A stretch of 41,525 nucleotides of DNA from a virus. Taxonomy: Duplodnaviria > Caudoviricetes. Location of the stretch: the IMG/VR virus record IMGVR_UViG_3300044267_000733, positions 1-41,525 of that record. The stretch is one strand, 5' to 3'. A program made the translations under genes and the position numbers. Shown here piece by piece: positions 1 to 41,525 of this stretch (within the stretch, counting starts at the first letter, position 1; each line of letters starts with the position of its first letter). Under the pieces are notes generated by a model. It was given only the letters and a program-made list of their open reading frames with translations. It made no database searches and was not told the DNA's origin.

Positions 1-128
1 CCAAAAGACCTTTTTCTTTCAAAATCTTTCCAACTTTGATATAGGTTTTTGGATAGTGGGCGGCAATACCTCTAAGTTCATGACGAAATTCATGATGATG
101 CCAATAAATTTTTTCCATTTGGTTTAGT
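1..128. repeat. Terminal direct repeat (left copy), matches 41398-41525
   Basis: 1-126 is identical to 41398-41523, with one mismatch at 127/41524. Indicates a circular assembly. Confidence 0.97.
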
Positions 129-146
129 TTGTTTGATAACAATTTA

Positions 147-175
147 ATTATAATAAAATTAAAATGTAATGTCAA
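147..175 (-). promoter_or_regulatory. Consensus sigma70 promoter, cassette P1; drives the gene starting at 118 (=41515)
   Basis: Minus strand TTGACA (175-170), 17 nt spacer, TATAAT (152-147); leader AAACAAACTAAACCAAATG. Confidence 0.9.
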
Positions 176-204
176 CCCTATAATTCATGTTATACATTAA
201 AAGT

Positions 205-1437
205 ATGACTTCAATAAACGATTTACAAAACGATCCTAAAAATGCTCGTAAGCGTACAGACCGATCTGCAAAACTAATAAAACAAAGTCTTGAACAATAT
301 GGGGCAGCAAGATCAATAGTAATAGATGAAAATAACCGCATACTTGCAGGGAATGGAACAATCGCAGGGGCAAAAGCCGCAGGGATTAAAAACTTAAAAA
401 TAATAGAAGCTGATGGTGATGAAATAATTGCAGTAAAAAGATCAAACCTTACAGAAGATCAAAAAGTAGGTTTAGCAATAGCAGATAATAGAACTGGTGA
501 CTTGTCAGAATGGGATGTAGATATGCTTGAACAACTATCAAAAGAGCATGATTTAAACGAGTTTTTTGATAAAAAAGAGCTTGATGACATACTTTCTAAA
601 AAAGAAGTATTACCAACTGAAGGTTTAACAGACCCAGACGAAGTTCCTGAAACCCCAGAAGAACCAATAACAAAAGAAGGTGATTTATATATTCTTGGTA
701 ATCACAGGCTTTTATGTGGTGACTCAACAAACATTCTTCACGTTGAAAAATTAATGGATGGCAGTAAAGCTGATATGGTCTTTACTGATCCTCCTTACAA
801 TATTAATTTTTCTGGAACCATGAGCAACACTTCTAGAAATGGTAAACTTATTCCTCATCAAGGAATGAACTCAAAATATAATTCTATTCATAATGACAAA
901 AAATCTTCTACAGAATTTAAAGAGTTTATTTCTGAAATATTAAATATTATTAGTCTTAAATGTAAAGGAGCTTATTACATTACTTTTAACAGTGCAAATC
1001 TTCACGAGTTACTTAATCCCATTGCTCTTTCAATAGGTTATAAATCTATTATCATTTGGATGAAAAACCAATCACCTATGGGCGGTGGGGCATATCGTAG
1101 AAGATATGAACCAATTGTTTACGGAAATTTTTCAAAGAATTTCTATGGTGTTCCGTATTCTGAAGATGATATATGGCAATTTGATAGAACTAATAAAAAT
1201 GATTTACATCCAACAATGAAGCCTGTAGATTTAATCATCAACGCATTAAAGCATGGTTGTATTAATAATGAAATTGTACTTGACCTTTTTGGAGGTTCTG
1301 GTTCAACTCTCATCGCTGCTGAACGTCTTAAAAGACAAGCATTTTTAATGGAGTTAGACCCAAAATATTGTGATGTAATAGTTAAAAGATGGGAGGATTT
1401 TACAGGCAACACCGCAAAACGTGTATCATCTAGTTAA
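205..1437 (+). CDS. ParB-like N-terminal domain fused to an N6-adenine/N4-cytosine DNA methyltransferase (beta class)
   Basis: N-terminal PKNAR...ILAGNG...IADNR (ParB/Srx-like); DPPY catalytic motif, HPTMKP, and DLFGGSGST SAM-binding motif. Start could be 187 or 205. Confidence 0.92.
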   Translation: MTSINDLQNDPKNARKRTDRSAKLIKQSLEQYGAARSIVIDENNRILAGNGTIAGAKAAGIKNLKIIEADGDEIIAVKRSNLTEDQKVGLAIADNRTGDLSEWDVDMLEQLSKEHDLNEFFDKKELDDILSKKEVLPTEGLTDPDEVPETPEEPITKEGDLYILGNHRLLCGDSTNILHVEKLMDGSKADMVFTDPPYNINFSGTMSNTSRNGKLIPHQGMNSKYNSIHNDKKSSTEFKEFISEILNIISLKCKGAYYITFNSANLHELLNPIALSIGYKSIIIWMKNQSPMGGGAYRRRYEPIVYGNFSKNFYGVPYSEDDIWQFDRTNKNDLHPTMKPVDLIINALKHGCINNEIVLDLFGGSGSTLIAAERLKRQAFLMELDPKYCDVIVKRWEDFTGNTAKRVSSS

Positions 1438-1757
1438 TGGGTAAAAAAGGAACTCAAGCTGAAACAATAGTAAGGTCACAAAAGTTTGCTCGTATTATTG
1501 CAAATGGTGGCCGTAGATCAGATTGTGTTCGTTATGCTTCGGAAAACTGGGGGGTGGGAGAAAGAAGCGTAGATAAGTATTTAGAGATAGCTAGAGCCGA
1601 GTTAAAGAAGGATTGGGATATGGAGCGACCCCAAATGGTAGCTGATCTTTTGGCGCAATGTAGCACCTTACAGATGGAAGCTAGAAGGTCTGGTCAATAT
1701 CATATTGCTCTTGGTGCAATTAACACCGCAGCAAAATTAGCACATCTTTGTTCGTGA
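1437..1757 (+). CDS. terS: Terminase small subunit (putative)
   Basis: HTH-like segment WGVGERSVDKY; translationally coupled directly upstream of TerL. Confidence 0.7.
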   Translation: MGKKGTQAETIVRSQKFARIIANGGRRSDCVRYASENWGVGERSVDKYLEIARAELKKDWDMERPQMVADLLAQCSTLQMEARRSGQYHIALGAINTAAKLAHLCS

Positions 1758-3094
1758 GTTTTTTAACAGACGTCAATCAAGGTTTTGTTTTATATCCACA
1801 GAATTTTACAGATTCTATAAATACAAATTTGACTTTAAATAAAATAAAATCTGATTTACATTTAGGTCAATTAAATTTTGTAAATGATACGGAGACTGAA
1901 ATACTAGGATTATGCGCGGGCTATGGTTCAGGAAAAACGCGATCTTTATTGGCAAAGTGTTTTTCTCTTTCTGTTTTAAATCAAGGTTTTACGGGCATTG
2001 TATTAGAACCTACACAACCGCTTGTTCGTGATCTTTTTGTAACAGAATTTGAGGAATTTTTGTTGAATTACGAGATTCCTTACACATTTAGAAGTTCGCC
2101 GTTGCCTGATTTTGTTTTGCATTTACCAAAAGGAGACACGCGCATTATGTGTCGTTCTTTTGAATCTTGGCAAAGAATAATCGGTATTAACGCCGCTTTT
2201 ATATTGGCAGATGAAATTGATACAGTTGCAAAACCAATTTGTGATCGCGCCTTCCCAAAAATCCTTGGACGTCTTCGCGCAGGGAATGTTCGCCAGTTCG
2301 CGGCGGCGTCCACACCTGAAGGATACAAATGGTTTTGGCAAACTTTCGCAAGTGATGAAGTACAAGAAAAAAATGACAGAAAGTTAATAAGAATGAAAAC
2401 AACAGACAATCCACATTTGCCCGCAGATTTTATTGATAGAATGAGACAGAACTACGACCCCAATCTACTCAAGGCGTACCTTGAAGGGCAGTTCATATCT
2501 TTAACAACTGGCGCTGTCTTTGACCGCTTCGACAGAGAAAAACATATAACGACAGACATTCCAAACTATTCAGACGAAATTATTCGCTTGGGAATCGACT
2601 TTAATATTGGCAAGATGTCTTGCGTTTGCGCCGTGATTAGAGATAACAAACTTTATATTTTTGACGAGATACGCGCACATGACACCGACCAACTGGCAAA
2701 AGAAATTAAATCAAGGTTTGTTCACAACAGACTTTACGGCTATCCTGATTCGTCAGGCGGAGCAAGATCAACAAACGCTACGAAGACCGACATCCAAATT
2801 CTCGAAAGTTATGGAATATCCAATCAATCGGGGGCGTCTAATCCATCCATTAAAGATAGCGTTAATAATGTTCAGCGCCTTTTATGCAATGGTAAAGAAG
2901 AAGTTAGTCTTTTTGTTCATCCACGCTGTAAAAATGTCATTGAATCGCTTGAACTTCAGAGCTACACGGAAGCGGGCGAACCAGAAAAAACAGGATTAGA
3001 TCACTTTTCAGATTGTGTTCGATACCTTTGTTGGCGTTGCTTCAATCCCTTACATTTGGGGGCAGGGCGCAGAACAGGGATTAGAATATATTAA
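1754..3094 (+). CDS. terL: Terminase large subunit
   Basis: Walker A GYGSGKT, Walker B ILADE, motif III STPEG, nuclease motifs GIDFN and DHFSD. GTG start overlaps the upstream TGA. Confidence 0.95.
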   Translation: MSFLTDVNQGFVLYPQNFTDSINTNLTLNKIKSDLHLGQLNFVNDTETEILGLCAGYGSGKTRSLLAKCFSLSVLNQGFTGIVLEPTQPLVRDLFVTEFEEFLLNYEIPYTFRSSPLPDFVLHLPKGDTRIMCRSFESWQRIIGINAAFILADEIDTVAKPICDRAFPKILGRLRAGNVRQFAAASTPEGYKWFWQTFASDEVQEKNDRKLIRMKTTDNPHLPADFIDRMRQNYDPNLLKAYLEGQFISLTTGAVFDRFDREKHITTDIPNYSDEIIRLGIDFNIGKMSCVCAVIRDNKLYIFDEIRAHDTDQLAKEIKSRFVHNRLYGYPDSSGGARSTNATKTDIQILESYGISNQSGASNPSIKDSVNNVQRLLCNGKEEVSLFVHPRCKNVIESLELQSYTEAGEPEKTGLDHFSDCVRYLCWRCFNPLHLGAGRRTGIRIY

Positions 3095-3132
3095 AAAGTG
3101 TATTACTATTAAATTAAGCTAGGGATTAAACC

Positions 3133-4557
3133 GTGTATTCTTCTTTTAACCACTACGACAGGGAACGATCAAGCAAAGCTGTTGAGGTACAAGACCCTAG
3201 CAATGCTTATAAAAATATGGAGCCGAATTGGATATTGATTGAAGATTTGATTAGTGGAACCTATGGCATAAGAAAAAGACATAGAAAATACCTCCCCCAG
3301 ATGCCGCGTGAGCAAGATGAAAGCTACGACAACAGGCTCGCGACTTCAGTTCTTGCGCCTTTATACGTCAGAATCGAAAGATTGCTTGCGGGTATGCTTA
3401 CGCGCAAACCTGTTCGATTAAATGAGGTATCAGAACGAGTTACGGAAGATTTATTTGATGTTGACCTTCAAGGCAACGATCTCACAAGTTGGACATATGA
3501 GACAGCAAAAATAATGCTTCGCTATGGTCATGTTGGGGTTCTTGTGGATGCGCCAACAGAAGGAACTGGTCGACCTTATTGGATTACATATAGCCCGCGT
3601 GAAATCCTCGGATGGCGGACAGAACTTGTAGATGGTAAACAAAAGCTTACACAATTGAGACTTTTAGAACGAGTTACTGAAGATGATGGTGAATATGGGC
3701 AAAAAGAAGTTGAACAGGTGCGATTGCTAACAGCAGGAGGATTTGAGGTTCACAGAAAAACTAGGCAGGGAAAATATGTAAAAGTAGATGAAGGAACGAC
3801 ATCTTTGGACTACATTCCATTTGCTATTGCATATTCAAACAAAGTTTCGTTTTTAGAATCACGTCCGGCGATGCAAGATATTGCAGAATTAAATTTATTG
3901 CATTATCAAAAAAGTTCGGACTTTGATAATCAGCTTAGAATTTCTTCTGTTCCAATGCTTTGTCTTTTTGGATTTCCGCAGGCATCAGAGGAAGTAAGTG
4001 CGGGGCCATCTGAAGCGATGGCATTTCCTGAAGGTGGCAGGGCTGAATTTGTAGAGATCAAAGGCACATCATTCCAATACCAACGCGACAGAATAAAAAA
4101 TATCGAAGATCAAATAAATACTTTGGCACTTGCCGCAATCCTTGGACAAAAACTTGTTGCAGAAACAGCCGCTTCGCAAGAGATTCAAAGAAGCCAAGGC
4201 GATTCGACTTTGATGATTGTGGCGCAACAGTTACAGGATATGATCGACAACTGTTTAGTATTTCATGCAAATTATTTAAATATTGCAGAAATCGGTAACG
4301 CTTTTGTCAATCGTGATTTCTTGGGTCAAAGGTTAGCACCGCAAGAGATTCAGGCGATGCAAGGTTTATGGTCTTCTGGCGCTATATCTCAAGAAACACT
4401 ATTAAAACAATTAGCAGAAGGCGAAATCCTCGGCGATGATTTTGACGTTGAAGAAGAAATCGAATCAACACAAAAAGGAGACATGATCGAAACAGATGAA
4501 CCAACACCTGAAGCTGAAGAAGATGAACCAGTTGAAGACCTAGACGATGACGATTAA
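3133..4557 (+). CDS. Portal protein (DUF4055-like)
   Basis: Follows TerL; YLPQMPRE..YDNRL, DVDLQGN and YGHVGVLVD motifs; acidic tail. Confidence 0.88.
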   Translation: MYSSFNHYDRERSSKAVEVQDPSNAYKNMEPNWILIEDLISGTYGIRKRHRKYLPQMPREQDESYDNRLATSVLAPLYVRIERLLAGMLTRKPVRLNEVSERVTEDLFDVDLQGNDLTSWTYETAKIMLRYGHVGVLVDAPTEGTGRPYWITYSPREILGWRTELVDGKQKLTQLRLLERVTEDDGEYGQKEVEQVRLLTAGGFEVHRKTRQGKYVKVDEGTTSLDYIPFAIAYSNKVSFLESRPAMQDIAELNLLHYQKSSDFDNQLRISSVPMLCLFGFPQASEEVSAGPSEAMAFPEGGRAEFVEIKGTSFQYQRDRIKNIEDQINTLALAAILGQKLVAETAASQEIQRSQGDSTLMIVAQQLQDMIDNCLVFHANYLNIAEIGNAFVNRDFLGQRLAPQEIQAMQGLWSSGAISQETLLKQLAEGEILGDDFDVEEEIESTQKGDMIETDEPTPEAEEDEPVEDLDDDD

Positions 4558-6695
4558 TGACACAAACGCCGATTCGGGTTCCGTCTGATGTCTCCAAACT
4601 TGGGGCATCTATTCCATATCCTGATTTAATTCCCGAAGAATATTTTCGTAATAGTTTAGATTTAAATAGATTTTCAAATAAGATTTCGCGTGAAATCGTT
4701 GAATCTTACAATCGAATCATATTGCGGGCGGTTGATAAATTAGAAGCAATAGAACGTCTTCCAAAGGCCAATCAGCCTAAATATACAGCGGCACGTTTGC
4801 GGGCTTTGTTATTACAGACAAAAGCAAGCCTTAGAAAATGGGATGTGAAGTCAACACGGGATATGGAACTTGTTTCCGATGCTGTTGCAAAGTTGCAAGG
4901 AGAATTTGCAACTGTTCAAATGGAAAAGGCATTGCCCGCAGGCATCAGGTCATCAATCAGAACTGTTGAAGTTACGCCTGCATTTGCAAAAGCTGTTGTA
5001 ACTACTAGCGCATCTGAATTTAATTTAAATGTTTTATCTGATTCATTAAGTACTATCGCGGCGGGTTCTGGCGCAAAGTTTTCTTTGACAGCAAAAGAAG
5101 GTGCATTGATAAGGTTGCCCAATGGTCAATCAATAAAAAAATCTTTTCGTGGAATTACAGATCAAAGTGCAGAAAGACTTGGAAGATCAATTCGCGATGG
5201 ATTACTGGCAGGCGATACAACTGCACAAATGCGTAGACGTTTAATTGGCAAGTTAGGATTCAATACTTTAGCAAAGACAGCAAAACAGCAACAGTTGGCA
5301 ATGCGTGGCGCGTCAATGATGCTTGCAAACCCGCAGATTCAAACAATCGTCAGAACATCAATAAATCAAGTTAGCAATGTCGCGGCGCAACAAGTTTATA
5401 AGGCAAACCCAGATGCAACAAAAAAATATCGTTATCTTGCAACTTTGGACAGTCGAACCAGTTCTCGTTGTAGATCACTAGATCAACAGGTTTTTGAATA
5501 TGGAAAAGGGCCGGAGCCGCCACAGCATTTCAATTGCAGGTCAAGAACAGTTGCCGAAATAGATTATGAGAATTTGAGCCGTGTTTTTGGTCGAAAGATC
5601 GAAGCGCCCAGACGTAGAGGTTTCAGGCCATCAGAAAGCGGCCTAGTACCCGCAGGGCAATCATACGGAACTTGGCTTTCAGGTCAATCACAAACAATAA
5701 AGGCAAAAGCGCTTGGAGCAAAAAAAGTTCGATTTTTTGATAAATTGTCGAAAAAATATGGCGGCGATCAGGCGATCAGAAAATTTGTTGCTGTTGATGG
5801 TTCAGAAAAAACTTTGGCGCAGTTGCAGGCCGCGTATGGTAGAAATGCAGAAAAAATAAAAATTGTTCCTGATGTTGTCAGGGAAAGAAAAGGCGCGGAA
5901 CTTTCTTGGCAAAGATATTCAGATGGTTCGCTTGCAGAAAACGCGGAGCCGTCAAACCTTACAAGATGGACGCCAGAACGTCAGGAATTACATCGACAAA
6001 TTATTGAAGATGTTATTGCGGAGAATAACCCCAAGGCGCAAAAGAATCCGATCTTTTTTATGACAGGCGGCGGGTCGGCTTCTGGTAAATCAATCATGTT
6101 GAAAAAATCGCCTTTACCAAAAGGAACTGTTGTAATTGATGCTGATGAAATTAAAAAGCGCTTGCCTGAATTTAACGCGATGAAAGCCAAGGGCGGGAAG
6201 ATCGCAGAAAATGCCGCGAACTATGTACATGAGGAATCAAGTTGGATTTCAAAATTGATTCAAAGAGAATCAGCGCAAAGAAGGTATCACACAATGTTGG
6301 ATGGAACAGGCGATGGAAGCGTTGCCAGTTTGACCAAAAAAATTAAAACGATGACAGATCGCGGCATGACAGTTCGCGCCAAATACGCAACAGCCGAAAT
6401 TGCAACAGCACTTGAAAGAAACTATCAAAGATATATAAAAACAGGCCGAAGGGTGCTTCCAGAATATGTTCGCAATGTTCACAGAAAAGTATCTGAAATT
6501 GTTCCTGAAGCGATCAAGAACGGCATCTTTGATGACTTTGAACTTTACGATATGAACAAGGCAGGCGAAGCAATACTGGTTGCGACTTTCACAAAGAAAG
6601 ATGGATTAAAGATATTAGACAATAATCTTTATGGAAATTTCTTGGCAAAAGCGTTTCAGCCTGACAGCCTGTTTGAAAAATGGATGGATAAGTAA
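4557..6695 (+). CDS. MuF/SPP1 gp7-like minor head protein fused to a C-terminal zeta-toxin-like P-loop kinase
   Basis: MuF motifs RTSINQ, ATLDSRTSSRCRSLD and PPQHFNCRS; C-terminal GGSASGKS, IDADEIK, LDGTG, ALERN..R and GRRV. Confidence 0.9.
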   Translation: MTQTPIRVPSDVSKLGASIPYPDLIPEEYFRNSLDLNRFSNKISREIVESYNRIILRAVDKLEAIERLPKANQPKYTAARLRALLLQTKASLRKWDVKSTRDMELVSDAVAKLQGEFATVQMEKALPAGIRSSIRTVEVTPAFAKAVVTTSASEFNLNVLSDSLSTIAAGSGAKFSLTAKEGALIRLPNGQSIKKSFRGITDQSAERLGRSIRDGLLAGDTTAQMRRRLIGKLGFNTLAKTAKQQQLAMRGASMMLANPQIQTIVRTSINQVSNVAAQQVYKANPDATKKYRYLATLDSRTSSRCRSLDQQVFEYGKGPEPPQHFNCRSRTVAEIDYENLSRVFGRKIEAPRRRGFRPSESGLVPAGQSYGTWLSGQSQTIKAKALGAKKVRFFDKLSKKYGGDQAIRKFVAVDGSEKTLAQLQAAYGRNAEKIKIVPDVVRERKGAELSWQRYSDGSLAENAEPSNLTRWTPERQELHRQIIEDVIAENNPKAQKNPIFFMTGGGSASGKSIMLKKSPLPKGTVVIDADEIKKRLPEFNAMKAKGGKIAENAANYVHEESSWISKLIQRESAQRRYHTMLDGTGDGSVASLTKKIKTMTDRGMTVRAKYATAEIATALERNYQRYIKTGRRVLPEYVRNVHRKVSEIVPEAIKNGIFDDFELYDMNKAGEAILVATFTKKDGLKILDNNLYGNFLAKAFQPDSLFEKWMDK

Positions 6696-6720
6696 ATGCC
6701 CCCGAAGGCAAGAAAGGGGG

Positions 6721-6749
6721 TTGACAAATTTATTTAATTCTATTATAAT
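6721..6749 (+). promoter_or_regulatory. Consensus sigma70 promoter, cassette P2
   Basis: TTGACA 6721-6726, 17 nt, TATAAT 6744-6749; leader AAACAAATCAAACCAATG. Confidence 0.92.
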
Positions 6750-6775
6750 TAATTTGTACGAAACAAATCAAACCA

Positions 6776-6916
6776 ATGAACAATCCTTACACTCTCTACG
6801 AACAAGAAGCAATGACCGCTCTTTACAAAGCAATCAACTTTTGTGAAGAAAACGGTCTCCCAACTGGCGATCTTGAAAAGGCTTTAGCTGTTGCAGAAAG
6901 AAGGGAGGTTGCATGA
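6776..6916 (+). CDS. 46-aa hypothetical protein (MNNPYTLYEQEAM...ERREVA), not in the ORF track
   Basis: ATG at the end of the conserved cassette leader; ATGA overlap with the next gene. Confidence 0.8.
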   Translation: MNNPYTLYEQEAMTALYKAINFCEENGLPTGDLEKALAVAERREVA

Positions 6917-7275
6917 TGTTCAGACCTTACACAGTTCCCGCCGATCACAAAGACTTTCAGGTTGGCGATCAGGCGCACATCTGTTTATACACAGACATTG
7001 AGCCTTACACGGTTATCGAAAGAAAAGGTAAGCGTATCAAGTTACAGGAAGCAAAAGCAACTCTTGACCCTACTTGGAAACCAGATATTGCAATTGGCGG
7101 ATTCGTTGGTCATTGCAAAAACAACAGGGAGCAAAGATGGATTATTACAGAAAATCCTGACGGTGGAATCACAGAAGGTTATCTTGGCAACGACAACGAA
7201 TGGTATGAAAAGGGAAGCAACAGGCGACAAATCATCAGCCAAGGATGGGTCAAGTTCCACGATTATAATTTCTAG
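6913..7275 (+). CDS. Hypothetical phage early-type protein
   Basis: SD GGAGG upstream; ATGA coupling; VGD..H...YTD..PYTVI pattern recalled from other phage hypotheticals. Confidence 0.85.
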   Translation: MMFRPYTVPADHKDFQVGDQAHICLYTDIEPYTVIERKGKRIKLQEAKATLDPTWKPDIAIGGFVGHCKNNREQRWIITENPDGGITEGYLGNDNEWYEKGSNRRQIISQGWVKFHDYNF

Positions 7276-7279
7276 GGGG

Positions 7280-7308
7280 TTGACACCCTCTATTAATTAT
7301 ATTATAAT
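7280..7308 (+). promoter_or_regulatory. Consensus sigma70 promoter, cassette P3
   Basis: TTGACA 7280-7285, 17 nt, TATAAT 7303-7308; leader AAACCAATCAAACAAATG. Confidence 0.92.
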
Positions 7309-7334
7309 TAAATTGTTCTAAACCAATCAAACAA

Positions 7335-7775
7335 ATGACAACAGCAACAAAACAAACAGTTGAAACTCTTGCTCAAGAGTATTGCGAAAAAATCACAGAA
7401 GCCAACGAAGCATGGTTGAAAAATTTACGTCTTAATGAAGATGGCACATTTGACCCTTGGCATTTAGATGAAGACGGCAACTACAAAACAGACGATAATC
7501 CACAATACTTTACTTACATGATCGGCAGAAAGTATTTCAAGGTTGTTGCGATGGAATGGGTAGATGATGCTAAGTATGGCAGAATCAACGCCGCCCCCGC
7601 AGGCTATCAGCCAAAACACGTTCATGCTTTTGTTGATAAAACAACAGGCGATGTATTTCTTCCCGCGGGTTGGAACGCCCCTGCTAAAGGTGCAAGGTTC
7701 AATCTTTTTGAAAACAAAGAAGCATTGTTTGAAGGAGTTATGCGCAGGCCACACGGCGGTTATTTATACCGCTAA
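7335..7775 (+). CDS. Conserved phage hypothetical protein (GRKY.K...VHAFVD..TGDV..PA.W.APAK family)
   Basis: Motif recalled from many phage early proteins; has its own promoter and terminator. Confidence 0.88.
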   Translation: MTTATKQTVETLAQEYCEKITEANEAWLKNLRLNEDGTFDPWHLDEDGNYKTDDNPQYFTYMIGRKYFKVVAMEWVDDAKYGRINAAPAGYQPKHVHAFVDKTTGDVFLPAGWNAPAKGARFNLFENKEALFEGVMRRPHGGYLYR

Positions 7776-7781
7776 ACAAAC

Positions 7782-7804
7782 AGCCCCCGAAAGGGGCTTT
7801 TTTT
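7782..7804 (+). terminator. Rho-independent terminator
   Basis: AGCCCC-CGAAA-GGGGCT followed by a T run. Confidence 0.88.
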
Positions 7805-7994
7805 ATGGGAACTCAGGAGTAAAGTCGATGACAGTATTCTTGATTCCTTTTTCTTTTGCAATCTTTCTTGTTCTTTTTACAGAAGCAACAATCTCTTGTC
7901 TAAATTTCTTTTCTTCGCCTGTTTCGTTTTCTTTTACTATTTTCCCACCAACAACTTCATTCATTATTGTTTGCATCTTTTTAGCTGTTAACAA
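7803..7994 (-). CDS. 63-aa protein, antisense within the head module; candidate MuF-toxin immunity protein
   Basis: TTG start with GAGGT SD and an upstream TATACT; converges on the terminator. Function is inference. Confidence 0.65.
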   Translation of the reverse strand: MLTAKKMQTIMNEVVGGKIVKENETGEEKKFRQEIVASVKRTRKIAKEKGIKNTVIDFTPEFP

Positions 7995-8049
7995 TGCTTT
8001 TTACCTCATTCAAGGTTATTCTAGTATATATACAATCTTTTTTAAAGCT

Positions 8050-8106
8050 ATGCCCTATCACACAGGAACAAAAAAAAAGAAAAAAAAGAAAGGAGGTAAA
8101 AAATAA
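8050..8106 (+). CDS. 18-aa Lys-rich peptide MPYHTGTKKKKKKKGGKK
   Basis: TAATG-coupled to the next ORF; this peptide type is recalled from marine phage head modules. Confidence 0.6.
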   Translation: MPYHTGTKKKKKKKGGKK

Positions 8107-8195
8107 TGGCTAAAGGATTTTTTGAAAAACTTAACGACATGAAAGGCGCAAAGCCAAAGCCTAAGAAGTCAAAACCTAAATCAGACAAAGATTAA
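8106..8195 (+). CDS. 29-aa basic peptide MAKGFFEKLNDMKGAKPKPKKSKPKSDKD
   Basis: GGAGGT SD; TAATG coupling at both ends. Confidence 0.65.
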   Translation: MAKGFFEKLNDMKGAKPKPKKSKPKSDKD

Positions 8196-8309
8196 TGGCT
8201 CGCAGACGCAGATAAATCAAAAAGAAAAAGTTTTAAAGCAAGACACGCAAAAAATATTGCTAAAGGTAAAACTAGCGCGGCTTATTGGGCTGACAAAGTA
8301 AAATGGTGA
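8195..8309 (+). pseudogene. Internally deleted/frameshifted small basic phage protein (SFKARHAKNI...SAAYWA.KVKW family)
   Basis: ATG frame gives MARRRR*; the conserved C-terminus is in another frame (8208-8309) with no start codon. Confidence 0.7.
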
Positions 8310-8328
8310 GCTAGTATGGAGAAAATTT

Positions 8329-8341
8329 AACCCTGCGGGTT
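8329..8341 (+). promoter_or_regulatory. C-TGC-G hairpin at the scaffold start codon
   Basis: AACCC-TGC-GGGTT immediately before ATG 8343; the same core occurs twice before the MCP gene. Confidence 0.5.
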
Positions 8342-8342
8342 T

Positions 8343-9065
8343 ATGTCAGACGAACAACTTCAGGAGTCCGCGACTTCTGAATCACAAACAAACGCGAGAG
8401 AACAAGAACTTCTAAACAGGATCGAAGCGCTTGATCGAAAGAATAAAGAAATATTAGAAGAAAAAAGAAAATTTAGTAAAGTTGAAAAAACTATTCAATC
8501 TTTACCTGAAGGCGTTGACGTTCAGGCTTTGATTGATTTTAAGAATAAAGCGGAGCAACAAAAACTTGAAGAACAAGGAAACTACAAAGAAGCAATCCAA
8601 AAAAGCGAAGAACAGTTTCGAGAGCGAAGCGCCACCAAAGACAAAGAAATCGAAGAACTTAGAGCCAAAGTACGAGAGTTGGAACTTATTTCCCCCGCCA
8701 TACAAGCCTTGGCGGAAGTAACACACAACCCAAAACTTGTACATGATAACTTTTTAAAAGGTCGTATTGAACTGAAGGATGGAAAGCCTGTCGTTATTGA
8801 TGGTTATGAGCGTCACAATGTTACAGAATGGGCAAAAACTTCTTTATCAAAAGAACACGCTTATTTGTTAAAAAATCAGCCTGCGACAGGTTCAGGAGCG
8901 CCCGTTACTAGAACTGGCGGAACTCAAGTAAACACAGGCGAATTTGACGCTGAATTGATGCGTAGATTGGCAAACGGTGAACATACCGTTGAACATGAAA
9001 TATTTAAAAAATACGGCAGGGAAGGTTGGCAACGTGCAAAAGAGCTTGCAAAGAATTACAAATAA
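8343..9065 (+). CDS. Capsid scaffolding protein
   Basis: Coiled-coil E/K-rich N-terminus, GSGA linker; lies just before the MCP gene. Confidence 0.85.
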   Translation: MSDEQLQESATSESQTNAREQELLNRIEALDRKNKEILEEKRKFSKVEKTIQSLPEGVDVQALIDFKNKAEQQKLEEQGNYKEAIQKSEEQFRERSATKDKEIEELRAKVRELELISPAIQALAEVTHNPKLVHDNFLKGRIELKDGKPVVIDGYERHNVTEWAKTSLSKEHAYLLKNQPATGSGAPVTRTGGTQVNTGEFDAELMRRLANGEHTVEHEIFKKYGREGWQRAKELAKNYK

Positions 9066-9072
9066 CAGAATT

Positions 9073-9084
9073 AAGGTTAATATA
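9073..9084 (+). promoter_or_regulatory. Candidate late promoter AAGGTTAATATA
   Basis: Identical 12-mer before the tail tube gene (12826-12837); near copy before the tape measure gene. Confidence 0.5.
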
Positions 9085-9088
9085 TAAA

Positions 9089-9129
9089 TAACAATTCAAA
9101 GCTGCGCTGAGAATGTTAGGGCTGCGCCC
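9089..9129 (+). promoter_or_regulatory. Tandem C-TGC-G hairpins in the MCP leader
   Basis: AGC-TGC-GCT (extendable with ATTC/GAAT and TAAC/GTTA) and GGGC-TGC-GCCC. Confidence 0.5.
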
Positions 9130-9161
9130 ATACTGCTAAACAATTTTTATAGGAGTTATCT

Positions 9162-10184
9162 ATGGCGGTTTTACGCTCAGATATTATAATTCCTGAAATT
9201 TTTACGCCATACGTTATCGAACAGACAACACTTCGCGATGCTTTCTTGGCTAGCGGTGTGGTTCAACCCTTGGCGGAGCTTAATGCGACAGAAGGTGGGG
9301 ATTTCGTTAAGATCCCATTTTATTCTGCAAATCTTTCAGGCGATTTTGAAGTTCTTTCCGATTCTTCATCATTAACACCAAGCAAAATTTCTACCGATCA
9401 ACAGATTGGGGTTGTGCTTCATCGCGGTAAAGCATATGAAGCGCGTGACTTAGCTGCTTTAGCCGCGGGTTCTGATCCTATGGCTGCGATTGGGCAGAAA
9501 ATTGGTGCTTATATAGCGAACCAAAGACAGAAGGATTTATTCTCTTGTCTTTCAGGTGTGTTTGGTTCAATCAATGCAAACGATAGCAATTCAGCTTTCT
9601 TTGGATTAACAGTTGACTCCGAATCAGGCGATAGCCCAACAGCGCTTTCACCTCGTCATATTGCTAGAGCAAGATCAATCCTTGGAGATCAAGGCGATAA
9701 GTTAACAGCTATCGCAATGCACAGCAAAGTTTATTATGACTTGATAGAAAGAAACGCTATTGATCGTATTTACGATAACAATGGTAATGCTGATGCAAGT
9801 GCTACTTCTGGTACAACTGCAAATGCTTTCGGTAGTCCTTCAGTTCCTACATTTATGGGGCTAAGAGTTATCGTTTCTGATGATGTACCAACAACAGGTT
9901 CAGGCGCTTCTACTGAATATTCAACATATGCCTTCACAGCGGGTTCTGTTGCTTCAGGTGAGCAAGCTGGACTGACTACAGAAACAGACCGCGACATTCT
10001 CGCAAAGTCTGATGCTATGTCAATTGACTTACATTACACATATCATCCTGTTGGTTCTAAGTGGGCTGTAACAACTACAAACCCAACAAGAGCGCAACTT
10101 GAAACAGTGGGCAACTGGTCGAAGGTCTACGAAACAAAGAACATTGGTATCGTAAGGATCACCAACGTATCTAATCAAGACTAG
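9162..10184 (+). CDS. Major capsid protein
   Basis: IIPEIFTPY, DLAALAAGSDPMAAIG, MHSKVY, GLRVIVSDD and ETDRDIL motifs; AGGAG SD. Confidence 0.93.
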   Translation: MAVLRSDIIIPEIFTPYVIEQTTLRDAFLASGVVQPLAELNATEGGDFVKIPFYSANLSGDFEVLSDSSSLTPSKISTDQQIGVVLHRGKAYEARDLAALAAGSDPMAAIGQKIGAYIANQRQKDLFSCLSGVFGSINANDSNSAFFGLTVDSESGDSPTALSPRHIARARSILGDQGDKLTAIAMHSKVYYDLIERNAIDRIYDNNGNADASATSGTTANAFGSPSVPTFMGLRVIVSDDVPTTGSGASTEYSTYAFTAGSVASGEQAGLTTETDRDILAKSDAMSIDLHYTYHPVGSKWAVTTTNPTRAQLETVGNWSKVYETKNIGIVRITNVSNQD

Positions 10185-10196
10185 AGGTAATTTATT

Positions 10197-10559
10197 ATGC
10201 CATCACAATTTGAAGCGGTTGCGGGTTCTGCACTTGGTTATTCTGACGATGACACAGGTTCAGTTACGCAAGCTACAAACAAGGGAACAGGAGTTACCCT
10301 TAATAAGCCATCAGGTGTAATTACAATGAACGATGCGGCGCTTGGCGCTGCGGCAGAAGTTTCTTTTGCTGTTACAAACTCAACTTGTACTGCAAGCGAC
10401 AACATCATTGTTAATCACGCAAGCGGCGGTACAGCGGGTTCATACCTAGCTCAAGCAAATACAATCGCTGCGGGTTCTTTTGCAATCACAGTAACAAATG
10501 TTTCTGGCGGTTCATTAAGTGAAGCCATTGTTCTTAATTACAAAATAATTAAGGGTTAA
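10197..10559 (+). CDS. Capsid decoration/minor virion protein (putative)
   Basis: A/S/T/G-rich beta protein directly after MCP. Confidence 0.65.
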   Translation: MPSQFEAVAGSALGYSDDDTGSVTQATNKGTGVTLNKPSGVITMNDAALGAAAEVSFAVTNSTCTASDNIIVNHASGGTAGSYLAQANTIAAGSFAITVTNVSGGSLSEAIVLNYKIIKG

Positions 10560-10712
10560 ATGGGATTGTTTGCTTTTAAGCGAATAAAGGAAAAAGAAGC
10601 TGCCGTTGCGGTGGCTTCTATTCCTACTAAGACAAAAAAACGTAAATCTAAATCTAAGGTCGAAAATGGCGGTCACAATAGTCGCAACAGCAGGGAGCGC
10701 AACAGCAAATAG
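10560..10712 (+). CDS. 50-aa basic hypothetical protein (MGLFAFKRIKEKEAA...)
   Basis: ATG abuts the upstream stop and fills the gap; not in the ORF track. Confidence 0.65.
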   Translation: MGLFAFKRIKEKEAAVAVASIPTKTKKRKSKSKVENGGHNSRNSRERNSK

Positions 10713-11226
10713 TTATTTGACGTTGACAGACGCAAACGCAATCATTGAAGGTCTTATTGAAGACGATGATGTAACAGCGTGGTCTTCTGCAACTGATGAC
10801 GCCAAAAACCGTGCATTATTTACCGCAACCATCAGAATTGATCGAGAACGCTTTTTAGGGGCGCGGGCTACAGATACGCAGGCTTTGCAATGGCCGCGAA
10901 CAGGAGTCAGAAAACCAGACACTTATGTAAATACTTATGCTGTTGGATTTCCTTTTCGTATAACAACAGACTATTTTACAGATACAGAAATTCCAGATCA
11001 AGTGAAAAAAGCACAGGCAATATTAGCTGTTTATTTGAATAATAATAAAGATGGATTAGGATTAAGTGGACTAGAAGATTTTTTAAATGTTCAAGTTGGG
11101 TCTATAAATGTAACCCCTAATTTTTATGGGTCAACTGGCGCTGATCGCGTTCCGCCATTATTTGAACGCTATTTTACAGGCTTACGAATCAGTGGGCCTA
11201 ATAACATTGCAATTAAAAGGAGCTAA
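10666..11226 (+). CDS. Head-tail adaptor (often labelled DnaT-like)
   Basis: ANSY.TL..A, QALQWPR and IP.QVK.AQ..LA motifs; ATG 10666 preferred over TTG 10606. Confidence 0.8.
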   Translation: MAVTIVATAGSATANSYLTLTDANAIIEGLIEDDDVTAWSSATDDAKNRALFTATIRIDRERFLGARATDTQALQWPRTGVRKPDTYVNTYAVGFPFRITTDYFTDTEIPDQVKKAQAILAVYLNNNKDGLGLSGLEDFLNVQVGSINVTPNFYGSTGADRVPPLFERYFTGLRISGPNNIAIKRS

Positions 11227-11232
11227 TTTTTT

Positions 11233-11469
11233 ATGTACAACGCAGACCCAGATTACACACTTGGCGGAGAGTTAATTACAGACACAGCCGCACATACAGG
11301 AAGATTTAAAAGTATTTTTTTCAAAGAAGATACACAGATCAACACGGCTTTGCATAATTATTCAGGAAATTCAATTGATTCTGAAACTTTTCTTGCGGGT
11401 CAAACTATTTATGGAGTTTTCACAAGTATCACTTTAACAAGTGGCGCTTGCATCGCTTATAGAATCTAA
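11233..11469 (+). CDS. Small virion-associated hypothetical protein
   Basis: Ends G.FTSITLTSG..IAY; coupled to the next gene. Confidence 0.75.
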   Translation: MYNADPDYTLGGELITDTAAHTGRFKSIFFKEDTQINTALHNYSGNSIDSETFLAGQTIYGVFTSITLTSGACIAYRI

Positions 11470-11819
11470 TGGGTTTATCTTCAGCTTTAAAAAAAGTTTT
11501 AACAAATAAAAAGCTTTCTGCTGATATTACTTTTAGATCAGTGGTTGCAGGCTCATACAATAAGACTACGGGAGTTGTTGGCGAAACAATCACAGACACA
11601 TCTATAAGGGGTGTTATTGAAGAAATAAATGCGCGTGAAGTAAATCAACTAATTAAGGCATCTGATAAAAAAATACAGATCGCAGCAGCAAGTTTATCTT
11701 CTACACCAACAACAAAAGACAAAATTAAAGAAGGTTCAGTAACTTATTCAATAATAAGGGTGGAAACTAATCAATTTGCAAATGAAAAATTAAACTTCAT
11801 TTGTTATTTAAGAAAATGA
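11469..11819 (+). CDS. Head closure/stopper protein (putative)
   Basis: YN..TG and P.TKD.I....Y.II.V patterns; synteny. Confidence 0.7.
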   Translation: MGLSSALKKVLTNKKLSADITFRSVVAGSYNKTTGVVGETITDTSIRGVIEEINAREVNQLIKASDKKIQIAAASLSSTPTTKDKIKEGSVTYSIIRVETNQFANEKLNFICYLRK

Positions 11820-12268
11820 GAAAAATAAGAATTGATGAAATTGGAGATTATTCAGAAGAACAAATTAACACTTTGTTGTCGGTTGCTGTTTTGACGGGAG
11901 ATCGTATTGTTAAAGAAGGCTCGCCTGTTGACTCAGGAAGGCTTGCTGTTTCTTGGCAGATAGGAGAAAACGCAGAAAGCGGCGCACCAGCTTCAGAAGG
12001 TAAATACGGCGAGGCTGGTAAAGGTACAGTAATAAGACCTCCGAAACCTTTAAATTATCAATTAGGAAAAGAAAACTTTAGAAAAAAATATCATATACAT
12101 AATAATGTCCCATACGCTGAACCTGTTATGTTTGGAACAAGTTTACCTCCATCTTGGGGTGGTACATATAGAAGTTTGAAAGGACTTAAGGCAAAACATC
12201 TTGATCTGTTGGCAAAAGAACTTGCAAACGAAATTCAAGATTTGTACAAACAAATAAGGGGTAAATGA
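11816..12268 (+). CDS. HK97 gp10-like neck/tail completion protein
   Basis: SPVDSGRL..SW and NNVPYA motifs. Confidence 0.82.
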   Translation: MRKIRIDEIGDYSEEQINTLLSVAVLTGDRIVKEGSPVDSGRLAVSWQIGENAESGAPASEGKYGEAGKGTVIRPPKPLNYQLGKENFRKKYHIHNNVPYAEPVMFGTSLPPSWGGTYRSLKGLKAKHLDLLAKELANEIQDLYKQIRGK

Positions 12269-12690
12269 TGGCCGCAGTAGACTTAAATACAGTACGATCA
12301 ACAATTGAATCAAGAGTAATCACAGAGCTTTCTCTTGTCCCTCCTATCTCTGTCATATTTAATAATATGTTTTTTGATAGTGATACTGCTACAACTTTTG
12401 TGCAATGTCTCACAAGTTTTGGTGAAAATAATTATTTAACATTAGGAAGTGCCAGCGGTGTTAATAGAATAAGTGGTATTGTTGTTTTTAATATTTTTAC
12501 ACCTCAAGGGATTGGGGCTGGAGATAACTATAAAATAGGAAAAAGGTTGCGTGATTTATTTAATAGAATTACAGTTTCAAATGTAATCTTTGATAGCCCA
12601 ATAGGGCCAGAGGTTATAAATAATCCTATCCCTGAAGGTCAATTTCAAACGCAATTACGCATGACCTTTGAAATTTTTGAGGAACTTTAA
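12265..12690 (+). CDS. Tail terminator-like protein
   Basis: G.V.FNIFTP.G.G motif; synteny before the tail tube. Confidence 0.75.
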   Translation: MMAAVDLNTVRSTIESRVITELSLVPPISVIFNNMFFDSDTATTFVQCLTSFGENNYLTLGSASGVNRISGIVVFNIFTPQGIGAGDNYKIGKRLRDLFNRITVSNVIFDSPIGPEVINNPIPEGQFQTQLRMTFEIFEEL

Positions 12691-12833
12691 TGGAAATTAC
12701 AGAAAAAATGCTTGATGCAATTGAAGCTGTGAAAGGTCGCCGTGACCCTGCTTATTGGGATGGTCGTTGTAAGCGATATATGGAAACACAAGAAAAATTA
12801 AAAAAAGATGTGAAAAAACCTAAAAAAGGTTAA
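12690..12833 (+). CDS. 47-aa hypothetical protein (MEITEKMLDAIEAVKGRRDPAYWDGRC...)
   Basis: TAATG coupling; fills the gap; not in the ORF track. Confidence 0.75.
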   Translation: MEITEKMLDAIEAVKGRRDPAYWDGRCKRYMETQEKLKKDVKKPKKG

Positions 12834-12858
12834 TATAAAATAAATACTTCTTTTTGTT

Positions 12859-13278
12859 ATGGCTATCAAGGGTGATGTCGGTAAAATTATGTTTGAAAAT
12901 GCGGGCGGCACCGAAGCTGACGTTGGGCAAACAAGATCATGGTCTTTGTCTATAACAAAGGACACGATGGAAACAACAAAACAAGGCGATACTTTTAAAA
13001 CAAATATCGGTGGTTTGATAGCGGGAGAAGGTTCAGCGGAACTTCTTTATAATCCATCAGAAACAGGTGCAGGCTATACAACATTTATTGATGATGTTTT
13101 AACTACAGGCGATAATGCTGATGCTTTATTTGAATTATTTCCTGATAAAGATACATCTGCAAAAAAAATTAGCTTTGCGGGGATTATCACAAACGCTGAA
13201 TATGGCGCAACACTTGGCGAAGTTCAAATAATAAATATCAGTTTTATAACAAGCGGTACTATAACAAGCGAAATCTGA
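12859..13278 (+). CDS. Major tail tube protein
   Basis: SWSLSITKDT.ETT..GD..K..I.GL..G.GS pattern. Confidence 0.85.
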   Translation: MAIKGDVGKIMFENAGGTEADVGQTRSWSLSITKDTMETTKQGDTFKTNIGGLIAGEGSAELLYNPSETGAGYTTFIDDVLTTGDNADALFELFPDKDTSAKKISFAGIITNAEYGATLGEVQIINISFITSGTITSEI

Positions 13279-13310
13279 TACATTGAGTTTATTAGTCAAC
13301 TAATCAACCA

Positions 13311-13661
13311 ATGCCAAACAAAAGAACTATTGACCTGTTAACTGAATCTTATAAAGATCAGATGACAGCCAGAAGAAAATATGAATTTAAAAATAAAAAC
13401 GGAGAAAAAATTGTTGATCTATTTTTTAAACCTTTGACAAGGGATGATCGTGTTCGCGCACAATCGGCGGCAAATACAGATGATGCTTTGACAATATCAA
13501 CTTATCTTCTCTGTAAAAATGCAGAATTAGAAGATGGGTCAAAAGCATTTGCACCCGCTGACGCGCCAAACCTACAAAGAGAACTTCCAGAAAATGTATT
13601 GAACGAAATCGAACTTTTTATGTTTGATATTCAATTAAATGTTGATACAGCAAAAAAATAA
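13311..13661 (+). CDS. Tail assembly chaperone (gpG-like)
   Basis: Lies between tube and tape measure genes; ends GCA AAA AAA TAA. Confidence 0.85.
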   Translation: MPNKRTIDLLTESYKDQMTARRKYEFKNKNGEKIVDLFFKPLTRDDRVRAQSAANTDDALTISTYLLCKNAELEDGSKAFAPADAPNLQRELPENVLNEIELFMFDIQLNVDTAKK

Positions 13662-13840
13662 TATCGCGAGATAATTGGATAAATTTTGAATTTTTTCTCG
13701 CAACAGAATTAGGTAAAACTATTCAAGAATTACGTTCTTTGATCACAGAAGAAGAACTTATATATTGGGCTGGCTATTATGAAGTTAAGAATGAAAGAGA
13801 AAAAAGAGAAATAAATCGTCAAAGAGCAAATAGAGGGTAA
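13652..13840 (+). CDS. gpT-like extension reached by -1 frameshift
   Basis: Slippery A AAA AAA at 13652-13658; -1 frame reads ...FFLATELGKTIQEL...EELIYWAGYY... Confidence 0.85.
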   Translation, partial: KKIISRDNWINFEFFLATELGKTIQELRSLITEEELIYWAGYYEVKNEREKREINRQRANRG

Positions 13841-13866
13841 TATATAAGAAAAGGTTTTGTTAATTT

Positions 13867-15951
13867 GTGGCACAGGCTAATGTAAAACTTACAGTTGATG
13901 CTTCACAAGCCACAAGAGCATTAAAAGGCGTACAGGCGCAATCAACGGGGTTACAGAATAATTTAGGCAAACTTAAGGCTGCATTTGCGGGTGTTGCTTT
14001 CACGGCTGTTGCAAGACAAGCTGTTAATACGGCTTCAAATTTTCAGGCTTTACAATTAAGAATGAAAGTTTTGACGTCAGAATTTGGTGAATTTGCAGGG
14101 GCGCAAGAATTAGTCGCAAAGGCGCAAGACAGGTTTAATTTATCAATAGTTGAAGCTACAAAAGGTGTAACAGATATTTTTGCGAGATTAAGGCCGCTTG
14201 GTATTTCCTTAAAAGATATTGAAACTACTTTTATCGGTTTTAACACGATTGCAAAATTAGCTGGATTAAATGCAACAGAAGCAAGTGCAGCGTTTACACA
14301 GCTTGCACAGGGTTTAGGTTCTGGGCGTCTACAAGGGGATGAATTTAGAAGTATCGCAGAACAGGTTCCGCAACTATTAAAAGCCATATCAGACGAAACT
14401 GGCATTGCTTCAGGTAAGTTAAAAGATTTTGCGTCAAAAGGATTGCTTAAATCTGACATCATTTTGAGAGCCTTGGCAAAATCAGCGGATGAAGGCGCAG
14501 ACAAAATTGGCGCGATCATGGATGCTTCGCCTGCCGAAACATTCAAAGCATTTAATAATGCTGTTCTTGAACTTCAGTTAACACTTGGCGATAAATTATT
14601 ACCCGTAGTTCTAAAAGCAACTAAAGGTTTGACAGAATTGGTTGAAGGAGTCGTCAGCTTTGTTGATAGCGAAGCGGGAACAGTTACATTTACATTTATT
14701 GGAATTGCGGCGGCTATAAAAGGAATCGCAGTTGTTGTTCCAATAGTAGGCGCACAAATAGCGGCATTAAAAGCGGGATTTATTGGAATAACTGTAGCGT
14801 CAAAAATTGGGCTTGGAAGTCTTGTCGCTTATAAAGCCACACTTGCGGCAACTTCAGCGGGATTTGCTACAGCTACCGCTGCGGCTACCGCATTTAAAAT
14901 TGCTATTGCAAAAACTGGAATTGGTTTATTAGTGATTGGACTTGGGTTTGTCGCCGCCGCTTTGATGAAAGCAAATGCAGAACAAAAACAATTTAACGAT
15001 CTTTTAGAATTTGGAAGCGCGGCAGAAATAACTAGAAATATTGAAGAAGCTGAAGCAAAAGTTAAAGAATTACAAAAAGCGCTTGAAGATGCTAGAAGAA
15101 TGGGCGGTCATAAAGGTAGAACAACAAGAAAAGGTTTAGCGGGTGATATTCAAAAAGCAAAAGAGGAAGTTGACAAATTAAAACTTAGTTTAGAAGATGC
15201 AAAATTAAGAGATTTAAGCAAAGAATTTGAAATGATAAAGAAAAATTTGACGGATTCAAATGCTTCTTTGGAAAAAAATAATAAAATATCAAAAGAATTA
15301 ACAGAAGAAGCAAAAATAAGAAAAGAGCATGAATTAGCGATTGCAGACCTTGAAAAAAAATTTGAAGGGAAAGAATTAGAAGAACTTAAAATTTTACAAG
15401 AACAAAATTTACAGCACAAACTTAAAGGTGAACAAATTAAAAAAAATGCAGAAGAAGCCAAAAAATTAAAAGATACATTTAAAGAAGTTGGTGACGCAAT
15501 AGAATCGAATATTAAAAATAATTTAAAGGATGCTATTACAGGTGCGCAATCGTTTGGGGACGCAATGAGTAATGTTCTTAATTCAATAAGAGATAAAATA
15601 ATAGATATTGCTTTAGAAAGTGCGTTAGGTGGTATTGGTGATAGTATCGGTGGATTTATTGGAAAAATATTTAAAAGGGAAAGAGGTGGGCCAGTTACGG
15701 CAGGCGGTACTTTTTTAGTAGGTGAAAAAGGCCCAGAAATTTTACAGATGGGAGCAAGGGGTGGCACAGTAATTCCAAATAGTAAAATAGGAGGTGAATC
15801 TGTTACTAATAACATTGTTGTAAATGTTGATGCCACTGGTACAGCCGTTCAAGGCGATGATGCTAATGCTAACCAGTTTGGAGAACAGCTTGCAGCTGCA
15901 ATACAAGCTGAGATAATAAACCAAAAACGATCTGGAGGTTTATTAAGCTAA
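13867..15951 (+). CDS. Tape measure protein
   Basis: QLAQGLGSGRLQGDEFRSIAEQ tape-measure domain; C-terminal GGPV....LVGEKGPE. Confidence 0.93.
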   Translation: MAQANVKLTVDASQATRALKGVQAQSTGLQNNLGKLKAAFAGVAFTAVARQAVNTASNFQALQLRMKVLTSEFGEFAGAQELVAKAQDRFNLSIVEATKGVTDIFARLRPLGISLKDIETTFIGFNTIAKLAGLNATEASAAFTQLAQGLGSGRLQGDEFRSIAEQVPQLLKAISDETGIASGKLKDFASKGLLKSDIILRALAKSADEGADKIGAIMDASPAETFKAFNNAVLELQLTLGDKLLPVVLKATKGLTELVEGVVSFVDSEAGTVTFTFIGIAAAIKGIAVVVPIVGAQIAALKAGFIGITVASKIGLGSLVAYKATLAATSAGFATATAAATAFKIAIAKTGIGLLVIGLGFVAAALMKANAEQKQFNDLLEFGSAAEITRNIEEAEAKVKELQKALEDARRMGGHKGRTTRKGLAGDIQKAKEEVDKLKLSLEDAKLRDLSKEFEMIKKNLTDSNASLEKNNKISKELTEEAKIRKEHELAIADLEKKFEGKELEELKILQEQNLQHKLKGEQIKKNAEEAKKLKDTFKEVGDAIESNIKNNLKDAITGAQSFGDAMSNVLNSIRDKIIDIALESALGGIGDSIGGFIGKIFKRERGGPVTAGGTFLVGEKGPEILQMGARGGTVIPNSKIGGESVTNNIVVNVDATGTAVQGDDANANQFGEQLAAAIQAEIINQKRSGGLLS

Positions 15952-16295
15952 TGTCTAACCCTTTCGATAATTTAAAGCCTGTTTATAATACTAGGATTGA
16001 TGCAAAACCTAAAGTAAATATTTTGAGCTTTGGTGATGGGTTTGAACAACGGTTAACGGAGGGGCTTAATCAAAATCCTTTATCTGTTAATTTAGTTTTT
16101 GAACTTTCGCAAACTGATGCAACATCAGCAATAGGTTTTTTAAATGACAGAGTAGAAGATGGTGCATCTTTTAATTTTACATTGCCTAGTGAAACATCTT
16201 CTAGAAAATTTGTTTGTACTTCTTTTCCAAGAACAATTCCATTTCTTAATAGAGTAAGATTAAGCTGTGTATTTAGAGAGGTGTTTGAGGCGTAA
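15951..16295 (+). CDS. Lambda gpM-like distal tail protein
   Basis: FGDGFEQR...GLN motif; ends F.EVFE. Confidence 0.9.
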   Translation: MSNPFDNLKPVYNTRIDAKPKVNILSFGDGFEQRLTEGLNQNPLSVNLVFELSQTDATSAIGFLNDRVEDGASFNFTLPSETSSRKFVCTSFPRTIPFLNRVRLSCVFREVFEA

Positions 16296-16933
16296 TGGCT
16301 ATCCCTTTTGCTGAACTAAATAAAATAAACCCAAGTTCTATCATTGAACTTTTTGAATTAGAGCTTACTGTTAATACACATATTGCAAAAAACAACCCAC
16401 AAAATTTGCCTACTGTTTACAGGTTTCATGCTGGTGCAAATCTTAATTCTTTTGGTGAAATAATATTTCAATCAAATTCGTATCAAAGGGTAGCAGTACA
16501 GACCCAAGGTTTTGAAAAGAACAGCACTGGAGTTATTGCAAGGCCAACAATTACATTTTCAAATTTAGGCGGTATTGTACAAAATCCAGCAACAGGTCTT
16601 CTCATTACTATGAGTGATTTTTTACAACTAGTAAATCAAGTTACTCCTCATAATGATTTAATAGGTGCAAAACTTACAAGAAAAATGCCACTTGCCTCTG
16701 CTTTAGATAATGATAATTTTCTTCCCATTAATAATAATCCCCCTGTAAATCCATTTGGCACTCCTAGTGCAGATAGATTGCGTGATGAGATATTTGTTAT
16801 TGATAGAAAAGCAATTGAAAATAGACAGATTGTTCAGTTTGAACTTACAGCAGCCCATGATTTAGAAAATCGGTTAATACCTCAGAGAACCGTGACAAGA
16901 GACTTATTCCCTGCTGTAGGTACATTTGTCTAA
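16295..16933 (+). CDS. Lambda gpL-like minor tail protein (short form)
   Basis: IELFEL, RPTITFSN, IDRK..EN...VQFEL and IPQR motifs; no Cys-rich C-terminal domain. Confidence 0.88.
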   Translation: MAIPFAELNKINPSSIIELFELELTVNTHIAKNNPQNLPTVYRFHAGANLNSFGEIIFQSNSYQRVAVQTQGFEKNSTGVIARPTITFSNLGGIVQNPATGLLITMSDFLQLVNQVTPHNDLIGAKLTRKMPLASALDNDNFLPINNNPPVNPFGTPSADRLRDEIFVIDRKAIENRQIVQFELTAAHDLENRLIPQRTVTRDLFPAVGTFV

Positions 16934-17280
16934 TGATTAAATATAAATGGGCTACAGATGCTTTTAACCATGCCACAGAGGTATATCCAGAAGAATGTTG
17001 TGGACTTATTATTGATCTTGATGGTGTTCAAACATATTGGAAATGTAAAAATATATCTGGAACATATAAAGAAAAATCATTTGTTATAGATCCTTTGGAT
17101 TATGCAAACGGAGAAGATCAGGGAGAAGTCCTTGGTATAGTACACAGCCACCCTGACGGAGATTTAGCTTTTAGCCATACTGATAGAATGGCCTGTAAGT
17201 ATTTAGATTTACCTTTTTATCTTGTTGAACCTAAATCAGAGTCTATTATTGTTGTATATCCATCTGAAATAAATGATTAA
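16933..17280 (+). CDS. Lambda gpK-like JAB/MPN tail assembly protein, without NlpC/P60 domain
   Basis: PEECCGLI and VHSHP.....S..D motifs. Confidence 0.88.
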   Translation: MIKYKWATDAFNHATEVYPEECCGLIIDLDGVQTYWKCKNISGTYKEKSFVIDPLDYANGEDQGEVLGIVHSHPDGDLAFSHTDRMACKYLDLPFYLVEPKSESIIVVYPSEIND

Positions 17281-17860
17281 ATTAACTATTTATGGCAGAT
17301 TAAGAAAATTTGTTGGTCAGTCTAGTTTTGAGATAAACGCTGACAGCCCTAAAAAAGCATTTAGTTTTCTTATTAATAATTTTAAAGGTGTAAAAGAACA
17401 TATAAAAGATCAGGAATATTGTATTATGGCTGGTGATCTAAGAGTTACTGAAGAATTACTTGATATGTATACGGAGAGTGATATTAAAATTATACCTGTA
17501 GTTCATGGCGAGATTATACCAATTTTATTTGGTATAGGTGCGTTAGCTGCTCAAAGTGCCTTAACCGCAGCATTTACGGCTACTGTTTTAGGTGGTATTA
17601 TTTCAACTGGTTTAACTATTATTGGAACAAATTTATTAATTACTGGTATTACTGATTTATTAACACCCGATCCAGTAAACCCTAACGCAAGAAGGCAAGA
17701 AGATCCACAAGACACAAGCTATGTTTTTACTGGGTTATTAAATAATACAAAGCAGGGTGTTCCAATTAATATTGTTTATGGCGAAGTTTTAGTAGGTAGC
17801 ACCGTTGTTAGTGCCTCTGTAGACAGTGTACAGGCCACTTATACTTTGCCTCAAGGTTAA
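17273..17860 (+). CDS. Lambda gpI-like tail assembly protein
   Basis: YG.L..F.G, I.IIPV..G and QG.P..I.YGE..VGS motifs. Confidence 0.9.
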   Translation: MIKLTIYGRLRKFVGQSSFEINADSPKKAFSFLINNFKGVKEHIKDQEYCIMAGDLRVTEELLDMYTESDIKIIPVVHGEIIPILFGIGALAAQSALTAAFTATVLGGIISTGLTIIGTNLLITGITDLLTPDPVNPNARRQEDPQDTSYVFTGLLNNTKQGVPINIVYGEVLVGSTVVSASVDSVQATYTLPQG

Positions 17861-17876
17861 ATTGGAGAATAATTAA

Positions 17877-20800
17877 ATGGGAACTTTAATTTTTAGTACA
17901 CCTACTGATGGATCAGAGGTTTTTTTTGGTTCAATACAACTTACGCCAACAACAGCTTTAAAATCAATTGATTTTGGTACTGTCGTTGATGTTTTAGCAG
18001 AAGGTCAAATAGAAGGAAGTGCAACAGCAAGTAAAGCTGGTATTACAGATAAAACAAGTACTGCATATAAAAATGCTTTTTTAAAAGATTTGTTTTTAAA
18101 TAAAACTGCTGTTTTACAAGCTGATGCCGATAATACAAATCCAGCCGATTCTGAATTTAATTATTTAAGAAATAGAATACAATTTGATTCTCAAGATGGC
18201 ACTATAAATAATAAGGTGCTTTTTGCAGCTGAAAAACAATCTTCAGAAGTAATTACAGGGGATAAAGGACAAGAGTGTACTTTTCCTCAAGGTGGGACAG
18301 CCATACCCAGATCAGGGACTATTTCTGATGTTGAAATAGATACTGTCCAAGTAAAAGTTAAATTTGACCAGTTTTTTAGAATAGATACAGAAACAGGAAA
18401 TAGACTTTCTTCACTTGTAAAAGTTATTATTAAAGCTAATCCTAACAATGGTTCATCACAGCTTTTGATTGATGAAAATGTAATAGGTAGAAGTTTTAAC
18501 CCATACACAAGAGATTATTCAATTGATTTAAGGCTTTTAGATAACTACAACACAAATACTTCTGGTGCGTCAGGTTCATTTTTTCCTGTAGTCATAAGTG
18601 TTGAAAGAGGCACTGTGCAAGGTGATTCAAATACTTTTAATACAATGCGACTAGCAGAAATGCGAAAAATTATAAGAGAGCCACATAATTATCCAAACAT
18701 TGCATACACAGCATTAAGATTTAGCTCTGAATTATTTCCAAATACGCCAGCTAGGTTTTTCAGAATAAGAGGAAAACTTGTCAAGATACCAGATAATGGA
18801 ACAGTAGAGTTAGCAACTGGAAGGTTAACTTATAGCGGAACTTTCAATGGAACTTTTAAAACAGATAAAGCTTGGACAAGTGACCCTGCATGGGTTTTAT
18901 ATGATCTTCTCACCGATACAACAAGTGGGTGTGCGATTCCTGAATCTGAATTAGATCCATATACATTTTATAGTGTCAGTACCTATTGTTCTGCTTTAGT
19001 TGATGACGGTAATGGCGGACAAGAGCCACGTTTTTCAATAAATGTAAATATTAATAATAGGCGTGATGCAATGACATTGATAAAAGATGTCTGTTCTGTA
19101 ATGAGAGCAATGCCTTATTACGAAGAAGGTACAATAAAAATTGCTCAAGATGCACCAAAAGACCATGACAACCCAAGTGCTGTATCTTTTGATTATGTTT
19201 TTAACAATGCAAATGTAATTGAAGGAGCTTTTACTTATTCTGGTACATCATCAAAAACTAGATTTAATGTTATTAATGTTTCATATTTTGACCTAAATAC
19301 GCAAGAAATAGATTATGTGACTGTTGAAGATGCTACTTCAAAAGCAAAATACGGAACACAGACAAAAACAATAAATACTTTTGGTACTACTTCAAGAGGT
19401 CAAGCACAAAGAGTTGGTAAATGGTTTTTACAAACACAACAAAATCAAACTGAGTCAGTTGTTTTTGAAACAAATATTGCGGCTGGATCTGTTTTAAGAA
19501 TTGGTGATGTCATAGGTATTGCTGATAGGGTAAAATCTTCAACGAGGAGAGGCGGTCTTGTTAAAGCAGTTAGCTCTAGTCAGGGTAACTCAAATATAGA
19601 TCAAATAACTTTAGATGATGCTGGAGCTACAAATTTACCAAATACAAGTAATAATGCAAAAATAAGCTGTATGTTAGCTGATGGCACTGTTGAAACAAAA
19701 ACAATAGATGATTATGTTACAGGTAATGTAGTGAAAGTATCAGGAAATTTTACATCTGCACCACTAGTCAATAGCCCTTTTATTCTTGAATCTGGTCAAA
19801 TACCAGTTCAAGCATTTTCAGTTATAAATATAAAAGAAAATACAAAAAAAACTTATACTATTACAGCAATTAATTTTAATGAAAATAAATATTTAGAAGT
19901 TGAAGATGGAACACAACTACCAGAAAAAAATATCAGTATTCTTACAAGCCTTTTGCCATCACCACAAATAATAAACGGAACAGATGGATCAAAAGCTATT
20001 ATAGAATCAATTATTAAGGTTGATGGAAGGCCAGTTCCAAAATTGTTTATTGATTGGCAATCTGTAGAGGGTGCCTCTGGTTATGAACTCATTTATATAA
20101 AAGATGACGAAAACCCTGTTTCTCTATTTAAGCAATTATCTGAACATACAATAATCCCTTCAGAAGCAGGAACTTACAAGATACAAATTTATACAATTAA
20201 CTCTAGAAACAAAAGAAGTTCAACTCCTACTGAAATCACAGTTAATACTGTTGGACTTACTGCTGTTCCTGAAAATCCTACAGGTTTAGAGATAGAGCCA
20301 TTAAATAATTCACAAGTAAGATTATCATGGACAAAGACAACTAGTCTTGATGTTGAATTTGGCGGGGCTTGTGAAATAAGACATACTCCTCGCTCAGTTT
20401 CTTCAGCTACATTTGCAAATTCAAATACATTAAATGAAAATATAAATGGAGCAACTAATGAAGCGATATTGCCAGCCTTATCAGGCACTTATTCTCTTAA
20501 ATTTCGTGATATAGGTGGTAGGTTTTCAGTAACAGAGGCAAAAGTTGAATTAGCACTTCCAGAAATGGAAAATGAATTGCAATTAAAAAATGCGAGTGGA
20601 CTTGATTTTAGAGAAAATCCAACTTTTAGTGGGAATAAAACTAATGTCACTGTTAGTTCTAATTCATTACAACTTTCTAACCCAGCGTCAAATTTAACTG
20701 GCACTTATGAATTTGCATCTGTTTTAGATTTTGAGGCTGTCTATAAAAATATAAGATTAAAAAGACACGTAATTAGTGAAGGATTTAATATATCAGATCA

Positions 20801-21350
20801 GTTTGATTCAATTCCTGATTTAGATGCAAGAGGTAATTTTGACGGTGCTGGTAGTGATCGTACAAAAAGTAAATTACAAGTACAAACATCTCAAGATAAT
20901 TCAAGTTTTACAACAGAACAAAATTTGTTTAATGGAGTATTTAGTGCAAGAGCTTTTAAATTTAAGAGCAATTTAATTTCTGTAGATGTCAATGAAAATA
21001 TAAAATTTACAGAATTAGGTTTTGATGCCTTCTTGCCATTAAGAGAAGAAATTACTTACAAATCTAGTGGAAACATCATTTCAACACCTTTACAATCAAC
21101 AACAAGTGCAAGTGGTCTAGATGTTGTATTTGGTAACCCATTTTTTACAGGAACTACTAATATAGGCGGTTCAACTACTGCTTTCTTGCCCTCAATATCC
21201 ATAGCAACAGAAGATGCCCCATCAGGTGCATTTCATGTGTTAAGTGCTATTTCAAGAGAAGGGTTTACAATAGTATTTAAGAACTCATCTAATACCGTGA
21301 TTGATGTGAAATTTACATTTCAGGCGGTAGGATATGGAAAAGGAGCTTAA
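17877..21350 (+). CDS. Lambda gpJ-like central tail tip/host specificity protein with FN3 repeats
   Basis: AWTSDPAWVLYDLL, EPRFS and TSRGQAQRVGKW motifs; FN3-like segments. Confidence 0.93.
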   Translation: MGTLIFSTPTDGSEVFFGSIQLTPTTALKSIDFGTVVDVLAEGQIEGSATASKAGITDKTSTAYKNAFLKDLFLNKTAVLQADADNTNPADSEFNYLRNRIQFDSQDGTINNKVLFAAEKQSSEVITGDKGQECTFPQGGTAIPRSGTISDVEIDTVQVKVKFDQFFRIDTETGNRLSSLVKVIIKANPNNGSSQLLIDENVIGRSFNPYTRDYSIDLRLLDNYNTNTSGASGSFFPVVISVERGTVQGDSNTFNTMRLAEMRKIIREPHNYPNIAYTALRFSSELFPNTPARFFRIRGKLVKIPDNGTVELATGRLTYSGTFNGTFKTDKAWTSDPAWVLYDLLTDTTSGCAIPESELDPYTFYSVSTYCSALVDDGNGGQEPRFSINVNINNRRDAMTLIKDVCSVMRAMPYYEEGTIKIAQDAPKDHDNPSAVSFDYVFNNANVIEGAFTYSGTSSKTRFNVINVSYFDLNTQEIDYVTVEDATSKAKYGTQTKTINTFGTTSRGQAQRVGKWFLQTQQNQTESVVFETNIAAGSVLRIGDVIGIADRVKSSTRRGGLVKAVSSSQGNSNIDQITLDDAGATNLPNTSNNAKISCMLADGTVETKTIDDYVTGNVVKVSGNFTSAPLVNSPFILESGQIPVQAFSVINIKENTKKTYTITAINFNENKYLEVEDGTQLPEKNISILTSLLPSPQIINGTDGSKAIIESIIKVDGRPVPKLFIDWQSVEGASGYELIYIKDDENPVSLFKQLSEHTIIPSEAGTYKIQIYTINSRNKRSSTPTEITVNTVGLTAVPENPTGLEIEPLNNSQVRLSWTKTTSLDVEFGGACEIRHTPRSVSSATFANSNTLNENINGATNEAILPALSGTYSLKFRDIGGRFSVTEAKVELALPEMENELQLKNASGLDFRENPTFSGNKTNVTVSSNSLQLSNPASNLTGTYEFASVLDFEAVYKNIRLKRHVISEGFNISDQFDSIPDLDARGNFDGAGSDRTKSKLQVQTSQDNSSFTTEQNLFNGVFSARAFKFKSNLISVDVNENIKFTELGFDAFLPLREEITYKSSGNIISTPLQSTTSASGLDVVFGNPFFTGTTNIGGSTTAFLPSISIATEDAPSGAFHVLSAISREGFTIVFKNSSNTVIDVKFTFQAVGYGKGA

Positions 21351-21353
21351 TTA

Positions 21354-22184
21354 ATGGCAAGAGTTAATTCAACTGGAAAAGAATCTGGCAGTAATTTTTC
21401 ACCTGATAACGGTACTGGCCTTGCTGTAAGAGAAGCAATGAAAGATATATTTGAATCATTAAGGACTGTTAATAGTGCTGCTGGTGATCCCTCTGGTGCT
21501 GCTAACCTTGCACCTTATCAATTACACATAAATACATCAAACGCTGGTTCAGGTGAAGCGTTACTGAAAATATATACTGGTAGTGAGTTTAAAACTTTAG
21601 GAAATGTTTTAGTTGATAATTTTGGCTTTTTATCAGCATCAGGAGGTACTCTTACAGGTGTACTAGCTGCTACTGCTGGATCAAATACAGCACCAGCTTT
21701 GCATTTTGGTGATGCTGGAACTGGACTATATAAAAAAGCATCAAATCAATTAGGATTTACTGCTAGTCAAGCCGCAATAGCATTTGTTGACCAATCTAGT
21801 TTAACAATAGAAAATCAAAAAGAATTAAGGCTTTTAGAAAACTCAGGGAGTGAATATGTTGCAATAAAAGCACCAGCTACTCTTGCTGCCAATTTAACTT
21901 TAACTTTACCTGCTGCTGCTCCTACTGCTGCAACTACTGTCAGTGCTGGTTCTGGTTATGCCTTAATCGCTATTGATGAAAGTGGTGCATTAGGTTGGGG
22001 ATTGGCTGGTGGTGCGGAAGGTGCTGCTGGTAGTAATAATCAAATTTTTTGGGAAAACGATCAAGCAGTTACGGCAAGCTATACGGTATCAACTGGAAAA
22101 AACGCTGGAAGTTTTGGGCCAATTACTATAAATTCAGGAGTAGAAGTTACAGTTGGTTCTGGTCAGACGTGGACTGTAGTATAA
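21354..22184 (+). CDS. Tail fibre/adaptor protein
   Basis: Follows gpJ; G/A/T-rich; C-terminal FWEN....NAGSFGPITI..G..VTV..G..WTVV. Confidence 0.75.
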   Translation: MARVNSTGKESGSNFSPDNGTGLAVREAMKDIFESLRTVNSAAGDPSGAANLAPYQLHINTSNAGSGEALLKIYTGSEFKTLGNVLVDNFGFLSASGGTLTGVLAATAGSNTAPALHFGDAGTGLYKKASNQLGFTASQAAIAFVDQSSLTIENQKELRLLENSGSEYVAIKAPATLAANLTLTLPAAAPTAATTVSAGSGYALIAIDESGALGWGLAGGAEGAAGSNNQIFWENDQAVTASYTVSTGKNAGSFGPITINSGVEVTVGSGQTWTVV

Positions 22185-22203
22185 AAATGTTTATAATAAA
22201 TTT

Positions 22204-22716
22204 ATGAGTCAGATTAAAGTTAACAGCTTAGTTCCTACAGGTGGTTTAGATACAGGGGCTTATGGCGGTATTATTCAAATTGTCCCCGCTTTTACAACTT
22301 CACAAACTACTGCCACTAATGCTGATTTTGTAGATGTTGTAGGTTTAAGTGTAACAATCTCACCTTCATCTGAAAATAGTAAATTTTTAATAATGGCATC
22401 ATTTACAGTAAGTCATGAAGACCCAAATTCTGCAATCCGATTAAATTTGGTTAGGAATGGTGTAAACATAGCACAAAGTACAGATAGCGATTTCCCTTGC
22501 ACAAGTATTTTGCATTTTGGAGTAAATACTGGTCAAGCTTTTAATTATTCATACCAACACTTAGACGAAACAGATGTTGACAGTGGTTTATCAGACATAA
22601 CATATAAATATCAAATTAAATCAACTAATGCATCGGACGTTCACGTCAATCGAAGAGGTAATGGTACAGATTTAAAAAGTACAGGAAATTTAATTGTATG
22701 TGAGGTATCAGGATGA
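22204..22716 (+). CDS. Putative receptor-binding/fibre tip protein
   Basis: GLSVTISPSS.NSK.LI and ITYK.Q patterns; MS.IKVN N-terminus. Confidence 0.65.
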   Translation: MSQIKVNSLVPTGGLDTGAYGGIIQIVPAFTTSQTTATNADFVDVVGLSVTISPSSENSKFLIMASFTVSHEDPNSAIRLNLVRNGVNIAQSTDSDFPCTSILHFGVNTGQAFNYSYQHLDETDVDSGLSDITYKYQIKSTNASDVHVNRRGNGTDLKSTGNLIVCEVSG

Positions 22717-23114
22717 GTACTTTATCTGTCAATACTGTTAAAAGTTTGAATATTAATGCACCAGTATTTCAAAATTCCACTGGAACGGAAAAAGGACAAC
22801 TGTGTAAGGCGTGGTGTCATTTTACAGTTTCAAGTGGTACGCCTTCTAGAGATGACAATTTTAATATTTCTGGGATTACTGACCATGGGACGGGTGATTT
22901 CACCTTTGTTTTTGAAACAAATATGGGAAATACTAATTACGCAGCTGTATCAACTTCTGAAGTAAGTAGTTCAAATATAAATATTCCTCAACTTGTTGCA
23001 AGCGGTCAACTTACAACTGGTGTTCGGTTTTCATATTTTAGAATAACAACTTTTGGCGGGGGAGGTCAAAATGTTGATCCTCCAGCTGGAGCAATTGCAG
23101 TTTTTGGAGATTAA
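22713..23114 (+). CDS. Putative fibre tip protein, paralog A
   Basis: MSTL.VNT, KAW..F and FN.S..TD..TG motifs. Confidence 0.7.
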   Translation: MSTLSVNTVKSLNINAPVFQNSTGTEKGQLCKAWCHFTVSSGTPSRDDNFNISGITDHGTGDFTFVFETNMGNTNYAAVSTSEVSSSNINIPQLVASGQLTTGVRFSYFRITTFGGGGQNVDPPAGAIAVFGD

Positions 23115-23116
23115 CT

Positions 23117-23518
23117 ATGTCCACACTTAAAGTTAATACAATTCAAGATGCAAGTGGTGGTAATGCTTCAACGTCAGAGCAACTCCAACAGGGAAGAGCA
23201 AAAGCTTGGGTAAATTTTGATGGCACTGATGACAGCAGTTCAACAGATCCAAGAAATAATAGTTTTAATGTTTCTGGGGTTACTGATAATGCAACAGGCA
23301 TTTATACAATTACTTTTGCTACTAATATGTCGAATGTTAATTATGTAGTGAATATTTCAAAAAGATTAAGTGAAACTGGTGGAGCAACAAGTACAGATGA
23401 TGTTTTGGCTGGACTTGTTAATACCCCACAATTAGCCGCTTCTGTTAGAGTCTATGCAAGGGAAGGGAGTACCAATACTGACTGTAAAGGGATACACGTT
23501 GCTGTTTTTGGTGATTAA
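23117..23518 (+). CDS. Putative fibre tip protein, paralog B
   Basis: Same motifs as the preceding gene; both are 133 aa and end AVFGD. Confidence 0.7.
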   Translation: MSTLKVNTIQDASGGNASTSEQLQQGRAKAWVNFDGTDDSSSTDPRNNSFNVSGVTDNATGIYTITFATNMSNVNYVVNISKRLSETGGATSTDDVLAGLVNTPQLAASVRVYAREGSTNTDCKGIHVAVFGD

Positions 23519-23549
23519 AAATAATTAAGATATACTAAAAGAAAACTTT

Positions 23550-23750
23550 ATGGCTAATTCAGACAAAAGATTTATCTATGCTAATGACGATGGTGGTATT
23601 TCTATTGTTATACCTATGGATAATACTCATTTAACTTTAGATGAAATTAAAGATAAAACTTGTCCTAGTGGTAAGACAGTTTATACTGTAGATAAATCTG
23701 CGATTCCTACTGACAGGAGTTTTAGAAACGCTTGGACTTATACGGAGTAA
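23550..23750 (+). CDS. Fibre-associated hypothetical protein
   Basis: IP.DRSFRNAW motif; synteny. Confidence 0.7.
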   Translation: MANSDKRFIYANDDGGISIVIPMDNTHLTLDEIKDKTCPSGKTVYTVDKSAIPTDRSFRNAWTYTE

Positions 23751-23753
23751 ACA

Positions 23754-24014
23754 ATGGGATTTGGCGTTGACATGGCAAAAGCCAGAGAAATTCATAAGGA
23801 TAATATTCGTGTTGCAAGAGAATCGAAATTTACAGAACTTGATGTTGAGTTTACAAAGGCGTTAGAAGCTGGAACGAGTACAACTGATATAGCAGCAAAA
23901 AGACAAGCTTTAAGAGATGCACCTGCTGATTCTGGGATTGCTGCTGCTAGTGACACTGATGCGTTAAAAGCACAATGGAAAACTGATATACTAGGCACAT
24001 CACCTTATAGTTAA
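23754..24014 (+). CDS. Tail fibre assembly chaperone-like protein
   Basis: R...F..LD..F....RQALRD.P pattern. Confidence 0.65.
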   Translation: MGFGVDMAKAREIHKDNIRVARESKFTELDVEFTKALEAGTSTTDIAAKRQALRDAPADSGIAAASDTDALKAQWKTDILGTSPYS

Positions 24015-24015
24015 A

Positions 24016-24363
24016 ATGGCTATTATTGCTGGAACTTATGATTTTACTGTTCAAAGAAGAGCAGATCATAAAGAGTCAATAAGAATAACCGATTCTAATG
24101 ATGATGCTGTTAATTTATCAGGATTTACTATTGCAGCACAGGTTTGGGATAAAGAAAGGACAGGAAAATATGCAGATTTCACGATTGCTTATACAAACAG
24201 AACAAACGGTGAATTTACAATGAGTCTTTCACACACACAAACTTTGCAATTTACACCCAATGAATTAGTTTATGATGTTTTAATTTTAAATTCTTCAGCA
24301 ACAGAGCGAGAATATTATTTAGAAGGTAATATATTTGTAAGCGAAGGTTATACTACCATCTAA
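24016..24363 (+). CDS. Virion structural protein (Ig-like baseplate/fibre adaptor type)
   Basis: NLSGFT..AQV, YDVL and YYLEG pattern. Confidence 0.6.
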   Translation: MAIIAGTYDFTVQRRADHKESIRITDSNDDAVNLSGFTIAAQVWDKERTGKYADFTIAYTNRTNGEFTMSLSHTQTLQFTPNELVYDVLILNSSATEREYYLEGNIFVSEGYTTI

Positions 24364-24590
24364 TGAGCAACATAAATATCACTCAAAACAAAAACACCGT
24401 TACTGTCAATGGTGAAACTAGAGTTGTCACTGTAAAAACGGCAGGGCCACAAGGTCCTGCTTTTGACATTGAGTTAGTACACACAGATAAAGTTGATAAT
24501 TCTATAATGTACTATGACGCAACTAGTGGTAAGCTGAAACTAGATAGCACTACAACAAAAAGCACACTTTTAGATGGGGGTAACTTTTAG
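24363..24590 (+). CDS. Fibre-associated hypothetical protein
   Basis: GPQGP; ends LDGGNF; coupled to the upstream gene. Confidence 0.7.
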   Translation: MSNINITQNKNTVTVNGETRVVTVKTAGPQGPAFDIELVHTDKVDNSIMYYDATSGKLKLDSTTTKSTLLDGGNF

Positions 24591-24592
24591 AA

Positions 24593-26113
24593 ATGGCTAA
24601 TACAATCAGAATAAAAAGATCAACAGGCTCAAGTAACCCTACCACTCTTGAAAATGCTGAAGTTGCTTTTAGAGAAGGTGATGAAGTTTTAGTTATTGGT
24701 AAAGGTACAGGAGGTGCGGCAGGTTCCGCAACATCTATTGAAGCTATTGGTGGTAAGGGAGCATTTTTTGATAAAGCAACAACTAGAAATGCAAATATTG
24801 TATTAGCTGGTCCTACAACTGGAAGTGCTGCTGCACCTACGTTTAGAGCATTAGTAAGTGATGATATTCCTTCAATAGCACACACCAAGATAAGCGATTT
24901 TGATACAGGTGTACAGGCAAATAGATTAGATCAGATGACAGCCCCTTCTGGTGCTGTATCTTTAAATAGTCAAAAAATAACAAATTTAGCTACACCTACC
25001 GCTAACGGTGATGCAGCTTCAAAGTCTTATGTAGATGGTGTCAGTCAAGGATTAGATATTAAAGAAGCTGTTAAGGTGGCAACAACAGCAAACATCACTT
25101 TATCTGGAACACAGACTATTGATGGAGTTTCTGTTTCTGCTGATGAAAGAGTTCTTGTTAAAAACCAAAGCACTGCAACTGAAAATGGACTATATCTTTG
25201 CAAGGCAAGCTCATGGACAAGGACTGATGACCTAGCAGCGGGTTCAGATGCGTCATCTGTATTTGTATTTGTAGATCAAGGAACTGTCAATTCTGAAAAT
25301 GGCTTTGTCTGTACAAGTTCAAAGGGATCAGCAGTTGTAGATACTAACAATTTAAGCTTTACACAGTTTTCTGGTGCGGGTCAGATTACGGCATCTGACG
25401 GCCTTTCAAAAAGTGGAAATACTTTATCAGTCGATTTAAAGTCAAATGGTGGACTTGTTATTGAATCTGGTGAAATTGCTGTTGATCTTGCCGCTAGTTC
25501 GATCACAAACACTCTTGCGATTGGCGATGGTGGAACGGGTGCCACAAGTGCAAGTGCAGCTAGAACAGCATTAGGCTTAGTTATTGGAACGAATGTACAA
25601 GCATTTGACGCACAACTTAGTGATATAGCTGGTTTAACTCCAACGGATAGTAATTTTATTGTTGGTAATGGATCTAATTTTGTGTTGGAATCTGGAGCTA
25701 CAGCAAGAACTAGTTTAGGATTAGCAATTGGTTCTAATGTTCAGGCTTATGATGCCGATTTAGATAATTTATCTGGTTGTCAATCTGGAGGATCTGCTGC
25801 GTTAGCTGCATTAACTGAAGCTGAAATACAAATACTTGATGGAGCTACTGTTACTACTGCTGAATTGAATATTTTAGATGGAGTCACATCTACCTCTTCT
25901 GAACTTAATATCTTAGATGGAGTTACAGCTACAACTGCTGAAATTAATTTATTAGATGGGGCAACATCTGCTACTTCAACTACATTAGCAGCAGCCGATA
26001 GAGTAGTTTTAAATGATAATGGCACTATGAAACAAGTTGCACTATCTGATTTAGTTACATTTTTAGAAGATGGCTCTACATCTAGTTTCGACATAGATGG
26101 AGGCTCATACTAG
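24593..26113 (+). CDS. Tail fibre protein
   Basis: TIRIKRS N-terminus, AA.KSYVD, RVLVKNQ...ENG.Y, GGTGA motif and ELNILDG repeats. Confidence 0.85.
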   Translation: MANTIRIKRSTGSSNPTTLENAEVAFREGDEVLVIGKGTGGAAGSATSIEAIGGKGAFFDKATTRNANIVLAGPTTGSAAAPTFRALVSDDIPSIAHTKISDFDTGVQANRLDQMTAPSGAVSLNSQKITNLATPTANGDAASKSYVDGVSQGLDIKEAVKVATTANITLSGTQTIDGVSVSADERVLVKNQSTATENGLYLCKASSWTRTDDLAAGSDASSVFVFVDQGTVNSENGFVCTSSKGSAVVDTNNLSFTQFSGAGQITASDGLSKSGNTLSVDLKSNGGLVIESGEIAVDLAASSITNTLAIGDGGTGATSASAARTALGLVIGTNVQAFDAQLSDIAGLTPTDSNFIVGNGSNFVLESGATARTSLGLAIGSNVQAYDADLDNLSGCQSGGSAALAALTEAEIQILDGATVTTAELNILDGVTSTSSELNILDGVTATTAEINLLDGATSATSTTLAAADRVVLNDNGTMKQVALSDLVTFLEDGSTSSFDIDGGSY

Positions 26114-26139
26114 AATCTAATTAATAGGAGAGCAAATCA

Positions 26140-28221
26140 ATGTCAAACACAATTAAACTAAAACGAGGCACAAGCACTCCAACAACAAGTGATATAAGTA
26201 ATGGCGAAGTTGCTATAGATACTTCTGCAAAAAAACTATATGTAAATGATAGTGGAACTGTTAAAGAAATTGGTGGTGGTGGTGGTGGCGGTGGTGTTAC
26301 TTCAGATGCACAAGGCAACACTGTAGGCGGTACAAATGCAGGGGATTCTTTTACAGGAACTGATGCAGAAAAAAATACTTTATATGGATTTAATGCAGGG
26401 ACTTCGATCACTTCTGGTGATCAGCATACCTTTGTAGGTTATGACGCTGGAGCTTCTGTTGTAAATACTACAGATACAGGCGGTTCTACCGCAATAGGCC
26501 ATGAAGCCATGAAAAATGCGACAGGTTACGATAACACTGCTGTAGGAGATAATGCTTTAAAAAATAACAGTTCCAATGGGTATAACGTGGCGGTGGGAAC
26601 TTGGTCACAAAGAGAGACAACTAGCGGTACAAGGAATTGTACTTTAGGAGCTTTTACCGGTCAAAATTTCAGTTCGGGCAGTGATAACGTAATTGCAGGG
26701 TATCAAGCAGGGCAAAATACCACCACTGGAAGTAAGAATGTTTTCCTAGGATTTCGGGCTGGTCAAGGTGGAGGAGGAGTCACTGGAGAGAACAATATTT
26801 GCATAGGTTATAATGTAAATCCTTCAGCTAGTACCTCAAATGAAATAACATTAGGCGACTCTAATATTACTAAGTTTAGAGTTCCAGCTTTAAATTTTGT
26901 TATTAAAAGTAGCACTGCCACACAAGGCCATGTTTTGACGGTTGATGCTAACGGTGAGGCTGGTTTTGCAGCCGCATCAGGGGGTGGTGTTGTATCTGAC
27001 TCTGACAATAATACTGTCGGGGGTACTAATGCCGGTGACAGTATCACAAATGGTACGAATAATACTTTTTTCGGTTACAACGCTGGTACTGCAACTACTT
27101 CTCAAAATAGAAGTACTGCTTTTGGAAGTGAAGCTTTAGCCGCTGCAAGTACTAACTCTGGTGACAACAGTGCTTTTGGACATGAAGCAGGGAAAACAAT
27201 TAGTAGCGGTACAGGAAACACCTGTTTAGGAAGAAGGGCTGGTCAATCGATCACAAATGAAACTGGAAATCTTGTCGCTGGATTCATGGCCGATACCGAA
27301 GGTGATTATAATGTTATGTTAGGTCAGCAAGCTGGTCAGAACAGTACTGGTAGTCAGAGTGTTGTTATTGGTACTTTTGCTGGACAAGATTTTACAGGTT
27401 CTAGCAATCATTTTATAGGTTATGAGTGTGCAAAAGATGCCACATCTTCAACGGAAAACGTATGTATCGGGAGAGGTAGTGCAAGGGATTTAAGTACTGG
27501 TTCTAAAAATGTAATTATTGGACAAGATGCTGCTGATACAGGGACAAATAATCTTACAGTAGGAGATAATAATATAATTATTGGCCATGACGCTACTGCT
27601 AGTGCAGCAGATGTAGATAATGAAATTACTTTAGGTGATTCTAATATTACTAAATTTAGAGTTCCAGCTTTGAATTTTATAGTCAAAAGCAGCACCGCAA
27701 CACAGGGTCATGTATTAACAGTTGATGCAAATGGTGAAGCTGGATTTGCGGCAGCTAGTGGCGGAGGTAAATTAACTTTAATATCAAACACTACATTTAC
27801 TTCAGCCGCAGCAGCAGTAACTTTTACTTCAATTAGTGGTTATACACAATATAAAATTATGTTTTCACTTAATACAAGTGGTGCTGGTACTTTGAGAATG
27901 AGAGTAGGAATTGACGGTACTTATGATACTGGCAACAACTACAATAGAGGTGGATCATCAGACACTTCTATGCAAATACTTGGTGGATTCAGTGCTAAAT
28001 CAAAACATGGCGAAATATTAATTAGTCATTTAAATCAAACAAAATCTACTCAAGTTCATTCTATTGGTGTTGGTGAAAGTAATGATGCAACTGATTCAAA
28101 TATGCAAACGCAAAGCAATGGCCACAGAACTACAACTGCACAAAACTCTATACAGATATTTGGATCATCTGGTGACCTTTCATCAGGAACAATATCTTTA
28201 TATGGAATTGCAACTTCCTAA
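26140..28221 (+). CDS. Tail fibre/adhesin with Gly/Asn-rich repeats and an internal duplication
   Basis: TIKLKRG N-terminus; N...G..AG repeats; duplicated 50-aa block. Confidence 0.85.
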   Translation: MSNTIKLKRGTSTPTTSDISNGEVAIDTSAKKLYVNDSGTVKEIGGGGGGGGVTSDAQGNTVGGTNAGDSFTGTDAEKNTLYGFNAGTSITSGDQHTFVGYDAGASVVNTTDTGGSTAIGHEAMKNATGYDNTAVGDNALKNNSSNGYNVAVGTWSQRETTSGTRNCTLGAFTGQNFSSGSDNVIAGYQAGQNTTTGSKNVFLGFRAGQGGGGVTGENNICIGYNVNPSASTSNEITLGDSNITKFRVPALNFVIKSSTATQGHVLTVDANGEAGFAAASGGGVVSDSDNNTVGGTNAGDSITNGTNNTFFGYNAGTATTSQNRSTAFGSEALAAASTNSGDNSAFGHEAGKTISSGTGNTCLGRRAGQSITNETGNLVAGFMADTEGDYNVMLGQQAGQNSTGSQSVVIGTFAGQDFTGSSNHFIGYECAKDATSSTENVCIGRGSARDLSTGSKNVIIGQDAADTGTNNLTVGDNNIIIGHDATASAADVDNEITLGDSNITKFRVPALNFIVKSSTATQGHVLTVDANGEAGFAAASGGGKLTLISNTTFTSAAAAVTFTSISGYTQYKIMFSLNTSGAGTLRMRVGIDGTYDTGNNYNRGGSSDTSMQILGGFSAKSKHGEILISHLNQTKSTQVHSIGVGESNDATDSNMQTQSNGHRTTTAQNSIQIFGSSGDLSSGTISLYGIATS
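26839..27768 (+). repeat. Internal duplication, 26839-26988 and 27619-27768
   Basis: 48 of 50 aa identical (NEITLGDSN...AAASGGG). Confidence 0.95.
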
Positions 28222-28233
28222 CAGGAGATTTTT

Positions 28234-28473
28234 ATGAACAAATTAGTAGATGGTATTCTTGTCTTAATGACAGACGAAGAAGAAACAGCTAGAAATGCAG
28301 AAGTAGCTGCAGCCCAAGCAGAAGAAACTGCTAATGATTATAAAGTAAGAAGAGTAGAACAGTATGCGAGTTGGCAGGAACAGATGGATATGCAATATTG
28401 GGATAGTGTTAATGGAACAACGACATGGCGAGATCATGTTGCTAAAGTAAAATCAGATAATCCTAAACCCTAA
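28234..28473 (+). CDS. Fibre chaperone-like protein
   Basis: R...Y.SW.EQ.DM.YWD....W......VK...PKP pattern; AGGAG SD. Confidence 0.75.
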   Translation: MNKLVDGILVLMTDEEETARNAEVAAAQAEETANDYKVRRVEQYASWQEQMDMQYWDSVNGTTTWRDHVAKVKSDNPKP

Positions 28474-28484
28474 AAATTTTTATC

Positions 28485-28733
28485 ATGGCTGAACGAACCA
28501 CAGAAGAAATTGCAACTTTATTTAAAAACGCTGGAGATAGCGTAACTGTAATAAACAAACTGGCTGCTTTGTCATCCCCTACTAATGAACAGAAAGATAG
28601 AATAAAAAGGAATGTAGAACATCTTGAAATTATTAAACAATATGTTAAAGAAGACGGAACAAGTATATGGACAAGCGAGTATGACTTCACAGAGCAAGAA
28701 AACGCAGTTATACTAGGGAAAACTAAGTATTAA
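28485..28733 (+). CDS. Conserved hypothetical protein
   Basis: GDSVT.IN and RNVEHLEII motifs recalled from cyanophage tail regions. Confidence 0.75.
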   Translation: MAERTTEEIATLFKNAGDSVTVINKLAALSSPTNEQKDRIKRNVEHLEIIKQYVKEDGTSIWTSEYDFTEQENAVILGKTKY

Positions 28734-28891
28734 TGAAACAACTTATAGAAAAACAGATTCTTGAATGGCAGCAAGAAATTATTAATCAAAAACAATATAT
28801 TTTAAAACTAGAAGGTGGAGTTCAAGCATACCAATTGCTTTTGCAAGAGATAAACAAAGAACAACCTATAAAAGAAAACGTAAAAAAGTAG
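28733..28891 (+). CDS. 52-aa coiled-coil protein (MKQLIEKQILEWQQE...ENVKK)
   Basis: TAATG coupling; ends GTA AAA AAG TAG; not in the ORF track. Confidence 0.8.
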   Translation: MKQLIEKQILEWQQEIINQKQYILKLEGGVQAYQLLLQEINKEQPIKENVKK

Positions 28892-29013
28892 AGGGGATAC
28901 TTGTAAGAGAGTGTCCTGTCTGTGGTATTACTTTCAATACAATGGAACAACGAAAGATATATTGTTCTGGGGCGTGTAAAACAAAGTCATGCAGAGCTAA
29001 AACTACTTTGTAG
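28882..29013 (+). CDS. Zinc-finger extension (CPVC...YCSGAC), probably reached by -1 frameshift
   Basis: No standard start codon upstream of the first Cys pair in this frame; A AAA AAG heptamer plus a downstream hairpin. Confidence 0.7.
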   Translation, partial: KKVEGILVRECPVCGITFNTMEQRKIYCSGACKTKSCRAKTTL

Positions 29014-29137
29014 GCTTACTTATTATTTGACGATTTAAGACCCCTAATGTGACATATAGTGGTGTCAAACCTATAATTAGAACTAATACGGCTATGCTCA
29101 TTACAGACATAGCTCTAAGTAACGCAAATTTTATCAT
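29003..29137 (-). CDS. 44-aa single-pass membrane protein (MIKFALL...GLTPLYVTLG..NRQ)
   Basis: Hydrophobic stretch; PLYV motif recalled from picocyanobacterial phage proteins. Confidence 0.6.
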   Translation of the reverse strand: MIKFALLRAMSVMSIAVLVLIIGLTPLYVTLGVLNRQIISKPTK

Positions 29138-29357
29138 GTTCCAGAAAATCGCTAATATTTTAAGCATTGTTTCTTTTCTTATGGTAGCTTCCATGAGTGC
29201 AGGGGCATTTATTACTTACAGATTTGTTACGTCAGAGCAATTTAAAAGTCAAGTTATGAATCAGATACTTACTGAAGTAAGTGGGTCTATGGGCAAAGTT
29301 TTAGATAAACAACTTCCAAAAACTACAGGCGTTTCTATTCCTTTTAATGGAAATTAA
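29136..29357 (+). CDS. 73-aa N-terminally anchored membrane protein (MFQKIANILSIVSF...)
   Basis: TM helix followed by an amphipathic helix, ending LP.TTG..IPF. Confidence 0.75.
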   Translation: MFQKIANILSIVSFLMVASMSAGAFITYRFVTSEQFKSQVMNQILTEVSGSMGKVLDKQLPKTTGVSIPFNGN

Positions 29358-29970
29358 AGAAGTAAAAATTAATGAAATAAATATTCCGAGAATAGAGGTT
29401 TATGAACCTCTGATACCCAAAATAAAAAAAGTACCTAAATTAATTGTTGACTATCCAGCTTGCGTAAAAGTACATAGAAATAATTTAGTAACAGAAATTG
29501 ATATTGATGAAAATGGAACAGTTATAAAATGTGGTGTAGTAATGCCAAGCTATGAACCTTTAAACTATACACCTAATGAGTTTACATATACACAGTCAGA
29601 GTTAAGTAATAGAGCAGAACCAGAACCAATAATACAACCAGATTTAACTAAATTAGTAAAAAAAGAAAAAGAAGAATTATATATTCCTTGCCCACCTTTA
29701 AACCCACCATTTAGAACAGGAGATTACAGAAATGATAAACGGACTGAACGGCTATTAAAATGGGAAAAAGTGGAGAATGATTGTGTCGCAATCTGGGAGA
29801 AAGTTCCATTCCGAGAAACTTTTATTGGTACTCCTCAAATGCTCATTTCTACTACTGTGTTGGGTGTGGTTGCTGGTGGGTCTGCGCTTTTGGCTCCTGT
29901 AATAAAAAAGCTACTTTCCACAATATTTAAACAATTAAAGAAAAAAATAACAAAAGAAGATGTAAAATAA
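29347..29970 (+). CDS. Pro/Cys-containing protein with a C-terminal TM anchor
   Basis: Four Cys, a Pro-rich linker, hydrophobic TVLGVVAGGSALLA then a basic tail. Confidence 0.8.
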   Translation: MEIKEVKINEINIPRIEVYEPLIPKIKKVPKLIVDYPACVKVHRNNLVTEIDIDENGTVIKCGVVMPSYEPLNYTPNEFTYTQSELSNRAEPEPIIQPDLTKLVKKEKEELYIPCPPLNPPFRTGDYRNDKRTERLLKWEKVENDCVAIWEKVPFRETFIGTPQMLISTTVLGVVAGGSALLAPVIKKLLSTIFKQLKKKITKEDVK

Positions 29971-29976
29971 ATAACT

Positions 29977-30012
29977 GTAGATAAGCCTTACCACAGCCCG
30001 TGGCTTGTCTAC
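29977..30012. terminator. 11-bp hairpin between convergent genes
   Basis: GTAGATAAGCC-14 nt-GGCTTGTCTAC. Confidence 0.55.
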
Positions 30013-30797
30013 TTTAATTCGTGAGTATGTGGGATAACTTGACCCATCTTTTCTGTAACTAGAACATCAGCACAAATAGAGTGATAAGGACTTGATGGAT
30101 GATATTGAATACCAGCAATTTTAAGTTCTCCGCAGTTCTTTAATCTTGCTAATTCATAATCTAGTTTTTTATTATTTAATATCTGATTTTGTATTTTTTC
30201 TTGAGTTGTAGCAGATCTTAAGCAAGCATCTTGATATGCAGAACCTAAAGGAATTGAAAAGGTAGCAGCTATCCCAAAATTAATTCCAAGATTATCTCTG
30301 TTGGCTGAATAGTTTTCTTGGTGGTAAAGAATTTCCCCTGCATTTGTCAAATGACCTGAATCATCAGTTGCCATGTTATAAACAGGGGTTGTATATCTTA
30401 AGTCTTGAGGTCGCTTTTGATTAAATGTAGTAGTTACAAAAGGGCTAATTGTAAGCATTGAGTTTTGGCAAACTATACCTCCACCAAATTGAGACTCAAT
30501 GAGATTACCCTGCAATACTTGTACAGCTTGATTGGAAACACTAGATGACGACTGGGCTACGGGCGCTGCGGTTGATGAGGTGTTTGCTAAAATTGGTTTA
30601 TTTATAAGACAAGTAAGACTTGCTATTACTGGGAGAACACTGTAGTAGTTTCTGTAACGCTTTCGCTGGTTATTTGTCTTGTTACGTCTGTAATTCGACT
30701 TACCGAAGGTTGCTTGTAAACTTCCGTAAATTGAAAGGCTGCACCATTTGTTGTAAGTGAAAAGTTTGCTTTGTTGTTTAGATCTACTTGTTTCCAT
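30009..30797 (-). CDS. Secreted/outer-membrane protein with a beta-hairpin and coiled coil (start uncertain)
   Basis: Signal-like segment ending PILA; strands LTISPFVT and GINFGIAATFSIPLG, then a long helix with Cys residues. Confidence 0.75.
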   Translation of the reverse strand: METSRSKQQSKLFTYNKWCSLSIYGSLQATFGKSNYRRNKTNNQRKRYRNYYSVLPVIASLTCLINKPILANTSSTAAPVAQSSSSVSNQAVQVLQGNLIESQFGGGIVCQNSMLTISPFVTTTFNQKRPQDLRYTTPVYNMATDDSGHLTNAGEILYHQENYSANRDNLGINFGIAATFSIPLGSAYQDACLRSATTQEKIQNQILNNKKLDYELARLKNCGELKIAGIQYHPSSPYHSICADVLVTEKMGQVIPHTHELK

Positions 30798-31045
30798 GTA
30801 TAAGTTTCACCGTTTAAAGTCGTTTGTAAGTCAGTGTATTGAGGACTGATAGCCCTATCAGCACTGACACCAGATCCCGTAACGCTGTAAGTTGATCCAG
30901 AAAATTCAACGGTTTTAATTTGCTCGTTAATATTAGTAGTTGTTCTTGTGGTGCTAAAACTTGAGCCTTGACTAAAATTTGGTACAACTGGTATTGCATA
31001 TAGTGGGTTAGATATTAATAAAACAAGTAAACCTAACCATTTCAT
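30626..31045 (-). CDS. Secreted beta-rich protein (PVVPNF.QGS family)
   Basis: Sec signal MKWLGLLVLLISNPLYA; T/S-rich. Confidence 0.85.
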   Translation of the reverse strand: MKWLGLLVLLISNPLYAIPVVPNFSQGSSFSTTRTTTNINEQIKTVEFSGSTYSVTGSGVSADRAISPQYTDLQTTLNGETYTWKQVDLNNKANFSLTTNGAAFQFTEVYKQPSVSRITDVTRQITSESVTETTTVFSQ

Positions 31046-31554
31046 TAATCTAGTATTGATAATTCAGTTACAAATTGGCCTATAGCAGTAGTACCAGCCC
31101 CACCAGCCGTTACTGTTGTTAAGCCAGAACTTGTTACAGTACCAGCCAAGTTTCCAGCAACTCCTCCGCTATAAGTTGTAGTTTTTGATAGCACTGGAAG
31201 GTCAGGTATTACACCTGCAGAAACATCCACTCCAGAACCAACAGCATAAGCCGCATCACCAGAAATCCATGATTCTTGAAAACTGAAGGCTGACCCTGCG
31301 GTGTTTACGTCATAAGTGCCAGCATCTAATGTCGCTGCTGCCGTAGCACTTGCTGGGGCAACTAATTTACCAAAGTGATCGTCAGCAGATGCAACTTTAA
31401 TATTGCTACCAGAAACACTGTATGTACTAGCACCTCGTTCAGCAACGGTATATGCACCATCTACTGTAAGTTGCGTTGAACTTGTCATCTTATGAATCAA
31501 ATCTGCGTGTGCAGAAGGCATAATAAATGCTGCAAGTAGTAAGAGCTTTTTCAT
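31045..31554 (-). CDS. Secreted A/G/S/T-rich beta protein
   Basis: Sec signal MKKLLLLAAFIMPSAHA; ends TAGGAGT.A.GQFV.EL. Confidence 0.85.
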   Translation of the reverse strand: MKKLLLLAAFIMPSAHADLIHKMTSSTQLTVDGAYTVAERGASTYSVSGSNIKVASADDHFGKLVAPASATAAATLDAGTYDVNTAGSAFSFQESWISGDAAYAVGSGVDVSAGVIPDLPVLSKTTTYSGGVAGNLAGTVTSSGLTTVTAGGAGTTAIGQFVTELSILD

Positions 31555-31811
31555 TTGATACCTAAATTGTTTTTACTATTATCTACTATTTTAGGAGCAT
31601 TATTGTTCTTTTTCTTACCAACCTGCAAACCGAAACTGGCTAAACTCCCTGAAAAAATCGAAGCGATGAAAGTTGGATCAAAGTCTACAATCTTCTTCCC
31701 ATCAGGAGGTTCGTAATAAGAAAGACTTAGCATTGCAGCAGACCAAACTAACACCGCAATCTTAACAATCGTTTCAACACGATTACCTTCTTTTTCTTCT
31801 TGTTCTTCCAT
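31551..31811 (-). CDS. Two-TM inner-membrane protein (DPTFIAS family); holin-like topology
   Basis: Acidic N-terminus, two hydrophobic segments, basic C-terminus. Confidence 0.8.
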   Translation of the reverse strand: MEEQEEKEGNRVETIVKIAVLVWSAAMLSLSYYEPPDGKKIVDFDPTFIASIFSGSLASFGLQVGKKKNNNAPKIVDNSKNNLGIK

Positions 31812-31875
31812 AATTAAGGCTTTTTGCTAAAACTAGCAAATTTGTTTAGAGTTGGAAAGAATATATTACAAAAAA

Positions 31876-32037
31876 ATGATTAGATTTATCAAGCCAATAC
31901 TAAAGTTTTTTGTCAAATCAAATGCTGTGAAATCTTTGGTAATTTCGCTGTTAGAGGACTACAGCGCATCCACAGAAACAAATATTGATGACGAAATAGT
32001 TAAGTTAGTTAAAGAAAAGTTGTGGCCTGTTACATAA
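31876..32037 (+). CDS. 53-aa amphipathic protein (N.IDD..V motif)
   Basis: ATG 31876; amphipathic helices. Confidence 0.75.
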   Translation: MIRFIKPILKFFVKSNAVKSLVISLLEDYSASTETNIDDEIVKLVKEKLWPVT

Positions 32038-32089
32038 CTTCAAGTTATGGTTGGCGTGAGGCATCTGGTGGTCAGTGCCTTCTCTGCAA

Positions 32090-32128
32090 AAAATGGGCTA
32101 ACTAATTCCCCAAAAGTTAGCCTATTTT
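32090..32128. terminator. Terminator-like hairpin, possibly bidirectional
   Basis: AAAATGGGCTAACT-11 nt-AGTTAGCCTATTTT. Confidence 0.65.
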
Positions 32129-32151
32129 CAATATAAGGAGGTCAGGTTGCT

Positions 32152-32427
32152 ATGGCTTGGGATGATTGGCTTACCATAACAGAAACGATTGAAGATCAAC
32201 TTTATCTTGAGATTCAGGCGCGGATGTTAGGCGAGATAACTGACTTTGAATATTTGCTCGATATAGCTGTAAATTATCAGCGGCAAAATTGGCAAAAAGA
32301 CGAGATCATCAAAAATTGCATTGCAAAGATTGGCGATCTCGAAACAGAAATAATTAAGATAAGTCTTAAAAAAGAAAAAGACGATAATAATTCAAGAATT
32401 AAAAAGGAATATCATCGCCCGATTTAG
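32152..32427 (+). CDS. Hypothetical coiled-coil protein
   Basis: AAGGAGGT SD; clean ORF. Confidence 0.8.
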   Translation: MAWDDWLTITETIEDQLYLEIQARMLGEITDFEYLLDIAVNYQRQNWQKDEIIKNCIAKIGDLETEIIKISLKKEKDDNNSRIKKEYHRPI

Positions 32428-32731
32428 GCTCAATGTAATTTAAATTTATATTGCCAAAGTCTCCATATTTACCTACTTTCCCCTTGGCATTTATATAAAT
32501 ACCCTCGACTTCTATTTCTTTATTTTGTGAATAATCCCAAACTTTCCCTTCTGTTGTTTTTGTATCGACCAATTTCATTAAGTGGTCACAGAAACCAGAT
32601 ACAGATTCGACAGGAATAAAAAGAGACATCCCTTTCGGATATTTTTCTACATCTTCAAATTCGTGACTTCTTTCGTTTGTTGAATATTTGATTGGATAAG
32701 GTGTGGCGGGTTTAAATTTAAATTCAGGCAT
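32399..32731 (-). CDS. Putative single-stranded DNA-binding protein
   Basis: Ends DDIPF (SSB C-terminal motif); lies two genes from ERF. Confidence 0.6.
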   Translation of the reverse strand: MPEFKFKPATPYPIKYSTNERSHEFEDVEKYPKGMSLFIPVESVSGFCDHLMKLVDTKTTEGKVWDYSQNKEIEVEGIYINAKGKVGKYGDFGNINLNYIEPKSGDDIPF

Positions 32732-32930
32732 GATTAAAAAAATTTGTTAAAAGTTGATCGAATAATTGTGTAAGCGAAATTTTATTTTTCGCGCAGTATT
32801 TACGGATTAGGGTGGCTTGCGAATCATCGGTTCTGAAATAAAATTTGTTGCGGTTGTAATAAGAATTGCGGCGAGATCGTAATTGAGCAATGATTTCATC
32901 GCCTGATTGTGTGGCCTGTTCTTCGGTCAT
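32724..32930 (-). CDS. Ribbon-helix-helix-like DNA-binding protein
   Basis: FYFRT strand, helix, then NKISLTQLFDQLL. Confidence 0.65.
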   Translation of the reverse strand: MTEEQATQSGDEIIAQLRSRRNSYYNRNKFYFRTDDSQATLIRKYCAKNKISLTQLFDQLLTNFFNHA

Positions 32931-33643
32931 TAATCATTTTTATACTTTTCAACAGCTTGGCGCAAAAATCTGCCGTGTTCAGATAATGTAATATTTTCAG
33001 GACGTACTTGTTTTACTTTTAATTTAAAATGTTGTTTGAAGGCTTCAAGTATTACGTCTTGATGGCCTGAATTTCGTATATCTTGACAAATTAAATCTCT
33101 TGCCATTTCGTTAATAGGTTTGGGAATTAGGTAATCTTTGTCGGGTTCTTGATTCGGTTTTGTCGGTGTTCTTACAACATCGTTATTTTCTGGTTGTTTT
33201 TTATCTATAATCTTTTCTTCTTCTTCCATATTGAAATCCATATCTGTTTCAATACCAAGAATTTTTTTAATGCTGTATCGACTTTCATAAGTAACAGAAC
33301 CGCCCCAAACATGGGTTTCATTTTTCTTTGGATTTTCTAAATCTCTAGGCGGTAAAAACAAAGGTAGTTTGCTTACTTCTTCATGGCCGTTTTGATGCAT
33401 CAATTTAGTAACAAGCAATGTTTGACCTGTCGGCGTATAATCAAATACTTGGCTTATTGAAATTTTATTTTTTAGTAAAACAGGCGTAACTAAAGACAAC
33501 ATTTGTTCAAGTGGTAAATAGCTGTAGCCAAATTTTCCGACCCCAACTTGTTTTGTTTTTCCCATTGTTGGGAACTCTTTTTGAGCCTGTTGGAAGTCTT
33601 TCATGTACTCTTGCTTCAGGTTTGGTTCAGGTTGGTTTGACAT
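32930..33643 (-). CDS. erf: ERF family ssDNA-annealing protein
   Basis: YSY.PL, T.L.H.NG and GGSVTYESRYSI..ILGI (variant of GS..TY.RRY). Confidence 0.85.
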   Translation of the reverse strand: MSNQPEPNLKQEYMKDFQQAQKEFPTMGKTKQVGVGKFGYSYLPLEQMLSLVTPVLLKNKISISQVFDYTPTGQTLLVTKLMHQNGHEEVSKLPLFLPPRDLENPKKNETHVWGGSVTYESRYSIKKILGIETDMDFNMEEEEKIIDKKQPENNDVVRTPTKPNQEPDKDYLIPKPINEMARDLICQDIRNSGHQDVILEAFKQHFKLKVKQVRPENITLSEHGRFLRQAVEKYKND

Positions 33644-33677
33644 CTTAGTATTAGTCTGATTTCTTTAGTCTACCAAT

Positions 33678-34136
33678 TTATTCAGGTTTGTCAAAAGTTT
33701 TTATATTTATATTTGCGCCGATATGTTCAAATCGTTTTGCATAGCGTTTTAACGCCTGCAAACAAACAACAAGAGAATCATCTGCAAGAACAGTTCCGCC
33801 AGATGTAACAGAAAGAGCATCAAGAGTACTGCGGGTTAGCTTGTCAACGTCTCCTGTTGTTTTGCTAGTGCAGAAAAAAGGCGCACTATTTTTTAAAATT
33901 TCTGCATTTTTACCTGTTCCAAAATGGCTCTTAGGGCGCGGCATTATAAATTCAATAGAAACTTGCACGGGTTCATTGAATGGGTTGCCTGCAAACGCTT
34001 CAAGCGCCGCGTGAATAATATCCTGACGCCACGGCTTAACCCTTTTGCTTGATTCCATCAATCCGCCGTATCTTGTCAAAGTTTTTGAACCCTGCGGCGC
34101 GGGTAGACCTACAACACGAAATTCAAGTTCTTGCAT
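33678..34136 (-). CDS. rusA: RusA family Holliday junction resolvase
   Basis: G.PAPQGSK, PRPKSH, DVDKL.RS.LDAL and DDS.V motifs. Confidence 0.9.
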   Translation of the reverse strand: MQELEFRVVGLPAPQGSKTLTRYGGLMESSKRVKPWRQDIIHAALEAFAGNPFNEPVQVSIEFIMPRPKSHFGTGKNAEILKNSAPFFCTSKTTGDVDKLTRSTLDALSVTSGGTVLADDSLVVCLQALKRYAKRFEHIGANINIKTFDKPE

Positions 34137-34485
34137 CTTCCCAACACCTATAATTGCAAAGCACTTTTGCAAGTGCAGTTAAAGCGGACAAATCATAACT
34201 TGCTAAGTAAATGTGTGTAGCCCCTTTTGTAAATGGTTCGCCATTTACTATAGGTTCATCATCTGGAAATTCTTGATAACCCCAAAATTTACCCATAGCC
34301 TTATGTATGGGAGTATTTACAAAGGCAGTTTTAATAGTTTCAACACCAATTTCACTTAATTCAAGTTGATAAGGAGTTGGAACGCCATCCAAGCCATCAA
34401 ATACCATCAAATACTTTTTCAATTCTTCATCAAACCAAATTTCATGTTTTGGAAATTCTGGTTTCGTTTTCATTGTTTTTTTCAT
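34123..34485 (-). CDS. Hypothetical protein
   Basis: Clean ORF within the operon; GGAGG SD. Confidence 0.75.
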   Translation of the reverse strand: MKKTMKTKPEFPKHEIWFDEELKKYLMVFDGLDGVPTPYQLELSEIGVETIKTAFVNTPIHKAMGKFWGYQEFPDDEPIVNGEPFTKGATHIYLASYDLSALTALAKVLCNYRCWEDART

Positions 34486-35109
34486 TTAAAATCCTCCTTG
34501 TTCAGAATCAAATCTTTTCCACGCCTGCGACCACGCATAAGCGCAATCAATCGTGTGTTGATCTTCGCCAACTACACATTTATTAGGTCTAGCCCAGATT
34601 GTTTTGCATACATCAGGGATTATTTTGTGATGTTCCGCAAGCGCTTCAAGATAACTTCCCATCTGCGCATCCGTTGAATAAGGCTTGGCGTACTTTTGCG
34701 ATTGTGTTTTTAAATCAATCAACATAAGTTTTTGCGATTTGTTGTCATAGCCCAGAAGATCAAGTTGACCGCCGACAGATTTTTCAAGATCACAAAGCAT
34801 ATATTCAACCGCCCACGGCTCGAAATCTTCCCACAGTTCCAAATCCATCAGAGGCTTAATCCAATCTTCATAATCGCCCATTTCGATTTTATCGTTGCCT
34901 AGCATACGTTGTTGCAAAGCATAATGCGCTGTTTCTCCGCGTGGTTGCCATTTATGGCGATAGCGTTCAATGTTTTCTAATTGTTCAGGTGTTTTTGTAT
35001 TACAAACTTGAGTTGTTGAAAATGCAAGCTGTTCCCCTGTCGGTTCCCAAATATATTTGTGGGTTTTTTCTATTCTTGCGATAGGTAGCGGTTCAAGTAA
35101 TTTTTTCAT
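34486..35109 (-). CDS. PD-(D/E)XK exonuclease-like protein
   Basis: RG...H, VE, GQLDLL, LIDLKT and Q...Y motifs; ATGA coupling supports start 35109. Confidence 0.85.
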   Translation of the reverse strand: MKKLLEPLPIARIEKTHKYIWEPTGEQLAFSTTQVCNTKTPEQLENIERYRHKWQPRGETAHYALQQRMLGNDKIEMGDYEDWIKPLMDLELWEDFEPWAVEYMLCDLEKSVGGQLDLLGYDNKSQKLMLIDLKTQSQKYAKPYSTDAQMGSYLEALAEHHKIIPDVCKTIWARPNKCVVGEDQHTIDCAYAWSQAWKRFDSEQGGF

Positions 35110-35459
35110 GCCACCGACATCCCGTAAGGCGTCACAAAATAAATTCTTGCTGTTCGGCCACTTCGCGTAGGGCGTCTTAAAGGTTTCCCTGTTGATGTAT
35201 CGAAACGATGCTGAAGAAACGCGGGTTGACATTTTGACAAGTCATTAAGGCGGGCTGATGCTGTTTGATGCTTCATCCCAAGTATTTCTTCTACTTGGTC
35301 ACAAGTCAGCCCATCTTCAAAGTTTCTCACACATCGTAAGACATCAAGACACATCCCGTTTATTTTGTCTTTGATAGATTCAGCGGCATCTTTTGATGTT
35401 TCTGTTTGGTTGCTTGGTGCAACTGGATAATTGAAAAGTGGTAAATCGTTTGTTTCCAT
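35106..35459 (-). CDS. Winged HTH DNA-binding protein
   Basis: GLTCDQVEEILGMKHQTASARLNDL...RPTRSGR.A.IY. Confidence 0.82.
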   Translation of the reverse strand: METNDLPLFNYPVAPSNQTETSKDAAESIKDKINGMCLDVLRCVRNFEDGLTCDQVEEILGMKHQTASARLNDLSKCQPAFLQHRFDTSTGKPLRRPTRSGRTARIYFVTPYGMSVA

Positions 35460-35479
35460 TGGTTTAAATTGTTGATAGT

Positions 35480-36460
35480 TTAAGGGCAATGAGATGCCAT
35501 TTCTGAATTAACGTGAATTGGTTCAATCCATTTTAAAATTTTCTTTTCTCGTTTTGACCCAACTAAATAAGTATGCCAATGACCCCTTCTCCAATGAGAA
35601 GCCACTGGCGAGCCTTCGCTGTCATCAGATTTTAATCTATTTCTAGACTTACTAATAAATTCTTTTCCAATCCATACATTGTTTCTTGCTTGTTTTTGTT
35701 TACCAAGATCACGAAAGCTATGACCTGAAATTATGGGCAATGGCTTTGATTCAGAAAGCAATTCTGGTTTGTAAGCCATTGTAAGTAATGAATGAACAAC
35801 TATCTGCTGCATTTTCATGCAAGCAGCTTGAGTTTTTGTCTCATAGCCCTGCACACAATATGGGTCTAAGTGCGGCTTTGAGTGGTGCAGATCCTTCCAA
35901 GATGATGTATTAATAATTGAACTGCCGTAATTACTAAACCCAAAAATATAAATACCATCAAATCCATCCATTACAAGCTCTATGCCTTGTCTAGCACAGG
36001 CTCGTTTAAAACACATTCCTGTCATGACTAGCAATCCGTCAAGAGACTGATCCCAATCATCAAACAACAAATCTTTTGGCAAGTTGATAATGAAATGTTC
36101 TAAAGCTATAGGAGGTTTAATAATTCCTTTAGTGGAAGTTTTTAAAAAAGCTTCGCCAAGATTTCTTGAAATATGTCTTACAGGAGAATCGAAATGGAGC
36201 GCGTAACTTGATGCGACACAAGTTTCTTTATCGCATTGATGACCGAAACGCATTGCTTGTGGCAAAGCCATTTCGTAATACATTAAGTGACCAAGTAGTT
36301 CTCTCCAAGGGGTAAATCCTGAAGGTGCAGAATATAGTTTTTGTTTTTCTTTGAATAGTTTGTTTTTAGAAATCAAACTAAGTCCTTGTCTAAAAATGAC
36401 TCTACCTTTTGTAATTTGTTCTGGCGATAAAAGTCGGGCTGGAATTGATTCTATTTTCAT
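35480..36460 (-). CDS. HxRRGHW-motif protein (AcrVA2/FinQ-like C-terminus)
   Basis: SHWRRGHWH...KWIEPIHVN; 326 aa. Confidence 0.65.
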   Translation of the reverse strand: MKIESIPARLLSPEQITKGRVIFRQGLSLISKNKLFKEKQKLYSAPSGFTPWRELLGHLMYYEMALPQAMRFGHQCDKETCVASSYALHFDSPVRHISRNLGEAFLKTSTKGIIKPPIALEHFIINLPKDLLFDDWDQSLDGLLVMTGMCFKRACARQGIELVMDGFDGIYIFGFSNYGSSIINTSSWKDLHHSKPHLDPYCVQGYETKTQAACMKMQQIVVHSLLTMAYKPELLSESKPLPIISGHSFRDLGKQKQARNNVWIGKEFISKSRNRLKSDDSEGSPVASHWRRGHWHTYLVGSKREKKILKWIEPIHVNSEMASHCP

Positions 36461-36564
36461 TTGAGTTTTGTTTTTTTGGGTTTAGGTTGTTTCCAGAATT
36501 GTATCAATCGCTCTAATTCAGCGATTCTTGTTTCAGCGTTTTTTATTTTTTCTGTTGTGTTCAT
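36457..36564 (-). CDS. 35-aa protein (MNTTEKIKNAETRIAELERLIQFWK...)
   Basis: ATGA overlaps at both ends; not in the ORF track. Confidence 0.75.
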   Translation of the reverse strand: MNTTEKIKNAETRIAELERLIQFWKQPKPKKTKLK

Positions 36565-36830
36565 ATCGGGTAATCCTTGGGGTCGATGACTTCAACACGT
36601 TCTTCAGGTTCATTTGATCGGGCGAGGTTTCGATGTTTTACGCCCTGATAACCTTTTGGGAATCGTGATTTTGCATTGTTGCAATCGTCCTCCACAGTTT
36701 GCCATCCGTCCGTTTTCTTGTCGAGATCGGTCAGACTCCACATTTTGCGGTCAGGGTTTGCAGGGTTTGGCTTTTGCAATCCCGCTTTTAAGGTTCTTAC
36801 AAGTGAACCTAAATCAACTAATCTTTCCAT
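36561..36830 (-). CDS. Hypothetical protein
   Basis: Coupled ORF within the operon. Confidence 0.75.
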   Translation of the reverse strand: MERLVDLGSLVRTLKAGLQKPNPANPDRKMWSLTDLDKKTDGWQTVEDDCNNAKSRFPKGYQGVKHRNLARSNEPEERVEVIDPKDYPI

Positions 36831-37446
36831 CGTCCTTATAAGAAAGTTCGTTTACGATATTTAAATTAGGCCAGTTTTGTTCGCTTGCTTTAAATACTTT
36901 TGACGCGGGATGATTAACAACTGGTTCTTCTTTTTTAAAGAATTTTTTGTCGTTTGGTTTGTAAACGTCTTTGTAACCCCCGATTATTGCCATTTCTAGC
37001 GCCCTAATCTGTTCATCAAGGGTAAACGATCTCAAAGTCTTAAAGATGCGTTGCGCGACCTTTTCGCTACAAGTTGCCTTTTTTTTATGTCTTATCGGCC
37101 ACCATTCAACAATTAAATCGGCGTGTCTTTGTAGATCATCAGGAATTAATTCTTTTTTGATCTTGGGAGAAGAAAAAGGGTCAATTTTTTTCTTTTCCTT
37201 ATTCTTATTAATAGATTCTATATTAGAGAATTTATCTGCGCTCTCTTGTTTTTTTTCTTTTGTTTTTTCTGGCGAACTTTGTTCGCTTGATAAATTCAGG
37301 GTAACATACGGTGTCAACCCCTTTGATGTTCGATAAAGTAGATCGTTGATGAATGTAGACATAGTCTGATGTTCTGGTTTAATTGGTTCTAAAAGAGCGA
37401 CAATTTGTGGCTTAATTTGTACACGAATTGGTTTGTTTGTGGTCAT
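36814..37446 (-). CDS. RHH-domain protein with a replication-initiator-like C-terminal region (putative)
   Basis: IRVQI strand plus two helices; K/E linker; helical C-domain (EWW..R..K, A.E.AI..GY). Confidence 0.6.
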   Translation of the reverse strand: MTTNKPIRVQIKPQIVALLEPIKPEHQTMSTFINDLLYRTSKGLTPYVTLNLSSEQSSPEKTKEKKQESADKFSNIESINKNKEKKKIDPFSSPKIKKELIPDDLQRHADLIVEWWPIRHKKKATCSEKVAQRIFKTLRSFTLDEQIRALEMAIIGGYKDVYKPNDKKFFKKEEPVVNHPASKVFKASEQNWPNLNIVNELSYKDDGKIS

Positions 37447-37466
37447 AATTGGTTTAATTCATCCAC

Positions 37467-37494
37467 ACAATGGCACAAAATGGCAGGCTGTCAA
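37467..37494 (-). promoter_or_regulatory. Possible promoter for the replication operon
   Basis: TTGACA, 16 nt, extended -10 TGc-CATTGT; overlapped by a repeated ATGGCA. Confidence 0.4.
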
Positions 37495-37504
37495 TATTCA
37501 ATAT

Positions 37505-37651
37505 TTAATATTTGTTCATATTCTCATTATTGAAATTGCAACGATGTTTTTTAAGATCGACTTCGACCCATTCTTTGCCGTTATAAACAATCCATAATTG
37601 CCTTTTGACGTCAAATTCACATCGACCTGTTTTTGGTTTTTCTTCTTCCAT
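37505..37651 (-). CDS. 48-aa hypothetical protein (MEEEKPKTGRCEFD...)
   Basis: TAATG coupling; not in the ORF track. Confidence 0.7.
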   Translation of the reverse strand: MEEEKPKTGRCEFDVKRQLWIVYNGKEWVEVDLKKHRCNFNNENMNKY

Positions 37652-37833
37652 TATTCGACTTTGTATTCTTTTGACGCTTCATCTTCGCAAACATCGCGCA
37701 AAAGACAAGAAAGAGTTTTTCCTTCAATAATCGCGCGTGTCTGTAATTCTTTTTTTGTTGCGGGTTTAACAAGTACCTGAATCAGTTCAGAATACTTGTC
37801 GGCGTCCGCTGTTCCCTTTTCCCTATTAGCCAT
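37651..37833 (-). CDS. Ribbon-helix-helix-like DNA-binding protein
   Basis: IQVLV strand, helix, EGKTLSCLLRD; AGGAGG SD before ATG 37833. Confidence 0.75.
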   Translation of the reverse strand: MANREKGTADADKYSELIQVLVKPATKKELQTRAIIEGKTLSCLLRDVCEDEASKEYKVE

Positions 37834-37835
37834 TG

Positions 37836-38171
37836 TTAGTCCTCCTCCCATATTGGGTATTGTGATTCTTTAAATTCAGGCAATTTTGGAAAGCCTGAAA
37901 TAAGGTTTAGTTGTTGAACATTTTTAAGTTCTCTGTAGTCTCTAATAACTACACCCGCCCGCCAAACTTTGTTCTTGCTTCCGTATTTAGGCCATTTGAT
38001 GTCTTTCTGTTGTGCTTCCCATCTATCGGCAACATAAGCGGCTCTTTCGTCTTGTTGTTCTTCTGTTTCGTTTGGTAGCCTTTCGATAATGTCAACAAAT
38101 TCAAAAGAATTTGGGTCAAAACTGAATGACCCGATTTGTTCTTTGTAAATCAAATAAAGTTTATTTGTCAT
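37836..38171 (-). CDS. Hypothetical protein
   Basis: AAGGAG SD; clean ORF. Confidence 0.8.
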   Translation of the reverse strand: MTNKLYLIYKEQIGSFSFDPNSFEFVDIIERLPNETEEQQDERAAYVADRWEAQQKDIKWPKYGSKNKVWRAGVVIRDYRELKNVQQLNLISGFPKLPEFKESQYPIWEED

Positions 38172-38183
38172 TGTTTTTTCTCC

Positions 38184-38426
38184 TTAGAAATCAATTGCCA
38201 TTGCTTGAGCAAGATGTCTCAAGAAATGATGAATGTCGCCGTTTAAGCAATCAATCTGTCTTATGATCGCTTCGATCTTTTTAGCTTCTTCGCCTTGAGT
38301 TCTCTTGATCTTGGCGATAACCATATCAGTTTCAATCAAATTCATTGTTCCGTTAGGAGCAGCGATTTCGTAAACCTGATTGTCAAGGTCTTTTTCGTTG
38401 AAGTAGCGATTGAAGAAAGTGTTCAT
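38184..38426 (-). CDS. Hypothetical early protein
   Basis: First gene of cassette P4. Confidence 0.85.
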   Translation of the reverse strand: MNTFFNRYFNEKDLDNQVYEIAAPNGTMNLIETDMVIAKIKRTQGEEAKKIEAIIRQIDCLNGDIHHFLRHLAQAMAIDF

Positions 38427-38454
38427 TGGTTTGATTTGTTTTGCTTACATTCCT

Positions 38455-38483
38455 ATTATAATAGAATTAATTAAGTATGTCAA
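38455..38483 (-). promoter_or_regulatory. Consensus sigma70 promoter, cassette P4
   Basis: TTGACA-17 nt-TATAAT; leader AAACAAATCAAACCAATG. Confidence 0.92.
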
Positions 38484-38492
38484 CTATTAAAT

Positions 38493-38517
38493 AAAAAAAA
38501 AGGCTAATCATTTAGCC
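38493..38517 (-). terminator. Rho-independent terminator
   Basis: GGCTAA-ATGA-TTAGCC plus a T run on the minus strand. Confidence 0.75.
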
Positions 38518-38680
38518 CGTATTTTTCACATAATTTTTGAAGTTTCTTGCTTGGTCGATAAGTGTATTGTTCAACGAATCCATCAGCATAAAGATTTTCA
38601 ATGCGAACTCTACCATTTTTTAGTTGAGTTCTTTTTTCTTCGATGATGACGATTCTTTCGCCTAAATCATTTTGTCTCAT
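38504..38680 (-). CDS. 58-aa hypothetical early protein (MRQNDLGERIVII...)
   Basis: First gene of cassette P5; not in the ORF track. Confidence 0.8.
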   Translation of the reverse strand: MRQNDLGERIVIIEEKRTQLKNGRVRIENLYADGFVEQYTYRPSKKLQKLCEKYGLND

Positions 38681-38706
38681 TGGTTTGCTTTGTTTGGTAC
38701 ATTTTA

Positions 38707-38735
38707 ATTATAATATAATTAAAAGATATTGTCAA
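38707..38735 (-). promoter_or_regulatory. Consensus sigma70 promoter, cassette P5
   Basis: TTGACA-17 nt-TATAAT; leader AAACAAAGCAAACCAATG. Confidence 0.92.
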
Positions 38736-38744
38736 CAGGCTTAA

Positions 38745-38990
38745 TTAAAAGCCTGTAATAAATTTATGTTTATCGTCAATATCTTTGCTTCCCATTTCAA
38801 TCGGCCATTCTGTAACCCAAGCATCGCCAACAATTGGTGTCTTTGGTGTTTCTACCATTTGAACCCAAACATAACCTTCACGTGCGGGTCTATCCATAAC
38901 AGCATCATCAAGAACTTTTGCTCTGAAGCAATTTCCGCAATGCTCAAATCCTTTTGCATTTTCACACCAAACTAATTTTTGAGTTTTCAT
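38745..38990 (-). CDS. Hypothetical early protein
   Basis: AGGAGG SD; downstream of P6. Confidence 0.82.
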   Translation of the reverse strand: MKTQKLVWCENAKGFEHCGNCFRAKVLDDAVMDRPAREGYVWVQMVETPKTPIVGDAWVTEWPIEMGSKDIDDKHKFITGF

Positions 38991-39013
38991 AAATCCTCCT
39001 TAAGAACAATTCT

Positions 39014-39042
39014 ATTATAATAGAATTAATTAGATATGTCAA
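39014..39042 (-). promoter_or_regulatory. Consensus sigma70 promoter, cassette P6
   Basis: TTGACA-17 nt-TATAAT; the -10 lies within the perfect palindrome 39008-39027. Confidence 0.92.
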
Positions 39043-39094
39043 CAAATTCATTTGACTAATTTGGTAAAATATAAAAACTACAAAACAAACTCTT

Positions 39095-39313
39095 ATGGCA
39101 ATTCTAGTCGGGCAAAAATATGCAATCGGGCAATCAGTAAAAAAAATTTCCTACACCTCATCAGCAATTCCCCCACGCTATCGCAACGGCAAAATAACAG
39201 AAGTATTTACAAAAACAAACAGCGCAGGCTCAGTTAATTACTATTACAAAGTTTTATGGGATGACAGTAGAAGATCAGAACACGCGCAACATTCACTTCG
39301 ACCTTTAGATTAA
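39095..39313 (+). CDS. 72-aa SH3/Tudor-like small beta protein, opposite strand
   Basis: Y.IGQ.V, G.ITEV and Y.V.WDD pattern; TGG-TAAAAT upstream. Confidence 0.7.
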   Translation: MAILVGQKYAIGQSVKKISYTSSAIPPRYRNGKITEVFTKTNSAGSVNYYYKVLWDDSRRSEHAQHSLRPLD

Positions 39314-39547
39314 TATTTCTTGCGGGATTTTATTCTGACCAATTGTTCTAAATTTTCTGAATCTTTTGCTTTCTACTTCACGAAACATTTCAACGTGCGT
39401 GACACATTCTTGAAATTCAACAAGTCCTTCAAAAACTCCGCATCTTAAATAAAGATCAGATCGACCTTTTATTGGAAAAAAGTCAACCTGATAAGAGCCA
39501 CATGGCGAAAGTAAAGAAGGCGTTTCAATCATCGAAAATGTCATCAT
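39305..39547 (-). CDS. Hypothetical protein
   Basis: ORF within the operon; L.SPCG.Y.VDFFP. Confidence 0.7.
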   Translation of the reverse strand: MMTFSMIETPSLLSPCGSYQVDFFPIKGRSDLYLRCGVFEGLVEFQECVTHVEMFREVESKRFRKFRTIGQNKIPQEILI

Positions 39548-39668
39548 CCTCTAAATCGTATTCGTGATTAAAAAACTTGTCATCTTCATCGCCATATATA
39601 TCGCGTATTGCCTGCGCTTCTCTTTGGCTATCAAGCGCGGCTTGATGATTGTGTAAAAAACTATCCAT
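39525..39668 (-). CDS. 47-aa very acidic protein (MDSFLHNHQAALD...DDDIFDD)
   Basis: AAGGAGG SD; 16 of 47 residues are D/E; not in the ORF track. Confidence 0.78.
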   Translation of the reverse strand: MDSFLHNHQAALDSQREAQAIRDIYGDEDDKFFNHEYDLEDDDIFDD

Positions 39669-39680
39669 TGTTAGCCCTCC

Positions 39681-39998
39681 TTAGTAGTGACAAGGTGCGC
39701 CAACATAGTTCCAATCCAATTCGTCTCCTTCTTCCATCGCCATATCTTCAGGGGTCATGTAATTGTGATTGTGGCAGAACTTGTCGCCGTCCCAACCTTC
39801 GATAACATTATCGAATTTTTGTATGCCTTCTAACTTCATAAAGAAATCAAAAGCATCAAGTCTTATCTCGTATTGAATGTTGCCGTATTTCATTTCGACA
39901 AAGTATCCAAACTCGTCTCCTTCTTTGTATTCAAAGTAGTAGTTTGTGTTGTTTAGATTACGTCCAAATTCGATTGTGAAAGTTTTTTGGAATAACAT
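39681..39998 (-). CDS. Acidic hypothetical early protein
   Basis: First gene of cassette P7. Confidence 0.85.
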   Translation of the reverse strand: MLFQKTFTIEFGRNLNNTNYYFEYKEGDEFGYFVEMKYGNIQYEIRLDAFDFFMKLEGIQKFDNVIEGWDGDKFCHNHNYMTPEDMAMEEGDELDWNYVGAPCHY

Positions 39999-40025
39999 TT
40001 GTTTGATTGGTTTGCTTACAACTTA

Positions 40026-40054
40026 ATTATAATATAATTAAATAATATTGTCAA
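40026..40054 (-). promoter_or_regulatory. Consensus sigma70 promoter, cassette P7
   Basis: TTGACA-17 nt-TATAAT; leader AAACCAATCAAACAAATG. Confidence 0.92.
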
Positions 40055-40283
40055 CTGTTTTGAAAACTAATTCTTTTGTTCCTCTGATCTCCCATCTGCT
40101 GAAATGTTGAATGTCTGTATTAGCTGCGATTAATGCTTCAGCGTATCTTGTCGCTAATGCTTCAGCGTAACCGCCGTCAATAAATCTTTGAACGATTTGT
40201 TTTTGTGTGAACCACTTTCCGCAATCCATAGCGGCGAATATTCCTTGGATAACTCTTTTTGCTCTTGGTCTTTCAAAGTTCAT
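40038..40283 (-). CDS. Hypothetical early protein (possibly HTH-like)
   Basis: First gene of cassette P8; its 3' end overlaps the P7 -35 box. Confidence 0.8.
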   Translation of the reverse strand: MNFERPRAKRVIQGIFAAMDCGKWFTQKQIVQRFIDGGYAEALATRYAEALIAANTDIQHFSRWEIRGTKELVFKTVDNII

Positions 40284-40309
40284 TGGTTTGCTTTGTTTGA
40301 TTCAATTTA

Positions 40310-40338
40310 ATCCTAATATAATTAATTAGGTTTGTCAA
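40310..40338 (-). promoter_or_regulatory. sigma70 promoter variant, cassette P8
   Basis: TTGACA-17 nt-TAGGAT; leader AAACAAAGCAAACCAATG. Confidence 0.82.
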
Positions 40339-40625
40339 CTATTTTTATTTTTATCTTTCCAATGTTGTAATTCAAAATCAAATCTTGCAAGCATTATCAA
40401 TTGTTCTTCTCTTGTATATTGCGCCAATATCTGCGCCTGTTCTTTTCCTGAAAACTTTTTCATCAACCACGGCTCTTGAAAAAATAATTGTTTCTGCATT
40501 TTTATCAAACAATCAAGAACAGCTTCGCGCTGTTCATCGGTCATGTTTTCTGTTATGCGTAAAAACTGTTGTTCAGCTTTGCGCGATGTTTCTTCATCCC
40601 CGCTTGAGAATCTATATCTTTTCAT
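40335..40625 (-). CDS. Hypothetical helical protein
   Basis: Coupled ORF (4-nt overlap). Confidence 0.78.
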   Translation of the reverse strand: MKRYRFSSGDEETSRKAEQQFLRITENMTDEQREAVLDCLIKMQKQLFFQEPWLMKKFSGKEQAQILAQYTREEQLIMLARFDFELQHWKDKNKNS

Positions 40626-40987
40626 TTATATTTGCCCTCCCATTCGTTATATTCATCAAACATATACCCATCAGAATTTGCACCTTCGCGAACAGCCGCA
40701 AGCGCCGCATCCCGAACATTTTCTTCAACCATTTCTGCAAGTACTTTTAAACTTTTCAAAGAATCAATCTTACGTTCAACTTGTGAAAGTCTTTTTGATG
40801 CGTTTTCATAACCATCTTGTAGATCGCGCGTTGCTTCTTGAAGTTCCCCATCTGCAATAATCTTTTGCGCGTGATTGATACGATTAATAGGGGCGCTTTT
40901 TAAATGCTCAGTTTGTCTTGCAATACGCCCACCAATAACCAAAGAAAGTAATTGATTTAATGATTTCAGTTGTTCTTGATCTTTCAT
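40622..40987 (-). CDS. Hypothetical coiled-coil protein
   Basis: GGAGG SD; ATGA coupling. Confidence 0.8.
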   Translation of the reverse strand: MKDQEQLKSLNQLLSLVIGGRIARQTEHLKSAPINRINHAQKIIADGELQEATRDLQDGYENASKRLSQVERKIDSLKSLKVLAEMVEENVRDAALAAVREGANSDGYMFDEYNEWEGKYK

Positions 40988-41109
40988 GTATCCTCCGAAA
41001 AAATAAGGGTTACAGTTTCATCATTGCTTGATTTTTCGTCTACATCCCAATCATAAGGACATTCGTTATCAAGCAACCATTCAAAAAGTTTTGATCTGTC
41101 TAGTCTCAT
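40984..41109 (-). CDS. 41-aa acidic protein (MRLDRSKLFEWLLDNECPYDWD...)
   Basis: ATGA coupling at both ends; not in the ORF track. Confidence 0.75.
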   Translation of the reverse strand: MRLDRSKLFEWLLDNECPYDWDVDEKSSNDETVTLIFSEDT

Positions 41110-41234
41110 CGCAATACTTCACAAGCCGCTTGAATACCCGCTGCACAATCGTTGCGGGTCATGTCTGTTAATGCACTGTCGAATCCTAAAAAGAAGATTC
41201 CTGTCGCGCACATAACCATGAAGAAATTTGTCAT
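41106..41234 (-). CDS. 42-aa membrane-anchored peptide with DMT..DC.AG..AAC motif
   Basis: AAGGAG SD; ATGA coupling; hydrophobic N-terminus and a Cys pair. Confidence 0.78.
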   Translation of the reverse strand: MTNFFMVMCATGIFFLGFDSALTDMTRNDCAAGIQAACEVLR

Positions 41235-41515
41235 CGTGCTAACTCCTTAGTTCTCCTAGTCCAATCATGTTCGCACCAAGGCTTGTCAGTTCCCATACCG
41301 CGATATGGAATAACGTGCTTAGGCATATATTGAAGAATTGCAATCCATTCTTTCAATAAATCATCATTTGTCTGATTTTTGTAATCATAGTGATAATCCA
41401 AAAGACCTTTTTCTTTCAAAATCTTTCCAACTTTGATATAGGTTTTTGGATAGTGGGCGGCAATACCTCTAAGTTCATGACGAAATTCATGATGATGCCA
41501 ATAAATTTTTTCCAT
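41231..41515 (-). CDS. Hypothetical early protein, first gene of cassette P1
   Basis: Its promoter lies at 147-175 across the circular junction. Confidence 0.82.
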   Translation of the reverse strand: MEKIYWHHHEFRHELRGIAAHYPKTYIKVGKILKEKGLLDYHYDYKNQTNDDLLKEWIAILQYMPKHVIPYRGMGTDKPWCEHDWTRRTKELAR

Positions 41516-41525
41516 TTGGTTTACT
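41398..41525. repeat. Terminal direct repeat (right copy)
   Basis: Matches 1-128 with one mismatch. Confidence 0.97.

Follow-up and report, generated by a model that had tools for sequence, protein, structure and literature searches.

The 41,525-nucleotide viral DNA analyzed here (the window), which derives from a marine, cyanophage-like virus, carries a minor head protein of the MuF type that ends in a kinase domain, raising the question of what this kinase phosphorylates and what it does for the virus. The gene (4557..6695, + strand) is a single uninterrupted reading frame of 712 aa in the head-packaging module, with the portal gene on one side and the scaffold gene on the other. Its N-terminal part contains the MuF core (Pfam Phage_Mu_F, aa 232-331, 5250..5549, + strand; E 1.5e-10, 42.2 bits vs a cut-off of 29.6), with the motifs RTSINQV at 5352, ATLDSRTS at 5439 and HFNCRS at 5526. 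The carrier region extends to ~aa 430, where kinase-less relatives end. The C-terminal kinase, of the zeta/AvrRxo1 type, runs from a W-TPER-LH motif to the C-terminus (5964..6692, + strand; model pLDDT 94.5) and matches Pfam Zeta_toxin (PF06414) over aa 487-667 (E 4.6e-18, 65.8 bits vs a cut-off of 22.3). Its P-loop kinase motifs are GGGSASGKS (6066), DADEIK (6138), DGTG (6300), ALERNYQR (6408) and GRRV (6444). The fusion of MuF to a zeta-family kinase is therefore genuine, as the initial annotation had read it from both sets of motifs, and both profile matches exceed the Pfam cut-offs. A wider Atlas search with the kinase returned the Pfam label and nothing further. In 9 of 10 sequence pairs dN/dS was 0.015-0.145 (the remaining pair was saturated), indicating purifying selection on the fusion and its kinase. 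By its sequence the kinase is intact and selected, and it is very likely active. The architecture itself is not new, since MuF fusions to zeta-toxin-like domains, delivered at invasion, are described in passages of Iyer et al. 2017 (PMC5512222).

Delivery of the kinase together with the DNA had already been proposed for this gene, and this gains weight from the cultured Prochlorococcus phage P-SS2. ORF030 of P-SS2 combines MuF with the same kinase type (47% identity to the window kinase), and ORF033, 0.4 kb downstream, is a homologue of a 63-aa protein encoded near the window kinase (see below). Both were found in purified virions, ORF030 with 96.5 peptides and ORF033 with 2.5 peptides (Sullivan et al. 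2009, PMC2784084). Note that the peptide figures refer to ORF030 as a whole and not to its MuF, kinase or other parts. In contrast to the window gene product, ORF030 is a 1499-aa protein with further cargo, called 'major capsid protein' in PMC2784084, and P-SS2, with a genome of 107 kb, encodes both an integrase and an endolysin. By analogy with this homologue, the window fusion is very likely packaged in the virion.

We next compared the active site with that of zeta from pSM19035, the reference for residue numbering. The annotated correspondences hold: K511 in the Walker A loop (6066..6092, + strand) aligns with K46, the catalytic Asp530 (6144..6146, + strand) with D67, T584 with T118, R625 with R158 and R631 with R171; in addition, K533 aligns with K70. 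Asp530 also corresponds to D193 of AvrRxo1 as given in a passage of PMC4938570. Among 143 non-redundant domains, K511 and D530 are each conserved in 141, and R625 and R631 in all. The acceptor loop differs from that of zeta. Where zeta has GTxR, the window kinase has DGTGD (6300..6314, + strand), retaining the Thr and replacing Arg120 with Asp586, a change that had gone unremarked. The Thr118 equivalent is present in 132 of the 143 relatives, whereas GTxR and an Arg at the R120 site occur in none (mostly Asp or Asn instead), and a Glu at the E100 site in 3. Thus, one of the five residues by which zeta binds UDP-GlcNAc is retained and E100, R120, T121 and T128 are lost. A HEESS motif (6228..6242, + strand) is common to AvrRxo1 but not found in zeta or PezT; HxES is present in 135 of the 143. 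Kinase homologues (gp115 in HVTV-1) are also encoded directly behind the MuF genes of the haloarchaeal viruses HVTV-1 and HCTV-1, whose hosts lack peptidoglycan. UDP-GlcNAc, the substrate first suggested, is unlikely given the binding residues, the absence of GTxR and the haloviral homologues; the motif loss suggests that the acceptor is most probably not UDP-GlcNAc bound in the manner of zeta.

Structural comparison gave three nearly tied fold matches, within ~1 Z unit: AvrRxo1 (Z 20.1, rmsd 3.7, 252 aligned), zeta (Z 19.4, 4.3, 230) and PezT (Z 19.0, 4.3, 221). The match after these was at Z 12.8, with polynucleotide kinases at Z 12.8 and lower. Foldseek placed PezT and zeta on top, zeta was the top match in a PDB sequence search, and profile scores were 63.6 bits for zeta vs 45.8 bits for AvrRxo1. 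The XopAJ model matched at 28.2 bits over aa 20-245 vs 23 bits over 44-172 for PezT; zeta itself did not match the XopAJ model at E 1. Note that 28.2 bits is below the 300-bit cut-off of the XopAJ/AvrRxo1 family (NF041405). The W-PER-LH and HxESS motifs of the kinase are common to AvrRxo1 only, as markers derived from our own alignment rather than from the literature. In an unrooted tree (57 rows minus 30 with long branches or redundant phage sequences, plus the window and P-SS2), five zeta-type plasmid toxins stood apart from the other 24 rows with support of 100/96. The 24-row side holds the window kinase, two halovirus rows and two AvrRxo1-like rows, the latter being sequence homologues only, on a long branch at an unresolved fork. 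The zeta group was likewise apart (97, quick method) in an earlier tree that omitted the window row.

AvrRxo1 and NAD, mentioned in passing in the initial annotation, are the better lead than UDP-GlcNAc. AvrRxo1-Arc1 (XopAJ) is an NAD 3'-kinase system of Xanthomonas oryzae pv. oryzicola. The window kinase resembles AvrRxo1 in the top fold score (by a small margin), the W-PER-LH and HxESS motifs, the catalytic residues and a small downstream gene, here a candidate antitoxin. It differs in overall sequence (18% identity), in the acceptor loop (G-T-G-D vs K-R-L-S, the GTG of zeta being retained where AvrRxo1 has K-R-L) and in delivery, which goes through a phage head instead of a type III secretion system. 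With zeta and PezT, the UDP-GlcNAc 3'-kinase toxins of epsilon/PezA systems, it shares the Pfam family, the fold, the Walker A Lys, the catalytic Asp and two Arg, but GTxR and E100 are absent and the tree separates the zeta-type toxins. The likeness to AvrRxo1 is one of motifs and fold rather than of mapped NAD-binding residues, and we rate as about even the chance that NAD or a closely related adenine nucleotide serves as acceptor.

An injected kinase controlled by the same inhibitor might instead phosphorylate a defence signal, a product of NAD breakdown or the 3' end of an RNA, serving counter-defence rather than a metabolic stall. The co-domains of 90 scanned homologues (ART in 5, NUDIX in 2, 2H in 1 and GNAT in 1), a 1134-aa structural match labelled anti-CBASS Acb1 and the polynucleotide kinases as next folds are consistent with such a role, and for 2H domains fused to MuF or portal proteins, a passage of PMC9503650 suggests a role against nucleotide signalling. 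However, co-domains of polyvalent proteins need not have a common target, and according to a passage of PMC5087710 a UpA dinucleotide was no substrate for AvrRxo1. Moreover, because the inhibitor is conserved, the target presumably matters to the producing cell as well. We consider such an acceptor unlikely.

Phosphorylation of a UDP-sugar wall precursor, weakening the wall to ease injection or to slow the host, is the role assigned by passages of Iyer et al. 2017 (PMC5512222), which ascribe the zeta reaction to such fusions; the main-text passages name no inhibitor for them. The Zeta_toxin match, zeta as top PDB sequence match and the widely conserved Thr fit this role, and gonococcal zeta1 phosphorylates UDP-sugars via a different residue set, as reported in part of PMC5923241. 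Nevertheless, the loss of most binding residues and the homologues behind MuF in HVTV-1 and HCTV-1 speak against it, and an enzyme that enters with the DNA presumably could not help that same entry. Wall weakening is thus improbable.

The NAD-type reading involves a second gene, new here and missed by the initial annotation: a 63-codon ORF (7803..7994, - strand) with a TTG start, a GAGG-type ribosome site and no Pfam family, which is a candidate cognate inhibitor. Among related loci that were fully spanned, all 18 with the kinase contained it and 0 of 18 without the kinase did, each set consisting of close kin rather than independent draws. Homologues were found in 6 of 6 P-SS2-like loci and in 12 of 20 more distant ones; at E < 0.001 there was none in the other 8 distant phage loci, three of which break off at the gene or shortly past it, nor in another 16 loci, among them those of haloviruses and of Bacillus solo genes. 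A tblastn search of cultured phages with the partner returned nothing, whereas its profile found P-SS2 ORF033 at 1e-28. Viewed beside the three-helix antitoxins of the epsilon/PezA type, the partner model consists of two helices and a tail. Glu and Pro at the partner's C-terminus are invariant. No Atlas cluster bearing a name matched it (best 0.86), and its fold matches did not exceed Z 4.8, a value reached with unrelated chains; such weak matches do not demonstrate a new fold.

In the window, kinase and partner are parted by a variable insert of small genes (6721..7775, + strand) with perfect sigma-70 consensus promoters at 6721-6749 and 7280-7308; in other relatives the two genes abut. ORFs 6776-6916, 6913-7275 and 7335-7775 were rejected as immunity genes because they vary freely among relatives. 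The insert genes and the small ORF converge on a hairpin with T runs (7782..7798) that lies between them and is terminator-like on both strands. A promoter-like site with 9/12 consensus (8018..8046, - strand) lies upstream of the small ORF, such matches being at chance level in the region (16 observed vs 13.1 expected). Another, at 7991-7963, was discarded as its promoter since it sits within the ORF.

Structure prediction gave a kinase-partner complex with a score of 0.86 (best control 0.01); in calibration, 116 of 157 solved pairs and 2 of 215 mismatched pairs attained the score mark. At least 96% of contacts agreed between runs, and partner pLDDT was at least 84. The predicted contacts comprise D530, K533, H558, S561, S562, K566, 581-588, K595 and 630-637. 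Thus, the partner is predicted to sit mainly in the acceptor cleft, including the catalytic Asp, with the HEESS motif inside the interface. In contrast, epsilon covers the ATP site of zeta and leaves the sugar site free, and Arc1 is reported, in the passages available on it, to occlude the ATP site of AvrRxo1. From the observed co-occurrence and the predicted binding, we infer that the small protein quite probably binds and inhibits the kinase in the producing cell.

The arrangement resembles the MuF polymorphic toxins of Jamet et al. 2017 (PMC5576092): a MuF1 carrier at the N-terminus, a swappable C-terminal cargo and a linked small ORF as likely immunity gene, here suggested as cognate by co-occurrence and the predicted complex. 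It differs from those systems in that the small ORF is encoded on the opposite strand at a distance of 1.1 kb. P-SS2 gp030 is listed there for its ART domain only, and 'zeta' occurs in neither the main text nor the 6 supplements searched. MuF or portal domains accompany 42 of 90 scanned kinase homologues (34 and 8, respectively), and >3,000 clusters at 50% identity give a strong profile match to the kinase. The same MuF occurs elsewhere with ART-like, peptidase or no cargo; relatives at 44-48% carry a different cargo or none, MED4-184 has a peptidase, and one related locus shows a cassette swap that left a kinase relic. Other MuF cargoes are accompanied by small ORFs of their own. The kinase works as one interchangeable cargo in a MuF polymorphic toxin slot. 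As for encoding by a temperate phage, a trait of MuF polymorphic toxins, no integrase was found among the 66 window ORFs, while G309, a relative, is classified as a provirus and P-SS2 encodes an integrase.

Alternatively, the kinase could be non-toxic and the small protein a chaperone or packaging adaptor during head assembly. The presence of both P-SS2 proteins in virions would fit, as would a Cystobacter AvrRxo1 homologue that did not suppress E. coli growth (in a passage of PMC4938570). However, the predicted interface spans the catalytic Asp and acceptor cleft, and small ORFs beside other MuF cargoes follow the immunity-gene pattern of Jamet et al., making this quite improbable.

The initial annotation was right that an endolysin is missing: none of classical type was found among the 66 ORFs of the window, a record rated 100% complete. 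Neither GH19 nor GH73 matched in kinase-bearing genomes (three of complete close relatives, one a provirus), nor in the kinase-less G310, the GH19 negatives being weak because that search matched in no control genome. The suggestion that late-made kinase halts wall synthesis in place of an endolysin nevertheless fails and is very improbable, because P-SS2 has the fusion together with an endolysin (ORF098, glucosaminidase domain E 1.1e-19) and MED4-184 shows neither kinase nor endolysin (54 of 59 annotated proteins scanned); a cognate inhibitor would also work against late killing.

In conclusion, the mostly lost binding residues and the nearby gene for a predicted plug make a self-inhibited injected enzyme with an NAD-type acceptor, rather than a lysis aid, likely. 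The MuF-kinase protein would be packaged in the head and injected along with the DNA. In the producing cell the 63-aa product of 7803..7994 would plug the kinase, and the pair would separate during passage into a new cell. There the kinase may transfer phosphate to the 3'-OH on the ribose of an adenine nucleotide; NAD, the substrate of AvrRxo1, is the likeliest candidate. In a brief burst, the enzyme would hold up redox metabolism of the host, or defence that relies on nucleotides, until fresh inhibitor is made. The separation and the effect of the burst are inferred; a toxin co-packaged with its inhibitor would need a release step, which counts against it. As a whole, the reading of a toxin and antitoxin delivered in the virion, with an adenine nucleotide (probably NAD) as target, has in our estimate an equal chance of being right or wrong.

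This reading corrects the view of wall weakening, the sole published proposal that we found for MuF-zeta fusions, and may answer a point left open in PMC4284463, namely what 'zeta toxins' do in viruses of haloarchaea. The toxin-antitoxin pair is open to direct cloning and assay, and P-SS2 offers a cultured phage with both proteins in its virion data. More tentatively, and with the greater weight of doubt, NAD 3'-kinases injected from the virion may form a large family, so far overlooked, in tailed viruses of bacteria and archaea, each with a ~60-residue acceptor-site inhibitor in the head; AvrRxo1 would be an offshoot of this family; 3'-NADP would then be common in early ocean phage infection. 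If the product is 3'-NADP, a metabolite known from a plant-pathogen effector would belong to the ordinary course of phage infection in the ocean's most abundant phototrophs.

The open reading frame at 4557-6695 (plus strand) encodes a 712-residue protein in which Pfam profiles recognised Phage_Mu_F at residues 232-331 and Zeta_toxin at residues 487-667, both above the cut-off. The MuF and P-loop kinase motifs named in the initial annotation are all present where it placed them, and its assignment of both domains was borne out by this search. The C-terminal 263 residues, modelled with AlphaFold2 (pLDDT 94.5), matched AvrRxo1 (Z 20.1, rmsd 3.7, 252 residues aligned), zeta (Z 19.4, rmsd 4.3, 230 aligned) and PezT (Z 19.0, rmsd 4.3, 221 aligned) in a near-tie, with the next fold down at 12.8; the Foldseek order put PezT and zeta first. 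The kinase is under purifying selection, with dN/dS of 0.015-0.145 in nine of ten pairs and saturation in the remaining pair. In two near-identical relatives (L005 and L055) the fusion gene is split over two frames, by assembly error or a real break.

The MuF-zeta architecture is already known: the accessible text of Iyer et al. 2017 (PMC5512222) describes zeta-toxin-like kinases joined to MuF domains in phages and suggests wall weakening. At E up to 1e-30, the kinase profile matched 3,347 clusters among 1.84 billion representatives. A co-domain scan of 90 of the best 150 homologues, picked for greater length, found MuF in 34, a portal domain (four Pfam families) in 8, and ART, NUDIX, GNAT and 2H co-domains in a few. 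Tandem kinase domains, two or three on one MuF, occur in many of the top-scoring homologues (P0104-P0121, L058, L059), and a solo member on a Bacillus cereus plasmid (L119:3117-8693) lies amid nucleotide pyrophosphohydrolase, HNH and DUF2075 genes, a setting resembling a defence island. In cultured cyanophage P-SS2, a 47% identical kinase is located behind MuF in ORF030 (L001:7804-12303), a multi-cargo protein which the 2009 paper named 'major capsid protein'. Purified P-SS2 virions contained ORF030 at a mean of 96.5 peptides, according to the available portion of PMC2784084; packaging of the MuF carrier, as initially proposed, thus holds for this homologue.

The 41,525-base record is rated 100% complete, has 37% G+C and carries a siphovirus-type head and tail gene set. 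The portal shares 57-63% identity with its counterparts in the cultured cyanophages KBS-S-2A, S-H1, MED4-184 and MED4-117, from which we infer a picocyanobacterial host. Neither an integrase nor a classical endolysin was found among the 66 ORFs scanned. Immediately before the terminase genes, 187-1437 joins a ParB-like domain to a DNA methyltransferase, and a 326-residue ORF at 35480-36460 matched no Pfam family and a single PHROG, weakly and C-terminally.

UDP-GlcNAc is contacted in zeta by E100, T118, R120, T121 and T128 (PMC3062530, PMC4938570), with GTxR as the binding motif (PMC6362051), as stated in the accessible parts of these papers. By alignment, the window carries K566, T584, D586 and G587 at the first four sites and a Lys (594 or 595, by the alignment used) at the T128 site. 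Among 143 domains of <60% mutual identity, all from the top matches and hence biased to the near subfamily, neither GTxR nor Arg at the R120 site occurred (0/143 each), HxES was present in 135, and the catalytic residues were almost invariant. HxES and an N-terminal W-PER-LH motif are common to the kinase and AvrRxo1 and absent from zeta and PezT; with the near-tied fold match, they fit the kinship with AvrRxo1 noted earlier. An unrooted 29-row tree separated five zeta-type plasmid toxins from all other rows at 100/96; the non-zeta side includes the window, P-SS2, two halovirus proteins and two AvrRxo1-like proteins, the latter without a resolved position there. The haloarchaeal viruses HVTV-1 and HCTV-1 carry the kinase domain, in an HDEAS form, immediately behind the MuF gene. 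Their hosts lack peptidoglycan. This and the missing GTxR speak against UDP-GlcNAc phosphorylation as in zeta and PezT, the activity first proposed, and judging from sequence the acceptor is probably not UDP-GlcNAc. A review, in its accessible text, gives the role of the halovirus genes as unknown (PMC4284463). However, the profile ranks zeta over AvrRxo1, zeta's G-T-G is retained in the acceptor loop, and gonococcal zeta1 is reported to bind UDP-sugars via other residues (available sections of PMC5923241). Because of these three points NAD, whose adenosine 3'-OH is the reported target of AvrRxo1 (PMC5087710, PMC5491322, both in part), is our best guess for the acceptor with about an even chance of being right.

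We reject the further proposal that the kinase blocks wall synthesis in place of a missing endolysin: P-SS2 has, besides the fusion, a glucosaminidase domain in ORF098, and MED4-184, cultured on Prochlorococcus and bearing a peptidase on MuF in place of the kinase, shows no endolysin among 54 of its 59 annotated proteins. The P-SS2 and KBS-S-2A endolysins matched neither MED4-184 nor window DNA, and among five relatives, four of them near-complete and kinase-bearing and one kinase-less, GH19 (searched without a positive control) and GH73 gave no match. Absence of a recognisable endolysin is thus seen both with the kinase and without it. Separately, a cassette of unknown genes 3' of the tail fibres (29049-32037; PHROG 568, 570, 848, 564 and DUF6450) is a candidate unconventional lysis module. 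It is shared with MED4-184, the KBS-S-2A endolysin occupies the corresponding place, DUF6450 occurs in four of five relatives searched, and several of its ORFs appear by eye membrane-bound or secreted.

Among the small ORFs downstream of the fusion gene, one 56-80-residue family recurs, represented in the window by a 63-codon ORF with a TTG start (7803-7994, minus strand), hereafter the partner. It was present in 18/18 kinase-bearing loci spanning MuF to scaffold (window included; three duplicates and the window's own locus copy set aside) and in 0/18 kinase-less loci, both sets being close kin within themselves; nor was it found in MED4-184 or KBS-S-2A. The separate P-SS2-like lineage had it in all six loci with downstream DNA, two of them near-copies. 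In reverse, 41 loci found from the partner showed the kinase in 32; of the other nine, four lie on contigs matched by the kinase elsewhere, four end too soon and one, L152, is an exception. There, a cargo resembling ART is accompanied by a small ORF of its own; behind them come 24 codons left over from the 3' end of the kinase gene and an orphan partner, a layout that would be the expected trace of a cassette swap. The swap at L152:120-2591 appears recent, and the MuF itself, with its ART-like domain, differs. In 20 loci with kinases 39-48% identical, an initial search found a partner homologue (E < 0.001) in 11, and iteration raised this to 12; in three of the loci without one, the DNA stops at or just past the kinase gene. 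No homologue reached this threshold in another 16 loci, haloviruses and solo genes from Bacillus among them, and the best E among 7,791 control segments was 12. Four close pairs of the partner have dN/dS of 0.01-0.05 and four distant pairs 0.17-0.36, which indicates purifying selection. Between the fusion gene and the partner, a hypervariable small-gene insert in the head module (6721-7775), behind two perfect sigma-70 consensus promoters, differs in gene content even among near-identical relatives. Other MuF cargoes also appear paired with small-ORF families of their own, each of few members: one by ART-like domains and one by zinc peptidases (L085, L086, L088, L089, L059, L060, L063; L093, L063, L130:23323-23514), the latter also in MED4-184.

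Co-folding of kinase and partner scored 0.86 (best control 0.01). Of 157 solved complexes 116 attained this mark, as did 2 of 215 mismatched pairs; both figures are approximate for the present alignments. The runs had at least 96% of contacts in common with partner pLDDT at least 84, and the model supports binding as a prediction. Contacts included the catalytic Asp530, Lys533, His558, Ser561, Ser562, Lys566, 581-588, Lys595 and 630-637. Because the P-loop contributes only Gly504, Gly506 and Ser507, the predicted position of the partner is mainly the acceptor cleft, whereas epsilon and Arc1 reportedly occlude the ATP site (PMC3062530 and PMC4938570, accessible text).

Sequence analysis establishes an intact kinase on a MuF carrier, a swappable cargo slot and a conserved, linked small ORF. 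The small partner is predicted to plug the kinase cleft and may thereby protect the producing cell. Both P-SS2 homologues are reported in the virion, the partner homologue ORF033 at a mean of 2.5 peptides (PMC2784084, in part); its neighbours ORF031 and ORF032 were likewise detected. The pair would separate during injection, and early in infection the freed kinase might transfer phosphate to NAD or a similar adenine nucleotide. No paper that we found connects this kinase with NAD or puts a name to its inhibitor; the partner might already be listed in subscription papers, in figures or on the data site of Iyer et al. 2017. Neither 'zeta' nor 'AvrRxo1' occurs in PMC9503650 or in the accessible text of PMC3482391, PMC10532202 lacks 'MuF', and bioRxiv 2025.01.14.632903 contains the terms separately. 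MuF toxins with immunity ORFs are described in the available part of PMC5576092, which lists P-SS2 gp030 for ART alone. Relative to this literature, in which the fusion and MuF immunity ORFs were already known, what would be new is a putative NAD link for a MuF-fused kinase and a candidate inhibitor.
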